Shown: positions 1 to 64,000 of the stretch, one piece after another
Layout of the letters: the number at the start of each line of letters is the position of its first letter
How positions within the stretch are numbered: the first letter of the stretch is position 1
Assembly: GCA_003971905.1 (NCBI GenBank)
Contig: RSEE01000007.1
Coordinates: 558,001-622,000, forward strand
Source of the DNA: Moniliella sp. 'wahieum'
Lineage: Eukaryota
Reading direction: 5' to 3'
DNA: 64,000 nt
Made by a program: the position numbers and the translations under genes
The notes under the pieces: generated by a model
Database searches by the model: none
The model's input: the letters and a program-made list of their open reading frames with translations, nothing else
Told to the model about the DNA's origin: nothing

Positions 1-2408
1 CGTGCTTGGTGATGGAATCATCGCTTTCCCCTTCGTGGTCGGGCTTGCCAGTGCCGGGCGAAGCGAGGGCTGTTGGGATCTGCTCGTCCTGGCCCGACTC
101 TTGTTGCGTAATGGCCGTGGTGGGGGGTTGGACAGACGGCGATCCCGCCCCGGCTTCTCCGCCGGACCAGGCGCGACATATCTTGCGCATCCGCATACCA
201 TTCGCCCACGGATCCCGTTTCTTGGGATCCTAGTTGCCGGCTTAAGACCACTGGAGATTCGGCTCCCGGTTCGTCCGGATCGAGCTTGGCCTCCCCCATT
301 GCTTTTGCGCCGGATGAGGCTTGGGTCGGCAAAGGGGATTCGTCGAACAATGGTTCGCCCGAGCGTTTTTTCGTAAATCGGTGTTGGCACTACCTCCGGC
401 ACCACTTGGACCACCTTCTCGGCAGGCTGGGAATTTTTCCGGCGCAGGCCAGGCATGGGCGAAGTCAAAAGGGACAATGGGTTCTTGCCCTTGCCCGTCT
501 TGGTTGACGCCTTATGAGAGGGACACGCTCCGGCTTACGACAGGAGCACGAGCTGGATTCTGATCATTCTCCTGCTTCCTTCTCCTTCCTTCTCCTTTCC
601 CTTTCCCTTTCCCTTTTCTTTTCTGTTTCCTTCTCCTGGGGTGACTCTGCTTCTTCGGGCATCGACGCCAACGGTTCCTCCCTACCGGGAGAAGAGACGT
701 GCATGGTGCCTTGGCTTAAGGAGCGACGAGAAATCCGTACCCCCCATGACGAGTGGTGCGGTGGCAAATCGGACTTTTCTGTCGGACCCAGGGAGCGGTG
801 GGCTGACGCCGATCCAACGCTGGCATTGGACCCAAACGAATGGGACATGCGCGTCGGTTGGCCCATCAAGTTGGTTGACGTTAAGGCGCTAAACAGGCTA
901 CCCAAGGATTTCCCATTGCCCGTGGACACGGGAGTACCAGAACCCGTGCCACTGCCAGCCCCACCGGACCGACTGCGACTCATTCCATCCTCTAGAAGGG
1001 GCGGGTCGGGGGCGCTCGAGGCCGAACCACCCGCCCGCCCAAGGGGCGGCCGACGCGGAGGCTTACTGAGCGGAGTGGTGAGCGCCGACAACCCGCGGGG
1101 GGTCCGGACGGGCTCCGCCTCCCAGCCTCGTACCGCCTCCGTCGGGGGTGGAACGGGGGTACGACAGTAGGCGCCGTGCTTTCGGACGAGGCGGGCGGAC
1201 CAGCATTGAGCACGGGGTTATTCCGTCCGAGGGGAAAGCGCTTGGGCTTACCGGTAGCGGTGGCTGTGGGGGTGGATGAGGAGGGGGATGTGGCTAGAGG
1301 AGTCGGAGGGGAGGGGTGGGAAGAAGAGGGCCGAGGCGGGGAGGGGCGGGGGCGCGCCTGATGCCGGCGGGGAGGCAGCGGGGGAGGAGGCACAGCCGCC
1401 GCGGGGCTTGCATGGGCGGCGGCGCGATTGGTACGGCAGCCATTGTAGGGGGCATCCAGGGCGAAGAGGAACTGCTGCCAGGGAGGGGGCCGGATGCGGA
1501 GCGCCGCGTGGCGGCTGTCAGTGCTGCCGCACGCGCCTTGTACCCTGCTTCGGCCGAGGACGGCATGCCCGGCAAGACACGGGGGTGAGAGTGGGAGTGC
1601 GCCTGGGCCTGGGCCTGGGCTGGGCCTGCTGGGCAAGGCGCGTCTGTCGGTGCGTGCCGAGCGCGGGCTGGGCCGGAAGGAGCGTTTGGGACGGCATGGC
1701 CGGGCCGCCTGCGGCTGGGTGGCAGCCAGGGCAGCGGCGGTCAACGGACCGGCCGCTGGCGATGGCTGGGACAGGACGCGCGGCTTGGTAGGCTGCGTGC
1801 GGCGGTAGTTGAACTGGTGGTAGTTCGCTCCCGGGTTGGCTGCAATCGACGACGAGTGGGACGACGGCTCCCTTGCCGGCTGGAGAACATAGTTGAGGCC
1901 GAGTTGCTCGCGTTGAAGTTTGGCGGAGCGGGCGGATTTGGTACCGGACGACCGTGGCGGTGGCGGGGAGGGAAGGGGCGGGGACTGGAAGACGTGGCCC
2001 TTGGGGCGGTCTGGGAGCTTGAGGTCGGCCAGGGTAAAGGGCGGCACAATGTCGATCGCCACCACGTCTCAGGCTCGAGGAGGGAGCAGTCGTGGTCGTC
2101 GCGCAGGACAAAGGCATCGTCGTCGCGGGCGTCCTGCACGTCGGCCTGGACGAGGCGGAGACGCAGCATCTGGTTGCGCCAGCCGTGGAGCGCATGCAGG
2201 CGCACTTCCTGCGCGGGGGTGAGGGAGACACTGGCGTGGGAGGCATCGGGCTCGGGGGCGGTGAGGATGTGGATGATGGCGAGCTTGAGGTGGGCGATGG
2301 GGGTGGAGGGCGGGGGAGGGGGGGGGGGGACGAGGGCGGGGAGGGGCGGGCGGGTGGCGAGGGCGATGCTGGGCATGCTGGCGCGGCGGCGGGGGTGGGG
2401 GTGGGCAT
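1..2408 (-). CDS. Hypothetical low-complexity Pro/Ser-rich protein, frameshifted, runs off the window's left edge
   Basis: Chain of overlapping minus-strand ORFs (1741-2460, 992-2065, 564-1091, 18-350) with protein-like segments such as AHLKLAIIHILTAPEP..RLHALHGWRNQMLRLRLVQADVQD and VAIDIVPPFTLADLKLPD. Candidate ATGs at 2408 and 2376. No family recognised. Confidence 0.5.
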
Positions 2409-4854
2409 GGGCGGGAGGAGGAGCGGCGGGGCGCAGGCAGGCGGGCGAAGGCAGGCACACCGAGTGGATGGATGCTCAGTCTGTCTCTGGCTGTGCGCAC
2501 CCAAAGCACGGAGTATCGCATGTATACATCCCTGATTAATCAGAGCCCCAGCCGGCCTGCGCCCCCGAGACACGCCGGCATTCCTCGGCACGAGCGCAGT
2601 CGCCCTAGCGCCGCTGTCTGCTGAGCCCACACTGGCGCTGTGCGGCGAACGCTGAGCTCATCCTGAGCACAGGCCCACCCGAGCCCACCGCGCCCCCTGG
2701 CATCCGCTGGCACCTCCTGGCAGCGGCCTGCGCGGGCCTGCGCGGGCTGATGCACCCAGCCTCTGCACCGGACGCTCAAACGTTCAACACCCGACGACAG
2801 TACGCAGGTACGTCCGTCCGCAGTCTGAGTACTGAGTTCTGGGCAGACCCAAAACGTCCAGCGGCCGTCCAGCAGTCCCGTCTTCCCGCGCCCGGCGACA
2901 CTGTGCGCACCCGTCCCTGATCGGTGACCGATGATCTGGGCGATCATTCGATGACGTAGGGTGCCGCTCAGGTCGAACACACACCCCGAAAACGTTAAAT
3001 GGGAACGGGCAGCCGGCCAGTCACGAGCAGCTAGTAACTACCCATCGGAGTACCAGCAACTCGTACCGCGCAACCGTAAGCGTAGCCACTCCAATCACTA
3101 GTCAGTATCCTATTCAACCCCACGAGATAGAGGGATTTGGCCTGGGCACCAACCCTGTCTCCATCCGCCCTCCTGATAAGCGAGAGCAGCCCCTGCGCGC
3201 GCCTCGGCCTCTACGCCGCCCCAGCTCTGCGTGCTGCCCATCCCGCCCCCCTCCTCCACCCCTCCGTCCTCCCTCCCTCCCTCATTTTCTTCTCCTTGTG
3301 ACGCGCATCTATGGTGGCCCAACTCTCTGGGGTCTCTGCCCCTGTCAGGCTCTTCTCTCGTGAAACAGAACCATCAGCTCCTCCCTTTGCCTCTCCTCCT
3401 CTTCTCCCAAGGACAGAGCAAACAGAATAATAATGCGTGCACCACAACCAGATCTGTGCTTTGATCAGCCATACATCTGCTTGCCGTGCATACGTCCCAA
3501 AACGGGCCCTACCGGTGGGAGGAGAAAAGGCTGCGGTCAGGAGTCAGTACTCAGTATAATGCACCGTGAGACAAATGCTGATGTGGGAAGACAAAGGGAG
3601 GAGAACGACAATCGCCGGGACGAGCGAGGGGGGCATTTCCCACCCAAAACAAACCTGTTTTGACAGCAGCGGCAAGGGCAGGTCAGTGTATGCGCCGCTC
3701 TTGCTCGAAGCTGGGTCAGACACAAGTGAGTCGATGACCGAAAAGGGGGCGGGGGGAAGGCGCGCGGGTTGGAGTCCGTAAGCAATGCGCATCCCGCAAT
3801 CCAAGGCGGGTATTGCTAACCAAAGGGTGGAGCGGGATCAATGAACACGGCAAGAAAAGGGCTTTTCATGGAGGTGATGAGCCGATCCCAAGACGCTCGT
3901 TCATCTGAGGGCGATGGTAGAGGCGATGTCAACTGTGAGCAATGGCGATGTAAGCAAGGGAAAGTGAAGACAAAGGGGGAAGAGGCAATGGAGTCGATGA
4001 GACTAGCATGCGGGTTTGCATACAACAGGTAAGACCATGCACTAGCGCAGTAGAACCAAGGAGGCGCGCCACGTGACATACTCGTGGTGACCTGGGCACT
4101 GGCCAGCCGCAGTCACGCCCAGCATTAGCGTGCTGGCTGCGGCCTACTAGCGACCCTTCGAGCTAAAGTCGGCTACTCGGCGGCAATCTCACCAGAATCC
4201 TACGCAACACGATTGCCCAAGCGGGCTCCGCGCTCCGCGCGCTCCGCTTGAACCACAAGAGGCAGAACCTGGCAGAACGCGCGTATCGCGTCCCCACGTT
4301 CCCGCCCAAGCCGTACGCTGCCGGACCTCTGTGTTCCCCGCTGCTCCACCCGGACACATCACAATGGACTCCATCACTTTTTGATAGCGCAACGTGTATA
4401 TTACCCCCTGTGTCCAGAAGCCACCACAGCCGCGACTTGGACATGATCAGGGTCACGGGTACTTTATCGGTCTGACGGCCTTGCATCCAATGGCTTTTGC
4501 GCTTGCTGCTTCGGGTTAGAAATCGGCACGAACAAATGCACGATGCGGGCGAGTCGTGGCGTGAAGTTTCCGGTCTCCCAAACCCTATCTGGTTGCAACG
4601 ATACAGCATAGGCGCGCCCGCAAACGGCGCAAACGGAAATCTCCGCCATCAATCCCCCTCTGGTGCAGGGGTGAGGCGGGGGTGGTAAGAGAGAGAAGGG
4701 GGGGAAGAAGAAAATATAAAAAGCACAACCGACCAAGGGGTCACACGGAGTGCTGCAGTCCATCCGGCGTTTGCGTGCGGGGCAATGACAGACGCTTCAA
4801 CTCATTGTTAACTTGTCCAGCGGAACAGCAGATAGAGGGGGGAAAGACTTCTCC

Positions 4855-6325
4855 TTAGGGGCGGCTGCGCAGAGCCTCGCGCAATGAATTGCCTGCGTCT
4901 CGGCTGGACCCCGGGCGGCCAGCTGGTGAAGCAAACCGGGCGACCTGGGCCTCGATCTGCTGCAGCTCTGCCAACTTGGTCAGATTCACAAGGAAAGATG
5001 TACCGTCTCCTTCGCTGCAAGAGAGGGGAAGGCACGTCAGTAAAAGGAACAGGACGTAGGCGGCAGGTAAAGGATGCAAGGACGTACGAGGGCATAGTGG
5101 GCCTCCACCATTGCCGCCAATCTCGGCCAAACACAGTGACAAAGTTCTGCCAAGGCCCTACATCGTACACGTTAATCGCCCGTGCGCGAGCACGAAGGCG
5201 TGACCGTTCTGGCTTGCTTAGGCCTGCTGTTCTCTCTTCAGTACAGGCAGCCTGCTCATCAGGCGCCACTCGGATTCTGTTCCCCCCCTCCACGTTCTCA
5301 ATGGTGGTGGTGTTGTGCAAGAGAGGTTAATATGGAAGGAGGTGAACAGAAGCAAGACAAAGGCAAACACCAGCGTCACAACCACCAAGCTGACCTGCAG
5401 TATCACATGCTCACGAGGCAGGTGCCGGTCCGAGGGCCGAAGCCACAACACCACAGACTGGTACAGCTCGCAGCCAGCAGGACAATACAGAGGAGCGTGG
5501 CATGCAGCAGCAGCAGCACAAATGCCTTGTATGTGCGCCATCCGACACAGCTGGAGGCCAACCAAGGACAATGGTGGTCCATCCGCAAAATGCACTTGTT
5601 GCACACGCGGCAGTGGTGCGCCCGATCTGGCTTGGGCAACTTGCACTTGCTGCACCACCTTTGCCCACCTCGCGCTTTGACGCTCAACCCAGACACCAGC
5701 ACGGGCGCGGCGTTGGCCAAAAGGGGTGTGCGCTCGGTGTTTGGCGGTTGGTCGGGGTCGATGAGGGAGCTTTGGTCCTCATGAGCAGGAGGAGGAGGCT
5801 CCGCTGCACCACTGACAGCCTCCTCAGCGGCAGGAAGGGTGGCCAAGTCGCTGGTGTAGCCAGGGGAGCGGAAAGAGGCAACCAAAAAGCACCAGAGAAA
5901 CATCCCACCCAGTAGATAGACCAGCACCACCAGCATCACAGCCCTCCGTGGCCATTCGAGCAGGTGCACCATCCCCACGCCACCGACAGGCTCGTCCCCA
6001 TTCCAAACCCAAGCACGACGAGCGCTAGGCAAAAGGGGCCCCAGCGCAACACTGTCCTGAGCCGGGCCAGTACGCCGTGCGCGAATGGGCAGGCGCATGG
6101 ATGCCACCACAGGCAGGCATGGTAGAGCGCGGGCTGGACAGGCGCGAAGGGCGAAGCGGGTGGGTGAGCAGACGCACCCACTCGCGCGTGCCCAGCGACA
6201 ACGACGCCAAGCGCGCCACTGCGCTTGCTGAGCCTCAGCGGCCGAGGCTGAGAACCGTCGGGGCCCAACCCTACTGCGGGGGGCGGGGGGGGGGCTGGTT
6301 ACCGGTTACGTCACCAAGGGGGCAT
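4855..6325 (-). CDS. DHHC (zf-DHHC) palmitoyltransferase, Pfa3-like
   Basis: RWCSKCKLPKPDRAHHCRVCNKCILRMDHHCPW cysteine-rich domain, flanking TM segments, TTIE motif (TTTIEN), C-terminal NVYDVGPWQNF..VFG and GDG.SF after a short intron (~5020-5085). Several 1-nt frameshifts; start uncertain. Confidence 0.92.
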
Positions 6326-6460
6326 AGACCCCTGCAGCATGCCACACGTCAGCACGTGCCTGCCGCCTGCCATTTCCAATTGCAACTGGAGCCCCAAAGT
6401 TGCATTCTCGGCTCTCGGAACGTGCGTGGCGGAGGGGCGCGCACGCGGCCAGTCTCTTCC

Positions 6461-6481
6461 CGTCGCGTCGCGCGTCGCGTA
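6461..6481. promoter_or_regulatory. Cluster of MCB-like (ACGCG) elements upstream of MCM5
   Basis: cgtcgcgtcgcgcgtcgcgt, about 140 bp upstream of the MCM5 ATG. MBF/MCB sites are typical of G1/S replication genes, but the GC-rich background weakens significance. Confidence 0.4.
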
Positions 6482-6615
6482 TGCAAGGGATGCGATGCGA
6501 TGCGGGCGGGGCGCGGCGGCTGCCTCGGCGCGCCGCAACCCAGGTTTGACGCTGAGCGCGTGAGGCTGGCCCGCGTCGGCCGCATCGGTTTCTCTCCTGC
6601 CACCAATCCACCGCC

Positions 6616-8899
6616 ATGTCTGGCTTTGACCTCGGACGCCAGTTCACCACCGCCATCCTTCCCGGCCAGGGCACCGAGGAGAGCGCCGCCTTTATTGCCG
6701 GCGCCACTTACGCCCAGGTCGAGGCGACGCTCTACGACTTTCTCCATGCCTTCCGTATCAACAACGACTACCTCTATCGCGACCGTCTGCGGGCCAACCT
6801 TGCGGCCAAGCAGTACGTTCTCGAGGTGGCTCTGGAGCATGTCCAGCTCTGGAATCAAGTTCTGGCCCAGGCCTTGCGCGAGCGTCCGGCCGAGGTCCTT
6901 CCTCTCGTACGTTCTCCCTTCCTTCACGCCCCCGCATGTTATGGCTATGTGCTAATCACCGTCCTTCCCTTTCCCAGTTTGAATCGGCCCTCCGCCGCGC
7001 TTCGCAACGCATCCTCTACCCTATTGCTGCCGGGGGAGAGAAGAACCGGCCCGAGGCGCCAGAGATGCAGATCACGCTCCGCTCTTCCGCCAACCTGGTG
7101 AGCATGCGTGACCTGCACGCCGACTCTATCACCCACCTGGTACGCGTACCCGGGATCGTGATTGGCACCTCTCAACTCGCCTCCCGCGCCGCCAAGTTGA
7201 CCATCATGTGCCGCGACTGCAAAGCGACCAAAGCGCTGTCCATCACAAGCGGGTTTAGTGGATTCACCTTGCCACGTAGGTGTGATGCTCCGGCACAAGA
7301 AGGTGAGGCAAAGCGGTGCACGCTCGACCCTTATGTTGTGATGCATGATCGCTCCACCTTTGTCGACTCGCAAACGGTCAAGCTCCAAGAAGCGCCCGAT
7401 ATGGTACCAACAGGGGAGCTGCCACGGCATATGCTCTTGTCGATCGATCGGGCGCTGTGTGGTCGTGTGGTGCCTGGGGCTCGGATTGTCGCGGCGGGCA
7501 TCTACTCGACCTATGCGCCTCAGGCAGCCAAAAACAATCCCGGTGCAGTGGCGCTCCGGACGCCGTACCTGCGTGTGATTGGTCTGGAGATTGATGCCGA
7601 GGGCGCAGCGGGACGAGGAGCGTCGCGTATCTTTACCCCCAACGAGGAGGAAGAGTTTCAGCGGATCGCGCGCCTTCCCAATTTGTACGACCGCTTTGCT
7701 AGCAGCATTGCCCCTTCCATCTATGGCAATACCGAGATCAAGCGAGCTGTGACTTGCCTACTGTTTGGTGGTTCCAAGAAGATTCTACCGGATGGCATGC
7801 GTCTCCGTGGGGACATTAATGTGCTGTTGTTGGGCGATCCCGGTACGGCCAAGTCGCAACTACTCAAGTTTGTCGAAAAGGCAGCCCCGATTGCGGTCTA
7901 CACCTCGGGCAAGGGATCCTCCGCCGCAGGTCTGACGGCCAGTGTGCAGCGCGATGCCAACACGCGCGAATTTTATCTCGAAGGTGGTGCCATGGTTCTG
8001 GCCGATGGCGGTGTGGTGTGCATTGATGAGTTTGACAAGATGCGCGACGAAGACCGGGTGGCGATCCATGAGGCCATGGAGCAGCAAACCATTTCGATCG
8101 CCAAAGCGGGCATTACCACCATTCTCAACGCACGCACCTCCGTCTTGGCCGCTGCCAACCCCGTGTTTGGACGGTACGACGAGTCGCGCACGCCCGGTGA
8201 GAATATTGATTTCCAATCGACCATCCTGTCCCGGTTTGACATGATCTTTATTGTCAAGGACGAACACGACGAGGCTCGGGACCGCACGATTGCCCGTCAC
8301 GTTATGCAAATTCACATGGCCGGCCGTGACGATGAGGTGGCGGAGGGAGAGTTGGACATGGAGACGATGAAGCGCTATGTGGCATATGCCAAAGCGCGCT
8401 GTGCCCCCCGTCTGTCAGCACGGGCTGCAGAAAAGCTGTCGTCGTACTATGTTTCGCTTCGTCGCCAGCTGGCCCAGATTGAGCAGGATGCCGATGCCCG
8501 CTCCTCCATCCCGATCACGGTGCGTCAGCTCGAAGCGATTGTCCGCACCGCCGAGTCGTTGGCCAAGGTCACGCTCTCCGTCTCGGTGGACGAGGCCCAT
8601 GTGGACGAAGCCATGCGATTGTTCCGTTTGTCGACGATGGATGCTGTCCAGGCTGCAGGCGCAGCGACCGGCGACCTGACACGCAAGAGTTGGCCGACGA
8701 AATGAACCGGCTGGAGCGGGACATTCGACGGCGTTTGCCCATTGGCTGGTCCACCTCCTATGCCAAATTGCGACAAGAGTTTGTGGACGCCCAGGGCTTT
8801 TCCCCACATGCGTTGGAAAAGACCTTGTTTGTATTGGAGAAGCGCGATGTGCTTCGCTTCTCCAACCAGCGCAAGGCTCTCACCCGTACAGGCGTGTGA
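6616..8899 (+). CDS. MCM5: DNA replication licensing factor Mcm5
   Basis: MSGFD start, Zn finger [40 protein letters not shown] (Walker A), IDEFDKM (Walker B), SRFD Arg finger, C-terminal winged helix. Intron ~6907-6978; 1-nt frameshift near 8685. Confidence 0.97.
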
Positions 8900-9698
8900 G
8901 CTCGGCAGCTCCCACGACGCCTGCTTTCTTGGCGTGTTTTGTTTTGTTTTGTACTTGTATCTCATTTAGCCACTTTGCCATTCCAAGTCAGGTCTGTCTG
9001 CACTGCCGATAAAATGCAGAAAGCAGGTCTGTCTTCCAACGTGAATCTTGACAAAAGGCGCCTGTTAGCAACCTGCGGTCCCGAACGTATTCATAGTTCA
9101 AGGCGCCGTATCACCCTTTTGCCCTCTTTGACCTCCCAGGCCTACGCATCTATACGCCGGGTTGCACGAACCCTATTTTTTCCTTCACGCGTGGCATGAG
9201 GCCTAGAGCTGGACCTCCACCACCTCCTTCGCCATTGCATGGTATTGCTGTACGTCTCCAGAGATGCTCTACCGAATAGTACCATGAGTTGCCCGGGTCT
9301 TACAACGTCTCTTCTCCGATCTCCGATCCGGGTCCGTCTCCTCTATCTCAACTTGAGCGATCAGCGCCACAGAGCTGTGGTGGCCTCGGCCCTTCTTTCG
9401 CCGCTAGGGGAATCGAGCGAGTACATAAGAGAGTGAACTGACCGAAATAGCGCCATCGCCGGAATCAAGAGGCAAAACGTCATAAATGAGGTGCATACAC
9501 ATGCAACGTTGGCCAACGGGAGGCGTGGAAGGCGTATAGGGGGGGAACAGTTGGTAACGCGAAGGGGGAGGGGGGGGCGCCAACTCAACGAGCAGACAGT
9601 AGGATGCTCTGTGTCCGAGCGAGACGCCTGCGTCAAGCGGGCAAGATTCATGCCAGGGAGAACAAGGCACAACGGGACAGTCCACGCTCCCTTCTCAT

Positions 9699-10963
<1,265 letters not shown>

Positions 10964-11737
10964 GATGTAGATGTGGGAGTCGACAGCGGCTGCGACGACT
11001 TGGCTCCAGCCGATCGGTGCGCTCCCCCTCGCCAGAGCACCCAGCGGGGCCACAGCCTGGCCCTCTGCCCTGACACTGGCGCCGTAGCGGGGCGCAGCAC
11101 CGGAATCAGGCTCTTGATTCCGCTCGGGAAGCTGGATTTGATTTTGATTTTTGATTTACTCCCACAGATATTGTCCGCATTTGCAGAAGCAGAGACACTA
11201 AGCGCCTACTTTCAGAGGAGCAAAACTAGCGTGGCCGGTTTGGTGGTATACTCTCCTTTCGGTGTCATATGTGTCCAGTAGGGTGGCAACACGAAGGTGA
11301 ATGGTTTCGTGGGGGATACCGTAATACTCTTTTCAGTGGAGGAGTGCCCTCTATCTGCCCCACTATCATATAGTTTTGTGTGTGGTGTTTTTTGAATCTC
11401 AGTCGGAAGCAGAGAATGCTTTTTGACTTGCTGGTGACACCATTGACCCATAATTTGGTGCGGAGCTGGATTAGCTGTACAGTGGCTCTGGTGGCCGGTG
11501 GACGTCACGTTTCCTCTGTCCAGTCCTAAAAGACTTCGAAAAGGATTGAATTCACAAGTGGTCGGCAAGAGAGTTGGAAGGGAGTCGGTAACGCGGGGTA
11601 AATCGTCATCTTATAGGCGGAATGCTGTTGGGCAAGGTGGAATTGAAATGACCGAGAGGGAAGCTTCGTATTTTCAGGAGCTCCTCGCCTGGTCCCCGCG
11701 TCATAGCCTGTTGGCCGCTACCACCACTACCTCCATT

Positions 11738-12261
11738 ATGGTCCAACTCGAGGAGACGACCGACGAACACTTGCGCCGTTCCCAAACTGATGCCGAGGAA
11801 TGGGAGGACGAGGACGAAACGGGGAGTGTTGTATGTCTTAGTCGTCTCTCTCGTTTGTGTCAACATACTGATCGGAAGTTTCCCTTACAGAGCTCAATTG
11901 CATCATCCGAAGATGATGAGCCACTTGAGGAGACACTTGCCGAACATCTAGCCGCACTCAAGGACATTGTACCCCCAAGCACTCGTGCTGCCGTATCGGG
12001 TGCAGTGTCTACCGTGACAGGCTTTACCTGGGGGCTCGGCGCGTTTGCAGGCCGGGCAGCTTGGATCCTAACCACATCGGCTCTTTTGGTTGGTCTCCCG
12101 TTTGCGCTTGCCGTTGAAGACGAGGCAAGGTTTGCGATGCAAGAGCGGGAAATGGGAGGCCAATCATCTGGTGCTTCCGCCATGCTCGGAAATGCCCCAA
12201 GCTCCCTGCTGCTCCTGCAGGTCAACAGCCTCAGGAGGGTCTACGTCCGCCCGGCTTCTAA
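11738..12261 (+). CDS. TOM22: Mitochondrial import receptor subunit Tom22
   Basis: MVQLEE acidic N-terminus, ETL.E.LAALKDIVPP, TM segment AWILTTSALLVGLPFALAVEDE. Intron 11831-11890; C-terminus GLRPPGF after a frameshift. Confidence 0.9.
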
Positions 12262-13157
12262 AACTCTTTTGTCCATGTCGAGCTTGAAGCTTTGCCTCTT
12301 TTCCCCATGGGCAGGATGGGTAGGTCGCGCTCATCCTCACCTTCTGTTGCTTTTAAGCCTGCACCGCGCCAATTTCGTTTATTTGCACTTGACCCCCTAT
12401 CATTCTGTCCCCCTACTACGACCATTCATTTGTGTACACTTTGCTCTTTTGACACGCGCTCCATCGCAATTCATAGCAGTCATTGGAGATGGCCGCTGCG
12501 CTAGGGAGGTGAATGATGAATATTGGATAGCAAATGTGATCAGGGAGGTAAGTTAAGGGGCGAGTTGGTCGGGGGTGAAGTTCAGTCTGTCGCAGAGGGC
12601 GGGCGGTATCCGCGGTATCGCGGTTCTCAATGGCAGGCGTCTAAATACCTCGGGGATGCGATTGTCCTTCCCCCATCCCGTCGTAGAGAAGGGCCCTTAG
12701 GCTTGCGCTCGCATTTTATCGAAGCGCTGCAGCGTGTGCATACTATCATTGACCTTTTTAATGTTCCATCGCAGACTAAATGTCAGCAGAGGCTGTTCGG
12801 CATCCTGGTTTGGCGGACCCCGCGCGTGGAACGTAGCTGAAGACATTGATTGTAATGCCACCTCTCTGCGTTAAAATCGACAACACTATTGCTCCATTCC
12901 AAGGCGTGTTCGCTTCCTGTCATGATCGCAGCAGAAAAGTAGGGCACAAAAAGATCGACATGTGTCCCCAATTCGAGAGGCCTGGGAGCAAGTCGGCACA
13001 GACCCTGCTGCATCTGCACCACACAAATCCACACACGCAATAGAAGGAAGGAAACCAACTCTGGATCCAGTGGTAGGGTGCAGCAATAACCAGAGCGAAG
13101 GGAGGGGAGGGCGCGGAATACAGTGTAAAGCCGGGAGAACCCTTTTGGAAACAACAT

Positions 13158-13591
13158 CTACTTAGAAGCAGATGCCGATCCCGTTTGTTCCTTAACGGCT
13201 GACGAAGCCTGAGCAAACAGCTCACCTGCTCGGGTCTGAAGCAGCTCAAAGGTAGACGCCGATGTGGGCGCCGATTGGGCTTCGGGCGAGCCAGCAGGCA
13301 GGACCCGCACGTTTGGCAGCGTCACGGGGTTGGCAATGCGCAGTCGGAATAAGAGCTGCCTAGGCCAAATCCGAGCCCTAGCCAGATAGGCCAAGCGCGA
13401 CCTAGGACACCCAAGTCAGCTTCGCACCTCGCGTCCCCGACAAGGCAGGGAGAACGGGACGTACGCTTAAAAACAAGTAGCGACAAGACCGCACCCGAAG
13501 CAAAGCCGAGGCCGGTAGTGACAAAGCCGTTGGCGACACACAGGTCGGTGCGCTCTCCAACCAGGCCAGTGGGGGGGGCAGTGGCAGCCAT
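13158..13591 (-). CDS. MIC10: MICOS complex subunit Mic10
   Basis: DLCVAN..VTTGLGFASGAVLSLLVFKR[intron ~13403-13464]RAWPIWLGLGFGLGSSYSDC: two Gly-rich TM helices flanking the FKRR.WP motif. Confidence 0.9.
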
Positions 13592-15070
13592 GCTGGACGG
13601 ACGATCGAGGCGGGAAAGCAAGGGTGGTGGAGAGGAGACGCGGAGACAACGCGAAGGTCGGGTGGGCCCGGCTGCGTCCAGGCCGGGGACCATTTGTAAC
13701 ATCGGGGCGGCCGCACAGCGTCAGTGTCCCCCATTCTTGCAACTTGCAACCTGGCCTTTGCGATGGCACGCACATAGTTGTACTTGTTGTACATGGCAGA
13801 CGCAGGCTTGGGCCCACCATCACCAACACAGACTTGCCCCATCGTGCCCCCATCTGCATCACCAGCCACGGCGCCATGCACAATCAGCGCCCTCCGCGCA
13901 ACCTCTGCGCATCCCAAGACCGGAGGATGTTGGCACGAGAACTATACGTTACCAAACCGGACTCCCTTCCAGTCCAGAGAAAGCAAAGCCGGGGCACATC
14001 CATCTCTACTAATGCCAGGCAGCAACTCCCGCGTTGAACGAGCACTGCCGATAGGGAGAACAACCACGAGATCCAGCAGCTACATAACACTCTCCCCATT
14101 TTCGGTCTGCAGTCCATCATCAGTAACGCTCGAGTCAGTGATGGTGGTCGACCAAACGGGGGCAGGAGAGGCATTCTGACTGTCAGCATGCCCAACTTGC
14201 AGCGTTGGGGTCAAACATGCTTCGACAGGCTATGGATTGAATTGCAACGCCTGATCATTAGAAGTGGTGCAATCCTTGAAAAGACTTGGCAAAAACTCAC
14301 GATACAAAAGCATGCTCCTGTAATACACGACCCCAAAGTATCGCGGGTGAATCTCCCTCTCGGCCCCTTCTATGTGATCGAAACCAATAATTTGTATGGC
14401 GTTTTCTTTGCTCCTTTTGTCAGCATGTCTGTCAGATGATCCTGCCCGAATCTTGACCTGACCAAATAGGATGTGGACGAGAGTGTGGGCATTGGCCTGG
14501 TATAGGGAAGGCGCTCAGATTTCAGGCTCAAATTTTGGTTTCTCTTCGGCCTCAACATCAACAAGGAGACCAAAGATCAAACCCACCTCGAACCAATAGG
14601 TAGGAAGGGGAAGGCCAGACGCTCGTCGCTAAAACAGGAATAAGGCTGGTGGAATAGGGCGTGCATGGCGGGTTCATTACAATCAGCACGTCGTAGACAA
14701 GAGGGTACAAACATAGCGGGGCGTGGGAGGGCAGCATGTGGTATGAGCATGTGCTGATGAGCGCAATCAACATGTGGTAGGGTCAAGTAAGAGGAGGGAG
14801 AGGGAATAGGTGTGGGTGGGTAAGGTCAAGGAGCACACAACACAGGGAACGGCAGGGAACAGCAGGGAGATGATCGATCTGAGGAGTGTGAGAAAAGGTT
14901 GGATTCAGGAAACGGATAGGGGGCCGATAGCGAATCATGTGATGTAAAGACTCCTCGATCAGATCATGGCAGGGTGATGGAACGCGAACGCAGAACAGCG
15001 CACAGCACTGTTTCTGATAGACAAATCTTCGATGTAGTAAAGGGTTCCGAACGTTGAGTGAGGTAGGGTA

Positions 15071-16780
15071 TTAGAACACGGGAGTGCCACGCGACGCCTT
15101 GCTTGCCGACAACCAAGCTGCATAATTCCACGTAAGCTCGCGTGCTCCCACATTCTTGCCCGTGTGGCGGTCGATTTGTTCCGACATGGAGCCGTTGGGG
15201 TAGGCATAAATCTGAACCAAGTCCCGCATGCCAGATGCCAAGTCGCGCATGCCTGCGGTAACCAAGGCAAAGGAGCTTGTGTGTTGGTGAGCGCGCCCCA
15301 ATCCAAGGCGTGGAACCCATTGAGAGAAAAAGGGTTGCGTGGCCGCAGTAACGTCGAGATAGTGGCATGGTCAAAGACGGTTGCCGCATTGTCCAGTACC
15401 TCGGCAGTGGCAAGGTGCACATGTACCATGGATTGCCACCTGTGCGTTCAAATCCAGCATAGTCATCCTCAGGGTAACGGCCAGTCAGAATCGCATGCGG
15501 TGCGGGCTTGTTCTGATTCAAGGGGTACAACGAGCGGAATGTGGAGAGGTATTGGTCCACCGTCGCAAGCATGCGCTGCGTCGCCGGTCCAAATTGCGTC
15601 TCGTCCAAACTTGACTCCACTGACGATTGGTTCCATCCATGGAGAGAGCCCAAGAGTAGAGCAGTCAACTCCAGACCTCCAGGGGACATGGTAGGCTTGA
15701 ACGCGCTGTGCTTTTTCCCAAAATCCTTGAAGTGTCTCAAGAACGTGGGCACCTTGGGTGCGGTAGAAGTTGGCTGCGGCATGGTCACCCAACTCATCAG
15801 CAAGGTCTGCGCCCTCCATAAGAGCACGCCGCTGCACAGAGAGGGTAAAAAGTGGCGCTCATTCAGCTCTTCCCACACTTAGAAGCCAACAAGGAGTCAG
15901 CGCCACAGTCGCAAACCAAGCAAAAAAGAAGTGCAACATACGATCAAATGTGGGCATCCACCAGTGATGCGCCACATATTCGAGGTCATTCTTGATGAGA
16001 GAGGATCCATCGAGGTTGGGGTGGTACAATAGATCTTTAGTGAACGAGTCGTTCAGGCCAATTTGACGCGCAAATTGGATGAGAGCGGTGGCGCGGAGTG
16101 CGGGTCCATCGGTCTGGGGGCGACCCCAAGGGCCCATGTAAACGCTTCCGTCGTTGACGTAGAATTTGGGCTCTCCTTGGCCGGCAGGCGCAGAAGCAGC
16201 GTTGCTCTGGTGAATCATCTCAGACCGAGCCCAGTTTTCAAGAAGAGTACGCAACGGGACAGCCAACGGGCCGGTTGGAGCCTGTGGGGTTGGAAGACAT
16301 GCTGCTCAATTGCGGCGTGAGGATGGGTAGCTGACCCGACCTGTTCGTCTCCATGCCGGTCCACAAGGATCTTGGCCACAAGAGCAGCGTCACGGGTCCA
16401 CGTGTAGAAGTAATCAGGCGCCTGTTTGGAAGGGGAGGCTACCACAGCTCTGTTCACATGCAGCACGTTAATTGGAGTCTTTGCGGAAAGACTGCGGAGA
16501 GGTTAGAGAAGAACGTACCCAGCCAGAGCACCTTCCACGTTTGTCTCTGCGCCAGCACCGCCGATGTTGGCCACGAGCTGCGGGGGGGAAGAGAGGAGGT
16601 GAGTGGGAGAGAGGAGGTGAGTCTGGGTACCTAAAGGGGGGGCTGGGAACGTACGCCAGCAAAGGCTGTTTCGTCGGTGACGCGGGTGGGAGGGTGGGAG
16701 CGGGAGGCGGGCCGAGGGACAGCGGCGGGAGCAGCAGTGCCAAGACAGGCAAGGAGGGCGGTGAGGAGGCTGAGGCGCAT
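15071..16780 (-). CDS. Secreted glucoamylase (GH15), no obvious starch-binding domain
   Basis: Signal peptide MRLSLLTALLACLGTA; VVASPS..PDYFYTWTRDAAL, GEPKFYV, WGRPQTDGPALRA, IKNDLEYV, WEE, GRYPEDDY, GGNPW, GSMSEQIDR.TG, LTWNYAA. At least two introns plus frameshifts. Confidence 0.93.
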
Positions 16781-18246
16781 GGCAGAGGGGATGGCGGAGG
16801 GGGGACAAAGAGGGGGGCGCGGGCGCGTCAGGGGCTCCTTTTTGAGCTTGGAGCTCCGGCCGAGTGCTGCGGCGCGACAGGATGGGGCGCGCCGCAGTGC
16901 AGCCTGCAGCCTGCAGCCGGAGAGACAGAGGCGGGTGGACTCACACACACACACACACTGGCCCCGGGGCAGGGCCGTCCGCCGCGACGATGGGGCGGCA
17001 GAGGGCAAGAGAAGGTGGCATGCTGCATGCCGAGTGACCGGTGACGCGTGACGCATGACGCAGCGGCCTTGCAGGGGTGGCACGGGGAGTGTGTGAAAGT
17101 GCCGATCGGTCGCGACGGAGGAAAACAAAAATAGGACTGCGGGGTCACCTGCCCGGGGGCCCTGTATTCCGGGGAAGTGTGTGCCTGCGCCGCTGCGCGC
17201 CTGCACTGCATCACTCCGCACATAGAGTACAGCGCTGCGATATCCGGGGTAGACTCGCGCGGTGCTGCAAGCCACAAGGCTTACCCCCGCTCCTGGCCGT
17301 GTGGGGGCAGCGCAGCGCCAGTCTCTCAGGCTGGGTGACGTAGACAGACGGCTGGGAGGCTCGGGAAGAGCCTGGCGGACCACACGAGTGCGCGGCGGCT
17401 GCGGCGGCGCGTTGACTCATCCGTCGCGCCCGCACCAGCCCGCAGTGGCTGGCCAGTCCTGCGTGTGTGCTGCTGAGCCTGCGCGGCCTGCGCGGCGCCA
17501 CTGCAGCCCCACATGTGGCAGATGCGCGCTGCGATGCATGTCAGATGCGTCACATGCACGTCACACGTCACAGTCAGCCTGAGCGATCGAGGCGGGCGAG
17601 CCGAGCGAGGCAGGGCGCGCTGCTGTGCCTGCGCATACCATATCCGCGCTGTCGTATGGCATCATCGATCCTCGCTTCTCCGTCCATCTGCCGCTCGGGG
17701 GTTTTCGATCGAGGCTAGCGCCGACGGGCCCCTGTCGGGCGTCTCTTCATTCTATCATTCGTCACTCCGTTCGACACAGCATATTCAACCCGCCATGCCC
17801 TCTCGGCGAAAAGTCATCTGTATGATCATGTGGCTGCCCTCTCTCATTTGCATACGCCACATTTTTTTCTTCTTTTCCGTGACGACATGCGGATTCTGAC
17901 CCATCGTCCACATCTCTTTTACACTCACCTGTAGTCGCTGGCCATCTTCCCTCTCCATCCTCGGGGAGGAATATGTCATGCCGTGCACCTCATCTTTGGA
18001 AGGTGAAGAGATGCCCGGCCCACACTAACCACACTCTCCCAATGCCTCAGGTTTCCTCCCCCACGGAGGTAGAGCCACAGTGCCCCCCCCCCCATCATCG
18101 CTTCGCCCAACTTTTGTTGAACTGCCACAGCCGGGCTTCCTTCTTGGCCGCCCGCATGTTAGTAGGCGCGACGAATGATACACTATGTGGTACCTGAATC
18201 AGATCACTCAAACAGACAGACGGGCTTTGTGGACATATGCAAATAG

Positions 18247-21200
18247 CTAAGGCGAAGCAGAGGGAGGCAGTCGCACTTTGCGCAGCTCCACCAAGCCCAC
18301 AACATACCCGGCCTTCGCAGTCCGATGGCCGTCGTGTTGTTCGGCATTGCGCACGCCCTGGGCACGGGCGGGGGATCGTTCGTAGCCGATCGCATGGGCG
18401 CCCAAGTGGCCATCGCTCTCAGGAGAAATGTATTGGAAAGTGACCGGGTTTTGCGTCCGTTTGGCAGGCTGGTTGGAAGAGGGCGTGGTGCGTCCCATGT
18501 CGGCCGGAGGCAGAGCGAGCAACGTCTTTTCCAATGTCCATTCTTGCCTTCCTTTGGGCACCTTCATCCCTGCCCTGTCGCCCTTTTCATACTGCGGCCC
18601 ACCTCCCGCTTGGGTCAGTCCAAAGTCGGTAATGAGCCGGTCGAGCATAGTGTGCTGAGCCGTCATCATTACCGCTCGTCCACCCGGTTTGAGCACCGTC
18701 AACAGCGATGGCAGCAACGCGCGGTAAAACCGCCGAAGCTGGGCCGCGGTCATCACCTTCTGGCCCCATGGCAGGTCCGTCACCACTGCATCGGCTTGGG
18801 CTAGTTCGGCAGTTAGACCATCTGGGAGCACGGGGTCCCTGTACTTGGTATGATCCTGGCGACCGTCGTGGTGCCGCGGGGGCGCGAGTGGGGGCGGCAA
18901 AGACTCAGGGTTCTTTATCTTTGCTTGCCTTGCATGACCCACGGCATTCGGTACCTCCTCCCCTGCTAGCCAGCGTCCGAGCGGCCCAGGCTCGGCCGCA
19001 TCCAACAGATGAGTATACGTTTTGATTCCAGGTACAGAGGGCTCGGTGCGGCGGAGAAGCTCCCCAGTTCTCCAAACCGAGTCGGGGTCAATATCGCTCG
19101 CGAAGATCGACACGTTTTCTCCTCCCAATCTCATTGAGGCACTGGCGCAGCTCGGCCGGAATCCGGCCCATCCCGTACACGGTTCCAGGATCTTGGTCTC
19201 CTCGGGGGAGGGAGGAGAGGACGGACAGCGCAGCCAGGAGATAGGCGCGATCGGGACGCAGCAGCGTACCTCCCGCAAATAAGTCATGTTCCAGTTCAGG
19301 CCGCGCCGGCATGGAAGGAGGCGGAGGCAATTCCAACTGATGAACACGGCGCCGTTCGGTGGATCGGTAGCTGAATCGTTCATTGGCTCGGAAGCCATTC
19401 GGCGCAACGTCTCACCTCTTCTGGTGACCAGGTCGTGGGGGCACGAGAGAAGAGGCGCCCGACCAACCAATTGGGAACCAAGCGCACATGCACCACCAGT
19501 TCGGGCGTGGTGAGCTGCACAGGCCACGTCACAGCTGGGTCGCCCGGGTTGACCCCCTCGTTGAGCCACTTCCAAACCGTGTCCCCTAAAAAGGGGTTGA
19601 CCTTGGGGGTCTGGAGAGTAGGCAGCAAGTAGCCTCCGCGATTAAAGGAGACCTTGAACGAAGTGCCATGACCATTGTTGGCCTGAGGGCAAGGCCCTTG
19701 TCGACCATGTTCGGACCGGACTTTGCCCCACGTTTGCAGTGCCAGATCCCTTTGTTGCAGTGTCTCGGGAGAGTCCCATGCAGCTCGTAGCAACTGCACC
19801 ATGGCCCCCTCGGAGGGCGGAAGATCACGCAAGTCTTCCTAGGTGCTGGTCATCCTTCGCTTGTGGTGGGGCCAAGAGAGTATTCCTCTTCCCCTGTGCA
19901 TCAAGCTGCTTGTCATGGGGATCCAGTCGACCCACCTCGTGTCGTCCACCAACAATGTCCATCAGGGTAGGGGTGGCTTTATTCTTGTAGCCGCGTTTGG
20001 ACCGCTTGGCTTGCTCGCTAGTCCGTCCCAACGCTAGGCGCTCCGACATAAGTCGACGCGCTACCGCCAAGGGAAAGTCCGTTTCGCTCAGAACCAAGTG
20101 GGCACTTTGGGCGGACCGGATCCGTCCGTCCATCCAAGCGCGAAGGAGAAGCGTGGCTGCCGGCCCTGGTGGCACAGCAACCTGGCCCGAATGAAGGAAC
20201 GCTAACGTCGTCTCATCCTCTGCAACCTCTTTCTTGTACAGCTGGCTGTAGAGACGCAGCACCCGCCGCAAATCGTGCTCGGCCACCTCCAATCCAGGGA
20301 ACACGTCAAATGTAAGGGCTGTCGAGCACGGTATCAAGTGAGGCTGTTCTTCAGTACTCTCGGCAAGGACCAACGGGTTCTGAACCAAGCGGGTGTACCC
20401 AGGCTCCAACTGGAGCTGGGAAAGGTGCCCCAGTTCTTGGCATTCCAGTTCCGTCAACCCATCAGCGGAAAGCGGGTCCAAGTACGTATCAGTTCCCCGC
20501 TGGGGAGAGTCTGTTCGCCTCGCGGGAGTTCCAAGGTGCAGAGGAGGAGCGGAGCGGGCTTCTGGGGGAACCTGAAAAATAGTGGAGGTATCCTTGCCTA
20601 GTTGCTTGGCTTTAAGCCGAGCCGCACGCGCGGCCGTCATTCGCGCATGCCAATCGTCCTGCGCCCACCAGGTAGCTCGTCTTGGTACGACCACGAGTCT
20701 GACTCGTAATGGTATGCATGCAAGAAAATGAAAAGCGACTCAGGGTCCGGGTCAGGTAAGAGTGGAGTATAGCACTCGGAGCAAATCCCCTGGATCTTCT
20801 CGTTGCGGATCTGGTCCATGAATCGGCTACTCTCCAGCGAAAAGCCTAACTTGGACAAAATCTGTTCGCGCGTACCAATCGTGCCGGTGAGTGCAGCGGC
20901 TTGGGCATTGGCGCCCGGAAGTTAGCCGGGAGGGGGTACCCGTCATGCTCCAAAGTGAGGAAAACAGCGCCTCGTCTTTCCAACGAGCCTCATCGTCCTC
21001 CAAGTCGCGATGCCTCTTAAGAGTCGCAATTACCTTGTCCACCGCAGCACTGCCTGTGGACCCAGTCCCACCTGCAAGGGCGGTAAGCGACAAATCAACA
21101 GCTTCAGACGCCATGGAGGTGGCAGGAAAGAGGCCCAAATGTCGTGCCCGTAGAGTGGGTCATTGGCAATCGGGTGACCGAGGTACTGACAATGTACCCG

Positions 21201-22135
21201 AATCTGGTGCGTGCGCCCAGTGACCGGCTGTGCTTTGACAATCGAGGTGTCCGTCTCGGAATGGTAGGATATCCGCTCCAGGATCGTCTCGCACGGTCGG
21301 CCGAGGGGGTGAACATGTTGACGCCCGATTGAGCATCACGGGTAAGATAGGCTGTGGCAAACGAGGGGGCCGTCGGGGAATCTTCCGCGAACACGAGCCA
21401 AGTAGAACTTGCGTATCTGCCGGAACGGAACTGTTCACTAAGCTCGCGGGCCGCCGAGGGGGTGAGAGGACCATGACACCCGAGGTGAGGCGGTCGAGGC
21501 GGTTAGAAGTATAGATCTTGGGCAGTCCCGTTTGATGCCGCAGCATTTCAAGCAGGGTGTTGTGCTGGTACCGGCCGGCGGTGTGGACGGGAATAGAGCC
21601 CGGTTTGACGACCACCAGACGGCCCTGTTGGTCGTCACGATGGAGGATGCGGATGGGCTCAGCAGTGACGGGAGGCTCATGAATATGCGCTTTGTTGACC
21701 ACAACATCAGTCATGCGGAACACATGTCGCGGAGTAGCACGGGCACCGTTGACAGTGCACAGGCCTTGGTGCATGGCCCAGAGGTAGTACTCCTTGGTGC
21801 GGTCGCGGAACTCGTTGGTGTAGACCTCGAGCAACTCACGGCCTACCCAGCGGCGCTTGGTACTAGTTGTATAGTCCCACCAGTAGGGCGTCACCTTACG
21901 CAGCTGAAGACCCAGCAGCTGCGGGTCGGGGACGGATGGGTGGCGAGGGACGATGCCGAGGACATGGCAGCGGGGGTGCGGTGGAGGCCCCGGCAGGTGT
22001 GCAGGCAGCGGCGGTAGGTGGTGGTGGTGGTGGGGCGGCGGCGGCGGCGTGGGCAGGAGGAGGGCTATGTGGGGATGGAAGAGGAGACAAGAGGCAACAA
22101 CTGAGTGGAGGCTGCCGCAGCCGCACGGCCCTCAT
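18247..22135 (-). CDS. Putative bifunctional RNA-modification enzyme: RluA/RPUSD2(Rib2/Pus9)-type pseudouridine synthase fused to a THUMP-domain m2G methyltransferase
   Basis: N-half: [42 protein letters not shown] (catalytic Asp), [42 protein letters not shown]-half: [36 protein letters not shown] (THUMP-like), [47 protein letters not shown]. Start at 22135 or 21965. Domain identities are secure; continuity requires correcting several 1-nt indels. Confidence 0.8.
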
Positions 22136-22626
22136 CAGCCCAGCAGAGGTGGTTGCCGTCGATCTTCTTGCGTCCTTGGCCGTTTCTACCCGCCGGAGCG
22201 GCCAGCCCTGATTTATTTTTCGGCCAGCCACAACGGGAGACGCGGAATCGCCGCGCGCTGGCGCAGTGCGGCTCGCAGCGGAACTATCCTTTCTACCAAC
22301 AGCGCAAAAATATATTACCACTCCCTTCGCTTTTGATCTTATTCCGTTTCGATCCATCATTGCGTGTGACTAATGTGCGCACCGGAGAGGGGAAAGGGCA
22401 CAAAAGTGCAGGATCTGCTCGGAGCATAAGAGATTAGTTGCGTCATTTGCATCTACACGTGGGAAACAGACTGACATATCAGTTGTCATCCCTCTCTCGC
22501 CGTACAAAAAAGTTTCTCTTCATCCCCACACACGATCCAACCTCTGCTCTCCGAGCATCTCCTCTGCGAGGGCTGTACAAAGCGGAACAAGACACTGGAG
22601 AAGATCGAACAAAAAGAGAAGACGGC

Positions 22627-22971
22627 TTAAATCATCCGCCCGTAATCATCATAGTGCCCATCGCGAACGCCCTCGTCATCCTCGTCAAGGTAAAGCTGGT
22701 GCCAGTTGTTCCAATGCTCCGACGGCCCGGTCATGCCCCCCTCAGAATTGACCAATTGGCGGCGACAGTTGTTGATGACTTGGTCCAGCTCCGACGCTTG
22801 GGATGGGGCAAGGAAGGGGGCACAAGCTTCTTGGAACTCGGGATCCTTCGTTAGTTGGGCGCGGATCTCATTCACCTCGGCCTCCGTGGGGCGGAGCCAG
22901 GTGCGGCGAATGACGGTGAAGGTGGCCTCCTCGAGGGCGCGGGTGGCTGAAGCGTTATTGGGGATGGCCAT
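22627..22971 (-). CDS. Small hypothetical protein (114 aa)
   Basis: Intact ORF with good start context (cacaccaccATGG), codon usage like neighbouring genes, helical/acidic composition. No family recognised. Confidence 0.55.
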   Translation of the reverse strand: MAIPNNASATRALEEATFTVIRRTWLRPTEAEVNEIRAQLTKDPEFQEACAPFLAPSQASELDQVINNCRRQLVNSEGGMTGPSEHWNNWHQLYLDEDDEGVRDGHYDDYGRMI

Positions 22972-23744
22972 GGTGGTGTGAAAAGATGGATTGTTGAGCT
23001 CGATGGGGCAGCTGAGCAGGGGGGGGGTGCGAAGATGGGGGAGATGGGGGTAGGGACGATATAGCGTCTGACGGGGTGGTGGACGGAGGTGGTAGAAAAG
23101 GGATTGCGGATGGGAGATGGGTCGCAGCGGTGGGCAATCCCTCCACTGCTCCGCTTTGTGCCAAGTCGCGGTCGGCTACTACGTATGTTTCCTCTCTAGA
23201 GGCGTTCGAAATGCCCAGCACGGCAGCCAACCCACGCGGCGGGACCCGGCACCGCCCCATTTGGGTGGGGAAAAAGACGGGGTATGCGTCACACACTGCC
23301 CGTCTGCCTGCGGCGTTAGCTGCGGCTGCCGGTAGACAATTAATGGGGCCCCGCACAGTGCGATGCGTACCTTGCGTGCCCTGTTGCGTACCTGACAAAG
23401 AAGCGGCTCGTGCGCTTCCGCCCAACGCCCCCAGACTCCCACCTGCGGGCGCATCAGGAAATGAATTCCCCCCGGCTCCGGTCCTGGTCGCTGGTGCGAC
23501 GGTCGGATCCGCAGGGCACAGGTAGTATACGCCACTCAAGACCACACATCCTACCCCCCCCGCCCCCAGCGCCGCCGCCTTATTCTCATGGCGTATAGTT
23601 GGGTGGGTATACCAAGGACGACGACAACGCCCTTACCAATATCCGTGGCAATCGGTAAACCTCACTGTCGCGGAGGAAGCCCTCTTGTGCACAGCAGTAC
23701 TATAGCAGCCACACTAATAGCCTCTCTCCGATGCGCACCGCGTC

Positions 23745-24590
23745 AGATCTGAGATGGTCTGAGATCTGATCCGAGCTAAGACTCTTTGCTCTACTACCCA
23801 TGCCCAGGAGAGCGCTCTCCCAAGTCCACAATCAAGTGTGACCCTTGTTGGTCACCCCATGTGTAGGACGGCCCGAATGGCCAACACGCATCCGCGCGAC
23901 AATAGTCGACCCCTGTGTGTTCAACTTAAAGTTTGGGTGGTTACAATGAAGAGTATAAGCTGTGTCCACCACAAGTCGTCAGCATCCTGTCCTGGTTTGC
24001 CTTGATCGTGATCGATTATCTTCTTCCGTTGCGCATATATGACAACCAGCCCCTGTTTCTGTCTTCCTTTCTACCGCCCTACTGCGTCCGTTTTCCTTTT
24101 AGATTTGGCCTGTACCCCTGGTTGGGGAGGGGATGTTTCCTCAGGCCTCTCACCTTCCATTTTCGTCCCCTTCTGCATCCTGTTCACCACCTGACTACCA
24201 ATTTCAGCCAATTGTCGGATCCAGTACAGACAACCTCTTCTCCACTTCGTTGCTCTCCTCGTCATCCGTTCTCGCTTTATCATCTCGCGTCCTCCCGTTC
24301 TCAACAGCTTTCCATCGCTCAACTCGCGTGATCCTTCCTTTGGTCACGTCGAGTTATTCAGTCCCGTGGGTTCTCTTTTGCAGCCACGCCAAATCCCGTC
24401 CCTGTCCAGTCCCACCAACTCTCTGGCAGTGTTGTCTTCCGCTGCCTCTCCCGTCGCTAAGTTTCCACGGAGACTTCAGACACAATCCTACAACTCGATC
24501 CCTGCAGACACAGCCTTGCCATTGCACCTGCAGCTGCCTCTGCCATACACTGCAAGGGAATTCTTTACGACGTTGTCCCTAGCTGGGCTC
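23745..24590 (+). mobile_element. Degenerate/truncated LTR-like repeat, copy 1
   Basis: Collinear blocks shared with 44960-45818: gatcc(g/a)agctaag, caagtgtga, gcatccgcgcgacaatagtcg, tgtcttcctttctac, tgtacc(c/t)ctggttg, caccttccatt, cttcagaca, tgcagac(a/g)cagccttgcca, gtccctagct. Confidence 0.7.
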
Positions 24591-24650
24591 TCAAGATGTA
24601 AGCGAAAGGTCTGCAATATGAATATACTGTCATTTTGCCGAAGGAACAAA

Positions 24651-24721
24651 GGGCGGATAGCTCAGGGGTAGAGCGCTTGCTTAGCATGCATGAGGTCCGG
24701 GGTTCAATTCCTGTTCGTCCA
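24651..24721 (+). tRNA. tRNA-Ala (anticodon AGC)
   Basis: GGGCGGA/TTCGTCC acceptor stem with G3:U70, D arm GCTC/GAGC, anticodon loop TTAGCAT, GGTTCAATTCC B box. The 3' strand of the T stem is one base short (likely homopolymer error) and the anticodon stem has one mismatch. Confidence 0.88.
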
Positions 24722-24722
24722 A

Positions 24723-24728
24723 TTTTTT
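24723..24728 (+). terminator. Pol III oligo-T terminator of tRNA-Ala
   Basis: T6 run immediately after the tRNA 3' end. Confidence 0.7.
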
Positions 24729-25215
24729 CCCCACTGTACTCGCAACCTCCGCCCATGTAGCTCGAGCTCGCTGGGCCACTTCTTTTTCTAGTACCGATGA
24801 CAGTTGTTACTCCCTCGTCCTGACACCTGCAAGGGGATCGGTTTTGGTGGAGAAGGCAGGCACACATCATGCATCATCATGTCAACTCGTCTGGGCGGTC
24901 GCTCCATTGGCGCGGGCTCGAACCCGGGATCTTGTCACATTGTTTCCTGTCCATGTCACCCAGGGCGGGGTTCTACGTTATAGGACAGCGTCGCCTCGTC
25001 CTACGTGCGCGTGGTCAAGAATGGGCGCACAAACAGCTTAAGCAGGAAGGTGAGAAGGAGCACAAAGATGGGGGATACAGGCAAGAAAATATGTACCATG
25101 GTGCAAGTCCTACGTCGCCCCGGGGGGTAACCGGTAATGTGTGAGTACAGAAAGGCAAAGGGGGGGGGCTTACTTTCTTCTCACTGGGGTGAGAGACAGG
25201 TGGACAATGAACGAC

Positions 25216-27536
25216 TTAGTCGTCTCCGGCTGGTTCGGGAGCTTCGGTCTCTTCGATCACAAAGATATCCTGACAACGAGGCACCGTCAGATCTCAGGCC
25301 TAATGAGAAGAAAAGAAAATGCAAGAAAGAGAGACGGGAGAGAAAGGATGGAACCCACAACGTACCTCGAATTGTCCAGGATCATCTCAATACACTTGCA
25401 TTGAGCACTCATATCGCGGAAATTGATCTGGTCCGTTCCCGCTCAGCCTGAGTAGGGGTAAGTTGCGTGGTAGTGGGCAGGAGAGGAGGGGTGGGACCAA
25501 AACACGATGCCAAATTTTGCAGACCCATTTGGTTGGTGGCCTCGTGGGCGCGCACGGTGCTGAGATGTTGCATCAGGCCCTTGAGTGTCGCGTAGTTGGC
25601 GTCGGGCAACTCGTTGATCAGGCTATGCAGACGGACTTGGCGTTGCCATTCGTCGGCAATCTTGGACCTTCAACAAATTCTTCGTACAAGTCAAACGTCA
25701 ATAACGGTTCGCGGGCAGTTCGCGCAGCCACAGCTTGAGCTGAGACAGGAAGAGACGTGTTGATGTCTTCTGGCTCGCCTACCCAGGTGCGTCCGGATCG
25801 TTAGGATCGGGCGGAATGGGCTCAAATAGGTTGACCCTCGTCCAATCTCATCAAATCGACGCTTGAGCCTTTGCACACGCGCGACGCAACCGCTCACACG
25901 ATAGATTCTCGCGTATCCAGCGCCACTGCTTCGACCGTTCAGCACAGAGCGCCAAGACGGGGGCAAGGTACCCATCGCGTTCCAGTTGCTCCGTTAGGTT
26001 AACACCAAACACACGTCGTGTCCAGGCGCGGAGGGGGGAAGACAGGACTGGTGCGGGCACGGGGACGTCGTCACCTCGCTCCAAGGTCTCGCGCCAGAGG
26101 AGGAACGTGCAGTCGAGGTAACTGATTGGTCGGTCACACTGCCCAAGGTAGTGGATGTAGTGGCAGGACGGAACTGCCCGCTGCCACTTGCTCCCCCACT
26201 CGAGCCAGGAGCAAGTACGTCACGACTGGAACCCGGTGCATGTTCCCGGCGAGGACCGCGGTAGGAAGCGCCATGAGCCACTTGCCAATTTTGCATAAAC
26301 GCAGTAAAGTCGGCGCGATTGTCCACCTTTTCCAGCAGGTCCCTTAGTCCACGTGCGGGGGGAGAATGGATGCCGATGCGCCATTGGCACTCGGAGGGAG
26401 AGGGGTGCAATGGCGCGGGCATCGGCCAAGAGGGCATTTCATACAACAGCGCATACCTGGCCATGTGATAAGCCCACCGGCGTCAATCTCATCAGCTGTG
26501 TCTTTGAGCTGCCGAACCAGGCGCGTATTGACTTGTAAAGTAATCATGGCGCAACTGGTCCCGATAAGCTCTCGCGGCGAAAATTGTCACTCGCTTGGGA
26601 CGTACGCAGTCGCACTTCTTCCTCCGCACGTTGGAGCTGAGCCGCGCCACGAGGCTTGTTGAATGCCTTTCCCACAGCCCGACTGCCCGATTGAGCCGCT
26701 TACCAGGGCGTTTGCTCGTGGTGGAGGCGTGGTGGTGGACTGGGTGCTAGGGGATTCGGGAGGCAACGCGCGCCTCTTCGGCGGCAGCGGCTGCATTCTG
26801 ATTGGCCATCACGGCTAGGTCCTGATTGCGTGTCTCACCATTCTTCATCAGCAGAATTCGTTCCAGTCTCCTCGGCAGACTGGTCAAAGCGCTGGCGCGC
26901 TTTGTCGCGGTTCGCCTCAGCGTCCAGTAGGGTACGTTCGGCGCGAGCGCCGGCGTCGCGCGTGGTGCGTTTTTGTCGTTCGGCCTCCTTGGCAAGCGCA
27001 CCAGCTTCGTCGGCGACGGTAAGGAGCAGGTGGGCGAAGCGTTGGCGGCCGTCGGCAATCGAGCTATGAGCTGAGAGGATGCCCTGCCAGGCTTGGACGT
27101 ACGAGCCAGCGCGTACAGGGCCGTGACCATGGTTGCCCGTCAGGCCTTGGGACAGAGAGGGGTTGGAGGAAGGCGTACGCGCGTCAGCATAGGATTCGGC
27201 GGCGGCGTTGCGCCGAGCTTGCTCATGGAGCGGGCATACTCCTCCTCGATCGCAGCGCGTTTGCGCAGGAAGCTGGCAAAATGATGGACCGAACCACACG
27301 ATTGGGCGACCCAGTCCGACATGAGCGGCTGGGCCACATCAGTCGCACAAGCGCACGCACCGCCGCCTCGTCGAACGTTAAGGCTGCTGCCGACGGATTT
27401 GGTGGCAGGGAGGCGGCAGGGGAGAGAAGAGTGGGCCAGTGGGGGTACCGGGAGCAGAGGGCGGGCCAGGTTGGGAGTTAGGACTGGTGGGTGTGGGAGG
27501 GACCGGTGGGCCCGCAACAACGCTGGGGCTGGCCAT
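25216..27536 (-). CDS. F-BAR (FCH) + RhoGAP protein, Rgd1-like
   Basis: FASFLRKRAAIEEEYARSMSKL (FCH) and coiled coil; VFGVNLTEQLERDG, IYRVSG (Arg finger), LPEPLL, LPDANYATLKGLMQHL..V...NQM..QNLA.CFGPT. Last intron ~25265-25365. Heavily frameshifted. Confidence 0.88.
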
Positions 27537-27842
27537 CGTGCTTCCAGCGGCGGAAAAGAGCGAGGAGCCGCTACGGCGGGGGGGAGGGGGGGGGGGGGGA
27601 AGAGAGGGAGAGACGAGGGGGATGGTGCTGGCGATGGCGATGGCGATGGCGAGACGGCAAGCGCGACGGCAGCAACGCAACACCGCCCAGGCCAGCGAGA
27701 CAGTCAGGACGTCCGCCGCCTCGCGGGGCCCGGGGCACCAAGACTGCCCCTGAGCCCCGCCAGCAAGCGCCGCCAGCCACAGCGCCACCAGCGCCGTCAG
27801 CGGCCCTCATAATCATACTTTTGGCTGCTGTTTTGATCGCTG

Positions 27843-28997
27843 CTATCCAACCTCTCTACGCTCATCTTCCCCCGCTTCGTCCCCATTCGTCACCTGTTCC
27901 AGGCGCCCCGGCCGCGCTGCTACGACGCAAATGAATTTGTCCATCACAGGAACCCTGTGGGCCTGATCGAGGATCGAGATGATCGAAACAAAAGAGCGCA
28001 CATGCCCCACGTCACACCTCGTCCCCGCTCCCCATGCGCACATCAGCCTTCTCCCTCGCCTGCTCCTGCCCCTGCTCCTGTTTTGTTCTTGCTCCTGGTC
28101 CTGCCCCTCCCTCGACCCCGCTGCATGTCGCTCGCGCGCCTGCTGCTCCGTTTTGGACAGCAGCTGGTTCGGGGAAAGGTTGTGGGTGGCGCTCGGCGCC
28201 ACCTGTCATCCTGTCTGCAGCCCCCTTCGAAGCAAGGATGGCGGCCAACTCCTGCCCGCTTCCGGACCCATGGGGTCAAGGTCCATTGACGCCAGTGGTT
28301 CTTCCCCGGCGCCCAAGGATGAAGGCACACCTGGCGACGAGGGCGGGTGCAGCGCTTGCAGTCCCTTCTCGAGTGGATTGGTCAGGTACGTTGTCGGCTG
28401 ATGGGCGAAGTGAGGTTGCGCAGCTTGTCAATCCCTGACACGTATCTGCTCCGTGCGCCCGGGCCGGAGGAGGAGGAGGGGATGGCGTTCAATGGTGCAC
28501 CAAGGGGGGGATAGGCGAGTTGGGAGCCGGGGAGGTGGGGGAAGGAAACCAGAGTGCGCGATCCGAGCGCGCAGTGTGGGTGGGCAACCCGCGCCACTTG
28601 AGTTCCGCCTCGGTTGGCCGGGCCTCCCATGCACTTTCCGCTGGCCCTCGCTGAGTCGGTAGACATGTCTTCCTCCGGATCGGCCGGGATAGGGGACAAG
28701 CTGCCGCTGGGGGCCGGGTGTGGCCCGGGCGCGGCACCGGATCCGGAGGGGCCAACGCCGCGTCGCCTCCGTCGCGACGACCCTTCATGAGCTGGTGCAG
28801 GCCGCCTAGGTTCTGCGTCGCTTCCTCTGCGAGCTTGGACGAAGGGTGGGCTTGCGGCTGCGCTTGCGCAGGACGGCAGGCCGACGCGGCGCAGGAGCAA
28901 CGAGGTGGGGGCCATCGTCGGGGTGGCCCGCTGGGCGTGGGGCAGGACGGAAGGTGCTGGTGCTGGTGGTGCTGGTGCTGGTGCTGCCTTCGAGCAT
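27843..28997 (-). CDS. Possible hypothetical low-complexity protein
   Basis: ATG in good context (ctcaccATG, 28997) and overlapping ORFs 28806-, 28382- and 27843- with a basic NLS-like stretch (RKRSRK..RKRRR). No recognisable domain. Confidence 0.3.
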
Positions 28998-29987
28998 GGT
29001 GAGGGATGCGGGGGGCGGTGGTGGAGGGCCGCTGGGGGGAACGGGCGGGAGGGCGGAGTTGGGAGGAGGCTGTACTGAGTGGGTACTGCGTAGCTGGTGT
29101 GGGTCCCTCCGTCGTCGTCCGAGTACTGAAACTCGCTCAGCGGCCACTTGAAACACTGAAACCACCCGCTGCTCCGCGCGCGAGCAGACGCTCTTCTGCG
29201 CTGCCTGCCCCCGTGGCGGGCGGAGCAACACAGGCGTCGTGCGTCCCCAGCCGTCCGCTCGGTGACAGTGTCTTGCCATGCGTGGTGCCATACTCGCCTT
29301 TCCTGTCCACCACCCAGGCGCGCCAAAACGGAGCTCGTGAAGGAGCATGCGACAGGCTTGTTGACCTGGAGCGGGCGATGGCGTCCGCTCCTTGGTTCCC
29401 CTGCAACAGGTGAGGCGGGAAAATAGGAAGGTGGGGTTATGACACTGATCATCACGAAGCCAGAACGGCTTGCGCAGCGGCAGCGGCATCTTTGGCCCGG
29501 AACTCGAAGGCGCCAAGGCCGAGGCACAGTCGCAAGGGCTGGAACAGAGACAACGTCTTTGCAAGGCTCCTCCTGCCCCAGAAGGTCAATCGAAGTAAGT
29601 GTCCCACCAACCAGCCCTTCAGACCGAGGAGTGGCGTGCCGTCATTCTTTCCGATCTGTCCGGGCAGCGGAAACATATTGAGCATGCGAGCGACGTTGCG
29701 CGATGCGAATTTTTCCTCGGCCTTCGTCGTATACCCTGAGACAGATGATCAAAGCAGCGCGTAAGCAGAAGCTAGTCACGACGGCAGTCAATGTTGTTTT
29801 GGTGCTGTTGGTCCTGCTTATCTTTAGCCACAATATCTGCTGCCTTTTTCGCTCGTATCCTACAGGGACCGATTCTCTTTCTCGGATGCGCTTACAGGAT
29901 GCTATCATCATGTGGCGATTCTTGCTTCGTAAGACGGAAAACAGGGGCGAGGGACTAAAGAGTAGGAAGAAAAAAAAGTTCGGCGCA

Positions 29988-30671
29988 CTAGTGGCAAATG
30001 TCGCTGTCCTCTGGACGTAAAACTGATGCCTTGCGGCGGAACAGATCGCGGTCAAAGAGGTAGTGGCCCAAGATGGCACCTACACCTACGTGTCAGTATC
30101 CCATAGTTAGCGCCGCAGCGGCATATGCACGCACCCACACGGCCGCTGCCAGGAACGCATTGTACGTCATGAACACAAGCATGAGCCAGAAGGACAACGC
30201 GACGCGGGCGCCATGGAGCGCTGCCCGCTTAAGTTGTGTGGAACGGGGGATGGAAAGCGGCTTGATCAGGGAGGTACGGGGAGAAGAAGTGCTTCCTGTC
30301 GCAATAACCGCGGGCGCAGGCAGGTCGGGGGGCGTAGATCCTCGCCGCGAAGTGGAGGCGGACGTTGAAGCACAGAGCGCCACGTCTTGGGCCACGATGG
30401 CCAAGCGAAGCCATTCGAAGGCGGCAGCGAGGCAAATGATGAGGGTTGTGTAAAGGTAAAAGTCAAAGGTGGTGTGGATCTGCCAAGAACGGAAGACAAC
30501 GCAGACGTCTTGCGGGTAGCCCCAGTTCCAGATCATGTTCATCTTGCACATGGGGGAAGGTGAGGGCGTGGGGGACGGGTGGGGCATGTGGTGGCCGGGG
30601 GGCATTCCCGGCATGTCGTGGTCCATGGCCATGGACATGGAGGCCATCATGGCTGCGTGGTCGTGCTCCAT
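29988..30671 (-). CDS. Ctr-family copper transporter (Ctr2-like)
   Basis: His/Met-rich N-terminus, CKMNMIWNW..VVF..W, MLVFM (MxxxM) TYN. After an intron (~30087-30134) G..G..LF and C-terminal ICH*. Confidence 0.92.
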
Positions 30672-31283
30672 GGTCCGAGGGAGCAGAGATCAGGGGGGGT
30701 GGTGGCTGCGAGATAGGAGGTGGCCCGGCTGGAGCGCGGCAACATTCAATTTGGAGCGCTCGGGGCGTTTTGACAAAACCTGCAGATGGGCCGATGAGCG
30801 ATGATCGATGAGCTCATATATATGATCGATGATCGATGACGGCCATTTCTGAGATTCTGAGATCTGACCGCGAGTCCTGGGGGGTGCCGCTTACTAGCCG
30901 AGTAGCGATCTTATCGAGGCCGGCGCTTGGTATGGATGCACTGAGATCGATAGCATGTAACACACCGACACACGAACGCACAGCTGCCCACATGCGGCCC
31001 AGCAAGGAGGCGTGCCATGGCTCAGCACCCGCTCAGCCGCTCTGGCCGCTTCGGCTGCACCCCATGCATGCGCTGCAGGGGGCAGCGGCGGACTGGAGCG
31101 GGCGGGCGGAATGGGCGGCGCAGGCAGGGGGGCAGCCACACGCCCCAATCGCACCCTGCCTGCCTGCATTCCGCCCCTCAGCGTGCCCGGCCCCCTGCGC
31201 TGCCACGGCCACGCCTCCGCCACGCCTCGCCCCCCCGTCCCACGCGACGCGCCCCCGCCGACCGCCGCGACGCGAGGAATGCA

Positions 31284-33599
31284 ATGAGCACGCGGCCCTC
31301 CCCCTCTGCGCCCGTCTTCTCCCCGCGCCGCCCCCCCCCGGCACCACCGCCAGCTCGCCTCCCCTCTCCCCCGGCGCGCCCCTCTGCAGCCACGCCCATG
31401 CGTTCCAGCCGCCCCCCACCAGCGCTGGCGGCCGCCTCGCCTCGTCCCTCGCCGGCCTCTCGCTCCACCCCAACCCCCCGCCGCCACCCAGCGCTCCACA
31501 CTGCCTGCGCGCGCCGCCAAGGCCGCTGTGTTTGTCCCGCGCAGCGTTGCCTCCACCCCCGTCCAGTCCAGCCCGACGCTGAGCGAGCCGCCAAATCCGC
31601 TCCCGCCCCTCAGCATGAGCACCGCCCTCCGCGCCGCCCCCTTCCGCCCCCAGTCCCGGCCCACCTCTCGGCCCTCGAGCCCGGCGCGTCTGCTTCCTCC
31701 CGGCGGTGCCTCCAACGCTGTCTATTTGCCTGACGACGACGACGAATGGCCCCCGTCGAGTACGCTCATCCGATCGCTGGCGGGGTCGGATCGTCGGTCG
31801 GGCCGGTCCCGATGCCACCGTTTGCATCGCAGTACACCAACCCGGTCCAGGCTAATGCGGCGAACCATGCGGCTGCCCTGACGGCCGCAGCGGGCCGGAT
31901 GGGGATGCCCCCACCTTGGCGCAGCAGCAGCCAACGCTAGCGCTGCAGTACCAGCTCTATGCGCCTGCCGGCCCGCCCCCGCGCCTGCCCATCCACGTTT
32001 CCCCTGCGGCGTCCGATACGGCCGCGTCCGATGCGTTCTTCCTTCCTTCCAACTTGAGCGAGCTGCTACACCGGCGGCAAGAAGCCACCTGGACCGGGCC
32101 TGTGCCCCCCGCCCTTCATGGTCCCCAGTTGCCCGAGTTTGTCAACAAGTACCACAGCTTGTGCCCATTGGAACGGCTCCCGCCGCCTCCCAACTCAGGT
32201 CAGGGTCCCCCGCTCGGTCCGGCCGCGGCAGCTGCAGCAACAGGGCTTCCGTCTGCGCTGGCCCCACCGGAATTTGCAGCACAAGCGCCGATTCCGACGG
32301 GTGGACAGCCGTCGCGTACGTTTCGTGGGTTCCCCACGACGGTGTACAAGGCGCTGTCGCAAGAGGATGGGCGGACGTACTGTCTAACGCGAATTGCCAA
32401 TTTTCGCCTTGGCGCCGACGCGCATTTGGCTGCCGTCCAGCGGTGGCGCAACGCTCTTAACAATCCCCCGTCCGCCCATACCGGGGTGGTAGGCGTGTAC
32501 GAAGCGTTTACCACGCGTGCGTTTGGCGTATCGAACTTGGTCTTTGTTACCGAGTACCATGCCGGCAGCGTCACCCTGGCCCAGGCCCACCTCCCCTTCA
32601 AACCTACCGCGGCCACCGATCTGCTCCGTCCCTATGCGCAAGCCGCGTATGCGCGGCAAAGCTATGCTGCGCGCCCCGCCCCGCCGCCGGCCGTAGTGTG
32701 CCGAGGCGACACTATGGCTCTACCTGGTCCAGATGGCTATGCACTTCGGTCGGTCCATGCCGCCGGCCTAGCGGTGCGAACCATCACGCCCCACAAGGTG
32801 CTTCTCACCGAACCTGGCAAGGTACGCTTTTCAGGGCAAGTGTGTTGGACGTATTGGATCCATTGCCAGAGGGCGCTCTGCCTCCTCCGGGCGTCGGCGC
32901 TGATCAGCCGACCAGGTGCAAGTCGACGATCTGGCTGATGTGGCCAAGCTGATTGTTACTCTTGCTTCTGGCAGTGCCGAGGCAGCCCAGCGCGCAGCCG
33001 ACGTACCCACAGCACTGGCTATGATGCGTGGAGCCTATTCGTCCGAGCTGGAGGAGGTGGTGCGATGGCTGCTGTGTGGAGAGGACCGGAGCGCAACGCG
33101 TTGGTTGTGCGCCTGGCGCCGCGCATGGCCGATACGCTCAATGCGTCGCTGGGTGCGTCGGATGTGCTCCGATCCAGTCTGCAGAAGGAGGTGGAGAATG
33201 GCAGGCTGGTCCGGCTACTGTGTAAGCTCGGATTTGTCAATGAACGCGGGGAGCTGGACCATGATGCACGCTGGTCCGAACGGGAGAACGGTACTTGGTC
33301 AAGCTCTTCCGCGACGCTGTTTTCCACGCCTCAACTGAAGCAGGTACCCCGTTGGTGGATTTGAGTTACATTCTGCTCAACCTCAACAAGCTTGATGCCG
33401 GGTCCGAGGAGCGCTTGCTGCTCACGAGCCGCGACGAGCAAACGTGCATTGTAGTGAGCTATCATGAAGTATGTTTGTTACCTCTACTTTTGCTTGATGG
33501 CGGACGTTCCACTAACAGTTGGTTATTGTTCCTGCCATTGTTCTGGTTCAGATCAAGGAAGCAGTCGAGTCGGCATTCCAAGAACTTTGCCACCATTAA
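31284..33599 (+). CDS. PAN3: PAN2-PAN3 deadenylase subunit Pan3 (pseudokinase)
   Basis: YHSLCPLE, TVYKA...DG..YCL.RI, EAFTTRAFG, EVENGRLVRLLCKLGFVNER, WSE.GERYL.KLFRD.VFH, LNKLDAGSEE..LL.SRDEQTC.VVSY. Intron ~33469-33551. Start uncertain (31284 or 31615). Confidence 0.94.
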
Positions 33600-34438
33600 C
33601 CCGTCACTGGTCGTTGCCCGCCTTATCCGCAGTCTTCATGCACCGCTGCCTATCCCTTCCCACTGTTGTCTAGCCTTTCTGCCAGTCTCCCCTGAGGCTA
33701 CTATATCCCTATCTGGCGTGCGTACGGAACCACTATCGACTGGACAGTTAGCGCAGAGGACGAGGATGACGCAAAGGACTATTTGCAGTTATACGACATT
33801 GTGTGGCGCGGATCGCCAGCGGGCAGGACAAAGGCAACCTGGCTGCGGTCAGTAACAGGCAACGTTCTGTTGGTGAGAGCGGCGCGTCCAGAGCCAAGGT
33901 CCTTCCGCCTTGGTTGACCTTGACTGGGCCTGCCTTTCCCCCTTCACAAGTGACACGGCATTGTAATCCGTTCGAAGCGAGGACAATGCAGTGGTGGCAG
34001 ATAAGCGCGCATCCCAGCATGGTGCGACTGGAAACTAAGGTGCGATGCAGATAAGTGAAGAGAGACGATTAGGTATGCAAATTTGTGGGAAACGGTGCAA
34101 AAATGAGGAACATGGGCCTGGTGGGTAGCGCGGGAGGGTGGAAGGGGGCAAGAGGGTTCCAGTAAGTAACCAAGAGTGAACACAATCATTGCTAACCACC
34201 ACTAAGAAGCGCTAACCATGGCGTACTATCTCCAGCCCAGATCGATCCTTCGCCTGGTTTGTATATATTCTGTTCTGCTATGCACACTCCTAGACGTTCG
34301 GTGAAGCTTACAGCACATGCATCAGCACGTCAGAGGAACAGAGAAAATGCTCGCGAGAAATCAGAGATACAGCGAAAACAAAAAGGTTGGCGCAGCACCC
34401 TACCAGTGGTGCCGTGAGATGGCATCAAGTAAAGAAGG

Positions 34439-36274
34439 TTACTGGTTGGAAGCTCCCTCCTTGTTGCCCCAGTCCTTGAGCGGAGACGACACGTCATGGT
34501 CTCCCCCGCGACGAGGGGACGGCCAAAGTTAAAGGTGCCCAAGTCGCCAATGTTGCCGCGGGGGGCAAAGCCAGGAACACCGGTAGTGTTGCTGGCACTG
34601 CCAGGCGCTGCCCATGGTGCTGCCCGAGCATTGGAAGACGACAAAAAGAACGGGTTGGCACCGAGCTTGGACCCAAACAGCGTATCGTCCTTTAGAGCCT
34701 GCACCGCCGATAGCCCTGACCGCGACGAAAGCAAACTAGCGCTGCTCGCGGTAGGATCGCGTGTCAAGGGTGCGCCAACAGGGCCCGTAGCCCCAGGATG
34801 TCCCATACCAGGGCCGTCACCAGAGCCATCGGAATCATCGCTGTCATCGTCAGAGTCCGAGTCGGACTCGTTTTGCAAATTGGAATCGACTCGCGCTGGA
34901 ACCGAGAACAGACCGTCCGCAGAACCCGTCTCGGCCCCTTGAGCAGACTTGTCCTCTGCAAAAAGGGATGTACCGTGAGAGAAACTTTGTTTCGCAAGCT
35001 CATACTCCGCATGACGACGGGTGATCAGCTCGTCAGCCGTCGGCCCATGGCGTTCGGCCGTGCGGAGTAGCTCATCGACCACTTGCCTCGCTGCCTCCTT
35101 GGCTGGTGTTTTAAGCCACTTGGAACGAGGGATGGAAAACTGCATGGTGACGGGGCGATGAGCCTTACGTTTTCCCAAGCGCACCGGCGTACCTGCTGAT
35201 CCAATCGGCGTCGAACGCAAATCGGCAATTCCGTCCCACTTTGGCACACTCAACTGAGGCGGCCGAGGTGTGCCTGCCATGCTCGCATCGTCTTGAACCC
35301 CCGCCAGCGGGGTCCGTTTGGAGGGTGAGGTGAACGGATTGGTGGGTTTCTGCCCCGAAGGCGTGCTTCTTCCATTGGTGTAGCAACCAGAGTGGCTCCA
35401 AACCGGTTGCGGGACATGTTGGCGGCTGCGGCAGCTGCCAACGACTTTCGCCGTTGACCCATTGCACTCGGGTCGAGCGACTCGCGAGTGACTTGTGGCG
35501 GCGTGGCCATCCGTTCGTCTTGCTGATCGGCACCCTCGCGAGAAACCGAAGCGAGACGCGGGGTAGCCATGCGGGCATCCATCAAAGGCGATGAAGATTG
35601 GGAAGGCCATCGAACTAGCCAACAAGTCTGCCCCGTTCTCCGTGCCGCTAGTTGCTTCTCCAACTCACGCTTGGCTTTGGCAAAGGGAGATTCGAGATTG
35701 GGCTTGGCATATGCACCCACCGCGGAGTGGCGTCGAACAGCATGCTCTCACGGATACGTCGGGAGTCATAGTGGGCTTTGGCAGGAAATGAGGGTGGTCG
35801 TGTTCGTCGCCCCGAGCGCCCCGAAGGGCGGGGCGGGGAGTGATGGGCTTCACCTGGGGGCGAGACGAGAAGAGATTTGTCAAACGACATGCCTGCATTG
35901 TTATCCTTGGCCTCCCCATCAGATGGAGTTGTCGAAACGCGAGAGGTCCTCCTGGGGGTCGAAGGAGGCGCCAGATGGATGCTCCGCGTCGGTGCTCTGC
36001 GTCGCCTCGTCCTGCGCTCAAACTCATCCTCCGGCTGATTCAGACGGACTTGGGCGGCAGTTTCGAAGAACATGCGCCAAAATTTGGAAGCATCGCCGAT
36101 TTGGAGGCTCTGTTCGCCATAACGCTTGATCTTGGGGAGGATGCCACCCTGGATCGTTTCGTGGGCCTGACTGAAGTGGGCGTCGATGCGCTGGAGACAA
36201 AGGGTGATCTGCTGGTCAACGTGCAGGATGGCCTCGTTGATGGGCACGCCAGGAGGCGGCTGGGGGGGCGACAT
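34439..36274 (-). CDS. ASK1: DASH/Dam1 complex subunit Ask1
   Basis: VDQQITLCLQRIDAHFSQAHETI..GILP.IKRY.....I.DASKFW.MFFE.AA is the Ask1 N-terminal domain, followed by a long S/T/P-rich tail with KTPAKEAARQVVDELL. The 3' end is 34439 or 34330 depending on indel correction. Confidence 0.9.
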
Positions 36275-36362
36275 GGGTGCAGAGGGCGTGCGGGTGAGGC
36301 GAGCAGAGGGGATGGTGTGGCGCTGGAGAAGACGCAACGCAAGCCCACGCGCCAGTTGGGCG

Positions 36363-36368
36363 ACGCGT
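36363..36368. promoter_or_regulatory. MCB (MluI) box upstream of ASK1
   Basis: ACGCGT about 90 bp upstream of the ATG of a cell-cycle gene. Confidence 0.3.
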
Positions 36369-36765
36369 CGGACTGGCCAGAATCAACACACGCAACAACG
36401 GCGTGGGCGTATTACGTCAGCGACACTGCCTGTCTATGCATACGCGAGGCAATGTGAATTGAATTCGTCACTGGTCATGAATCACCGGTTGGAGATCACG
36501 TGGCCTGCGAGGTCGTTTTGTGTACGTTGAAGTTGGGTTCCGACGTTCAAGGTAACGTGTCCCCAGACGTTTGGTCGCGCAGTTCTATCATACGCGACCC
36601 ATCCTGTCCACAGTATCTGTCGTTCCGCTGCACGTTGATGATGATGTTGCCATAGCCAGCACCAGCCAAGTGCAGGCCTGCGCGAAAGCCTGCCTGACAA
36701 CAGGTAACCCGTGGTTTCGATGAGATGAGGTAGTCTATTCTATCCATCCGGGCGAAATACTTCCT

Positions 36766-38729
36766 TCACATCCTTGGCGTTTGACCAACACATCCCCATA
36801 TTTGTGTCCACAGATAGAGACGTATAGCAGCCAACTCAGCCTCCCTTGAGCTTCCGTCTTCAGTCCCTGGCAAAATTAAGCCAATGTAATCCGTTTTGCC
36901 ACTGACCCTCAGGTCAGTAAGACCAATGTTGGTGCCGTGCCAGACCGAGATGCGGCAGTCCTCGCCCGCGGCGACAATTGTCTGCCCATCCTGAGTCCAG
37001 TCGATGGCCAGCAGCCGCTCCGAAGGCAAGTTGGCCAAGCGGGGCAGAGTGCCAGCCTCAGCAGCCTCGGCCTCGCCAGCCGCCTGGTCAAGCTCAGGCG
37101 GGCGAAGGGTAAAGAGAGGTTGCTTGAGGCTCCGCACGTCCCAAATTTTTGCCGTGCCATCGAGTGACGCGGATGCAAGAAGGGCCGACGAACGTGGATG
37201 ACCCGCCACGGCTGTCAGGGGCCAGCATGGGCCTCGGCCACCCCAGCTACACATTCGTCCCGGCCACCGTGCCTTGCCGCAAATCCCAGAGTCCCCAGGA
37301 TCGCTCCAGATGGCCCGTGGCCAAGAGACCGCCTTGCGCACCTTGGCCATAGGCCAATTGAGTCAAACTCAAAATTGTCTTGTCCGATGCCTGAAAAGAC
37401 GACAAGCCTCAGTTAGTTTATCTCAACGCATTCCTCCTGCCCAACAAGTTGCGTACCTTTGAATCCACCATGCTACCAGCCTGGTCCGTGTCACACCTTG
37501 ACCGTCCCATTTCCAGCCGAGTAAAGGCGGTTGGGGTGGAGCGCATCAAACTGAACACCCGTCACGCGCGCGTTAGTGCCCGGTGCCAGGCCAGGATGAG
37601 ACCCAACGCCGCCTGCAGCCGGGGCGGAGCGGCCACGGGAACGGGTGGCACGTGGCGCAAGACAATGTAGGCGCAGCAGCGCCATGGAGCGGGGCCGGCT
37701 CGCCAGCGCGGCCTTTACGCCGCTTGCGCCGATCCGGCACCTCCTCCTTTTCTGCCGCCGCTGCCGCCAGTTGGGCCGGCAGCAACTCCGCCTCCCGCTC
37801 CACATCTGCCACGCGGTGCTGTACGCCAGCTCATTCACCTCTTCTGGCTCTTCTTGCTCCTCCTCGTCCCCACTTGCGTTCCACAGCGACACCAGCCCAT
37901 CCCAACCACCGTAGCGAGCGTTTGGCCATCTGCACTGACCGCCAGCGCACTCACTGGCAGCACCGGCACCTTGTACCCACCCCGGGCACCGGCCAAGGGT
38001 GAATTGGAGACCGTACCACTCCACAGTAGCCGTGCTTGCCGCTCAGCGCCAGCAACCCGCTCCGCCCCCAAGACAGAGGCGGGGAAGCCCAAACATGCGG
38101 ACACTCCCGTCCAGGCGGTGGTGACCACGCGGGGTGCACTCTCGGGAGCGTCGGCGCTTGCACCGGACACGGGAGGAACCCACGCGGCGCATGACAGCGC
38201 AGCGTTGCCAGCGCCAACAGGCGCGGCCCGGAGACTGTATCGCGGCGCATCGGGCGCGTCCGCGGCATACACGGGCCGTGCCATCAAACGAGCCGGTGAG
38301 GAACAGCGGTGCACTCCCTTCCGAACAAACTGAGTAAGGGAAGGGTACGCTGGTGGACGGGCACTGACACTGGAACCCAGTCGTCTTGCGGGATGATCGA
38401 CTCGAACCGCGGGGGCAAAGTGGAGGGACGTATTCGAGACGCAGCATGGCTTCCGTGTCGAGCCCATGCTGCTCCAGGTAGGCACCGAGGGACGTGCGCA
38501 GCAGCTCGCCGTTCACTACAAAGTCAAAGGGCACACTGGTCTCGCCGCCTTGCGTCTTCAGCACCCGGTTCACCAACGTCGACAGGTGGGTTCGGCGCCA
38601 GGCTGCTGGCACCATGTACGGCGTCTCGGGGATAGCAGCGCCGGGGATGGACGTGGTGAGCACTACCGGTACGGTCCGGATCTCGGCGCCGCCGGGAGCG
38701 GCGGCGCTTCCTTCAACGATGTCCGCCAT
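36766..38729 (-). CDS. YTM1: Ribosome biogenesis WD40 protein Ytm1/WDR12
   Basis: NLE/UBL domain (VPAAWRRTHLSTLVNRVL..VPFDFVVNGELLRTSL..LEYV), DDWVS, then WD repeats (TGSFDG, GWDGLVSLWN, SASLDGTAKIWDVRS..PLF, AAGEDCRISVW). Multiple frameshifts. Confidence 0.92.
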
Positions 38730-39137
38730 GGTTCTTTCGTCGGTCGGGTCGGTGGAGAGGTTAGCAGGCTGGCAAGTGAGCGGAGGTCTCGAAGAAAAAA
38801 TTTGCCCTGTTGAAAAAGCGGTCTCACTCTCGCACCGCGGAACTGCATTCCGCCCGCCAGCCCCACGCTGACTCAAGCATGCTTCAGGAAGTGACAACTT
38901 CTTCGTTGATAAATGGCTCTCTAGCACAGAAGTGAGGAAGGGCCATGAATTACTTGCTGCTCGTATTCGGGGGTGTGCACCACGCTATTCTCTCGCGGCG
39001 GCTTCTAGACTACGGAAAGACCAATTACATCGATACACGAGGCTGTTAAGGTCTAAGCCCAGTTCAACCCTACTCCCCCGTCGACCGTGGTATTGCTTTT
39101 TTTGCTTTTGCGCATCACGAGCAGAGGGCAATTTTTG

Positions 39138-39639
39138 TCAACAGAGCTGCAAGAGTACGGCAGGGTGGGAGCAAGGCACGCGGCGCGTAGCGAACCGGTC
39201 ACTCTGACTTAGGTCATTGTCATGCTCGCCCCCCTCCTGCACCTGCTCCTCGTTTGCGGCGCGAGACATTGTCGCCTTGACCTGCTCTGTGCACCTCCAC
39301 AGTTCACGCAACGTCGGCCCGCTCTGCGCCAACTCGTCGTCCGTTTCGGTACGGTGGTGGGCAAGGCATGCATCGTAGTGCAAGATCTGTGAGCGGCACC
39401 GTGCCTTGGTTTCCCGCACGATCGGCACTGCATCCGCCGAACATTTGGCTAGCTCAACCCGGTAGGCATCGCACTTGCTCGGCTCGTCGCGCGCGCTGAG
39501 CAAGCAGCGCTGGAAGTTGCCTGAGGACACGAGGCTGCGTTAGCGCACACGGCGTGAACCCATATCAGCAAGGGAAAGGGGGCGGCTCACTGAGCTGGCT
39601 GGCACACTTCTTGGCCACAAGTTCCATGGCGCCGTCCAT
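39138..39639 (-). CDS. Mitochondrial IMS double-CHCH (twin CX9C) protein, Mix14/CHCHD5-like
   Basis: After splicing an intron (~39522-39590): C-ASQLSNFQR-C, C-DAYRVELAK-C, C-RSQILHYDA-C, and a fourth motif missing its first Cys (possible sequence error). Confidence 0.8.
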
Positions 39640-40143
39640 CTTGCTTGGGGCGGCGCGGGCTGAGAAGTGGTGGTGGGAGCAGCGCCCGATCTCGAGCCCA
39701 GCGGGTCCCGGCCTGTCCTAGCCCAGCACATGCACGTGAGTTGAACGTTTCACAGGCGCAGCTTACCCGTGGCTTGTCACATGTCACATGTGACGAGAGC
39801 ATTACACGTCACGATCACGTGCTACGCCGCCTGCGCCCATACGCCAATCCGCTCCCAGGCTTGCGCCGCCCTGCAACTTGAGCTTGCGCGCCCACGCCCC
39901 TCCCCTGACTGGCCAACCCCAGTTCCAGTCCCATCCGAGAGGCGCAGATCCCATGTTGGATAGGCAATACGTCATGGAGCTGGGTTAGTTGGCCACGGCA
40001 GCAAGCATTTGCTCTACACAGTGGAATCTCGCAAGCGAGGGAACCGCAACTGCCGCTATGGAAGGCCACCCATACTCCCTCACACGTTACTATGACCTTG
40101 AGCAAACCGGAAGGGCAGAAGAAGCGGGAGCACGCCCGTCCGG

Positions 40144-40875
40144 TTAGCTAGGTTGCGGTGTGCTCACGCCTCCTTTCGTGGCTCGGCGGGTTGTGGTGCA
40201 GCCGCTGGAGGGGAAGACGGGGTGGAGTGCCTTTGCCATGCAAGTCTTCCACCGGCTCGGCCGAGGGCGCAAAGGAAGAAGCCGCGGCGGTGTTGGCAGC
40301 TTCTTCGATCGCCGCCGTCGTCTCGGTGTCCCTGGTGACAGGAAAGAGAAAGGAGGGGAAAGGTTAGGAGACATAACATTTAGAGCCACACACACGAGCA
40401 AGACGGAAGCAGCACGTACACTTGATATTGAACCTGGTCACCCGAGGCTTTTCCACCCACCCTCCCGACGCACCTTGCTCAGGTCGACCGTTTCCGGTGG
40501 GTTCTCACGCAAACTCGGGGTCTTCATAGTCGTTGTGGACATAATATCCTACCCGGATGAACTCATTGTCGTTGTATGAGCCGGTAAGGAGGATGACAGT
40601 GACTCCCAGCAGGTCTTCCGCCGGGATCTTGGACGAGTCCGGGGCAGCCGCCTCAAACTCAAACGAGTTGACTCCCACTGGCACCGGACCGACAAGGCAA
40701 TTGTCGAGTTCTTGGTCGTAGTCCTTGCTCTGCGCGCTGCCCACATAGATCAGGCGCCACTCGAGGTCGTCCGCCAACGGCGCGATGGACTCGAACGTCA
40801 CTTGAACACATATGGTGCGTCAAATTTGGCGTTGGGGTTGAGGATCTCGACGTTCTGCAGGTGGACAACCGACAT
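40144..40875 (-). CDS. ASF1: Histone chaperone Asf1
   Basis: [38 protein letters not shown]...[28 protein letters not shown]...[18 protein letters not shown]. Intron ~40341-40418. Confidence 0.97.
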
Positions 40876-40972
40876 GGCGCTCGGTGTGGCAGGACAAGGT
40901 GGTGGGAGGGGGGACGTCAGGGGACGTCTCTTCCACTCGCACCTCGCGGGACGCGGAAGGGCCGCCGACAAA

Positions 40973-40978
40973 ACGCGT
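40973..40978. promoter_or_regulatory. MCB (MluI) box upstream of ASF1
   Basis: ACGCGT about 100 bp upstream of the ATG with neighbouring CGCG sites; ASF1 is a G1/S gene in yeasts. Confidence 0.4.
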
Positions 40979-41645
40979 CGCGCAGTCCGGCACAGCACCA
41001 GTGTCCATCCCCCTCGCCCGCGCCGGTCACTGGTGGTAATCACCGAACACCGAGCAACGGGCATATGGCGACTGGTCGGTGACGGTCATCGATCCAATGT
41101 GCCTCCGGCCAGTTGGGACGCGACTGGATGCTCACCCCCTTCGTTATAGTCCAGCCAAGCCAACATTAATCGATCTGTCTATCTCCCTGCAAAACGCCGG
41201 TATTCTGACCGGAAACGAACAAAGAGAATGTCTCCTAGTAGCGGCTATTTAGAGAACAGTGAGCTAGTGAGGCCCAAGGAAAGCCCATATTGGGGCTCCG
41301 AAAAGAGTGGGCGCCGTGAACGGCTGATGAGCTGGTGATGCAGTGTGAAAAATGGATGGAAGATGGAGGAAACGCATCGATCATCAACGATCAAGCTAGG
41401 GGACCAAAATGACTACCAACTGCAAGTGAACTGGGGAGCTCCCCTCTCAGCACGTCATTGTGGCACGAAAGTGAGGCAAATCTGGGAAGCGCAGCTTGCC
41501 TCATGAGAAGCAACATATCGAGGTAGCATTGCATAGAGCAAGGAGAAAAGGCAAGGAGAGAGGGTGAGGGGGGGATAAAGAGGGAGGATCATGGCACATA
41601 TGCAATCTGCCTTGTTGTGCACCAGGATGCATGTCATTCGATGTC

Positions 41646-43548
41646 TTATGGCTGGGCCGCCTGGTAGCGAAGGAAAAAGTCGCGCAGCTCCAGCGCCGAT
41701 TCCTTGAGGTAATGCGACAGCAAGCGCGTGTCCTGTCCGCGCGAGGTGAGCGTCCAAACAATCGACTCTTTCTTGATGGTGTAAGAGCAACCATAGCCAT
41801 CGTCCACCACCTCGCCGTACCCCCACGACGCAAAGCATTCCGACGAGATTTGCGACGTGGACAGCCGCCAGGTCGAACTCTCGGTAAAGGTAGGGTCGGT
41901 ATAGAGCAATGGTACGGCCTCATCGGGCTCAATCAGTTTCTTGAGCCCAAACAGGTGCCGGTCCACGCCCTGTGCTTCGCCCGCATCCTTGGCGTACTTG
42001 AGGTGCTGCGCTACAGCGGCCTGGAAGAGCGCGTGTAGCTCCACGTCCGGTACCGAAGCCGACAAGAACGCACGACAGAACTCAGTGCTCTCGGGGGAGC
42101 ACGACGAATGACTTCGGTGCGGCCCAGGTAGAATTTCCGCGTCTGCGCACTCTCGTACACTGGGCTCGGCTTGCCATACAGTTTCCAATAGGCCAGCTGG
42201 ATCACCATCTGAGCCCATGCATCGGGCGACACCTTGAACTTCTTGATGGCCTCCTTGCCGTACGCAACAAAATTCTGGACCTCCACCTCATGCTGGTCGA
42301 GCAATGTGGTAAAGTCGAGCTGGGCCTTCTCAATCGCCTTCTTGGCCGCCTCGTCCAGCTCAAAGTGCAAGCGCTTCGGCGCAGGAATGGTCGAGTCGTG
42401 GCTGGTGCCCATGTCGACCTTGCCTGCTTCGAGCGCGGCCAAGCAAAGTCGTTCATCCGCAACGTCGGTGTGCCATCCATGGTGCTGTGCTCGCCATTGT
42501 AGCCTGACACGCCATTGTCAAAGACCACCAATTGCTGCTTGTCAAAGAACCGGTTCAGCGCACCTTTCCCGCCCGTCCAAATGGCACGCGAAACGTCGGC
42601 AGGCAGCACAGGCGACGCATTGTCCAATGCCAATACAATAATCGCCGACTGGATCGTCTCGAGCGTCTGTTCATTGACCGGCGATGCAGCCAGCAAGCCC
42701 GTTCGCGCCTTGGCCCACTCGTCCCGGTCCACACCAGTCAAGGCGCCAACAGGGTGGGGGTCGGCCGTTGCGCTCTCCGGGTCTTCAAGGATGCGTTGCA
42801 GTTGCCACTGGATCTCCATCTCTGACAGCTCTTGTCCACTAGAAGGGTTGATGACATCAAAGGACCAGTACTTGCCATTGCGGAGAACGACAACGTGGTT
42901 GTGGGTGGTGGAGCTGTACTTGGTCGCATAGTCCACCGGCGTAGGGGGATGCGGGACGCATTGAAGAGCCAAGGGTACGCGCTCGAGTCCAGAGCGCCCG
43001 TCTTGGTGCTTTCCGGGGCCAGCTCGCCCGACTCGACGAGGCGGCGGAAGGCGAGGAAGGCCTTGAGCAGCGCCGGGGCGCGGGTGAGGTGGTGGTGGGT
43101 GCGGTCGTTGGTGTGGCAGTAAAAGTAGTTCACATAGGGCACGATGGGTCCGCGGTAGCCAAAGTAGGCGGTTTCGTTCCACCAGTCCGAGATCCAGTTC
43201 TCCGTCTCGGCTGCGCGCTTCTCGAGGCGGTGGAGGGTGCGGAACAGCTCGGCGTCCTGGCCGCCGAGGGCAGCGGTGACAGCAGCCTCGGTCTGGGCGC
43301 GCGGCAGGGGTGGCGTGGTGGGGAGAGTGGACTTGAGGTATTTGGGCAAGGTGTCGGCCAGGGCGGGGACGGGCAGCTTGGGAAGGGTGTGCTGCTGGGC
43401 AAAGAGGGGGCCGGTCAAGCCAGAGGCCGTCTGGGCGCCGACGAGCATGTCGGCATTGGTGGCGAGGGAGCGTGTGCCGGTGCGGGCGGGGCACGAGGCA
43501 GGCGGGGGTGCGCAGGCGGGCGCGCAGAGGCAGACGAGCGGCCAGCAT
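41646..43548 (-). CDS. CAT2: Carnitine O-acetyltransferase with mitochondrial presequence
   Basis: Arg-rich N-terminus MLAARLPLRARLR; LPKLPVPAL.DT..KYL, NW..DWW..AY, NRFFDK, GEHSTMDGTP (catalytic His), SPDAWAQM.IQLAY, YESAQTR.F..GRTE, GVDRHLFGL, LSTSQ, GYGEVVDDGYG. Confidence 0.93.
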
Positions 43549-44959
43549 CGTCGGTGGTGAGGAGGGCGGGGGGAGAGGGGGAGGTGGTGGGGCGGGCGAG
43601 GGAGGGAGGAGGGGAGGGGTGTGAAAAGGCGGGCTGAACGTTGCACTTGGTGGGAGCACCGCATGCATCCAGGCCACGCAGCGCAGGCAGCCCTGGCGCT
43701 GGGCCTGTCTGACTAGCTTGACTAGTGACTGCTGGGTGCTGCTCGGCTGAGCGGCTGGGACAGCGTGCTGGGGATGAGTCCAGCTGGTGATTAATCAGGC
43801 GGCGGCTGCGGGCCAACCAGCGCCCAACCCTGCGCGCCCACGCCCCCCATGCCCCCCCACGCCCCACGCCCAACCCAGTCCGCCCGGGCCGGGCATAGCC
43901 GCCAGCCGACCCCACACTGCCGCCGTGCCAGTGCGGACATGCCGGAGCCGGGCGCCGCGCCCATCACACACATTCTCCGCCCGCCGCCGCCCGCCAGGCA
44001 GCTCTGTGCCTGCCGAGTGCCTCCCCGTGCACAGCTACCGCCCGCAAGCAGAGCCGCCTCCGCCCGGGCCCCGGCCTGCATTTCAGCCCGGACGCGGGTC
44101 TGTACCTGCGCTGCCCCCGTGCTGCCGCATCCAGCCCATCAACCATCGCGCACCCTGCAGGGCACGCCACATGCACGCCGCACCACCCTTTCTCATGCAC
44201 CCGCCGGCTCCCCCGCTTCCACCTGCCCCCGGCGGCTTCCGCTTGAACGCATCGATGAACGCAACATTTACCCCGCACTCCCCCCACACCCACAAAAAAA
44301 CCTTCAAGGAAAAGACCCCATGGAAGCCGCTGTAGCGCCTTCGCAGGCCTCAGACATCTCACTCAGCAGTTTAAATTAGCTCTCACTGCTTTCTCTCATC
44401 GCTTCTCCCGCAGAGCAACCACAAAAGGAGTTTCTACGCACACGCCAACCAGGGAGCGAGCGGCTCAGGCGGGTTAATAGTTATTGAGCCATCAGGTGGC
44501 TCGTGTTTTGGCCATCAATCTCCCTTCAGTTCCTCCTCAGACCTGGGAGTTCCGTTGTTTTCTCTCTCCCGTTTTCCATGTCCACAGCTTAGCCCCTGGT
44601 GGCGAATCGCTGCTTGATGTTCCTCTGTAGGCGTTGCTGTGGTCATCTCGGACGATAGGAAGGGACAAGGGGAAAACGCTGACTTTTATCTATCCCACAC
44701 ACACAGGCTCGCTCTTCATCTCTAGTATGTGCTACAGCCTCTCGTTTTGAGTTAGGAGGCGAATGACGTTGTCATCCGATCCTCTTTTCTTGCTCGCTCC
44801 CGCCACCCTCGTCTTCAAAAGAGGATTAATGTAGGAGTAAATGGATTGCGAGAGAACACAAGATATTACATACACGAGCAGTGAATATCTCGATGAAAAC
44901 GTCTTAGTCACAGCGTTATGCATGTGAACGATACTGTGTTGCTAGAATCGGGTTCTCTT

Positions 44960-45818
44960 TGTTATGGGCTGCGTTATTGGACCGAGATGGTTCGATCCAA
45001 GCTAAGCCGCCTGCTCCGCACATGCCAAGTAGAGCGTGCTCCGCATCCAACCAAGTGTGATGATGGTTGGTTAAATCAGATCCGGTGTCCCGAGGGTCAT
45101 GCATCCGCGCGACAATAGTCGCTCCGGCCGAAAAGTTCAAGTCGGATGGCCTATATAAATAAGGCCACCGAAGCTTCCGGTATCCTTGTGACAACTGTCG
45201 CCTCTGTCCCCGCTTCATTCTCCTTTTTCGGTCGCGCCTGCGGGGATCAACCCCTCTTAGACGTGTCTTCCTTTCTACACCCCCTCTTTTGATCCGTTCT
45301 CCCATTTGATCTAGCTTGTACCTCTGGTTGATGGGGGATCCTTTCCTCCACCTTCCATTCTCGTCTTCACCCTCGTCCCCTCTCGCCTATCCTGTCCGAC
45401 CCCTGCCGTTTCCAACCAAGTGATCTAGTACAGGCAGCTTCCTCTCCTCTTAGCTCCTGCCTCCTCTTCCGACCTCGTCCTCCAGCACTCCATCAGTCCA
45501 GTCGCGCGAGCCCTCTCCTTCAGCCACATCGATTTCCAGTCTCCGTCCCGTCTCAGTTAAGGCAATGTTTGTCCGCGTTGCCTCCTCCCGTCCCTAAGCT
45601 CCGGAGGCTTCAGACATGTTACTACGGTCCAAGCGGTGCAGACGCAGCCTTGCCACACGTGCAGCCGACCCACTAAATGCCTCTCCTCGTCCCTAGCTCC
45701 GCTCGGATCCAACTAGCCCAAGCCCGAACTGGCACGTGAGTCGACCTACCGTCCTAAGGGATCGTACCCACTGCTAAAAACCCGGGCGTGCCCCCTAGTG
45801 GGGCCTGCCCGTGGCACA
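44960..45818 (+). mobile_element. Solo LTR-like element (~860 bp), copy 2
   Basis: Begins TGTTATGGGC and ends GCCCGTGGCA(CA), an imperfect inverted terminus with TG..CA. Flanks ctctt / cactt give a 4/5 target-site match. Internal TATATAAA near 45152. Homologous to 23745-24590; no coding capacity. Confidence 0.7.
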
Positions 45819-47322
45819 CACTTTCCGATGTTGCGAGGGCCTAGTTTTCATAATTCCCAACGGAAGGACGTCAAAAACCGTGGTGGCCCGGCGTTCCATA
45901 GATGACCCTCTTCCTGTCCCAATGAAATAAGGTGCTGGGTGAAGAGGTATATAAAGGTACCTTTCGGCCAGAGGGCTTGAGCTCTCCTTTAGACCGGCGA
46001 CGAGCGTTGACGCAAGACACTGATAGTCCTCCGAAAAGTCTCATCAAAGGCGACCACATCGATCATTCCTACTTCAGGGTTCAGGTCCGCGGAGGCAGTG
46101 GCCCCACGTGCCCGCTTCTCTCTCTATATATACGAAGACACACTTCTGTAACTCATAAAAACTTGAACCAAGTGTTCCTGCGCAATCAAGACATTATGAG
46201 GCGATTGACGAACGGGCCTCTCCTTGCGATTCGCAGCGCGGCATCAGATCACCAGAGAGGTATACATCCTTATGCATCAGTTCGCTGCAAGGATGAATAT
46301 TGAATAGGATCGGGAACATTGTTAAGGAACCTGCTTGTTCGTTCGTGCACGTGCCTGACAAGTCTCTCATACCAGCTGAGACGCTTCTCCTACACGTTCC
46401 GCGGCCAGAGGTTGTCTCAGGCCTCAGATCCCTCTTCAGCACAGGTGATTCGCTTTTGTTGTCTTGGGCCAACAACGCGGATTACTCGCATAGCCTGTCA
46501 GGCTCTGCTGCAGTGTCACTGTTGTCCGCTTCATGTTTTGCCCGTATCTCTTCTTCTCTCCGTCATGAGGACCGACAACGCATTAGCATCCCGCCAGTAC
46601 ACGGTGTAGTAGGTATGTTCGTATACTATACTACTCACTGCGCAGCATGCTCTCACTCCCACTCCCTTTTCAATAAACTTATTAGTAGCCCCTACGCACT
46701 ACTCCCGGGTGTTGCAGGAGTGGTCGGGGGTGGCCTCGGGCCTCACAAGGTCTCGAAAGGTGCTACCAGGCGAGGCGCACTCCTGCTTAACGGAAGCGTC
46801 ACAGTAGCTCCTCGCACCAGCACAGTTGCCTGTAACATGTAACAAGAAATGGCTCCGCGGACATGGGACAACTCTGAGAATTTGGCCCGAACCGATAACC
46901 GCGGGGCATGACAGGTGACGTCACCGGTGATGCGCAGCTTGAAGCCAGGGAAGCTTAGTACCTACTGGAGGAAGGGCCAGTGTGAGCGAAGGAAGTGGCT
47001 GGCGAAGCCGAAGTGCCTGGTGACAGCTAGCGAGTGACTGGGAGGCGTGCCTCCAAGCATCGTCCCTGCGATCTGGTCCGTCGTCGATGCGTGCTGCGTC
47101 CGCACCACAAAAAAGTACAAACCTGGCTGACGTCACACCACGCTGTCTCGCCTGGCGTCTCGACAGCTCGACCGAGACGGGCTGGTCTTAATTCTATTAG
47201 TCTGTTCGAGCGCGTCAGCTTCGCATTCTCTCATTAAAGCCACGCCTTGGCCCGAAGCATCCCACGCCTCAGTTGCCGCCGCTGGCTCTGACCCCCCCCC
47301 ACCACCCCCTCCCCCGAAACGC

Positions 47323-50300
47323 ATGCCTTCTACTGGCGCCTCTGCCGCCGCCGCCGCCTCGGGAGCCAGCCGGCTGCCGACGCCCCGCCCACGCACTCCG
47401 CTCCCTCCGACCTCGACGGCATCTCCGCCGCCTGCCTATTCCTTCCTCCCCGTCCCGCACCGCCGCCGCCCCCCCACGCGTCGCAGTCCGCGTCGTCTGT
47501 CACACCCGATGCCGTGCGCCACACCAACAAGCTCCTCTCCGACGGCGCGCATGCCCGGCCGAAAGCTACCTTGCAACAGCAGCAGGAGCCCGCTTCGACC
47601 ATCTGGCGCCTTGCGCCTCGCCTCAAGCCCAATGGCTCCACCGACGCGGAGGAGGAACCGCTGACCAACCTGCAAGCCGAGGTGGCCAGTTCCTCGCCTT
47701 TGATGATGCCGAAGGTACCGATGATGCGGCCACGGCCGCCAAGACAGCCATGGTGGCTACTGCGCATGAACTCATCGAGTCGGTCACCCACCTTCAACAG
47801 ACGGCCAATGCAACTCAAGGAGAGTCGCTGTTGGGATCTGTATCCAAGATCCTGGCGCTTCCTCGAATGACTGAGCGAATTGGCGGGGGCAAGACCCACA
47901 AGTTGGTGCCTCCATTTCCAGCTCTTTCCCCTTGTTCGACAACTCTTCTACCGACGAAGAGAAGCCCAGCCCACCACCCGAGCCGGAGGCGACCCAGGAG
48001 GCCGACGGCGATCGCTTGTCCGAAAGTGATACGAGACTCATGGCCAACTTGCTCGCTGGGTTACGTGCCAAGGTCACTAGCGATAAGGCTAGCATCGCAC
48101 GGGCCGAGGAGGAGAAGCAAGCGCGCAGCCAGGATATGGCCGGGCCAACACCAAAGAGGAGCTCAGGAAAAAGCAAGAGGTATTCATTTGTTTTGCCGGC
48201 GGTCGACGGCCTGCGAGTATGGAAGGCGTTGAGGATGATGCGGAACTCAGCCCTGCGCAGAAACTTGATTGTTTGGTCCAGGGTTTTGGACCCATCCAAG
48301 ATGACATACTGCTTCGAACTTTGGACAGGAAGCATTTGTACGTTCCCAACCCCTACTTGTCCCTTGGAGATGCTGATTCCTCTACTGCTGTCATAAGCTG
48401 GGTGACCAAGTTGGCGTTCTGATCAACGAAGTGGGGTTGATTGGTTACTTTGCGCTCACGACGCACCGTCTGTGCTTTGCGGCGTATATTCCCAACATGG
48501 AGCACATGGCCGTGATGAATGCGCTAGCCAGTTCGAACAAAGATGGCGCAGACGATGTGTCGGCTGCGCCGCGCGCCAGTGAGCAGTTGGCCGGCCATCT
48601 CATCCTAAGAGCGGTTCTGCCGTGCAACACGTCGGCTAGGGTGTTTCTGCCTCATTGTGGATCGCGGGTTTGGCTTCAACTCCGTTCCGAGGGCCTTTTC
48701 GTCTTCAGTTCGAGTGAGGTAGAGGCGCTATACGAGCCCTTGGACATTTTCGCTTTGCGGACATGTTTTCTGTCGAGCCAATTTACCAACCGGCCCAAGC
48801 AAACTTTGTTCACTTTTCGCTCAAAAAGGCCGACGGCACCAAGGGAGAACTGGTTCGGTTTGAGTTTGGTACTCAAGTTGGTGCGCTCGATTGGCGTCGT
48901 GAGCTTCGATCGGCTCTTTTTCGTGCACATTTCTCCGCCAACTTTGTCCGCGTGTCCCTCCCCCTCGCCCAGATTACTCAGGTGTTGCAGCACAGCACAT
49001 CCCACAACGTGTTGCTCCACCTTGCGTTCCCTCCTGGGCAAGTCCGGACGCATGTTGGGAACCATGGTAGTACGCACCATGAACCATCAACAGGGGAGAT
49101 GAGCCATCTCTTCTTATCCCAGCACAACACTCTGACCCATCGCTATCCTTGGCCGCTCGCCCATGGCAAGTGGGCTGATGGCCAAGTTTGAGGCGGCCGT
49201 GCGGTCAGTGGCATCCAAACAGCTTCCTCGTGACCAGCTTGGTCCCGAATGCAAGTTGCAATTGCTGATTGACCAAGAGGCGAGCATGAACGCGGCCACT
49301 CTGGCGTCCCACCACCCCAAAGGCAAACGGAGCCCACTCCGTTTCTACCCCAACCAAACCGCTGCAGGAATCCGAGGTGGCCGAGGTGGCTCAGGAACTA
49401 GCCTTGGATCCGGCGAGTGTCAAAGCAATCTACCATGCCCAGTTGTGGAAGAACATGGTGCCCACCCGAGGTCACCTGTGCATATCATCTGACTATTGGC
49501 TTCATTCGTGAGCACGCGGTCAAAGACGATTACCGATTGCGCATCCCCACTACCCACCTTAATGGGGCGAAAAAAGCCAAGGGACATTTGACGTTTTCAG
49601 CCTTGGTGCTTCAAGTCAAGGGCCACGAAGACATTTGGTTCTTATTTGGGTCGAAGCACGAACGCGACGAAGCGCTTGTCCAGACCAACGAAGCTGTTCA
49701 CCACATCCGTCGCCGCCTTCAGGACGCTTCGCACGGAAAAACACGCTTATCGCGGGCCTTGGTGCAACCCACACTGCCCACCTCGTGGCTCAACTATGTA
49801 CCCAAAGCTATCAACACGGACGGTACCTTCCAAATCCGCATTCCTCCGCGGCGATTTGCATTGCGGTCATTGGCTCACGAGGGGACGTGCAACCGCTGAT
49901 CGCACTGGGCCAAGTCTTGATGCAACACAAGCACACGGTCCGGATCGTGTCCCACCCGGAATACGAAGATTGGGTTCGTGGTCACGGACTTGACTTTGCT
50001 GCGGCCGGGGGCGATCCGGGGGCGTTGATGGCGCTGTCGGTGGAGCACCGTCTGTTTTCGCCGGGCTTCTTTACCGAGTCGGTGGCCAAGTTCCGTTCGT
50101 GGCTCGACGATCTGCTGCGAGAAGTGTACGAGGGATGTTACGATGCGGATGTGATTCTCGAGGCGCCGCAGACCATGGCGGGCATTCATGTGGCGGAGCG
50201 ATTGGGCGTGCCTTATTTCCGTATCTTCACCATGCCCTGGACCAAGACGGCGGCCTACCCACAAGCCTTCAGTGTGCCGCCGGTCGACTTGGGCAGCCAC

Positions 50301-51834
50301 TACAACCTAATGAGCTACACGGTGTTTGATCAAGTCTTTTGGGCGGCCAGTTCGGGGCAGATCAATCGATGGCGCAAAAACATGCTCGGCCTCAAACCCA
50401 CCGACCTGGCCGAGTTGGACCAAGCCAGCGTACCCTTCATTTACAACTTTTCTCCTGCCGTCGTACCCGTGCCCACCGACTGGGACGATAACATTTGTGT
50501 TTCCGGGTACTGGTTCCTCCCCACCCCAAGACCGAATGGGATCCGCCCAAGGAGTTGCCTTTTTGAAAGAGGGGCGCAAGCAAGGCAAAAAGTTGGCCTA
50601 CTGTGGCTTTGGCTCGATTGTCGTCGACGACCCCGATGCGATGACGCGCAACTTGTATGCGGCTGTGGAGAAGGCTGGGGTGTATGCAGTGGTGGCAAAG
50701 GGATGGTCGTCCCGTATGAAGAAGCAAGAACAAGCGGAAGGGACAGAGGAACCGATTCCGGTCCCGAGCTGTTGTTATGTCGTTGATTCCATCCCGCACG
50801 ACTGGCTCTTCCCTCAGATTGACATTGCGCTGCACCACGGCGGAGCCGGTACGACGGGTGCTTCGTTGCGTGCCTCGCTTGTCACCGCCATCAAACCCTT
50901 TTTTGGCGACCAATTCTTCTGGGCCCAGCGCGTACAGAAGTTGGGCGCTGGTGTGCGGGTGGCGTCGCTGTCGACCAACGATTTGGCTTCGGCATTGAAG
51001 AAGGCAGCTGAGGATCGGATCATGCGGGAGAAAGCGCAACAAGTCGGTGCCAGCATTTCTACCGAAGATGGACCAGCCAAGGCGGTCGAGTTTTTGTACG
51101 ACAACCTGATGCGGGCTCGTCGCCATCCTCGGTTCCGTGAGGACCTGTGCGTGCTAAAGGAAGACCAGCTTGTTTTCTACCCAACGCGGGAGGAAGGAAA
51201 GGGGGAGGAAGAAGAAGAAGAAGAAGCGAAGGAGAAGGTGACGGAGAAGCATGCAAAAGGCGCAAGCACAGCGGACATTCGTACCTCCCACACCCGCGAC
51301 TCATCCCTCCACTCTTCCCACAGTGCACCTCCCGCTTCGCCCACAGAGGAGGCCCATACCGATACGAACGGGGCGGGGACCAGTCCGCCTTCTACACCCT
51401 CTACGCCCAAACGACTGCTTCACAAGATTGGGAGCAAGTTGAATTTGGCGAGCGACGAGGCGAGCGCAGCTATCTCGACGGGATCGTTGCCACTCAAAGA
51501 AACGACGAGCTTGCTACCGCATTTGCCCAGCCTGCCCAACGTACCCACTCTGGACGGTATGCCCAAACTCTCGCTGGTTTCGGCCATGCGGCAAATGGTC
51601 GATTCGGACGAGTGCGAGCAAAGCGAAGTCAACCGGGCCGAGCAGAAACATGCGTCTCTCTCGGTCGCACTGGCGGACCAGCTGCATGCGCGTCAATTGC
51701 TGCCCAAGCAAATTGAATTGCGCCTGGCCCAGCGCTTGGCCCAGCACACCCACGACATGTACCTCGACCAAGGTTCTCCCTCTGCCACTGACCGGGATGG
51801 CCTTCCCGCTTCAGCGGGGCAACAACCACACTAG
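47323..51834 (+). CDS. ATG26: Sterol 3-beta-glucosyltransferase (UGT51/Atg26-like; PH/GRAM-like region + GT1)
   Basis: IGSRGDVQP.IALG..L..H.VRI.SH.EY..WV..HG..F..GGDP..LM, AGIHVAE.LG.PYFR.FTMPWTKT, LHHGGAGTTGASLRA, IKPFFGDQFFW. Upstream PH/GRAM-like segments. Many frameshifts; start approximate. Confidence 0.92.
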
Positions 51835-52109
51835 ATCCACTCCAGTTGCGCTCCCTCGCCGCTGGTGAAACCAACCTATAATCTCGTTCTGCTCTGTTCT
51901 GCTCCGCTCTGATCTGCCCAACACAGTGGGAGCTTGTGATTAATGTGACCCAATGCCATCTCCTATCTATTTCCCCATAGCTCGCCCTGTGGCACTTGGT
52001 ACAGGACCGACTTAGCCATAAAAGACCTTGTAGCAAAGCTCGATCGATGCCCCGACCTACCGGGGACCCACTTTAGGAGACTCTCCATGCCTCTTTGCAA
52101 GCCCGGATT

Positions 52110-52146
52110 CCCGATTCCTGATTCCTGATTCCTGACTCCTGACTCC
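52110..52146. repeat. Heptamer tandem repeat (GATTCCT/GACTCCT) x5
   Basis: cccgattcctgattcctgattcctgactcctgactcc read directly. Confidence 0.85.
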
Positions 52147-52923
52147 ATCTCAGCGCGTACGCTACCCACCCACCTCAACCACCCGCGGCACTAGTCAAAC
52201 AGTCATCCGCCCCAGCTGCCTCGGCCGCCAAAGTCTACCGGGGACGAGGCTTTGTTTTTGCCACTCGCTTGGCTCTCCATCGTGCCAAAACCAACGGCCC
52301 AGAGCGGGCAGCGGGACGGCCATGCACAGCACGCAGCATAGGGCACGCATCGTACTGCCCCCTGGGCGCTGGGGGGGGGTGGGTTCGGGGACTACCGTGG
52401 CTCCCGCTGCGTGCAGCCATGGGAACTTGTCTGGCAAGCAACGGACAACGGACGCTCTTCGCTCTCCTCGAGGGCTGGGCGCGCCGCGTAGGCCCCAAGA
52501 GCGAGCGGGTGCAGTGTCCCTACCTGTACCTTAGCCGCGTTGCTGAACGTTGAGCTTTCGGGTGGCGTGTTGCATGCCCAGCACGTGGGCGCGGCGGGGT
52601 TGGCAGGCAGACAAGCGCGCGCGAGCGCTAGCGTGCTCTGCTCGCTCCTCCGCCCGCACGGCAGGCCGAAGCCGAGCGGCGCGGGTGGGGTGGGGTGGGG
52701 GGCAAGCAGGCAACGAGGCAACGAGGTGGTGCCAAGGGTGCAAGGGACTATGGTGTGGGCGGTGGGTGGAATCAAGGTAGCGTGCCACCCTTCGCGGACG
52801 CGCGGGGGCACGACTATGTTGCCGCGTGGCTTCCGCGCCAACAAGGGTGCATTGCATTGCATGGCAAGATGAGTAGTGTGCACAAGGGAGGCGTGAAGGG
52901 GGAAGAGGGGGGGAGGAGAAAGT

Positions 52924-53519
52924 TTAGCGAGTCGTGTTCTTTTCCAGCAAGTCCTTTGCTTCGTTCACCTCTGTTCGCGGGCGGGGGGGAGGGGGGGGGG
53001 GTTAGCGCATGGCTACAGCGTCAGGGGAGGAGGGGGAGCCGGAGGGAGAAGTAACGTACTGGAGGCAATGTAAGGTGATCCCCCGCGGTCTGGGTGGTTG
53101 GCAATCATCATTCGCCGGTGGGCATCCTTGATTTTGGCCTTGGTCAAGGACGCCTCCCTCAAGCCGAGGATCTGGGACGCTTCCTTCTTGTCCATCTTGG
53201 CTTGGAACCCGCCTTTGGCCCACTTGCCCGACGGGCCCGCACTCGACGACCCCTTCAACAACATCCGAGCCGCCACCGCCGCACCCAGCACCGCCGCACC
53301 AATCAACACGGGCGTCGCGGCCTCGTTGGTGGCAGGCGTAACGTGCAGCGCGGCCGGGCGCGACACTTGCAGCGCCCGCACGGCCGACGTGTGCAACGCC
53401 GCGCGCAACGGCGCAGGACGCGCTCCCAGACCTGGCCTGGCGGCGGGCGGGGCGCGGGCAAGGAGCACCGCAGCACGCGCGGCAGGCCGCAGCGGCAGCG
53501 CAGAGGGCAAGGCAGGCAT
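52924..53519 (-). CDS. PAM18: Mitochondrial import motor J-protein Pam18/Tim14
   Basis: ATPVLIG TM segment, KGGFQAKMDKKEASQILGL, IKDAHRRMMIANHPDRGGSPYIAS[intron ~52971-53059]KVNEAKDLLEK. Confidence 0.93.
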
Positions 53520-54589
53520 GGCGGAGAAGATGGTTTGGGGCTGCGCAGGCGGGCAACCTTCCAGCCGGGGGGCGCCTCGGGACCAAAAAAATCCAGCGGG
53601 CTTGCCTGACGTACTGGCGGGCAGACATGCAAGGCGGATGCTGAGGTAAGCACACACATCCCCTTGCGTATTGAACGTTCAACTTGCGTCTGTCCTAGGA
53701 GAGAAGCCAAGCCACCCTATGTACTGCCTCCTTTTTTTCTACCCTGTGCTACGGCGCGACGTCCCGGACATCCCAACTCCCCAAGAACAGCAACACACAC
53801 ACGTCAACCTTCAAGCTTCAAGCTCATGACCCGCGACGCGGTGCGCAGTACGCTTGGCGCGCAAGGGCAGAAAAGCGTTGGTCTAGCGCGTCGCATATCA
53901 CAACAACCCACAACACCATACGGTGACCCGGTGACAGCTTCAATAAGGAGGGAGGATCGAGGACGAGAGAGAAAAGCGGAGAGAGAGCCAAGAGCCCCCC
54001 CCTCGAGGTAGGTGCGAAGGAAAGGAGGAAGAACCCGGGTGGCACCTGGGTGGAACGTGGAACCGAGGAAACAGGACAAGACAGGAGGGGAGCAGATGCA
54101 GGGAGAGAGACAGAACGGACGGATAGGAATAGACTGATGGCCAGATCGCAGGGGGGGAGGGGGAACACGGAGAGGGAGAGGTCGAATCAGTATAATATAG
54201 AACACTGCGGTTGGCCATCACAAAGGGAAAATACCGCGGCCCGAGTCCCGTCCGGCTCCTGTCTCGTCCAGGCCAGACTGAGACCGGAACTGGACGCAAC
54301 CGGAGGAACGGATGGGACGCACGCAAGCGGATGTAGAGGTGCGAAAACAAACAGGTGAGAGGAAAGTTCATGGAGGGGGTGGTACAGGACGCAGGGTGGC
54401 AGGGGGAGAGGAGGGAAACAACCGCATGCGCCGACGGTCATCGACCCAAGCCAAGCCGGTATACTGGTCAGCATTATACCGATCGAGGGAGAGCTTGACT
54501 TCAGGGCGCGCCCAAGGGCAAGCCCGAAGCCAGGGCGGGCGAACCGTTAGGATCAATGCACATGTTGGCCGTCTTGGGCATAGCCATGC

Positions 54590-56653
54590 TCACCAGCACC
54601 CCGGCCGCCGAAGCGCCGTCAGGCTTGGCACGCTCCTCATCCCACCGGCGTCACCCACCAGCGTGGTCTGGGACCACCGACTGGTCGCCGTCGCCGTCGA
54701 CGTCCGTCGGTCTACCGACGCACCCGAGCCGTCCGAGTCGGGACTGGGACCGGTGGTGCGATCCTGGTCCTCGGACAAAGGTGGCTCACGGTTTACCAGC
54801 CCCGTCAACTTGTTGTCCCTTGGTATTTCCGGCGAAGTACAGGACGAAGGAGGGACCGGACCCGGCGCATACGAACCAGCCAAGTCCGTTGTTAGCCCAT
54901 TCCACCGCGCCTTTTTGGACGCCGGGGGGGCTAGGGAACCGCAGCGTCCATCCCAGTACCCGGTGCGCTGGCTGCGGTAGGCGGGCCGCGACGCGGATGG
55001 GAGCCAAGGCTGAGGCCGATCGTAGACCCCATCAGCAGACCAGGACCTTCGCTCTTTGGTGTGGCCGGGTCCATCGAGACGGAAAGCATGGTAGGGGACC
55101 GGGCGCGTTGCGCATCGGTTTCCTTTCCTCCCATCCCTCCCCGCCCTGGTGACGCGGACACCGACCCCGCCCGATCCCAAGAAGGACTGGTGGGCTGTCT
55201 CTCATCCCGCCAAGCGGTGCGGTCCGCGTCGGCCGTGTAGGTGCGGTGGCGGTGGGGTGCCACGGGAGGCTCAGAGGGGAGGGGCAACAGCGATGATCCT
55301 TGGTCTTGGTGCCGGTCTTGGTCTCGGTCTTGGTCTCGGTCTTGGTCTCGGTCTTGATCTTGGTCTTGATCATGGGGGTTGCTGTTGGAGTTGAGATTGC
55401 TCCAACTCCAGCTCGGGATCGGGGTACTCCACCTCGTCCACCTCGGTCGCCCAGCCGGTCAACTTGTCGGTAAACCGAGGATCATCGTCAATCCGCCTCA
55501 GGCTGCCGTCCAACAAGTCATGCTTGTGGTAGTACGAGATGACGTGCATCTTGCGGCCCGAGGTGGTGGTCATGGTGAACGACTGCTTGATCAGTCCACT
55601 TGTACTGATTTTGCGTCGGACAGCCCGGGGCACCCGACCGGCTACAAGGCAAACCAAAACCGCGTCGTCATCGTCAGCCAACCGGATCTTTTACAGCTGG
55701 GGGCCCGCAAACACGCGAGACATGCGGCCCAAAACGCACTACAAAGAGCAAAAAAATGGGCGAGAGGGGGGGGGAAGTGGAGACGTACTGCTTGCGCACC
55801 AGTAGCTCACGATACGTGAGGAAACATCCGTGTACGCGGCTCGCGGACCAGACGCGGCCGTCGGTCCAACGGCGAATGCCGGCTTCCTCCTCGTCCCAGA
55901 CAAACACGTTGCCCGAACGGATCAAGTCAGCCCGTTCGGCATCGAGCAGACGGCGGGGGATGCGCCGGGGCGGCGAGTGCGGTGTGTCGGCAGGCGCATC
56001 GCATGCGGCCATGAGCTTGATGGCCTCTTTGGTGGTTTGGATGAACCCAACGTAGGTGGGCTTCTGCTGGTACAGAGGCAGGCTGGCCAGCTGGTGGACC
56101 GTGGCGCTAGAGGGGGCGGTGGTGGCGGAGGCAGCGGCAGCGGCAGCGGCAGCAGCAGCCGTGGCCGGTGCGGCAGAGGCGGGGGGGTGGCAGAGGCGGG
56201 AGTGGAGGTGGAGGCAAAGGCAGGCAGGAAGGGGAGGCCGACCATGAGGGAGGGGTCGGGGAGGCGCGGGCGGTAGGGGAGCATGTCGGAGAAGCTGCTG
56301 GGATGGGAGAGGTAGACGGGCGGGGCGCGGTCGCGGTCGTCATAGTACGCGGGGGGGTGTTGGGCAGCGGGCGGGGGCGGCGGCAGGGAGGCAGGCGGGT
56401 ACTCGGGCGAGACGAGCAGGGCGGTGGGGGAGGAGCGGAGGTAGAGGGTGGGCTCGGGTGCATAGTGGGCCGACAGGTACTCGGGTGCCGGCGGGACTGG
56501 CGGGGCGGGCGGGGCGGGCGGGACAGGCGGGTAGGCGGCGGAGGTGCTGCGCGGGGCAGGCAGGGCGCGGCTATCCCAGGCAAAGGCGGCGGACGCAGCA
56601 GGCGCCGTGCCGGCGCTGGGCGCGTAGCGGGGGTAGTAGTAGCCGTCCTGCAT
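54590..56653 (-). CDS. Gti1/Pac2 (WOPR) transcription factor, Pac2-like clade
   Basis: WOPRa: TYVGFIQTTKEAIKL..AC..RIPRRL...ER..IRSGNVFVWDEEEAGIRRWTDGRVWSASRVHGCFLTYREL. WOPRb: GLIKQSFTMTT.SG..MHVISYY. Intron ~55739-55789. Pro-rich N-terminus; 3' end uncertain. Confidence 0.92.
55300..55372 (-). repeat. Hexamer repeat within the WOPR gene, probably encoding (D-Q/R)n
   Basis: (ggtctt/ggtctc/gatctt) x about 11; minus-strand reading DQDQDQDRDQDRDQDR. Confidence 0.75.
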
Positions 56654-58867
56654 TGCTCAGCGCCACGGCACACAGGTGTCTGCGATGTGCACCGAGAGGA
56701 GGAGGTGGTGGCACAGACGCACGCCGTCGTCGTCGCCGCGCGGGCACTTCCACCCGCGTCCTCGGCGGCCTGCTCTCTTGCGGCTGCTGGGGATGCGTAG
56801 TGGGATAGGCAGCGGCGTCGCACAGCTCAGCGGAGGCTATGTGGAGCCGCTTGCGTGTCGGACAGCAGGCAGCCGCCGCAGCACGCATCAATATTCAATG
56901 CATCTGCATCACCCTCGCTTGTCTGGCCCCGCTCCACGCCGCTCCGGCGTGCCTGGCCAGCCCACACGCAGCACCCGCCGCACACTCCCCCCGCGCCCAC
57001 GCCTTCTACCCGCGGTGGCCACCCATCACACATCCATCAGCCACCGCACACCAGCATGTCAATGTCACACGAAAACACCTGCCCCCCCGGTGGCTATGTA
57101 TGCCTCCAGCCGCCTGCATTGGTCCGCGCCTGGCCTTGTCCTTTCGGCACGGCCCTCACTCAGTACTGACACACTCACCAGGGCTACGTAGCACGCACTA
57201 CGTAGCCCACTCCACTGGTGTACGTGCCCAAAGGAATGGTCAATGGATATTGCAATCGCACCCACTGCCTGGCCACCCCGCAGGGCTGTCACAAACCCAC
57301 CGCGGTATACTCAGTCTGAGTACTCAACCTAGCCACCCAGTACCCACTGCCCTACCCCCTGGAGCGCTTGAGTGCCAGAACGCTTTTCAAGCAAAGCTTG
57401 ACTTGCTTCTGCCCCCCCCCCGCTGCGCTGCTGCGGCGCTGGCGTGCACCAACCACAGCTCCCCCACTCCGCTGTCAGTACTCAGTACTCAGTCCCTTCC
57501 CTTCCCTATCCCGTGTCCCATGTTCCACGTCCTTGCCGCCCACCCGCGCCTGCGCCCTGCCCGGCTGGAAACCCTTGCGCAACAGTGCGTACTAGCGATT
57601 AGCGCAATAATGGTATTTCGGTGTTTTTCTTATTAGCACGTGTGGTTGTTCCTATGGCACCAGATCGCTCCTGTGTGCCCGCCCTGGGCAGCAGAACGCT
57701 CTGTGGTTTGGGTTCAAAACGTTGCGGTGAGGCGTTGAAATGTGAAGCTTCAGCGACTTCAAGCTTCAAGCTTCAAGCTTCAAGCTTCAACATACCTTCA
57801 ACAAGGAACCTTGACGGTGACATACGCTGCCACAGCAGCAGTGCCACCGCCCATCCTCGCGTCCTCCCCACTTTCGCCTTTGCCTCTGCCCATATGCCTC
57901 AGTGCCTAAAGGTCTAAAGCTTAAAGGCTCTCGGCCGAACACAGTGATAGCGATTATTTCGATTATTGACGCTCGTCGATGATCGATGATATACGATACC
58001 CCCCAGTCCCTGCGTTTTCCCACCGCGCAATGACGCATACAAATGATGGGTCCCCCGTTCTAGGCTGTTCCATCTATCATGCCTGGATGTATAGGGGGGT
58101 GTTGCACGTTGCACGTTCAGTTGAACGTTGAACGTTGAACATTGAACTCAAACGGGGAGCTGAACTTACCGGCCGAGCCGGGAGGGCTGGGCAGAGCTGG
58201 CAAGACAAAGCCCGGGAGAGGTCGATGATGTTGACGACGATGGAAATGGCATGCGGGATGAGTGTGACGTCTGTGACTTGTGACAGCGTCACACACGAAT
58301 CGTTAAACCCACCGCAGCAATGTGGCGCAGCGTGACGCGTGAAGCGTGAATAGTGAACTAGTGAATATTGAATGGTACATGATGCATGATGCATGATACA
58401 TGATGCATGATGCTGAGATGGACGATCAGTGATCATCGATCAATATTCAATGATTAATCTCTAGTATTTAATGATAGTAATGAGATCTGAGACAGAGATG
58501 TCAAATCTCCGAACCGGGATTTGGGGGTGCGGGAAGCTGGAAGTGGGAGTGGAAAGGGCAAAACATGTCAAAGTAGTGTCAAGCATGACGCATGTCAAGC
58601 TCTTCAAGCTTCAAGCTTCAAGCTTCAAGCCTGTCAAAGCTTCGTCATGCGTCACGCGCGTCACGTGCCATATGTCACACGCCACCCACCATGCAGCAGG
58701 CATCAAGCGCCAGTCATCGATCATCGATCATCGTTGGTACGATTAGTCGCCGTTTCCTAATGGTAAACGCTCGATTAGAAATAAATCGATAGAAAAATCC
58801 AGTACCCTAGTCTAAGATCCAAGCATTAAACGAAACGTTAAACATTAACCACGTCACGCGTCACGCG

Positions 58868-58916
58868 CGTCACGGGTGGCCAGTAACTAGTGACTAGTAA
58901 CTGGCCACCCGTGACG
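58868..58916. repeat. 49-bp near-perfect palindrome (24-bp arms, 1-nt centre)
   Basis: CGTCACGGGTGGCCAGTAACTAGT-G-ACTAGTAACTGGCCACCCGTGACG, one mismatch. Confidence 0.95.
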
Positions 58917-59092
58917 GCGACGGCGACCAGGCGACCCTGTATATTTGGCCGCACGTGCCAACCTCCGCAACGTCAAACGTCTGCAACGTACAATTCAAAC
59001 GTAAAGCAGCCTAAAGCTTATAGCTCGAAGGAATACATACGGTTCTGATCTCAGAACTGAGTTCCAGATCTTCAACGTTCAACGACGCACAT

Positions 59093-59160
59093 ACAACCGT
59101 ACAACCGTCGTACAACCGACGTACAACCGTACAACCGTACCAACCGCGGCAACCGTAACC
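59093..59160. repeat. Octamer tandem repeat (TACAACCG) x about 5-7, degenerate
   Basis: tacaaccg tacaaccg tcg tacaaccg acg tacaaccg tacaaccg taccaaccg read directly. Confidence 0.85.
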
Positions 59161-62030
59161 AGTAACTAGTAACTAGTAACCGATAACCGGCGCTCTCGCG
59201 TCTTCGCTCGCAGCGGCCCGACCACTGCGCCTACTGCGCCCCGCTCGTACCCGCCACCGCTCACGGTGAAGTCACCGGCCAGGGCGACCTCTCTGATTTG
59301 GCCGTGGATAGGCCAAGGGCCAAGGCCTAAGGCCTAAGGAGTTGGGGCCATGGCGGCGCTGCATTTTTTGTCGGCTGTCATCGGACCCGAACCGATACCA
59401 AAAGCTCCGGGCCAGAGTCCACTGCGTACATACTGCTTGTGGGTACTGAACGTACTGTATGTACAGAGTGCCACTTCTCATATGTGGGTGTCAGGGATGA
59501 TCGATGATCGATGATCGATGATCAATGAGTCGATGAGGCCGATGGGCCTGAAGCTATAGAAGCTTGAAGGCTGACGCACTTTGTGAGCTTCAGTCCTCAG
59601 ATGCATGATAATGGATAGCATCGATGAGAAGCTGAGTACTGAGTCTCGGCTCTCGGTATACTGAGGCCCTGAGGCCAGGCCTGAGGGCTTCTCTATACAC
59701 CCCCCTCCTCGGTCTTTCAATTGGAGCGGTTAACGTTTGCAAGGGGAAGCTTCAAGCTTTTAAATTAGCTTCACGCGTCACCGGTCACCCGTCACGTGTG
59801 ATGCCATTAAGGTCATTCTAGGAAGCTTGATTTGATCCTAGATGACTCGACGTGACGTACCTCGATCGATAGCTTCAAGCTGGAATCCAACGGTCGCCAC
59901 TGGTCCTACTCGGACAGAGGTAAACGCAGTGTACTATATCTGGGCTGCGACCCGAGCGAGCGGTGGCGGGGCGGGCAAAAGTGTGAGAAATGATTAATGA
60001 CGGGTCCCGTGGACGTGTGGAAGTTTATTATTGCTGAGAGTCGATTGAGATATATGGCCCAACAAGCATCCGTACGGCCTGAGACGTCCGACCTGTCATT
60101 AATTGCAGCCAAGTACTAAAACGAATCGGTAGCGACACCGCCTTTGCCCACGAGAAATCGTTCCCAACGGAAGGTGGAGCAACTTGTGCACAAACGCGCC
60201 AAAAAAACCGTATATACTGTCTCTCGGGCGTGACTCTTTGTAAACATCAGGAAACGATCAAGGGCGGGGACGGTGTGGTGATGGCGGTTGATTCGATAAG
60301 AAGAGGTGGAGTGCAAAAAGCTTTCAGCCAAGGTTGATGGTATTGCGTTGTTGCCCCACAGGCGGCGGTAGGGAAGAGGTCAGAGGTGAGCAATAACGAC
60401 TGCTGGTTTCTTATGGACGATAAGCCGACATGGATGCAATTCAAGCCCAGTCTCAGAGGTGCGACGGGAGAGGTGCTTTGCGGTAGAGGTTATAATTCGT
60501 CGCCGGATGGCGGGTTAATAGGTACGACGAAGAGTCCCCAACGACTGGGACATATGAAAGTGAGTATCGCAACGAGACGCGAATGAGAAGAGTTGTGATC
60601 GCGTCGCCTCGTATGATCTGGGAAAAGAATGAACAATCCGGATGGAATGCGCAAGAATTGGATTGAAAGAGGAGAAGATACTGTGACCGCCTCGGAGGCG
60701 TTTAGGGGTATACTTGGTTCCCACAGTGTAAAAAACGAGGTGGTCGATCCTTGGGGAGTGAGTGCTGTCCAACGCTGCTCTTGGCGCTTGGTTACCTTGT
60801 GGATTCGAGCAGGGGTTGGGCGAAACTGTCATTTCTTTTGCTCTCCTCGGTAGCGCGGGCGTGGTTGTGTGGCGTTGGCACTGGTGCACCCGTTCGTTTT
60901 CCCGAACCAGCGCGCACTCTTTCCCCGGGTAAATCGATGCGATTTGGACCAAAACCCACGTTGGGGCTCGAAGAGTAGAGGTCTCAGTATTAGGTACAGC
61001 AGTTGCTTCTTCGGCACCGTTTTCTGCTCATCGACCTGTAACCAATGTAGCCTAAATGATCATTACACTAGTTGTCCATCGTCTCTCTTCCATCATCTTG
61101 ACTACCTCCAAATCCCCCACCTCGAGAGACTTTGTTCTTGCTCTGTCAGTCCTTACTAGTTGGTCAGCTATTCGCCCCCACACAATTAGGGCGCCTACTT
61201 CTGCCCCTTGCCCCGCAGGAGGCCAGTTCGTGGTACCCCTCTTCTTCAGACGGTGCTATTGTAGGCCAAGTGATAGGCCAGCAGGTTACCATTGTTGCTA
61301 CTGTTTATACATTCGTACCGCCATTCATGCTGGAAGACGTCCAGCCCTGAAGCTCGTTCGCGTTGAGCGCGACCCATGCTGTGGGGTGCACCCTCTCCCC
61401 AAATAAAGAAGCAAATCGAGGCTCTATACTACTGGAGCATTGCCGAAGGGGGAGAGACAGGGTCAGCCGTAGGACGGTGAGACGTTTTCGTGCTTGCAAC
61501 GTGGTGGCAGGCACCAACAGCGAGGTTGACCCCGCTGGGGTCACGGTTGGGGGTAGGGAAGGGTACGTGGCGATGGGCTGCGAGGAGTAGGATACAGGAG
61601 AACTCAAGATGTGTGCTATGCTATGCTGTGCCGATACGAGGGCCAGACGAGGGCCCAAGCGGAGCGTGCGTGTGTGGAGGGGGGGTTGACGGCCTGGGCC
61701 TAGGGACAGGGGAAAGAGTGGACCTAACCCCGTTTCCCCAGGCGCTCCTGTCCCACCTCACCAACCTGGCGTCCAGCCTGACGGTGTGAAAGCAGCCTCG
61801 TGTTGGCCGAACCCAAAGTCTACTGCTATTCGTCTATATGCAGTCCCCGACTGGTATAGGTTCAGCCTGACCTGCGACGTCCCACGTTCCACCGAGGCAG
61901 TCGGCCAAGACAACGAAAGTGAAGGGAGTATTCAGTGGGTATGATGGTCAAGATACAGAGATAGAGGAGAGGGCCTGGCATAGTCCCCACGTGCCGTCAG
62001 GCCATCGGGGCAGGCAGCACATCCCCTACC

Positions 62031-63223
62031 TTAATCCAACGTTCTCCGATCTTCTCGGCGCCGGCGTCGTCCATGACCATGGGGGGACGGGATCGGCCCA
62101 TTCCGCCGCGTGGCTGGTGCCCGCTTGGCCTTACTGGAAGGATCGGATTTGCGTGGCCGCTTGCGTTCGGGCCAGGGGACGTGAGGACGAGTATGGAGGA
62201 CAGGGGGAGTGCTGTGGACCGAACTGCGCGCCGCATCCTCATACAACGTCTCATCCAGCTCATCCGAGTACTCATCCACCTCACTGGATGCAGCACTTGC
62301 ACTTCGATCTTGTCTCCTCCGGAAAGAGGTGCCAGGCTTGGCCGCGTAGGCAGCAAAGCCCAGGCCAGTGGAGAGGGGCTGGGGAGAAGAGAGACGAGGC
62401 GCGTCGGAAGGAAGCGAAAATCCAAACTCTAGGGTTGAAGGAGGCGGAGCCAGACTCGCTTTCAGCGACACGGGATCCGTCGACTCGGAAGAGGCACATG
62501 GAGGCGAGGTAGGAGCCAGGATGGTAGGGACGCTCACTGGGGTACCCCCCTCCGGAATAGATGAGGGAGTGCCAGTGGATGGCGCTGGTCCAGGCAAACT
62601 GGATGCGGCCCTGGTCCAAGCCGGGCGGGAGAGAATGGCTTGAACTCGTTGGGCGTCGAGAGAGGCAGCGCTGGAAGCAGGTGGGGCGCCTTGGGGGCCA
62701 GGCACTGGATCCGACGCAGTAATGGAGATAGCAGGGGAGGCCGAGCAGGCAGTGGCAGCAGCCGCGGCAGCTCCGGCGCCAGTGCCCGTGGTGGTGCCGG
62801 CGGCTATGCCTGGCGCACTAGCGAGGGCGGGAGATGAAGGTGGCGGCACCGAAGAAGCATGCTGGGGGGGCGGGGTGCCGATGGAACTGGGCGGCCGAGG
62901 CGGCGGTGGGGCTGGGTCGTCGTCAGGGTCGTCGGGGCAGTGAGGGCATCGACACGGGCGGTGAGGTGGCAGTGGAGCCAGGCGAGAGTGTCGGCAGGGG
63001 CATCGTGCGGGGAGGAAGCGGAGCGGGCGGCAAGGCCGGCCTTGATGTCGGTGAGGGCGGCGAGGTAGCCGGCGCGGTGGGCGGAGGCGGCGGCGGTGTG
63101 GGCGGAGCGGAAGAGGGAGGTGAGGTGGCGGGCGGCGGCCTTGAACTCGGTGGAGAGCCGCTCGGTGTCGACGGCGGCCGAGGAGGGATCGAGGGTGTCG
63201 CCGAGGCGTCCCAGCGAGTCCAT
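62031..63223 (-). CDS. HAPSTR1/C16orf72 (DUF4588)-like protein
   Basis: LSTEFKAAARHLTSLFRSA..A.RAGYLAALTDI resembles the F..AA..VT.LYK...GY....D helix of the HAPSTR1 family. Disordered tail ends in a basic NLS-like RKRPRK..KAKR..RRRRR. One frameshift near 62930. Confidence 0.6.
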
Positions 63224-63477
63224 CGCAGCGAGCGAGCGAGGGGAACAGCAGGGGGGGCAACAGGCGTGGCGGCAAGCGAAGCGATGGCAGACGCAGGCCC
63301 TGGCGCAGCAAGGCGGCGGCCCGATTAATGAGTGGTCGGTGGGCCTGCATGCTCCTGCAGGCAGCGGGGCAGTGTGTGTGCTCTGCCCCCAGCTAGCCCG
63401 GGCTGACGTAACCAATGTGATCAAATTTCCGCCTTGCCCGGGCAGGTGTGCCCGGCGTCCGCATGGGCGTCCCCCAG

Positions 63478-63530
63478 GTGGAGGCAGGCAGGTGGAGGCA
63501 GGCAGTGGAGGCAGGCAGTGGAGGCACGGC
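63478..63530. repeat. GC-rich ~13-bp minisatellite (GTGGAGGCAGGCA) x about 3.5
   Basis: gtggaggcaggcag gtggaggcaggca gtggaggcaggca gtggaggcac read directly. Confidence 0.8.
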
Positions 63531-64000
63531 GGCGCGGGGGCGCTCTCGGCTGCTGCGGTGGCAGCCCCCCGTAGGGTTGCCCCGGCGCTAGGGTTTCGGC
63601 GTGGTACAAAACATCCTCCTGGCGCCGCCATCCGGTGACGGCTTGTTCCTTGACCACCAATCTCCACTGCAAGAGCACCAACCCCGCTATGTGTGATGCA
63701 TCTCTATGTGACCATGTGAACGCCTGCCTTCCCTGTCTCTCCATCCACCCCATCCCCGCTGTGGATGGGCCGGCACAGTTGTGCGCGTGTACCTCTAACC
63801 CGCCAGGAGCATCCTTTCGACCCTCTGCCCCGTCAGTCATGGTCTGGGATGTGCCTGCAGCCATTCTGCCCACCTTGCTCCATTTGAGGCCTGCGTGGTT
63901 CCTGAAGTGCTGCAAGATAAACCCTTTCGGGGGTGCCGCCGTGGCCAATGCCACTTCATGTGGATGCCAAGGTCTTGTCATTCATTCGCCTGCGGCGGTT

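Follow-up and report, generated by a model that had tools for sequence, protein, structure and literature searches.

The minus strand of the analysed window, a stretch of 64,000 nucleotides from Moniliella sp. 'wahieum' (GenBank assembly GCA_003971905.1, contig RSEE01000007.1, positions 558,001 to 622,000), carries a coding region of about 1,295 codons as read, which is interrupted by at least 14 one-base frameshifts and closed by a TAG stop at 18249-18247 (Table 1). The ATG at 22135-22133 is likely to be the start codon; the N-terminus encoded there resembles the first residues of the homologue P0001. The leader that follows needs at least one additional frame correction before it joins the main frame and may be a mitochondrial presequence, targeting being conjectural. 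In a frameshift-aware comparison, the window copy aligned end to end with P0001 (1,322 aa) over 1,204 codons, with 67.9% identity and 0 stops, and judged as a sequence match this alignment is far beyond chance. Introns were considered and rejected, since the DNA-to-P0001 alignment has no long DNA-only gaps and none are therefore required. We regard the locus as a single intronless gene (22135-18247) of a Ustilaginomycotina-type basidiomycete, with a product of about 1,300 aa whose two catalytic modules are joined by a flexible tether. The reading that we favour, and hold to be probable, is that of an intact intronless fusion gene for a pseudouridine (Psi) synthase and a THUMP methyltransferase, whose frameshifts are assembly errors and whose activities are predicted by analogy.

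Table 1. Features of the fused gene; coordinates are positions in the window.
Feature	Coordinates	Strand	Basis
Fused-gene coding region	18247..22135	-	Frameshift-aware alignment to P0001, P0002, P0003, P0004
N-terminal leader, Pro/Ala-rich, Arg-containing, acid-free	21925..22135	-	Three-frame translation
S4-like RNA-binding domain	21691..21903	-	Mapped from P0002 residues 30-100; RluD alignment of model
RluA-family pseudouridine synthase catalytic domain with family-specific C-terminal extension (CxxC, FLHAY.Y, LPWWA.DW)	20635..21681	-	PF00849, TIGR00005, RluA superposition
Junction frameshift site GAG CTA CCT GGT GGG	20664..20678	-	One base missing between LP and WW codons
TGA closing the synthase frame as read	20637..20639	-	Overlaps ATG 20640-20638
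Linker, about 104 codons, partly conserved	20323..20634	-	Alignment to P0001; mapping from P0002
N-terminal ferredoxin-like domain (NFLD), begins FDVFPGLE	20029..20322	-	Beta-alpha-beta-beta-alpha-beta at P0002 residues 565-666; Trm14/TrmN alignment
Variable disordered insertion, NFLD to THUMP	19845..20028	-	pLDDT <50 at P0002 residues 668-705; poor conservation
Helical insertion and THUMP-fold domain	19325..19838	-	Inside model residues 564-1194 matched to Trm14
Class-I (Rossmann) SAM methyltransferase domain, UPF0020 type	18271..19282	-	PF01170, PDB profile search, motif conservation

The sequence features named in the preliminary description of the locus were all found on the minus strand, and the one polypeptide of about 1,300 aa that it proposed, with an RluA-type synthase followed by a THUMP and DLPWG methyltransferase, is borne out by the relatives. 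P0001, P0002 and P0003 are single open reading frames of 1,199-1,322 aa, each with both PF00849 and PF01170. The suggested search for single proteins carrying both domains returned 40 of the 113 long homologues, and the organism-named fused homologues belong in 18 of 19 cases to Ustilaginomycotina; the fusion is real and common to this fungal subphylum as a whole. The AlphaFold2 model of P0002 (mean pLDDT 77.8), from which the domains of the window copy were mapped, and an open frame of 304 codons across the junction of the two halves agree with the same architecture.

The N-terminal module is supported as an S4-like domain followed by an RluA-family synthase of the Pus8/Pus9/RPUSD2 group. The catalytic motif NRLDRLTSG is present in the window (Asp codon at 21495-21493), and the same Asp is invariant in all 40 fused homologues; [10 protein letters not shown] follows at 21222-21193 on the minus strand, and CSECY and FLHAYHY lie at about 20780-20710. 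The frameshifts split the PF00849 domain of the window into pieces scoring 35.5 bits, which passes the cut-off of 26.8, and 25.2 bits, just under it, while the relatives P0001-P0003 reach 89.7-97.4 bits against the same cut-off and 213.7-215.8 bits for TIGR00005 (rluA_subfam), whose cut-off is 192.7. In structure comparison, full-length RluD aligned to residues 35-460 of the P0002 model, and RluA superposed on residues 104-446 (Z 21.0, 203 of 217 residues).

The point at which the two halves meet decides whether the locus holds one gene or two. In the uncorrected sequence, the TGA (20639-20637) closes the synthase frame and the THUMP methyltransferase could start at the overlapping ATG (20640-20638), an ATGA arrangement that is the one argument for two separate genes. 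The downstream frame, however, is already open 33 codons before this ATG and encodes the WWA-DW half of the C-terminal motif of the synthase. The stop-free frame 19825-20739 spans the junction and joins this motif to the ferredoxin-like domain, uninterrupted in the raw sequence; about 282 of its codons lie past the shift, in agreement with the roughly 280 that had been claimed. The junction frameshift itself, which had been correctly placed in GAG CTA CCT GGT GGG, was recovered at 20671-20677 with all 4 reference proteins, and after its correction the TGA falls out of frame. Moreover, all 40 fused homologues read through the junction and keep the LP-WWA-(x)-D-W motif, the Met lacks conservation, being absent from P0002, and the gene contains 13 further breaks of the same kind. 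Two separate genes are thus scarcely credible. Among the stand-alone synthase representatives, LPxWA was present in 84 of 141, at a median of 12 residues before the C-terminus. The linker that follows the motif in the fused protein is predicted to be largely disordered (pLDDT <50 at P0002 residues 489-535).

In the C-terminal module, the NFLD is followed by a THUMP domain and by the domain of a predicted SAM-dependent amino-methyltransferase of the Trm14/TrmN/THUMPD3/Trm11 class. The FDVFPGLE motif lies at about 20310-20287, and the window ORF matched PF01170 with 38.5 bits against a cut-off of 22.3. Motif I was found at 19185-19168 as EPCTGW (ILEPCTGW), motif II as SDID (Asp codon at 19095-19093) and motif IV as DLPWG at 18777-18763, and a long insertion stands ahead of the last strands of the methyltransferase domain. 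The ILEPCTG part of motif I had been read correctly, whereas the 'GMG' given as its end belongs to the neighbouring frame at a second frameshift, the relatives reading CTGWG. All 40 fused proteins carry unchanged the E-P-C-x-G of motif I, the Asp of motif II and the P-W-G of motif IV, which are also present in the window, and D-L-P-W-G, a variant of the (D/N)-P-P-(Y/F)-like motif IV, aligns with the DPPYG of archaeal Trm11. A phmmer search of the PDB with the window methyltransferase ORF gave only a weak match to archaeal Trm11 (E 0.83), and a profile built from the 40 fused sequences matched TrmN (7.5e-9) and Trm14 (1.9e-5). Of the domains proposed for checking with HMMs, PF00849 and PF01170 were matched, and the Pfam THUMP model PF02926 had no match in the window pieces or in P0001-P0003. 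The structural comparison indicates that Pfam missed this domain: Trm14 superposed over its chain residues 1-368 on residues 564-1194 of the P0002 model (Z 21.7, rmsd 3.1, 347 of 368 residues) and TrmN over chain residues 0-335 (Z 21.4, 331 of 332 residues), both alignments beginning at model residue 563-564 and chain residue 0-1. At the level of the predicted fold of P0002, the presence of a THUMP domain, with NFLD and THUMP directly N-terminal to the methyltransferase, is thereby confirmed.

On the modelled structure, the likeness to Trm14 and TrmN is one of fold and architecture and not demonstrated orthology. The Trm14_Arch equivalog threshold of 280 bits was not reached (24.7-24.8 bits in two of the three proteins scanned, the model not being listed for P0002), and TIGR01177 gave 19-40 bits against a cut-off of 316. 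The methyltransferase sequence is far from every curated family, and its target can therefore not be read from orthology. In the representative search, the best 150 matches were almost all synthase-only, and no stand-alone relative of P0001 residues 620-1322 shorter than 727 aa was found at E <= 0.001 among 8,000 word-sharing candidates, which is weak evidence.

The frameshifts bear on whether the window copy is an active gene. The preliminary description had made one correction, at the junction; 14 are needed between 21924 and 18265, and the low-complexity sequence at the N-terminus requires one or more besides. A homopolymer origin of the indels was rejected, as no enrichment was detected (mean longest run of 2.64 at the shift sites and 2.61 in the background). 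The proposal of 'restoring one C' at the junction therefore stands as a one-base fix, with C being just one among several possible choices. The 14-15 frameshifts are probably errors of an unpolished assembly and no real lesions. Other genes of the window are broken in the same way, including a carnitine acyltransferase (4 pieces), a glucoamylase (at least 4) and the essential MCM5 (3 pieces, 2 frameshifts in about 2.4 kb), which makes assembly error likelier than a pseudogene. Alternatively, the fusion may be ancestral and real in the relatives while the window copy is a genuine pseudogene, with its frameshifts in the DNA of the organism. This is suggested by 14 frameshifts within 3.7 kb in addition to the one or more in the leader, by their scatter outside homopolymers and by the deletion of an invariant Asp (GLE-D-VAE). 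At about 3.7 per kb, their density is near the top of the range found among the window genes and exceeds that of MCM5 (about 0.8 per kb). However, a copy old enough to have gathered 15 indels should also have acquired nonsense and radical changes, and the 1,204 aligned codons contain no stop. All catalytic motifs are intact, and 97 of the 103 residues invariant among the 40 fused homologues are retained, the remainder being the missing Asp and five residues that differ. With essential and housekeeping genes nearby broken likewise, decay of the gene appears quite improbable.

The covalent union of the two halves, both of them well-known kinds of enzymes, is undescribed in the literature searched, where no paper on the architecture and no experiment on any fused member were found, and the fusion has apparently never been studied. 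The novelty that had been suggested for it holds in this sense only, since the architecture is already deposited, unremarked, in public databases as annotated proteins of 18 named Ustilaginomycotina, which in part bears out the objection, foreseen in the preliminary description, of an architecture common in InterPro. The labels of the fused entries are uninformative or wrong, such as "pseudouridine synthase", 'related to RIB2' and 'related to DRAP deaminase RIB2'; named homologues are also annotated as RPUSD2 or 'tRNA pseudouridine(32) synthase'. The deaminase family is absent from P0001-P0003, and PF00383 was detected in none of the 40 fused proteins and only in P0094 among all 113. The window itself comes from an indel-rich assembly, in which gene calls will split the fused gene and many others.

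The N-terminal half shares with Pus9, Pus8/Rib2 and human RPUSD2 the S4-like and RluA domains, the motif of the catalytic Asp and the extension ending in LPxWA. Proteins of the Pus9/RPUSD2 type end about 12 residues after LPxWA, whereas the fused protein adds about 800 residues with the NFLD, THUMP and methyltransferase domains, and where Rib2 continues into a DRAP deaminase the fused protein has no deaminase domain. In Pus10, which belongs to a catalytic family of its own, the THUMP domain is N-terminal and no methyltransferase is known; the fusion, by contrast, begins with a synthase of RluA type and has its THUMP domain as part of the methyltransferase module. Pus10 is described as the one known protein in which a Psi synthase and a THUMP domain occur together (PMC5699540, PMC8599901). 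The fungal C-terminal module resembles Trm14 and TrmN in that the whole NFLD, THUMP and Rossmann methyltransferase superposes and that these are its best PDB sequence matches. It differs from them in size (about 630 residues with large insertions against about 350), in its motif IV of D-L-P-W-G, in its position behind a synthase and in a sequence similarity restricted to the methyltransferase core. The eukaryotic, Trm112-dependent THUMPD3, THUMPD2 and Trm11 share the THUMP and UPF0020 architecture with it; archaeal Trm11 matched the P0002 model with Z 16.0, and clusters of THUMPD2 and THUMPD3 were among the protein-language-model neighbours (score 0.94), which serve as leads only. RlmKL, whose N-terminal half matched with Z 18.5-18.7, sets a precedent for the joining of a THUMP-UPF0020 module to another domain that modifies RNA. 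The second domain of RlmKL (YcbY) is an m7G methyltransferase, with 23S rRNA as the substrate (PMC3367195), while the partner in the fungal protein is a pseudouridine synthase.

By analogy with these enzymes, we infer both activities, their target positions and the action of the two modules on the same tRNA. Pus8 forms cytoplasmic and Pus9 mitochondrial Psi32 (PMC5699540), and RPUSD2 forms Psi31/32 in mt-tRNA (PMC13022450); the synthase module would be expected to act on the anticodon stem-loop of tRNA and to form Psi31/32 there. The makers of tRNA m2G6 are given as Trm14 and TrmN in archaea and Thermus and as THUMPD3 in human (PMC8599901). The C-terminal module would correspondingly be expected to bind the acceptor/CCA end of the tRNA and to place m2G in or near the acceptor stem, at position 6/7 or, less likely, 10. 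It is also conceivable that the fusion is real and its THUMP-methyltransferase half is not a maker of tRNA m2G6/7. The module may serve mainly as a tRNA-binding handle of the synthase, or it may methylate G10 of tRNA, mitochondrial tRNA, U6 snRNA or rRNA. The homologues of Malassezia point in this direction. They retain the NFLD/THUMP/methyltransferase-like module, and P0043 aligned to the profile over 838 columns, but the 9 homologues that cover the region have all lost motif I (GxG), and none of them retains D-L-P-W-G as motif IV. The retention of the module without these motifs suggests a non-catalytic value. Other targets are brought into view by RlmL-type rRNA methyltransferases, which fit nearly as well (Z 18.5-19.7), by THUMPD2, reported to act on U6 (PMC11014329), and by the possible presequence, RPUSD2 and Pus9 being described as mitochondrial (PMC13022450, PMC5699540). 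Against this, the 40 fusions from outside Malassezia show no variation in the SAM-binding and catalytic motifs, a point in favour of an active enzyme, and the best structural matches to the whole module are the two m2G6 enzymes. A handle or a different target is therefore unlikely, though less so than decay of the gene.

Returning to the fusion as an enzyme with two activities, the state of knowledge on fungi gives it a particular meaning. According to PMC8599901, tRNA m2G6 is absent from fungi, a statement resting on yeasts, and THUMPD2 and THUMPD3 are not conserved in this group; an orthologue of THUMPD3 is also described as lacking in yeast (PMC10415138). Should both halves be active, a fungal lineage would possess an m2G enzyme of the Trm14/THUMPD3 type, contrary to the current statement, and the protein would offer a natural system in which to ask whether modifications about 50 Å apart share one binding event. 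A more far-reaching proposal, which we put forward as speculation and would sooner doubt than accept, is that Ustilaginomycotina place m2G in the acceptor stem of tRNA by a Trm14/TrmN-like methyltransferase tethered to a Psi31/32 synthase, possibly without Trm112. Two distant modifications of the same tRNA, perhaps a mitochondrial one, would in that case be coupled through a single THUMP grip at the CCA end, and Malassezia would indicate that the grip itself is needed by the synthase. With both halves active in the other fusions, the dead methyltransferase module of Malassezia would represent a natural separation-of-function variant.

The preliminary description had proposed that an RluA-type pseudouridine synthase and a THUMP-type methyltransferase are parts of one protein, and this fusion is supported by relatives, in which both are encoded by one ORF that is colinear with the window. 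When the 304-aa middle frame of the window was used as a query in a search restricted to longer proteins, three proteins of 1,322, 1,199 and 1,255 aa were found, each carrying both PF00849 and PF01170. In a frameshift-aware protein-to-DNA alignment, the window is colinear over 21924-18265 with residues 84-1320 of P0001 (the 1,322-aa protein). It covers 1,204 codons at 67.9% identity (818 codons) without stops or intron-like gaps, and includes 14 frameshifts, ten of which are mended by adding one base and four by removing one. The shift that had been placed at the junction of the two halves was found at 20671-20677 with all four reference proteins. Its correction gives ELP-WWAQDDW, equivalent to KLPWWAHDGW in P0001, and the junction motif is kept in 40/40 fused homologues. 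In stand-alone members of the synthase family, LPxWA (present in 84/141 representatives) lies a median of 12 residues before the C-terminus, which indicates that the methyltransferase module is attached exactly at the usual end of the synthase. The uncorrected 304-codon frame already links the second half of this motif to the ferredoxin-like domain.

All motifs quoted earlier were found again on the minus strand, within 22135-18247. Among the raw ORF pieces, Pfam assigned PseudoU_synth_2 to two and UPF0020 to the last, and no THUMP domain was detected by Pfam on these pieces. The probable start codon is the ATG at 22135-22133, followed by residues similar to the N-terminus of P0001. This ATG is off the main frame, and therefore at least one more indel is expected within the Pro/Ala-rich leader. 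The leader could be a mitochondrial presequence, in which case mitochondrial tRNAs would be indicated as substrates.

Positions of features in the fused gene and of other frame-broken genes in the window
Feature	Position	Strand	Remark
Leader, predicted	21925-22135	-	Pro/Ala-rich, contains Arg, without acidic residues
NRLDRLTSG	21495-21493	-	Asp codon
[10 protein letters not shown]	21222-21193	-	
CSECY and FLHAYHY	~20780-20710	-	
GAG CTA CCT GGT GGG	20678-20664	-	
TGA	20639-20637	-	in synthase frame
304-codon stop-free frame	19825-20739	-	begins ..WWAQDDW, goes through FDVFPGLE
ILEPCTGW	19185-19168	-	
SDID	19095-19093	-	Asp
DLPWG	18777-18763	-	
Other frame-broken gene	41649-43712	-	
Other frame-broken gene	15074-16305	-	
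Other frame-broken gene	6556-8896	+	
Other frame-broken gene	49563-51831	+	

The window is fungal and has a high GC content (52-67%), and its genes include MCM5, Tom22, DASH Ask1, a DHHC palmitoyltransferase, a carnitine acyltransferase and a GH15 glucoamylase, among others. The frameshifts could be real, the window copy of the fused gene then being a pseudogene; the density of ~3.7 indels per kb, at the upper end for the window, and the lack of homopolymer enrichment at the shift sites (mean longest run 2.64 vs 2.61) are in favor of this. However, other genes of the window are split as well: the carnitine acyltransferase domain is distributed over four frames that overlap and whose profile coordinates abut, GH15 is spread over at least four frames, and MCM5, an essential gene, is broken into three. 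Moreover, the corrected translation retains 97 of the 103 residues invariant in the 40 fused homologues (five are changed and one Asp is absent), and its catalytic motifs are all intact. On this indirect evidence, assembly error is the likelier explanation and a pseudogene is improbable; the assembly appears indel-rich throughout. A sterol-type glycosyltransferase in the window also occupies two overlapping frames. At 20287-20310 (minus strand), the window reads FPGLE-VAE vs G-x-E-D in all 40 fused homologues; the invariant Asp codon is absent as a clean gap of three bases, in contrast to the other indels, which are of a single base.

The fold was assessed on P0002, a related database protein modelled by AlphaFold2 from the 40-sequence alignment (mean pLDDT 77.8; residues 489-535 and 668-705 disordered), with matches obtained by VIA-align. 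Residues 564-1194 matched Trm14 (Z 21.7, 347/368 residues, rmsd 3.1), 563-1193 TrmN (Z 21.4, 331/332 residues, rmsd 4.1), ~558-1198 RlmL-type proteins (Z 18.5-19.7) and ~564-1193 archaeal Trm11 (Z 16.0, rmsd over 8). The N-terminal part matched RluA (104-446, Z 21.0, 203/217 residues) and full-length RluD including its S4 domain (35-460, Z 18.9, 280/321 residues, rmsd 9.2). The superposition with Trm14 and TrmN shows the triad of ferredoxin-like, THUMP and methyltransferase domains to be present, so that the THUMP-like segment and Rossmann methyltransferase noticed earlier are borne out at the fold level in this model. The triad comprises ~630 residues with large insertions, whereas that of the Trm14/TrmN type has ~350. 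Sequence profiles agree with the structure for the methyltransferase core only (TrmN 7.5e-9, Trm14 1.9e-5, Trm11 ~0.03), and the NCBIfam Trm14_Arch score of 24.8 bits is below the cut-off of 280. Protein-language-model neighbors, which serve as leads only, were UPF0020 clusters, several with THUMP, including THUMPD2 and THUMPD3.

One ORF carries both catalytic modules, each complete and with active-site motifs that are invariant, joined by a linker of ~100 residues that is predicted to be flexible. Both activities and their targets are predicted by analogy. The RluA-type module may form Psi31/32, as suggested by Pus8 and Pus9 (PMC5699540) and by RPUSD2 (PMC13022450). The THUMP domain would hold the tRNA 3' end, judging from its family (PMC8599901), and the methyltransferase may place an N2-methyl group on a guanine of the acceptor stem or close to it, like Trm14, TrmN and THUMPD3. 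Fungi are described in PMC8599901 as being without m2G6, THUMPD2 and THUMPD3; this picture would be extended if the prediction is true.

Nine Malassezia-type homologues (P0037, P0038, P0040, P0042, P0043, P0045, P0050, P0052 and P0064; ~760-1,410 aa, six with Malassezia names) span the C-terminal region and retain the synthase and the NFLD/THUMP/methyltransferase-like module, P0043 aligning to the profile over 838 columns. Motif I (the GxG SAM motif) is gone in 9/9, and DLPWG at motif IV occurs in 0/9. Judged by these motifs, the methyltransferase looks catalytically dead behind an intact synthase. Its retention suggests that the module has a non-catalytic role as well, probably RNA binding.

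With P0001 as the query, 113 proteins in the range of 727-2,314 aa were matched, and 40 of them have both Pfam domains. Organism names were available for 19 of these 40, and 18 are Ustilaginomycotina (lineage looked up for three): Tilletiaria, Thecaphora, three Sporisorium, two Ustilago and two Pseudozyma species, Kalmanozyma, Melanopsichium, Testicularia, Violaceomyces, Ceraceosorus, Microstroma, Jaminaea, Sympodiomycopsis and Parajaminaea. Among the best 150 matches of an exhaustive representative search, long two-part proteins were few (P0002, P0005, P0009, P0029, P0024, P0046 and P0043 from Malassezia); the remainder align with the synthase portion of the query, nearly all being shorter and synthase-only. 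No relative consisting of the C-terminal half alone came up in a word-limited search. Deposited names are 'pseudouridine synthase', 'related to DRAP deaminase RIB2', 'tRNA pseudouridine(32) synthase, mitochondrial' and 'hypothetical', and none mentions a methyltransferase. The suggested novelty holds in part: no description of the architecture was found in the literature searched, but proteins that have it are already deposited with automatic annotation. The window gene is thus an orthologue of known, uncharacterised entries, and its halves belong to known kinds.

The nineteenth named protein, P0026 (1,010 aa), is a Ustilaginomycotina-type fusion under the fern name Adiantum nelumboides and probably derives from fungal DNA within the fern assembly. 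Nineteen Aspergillus proteins of ~950-1,100 aa (P0073, P0075, P0076, P0078-P0093) combine the PF00849 synthase with FAD_binding_4 (PF01565), representing either a separate lineage-specific fusion or a recurrent gene-model merge.
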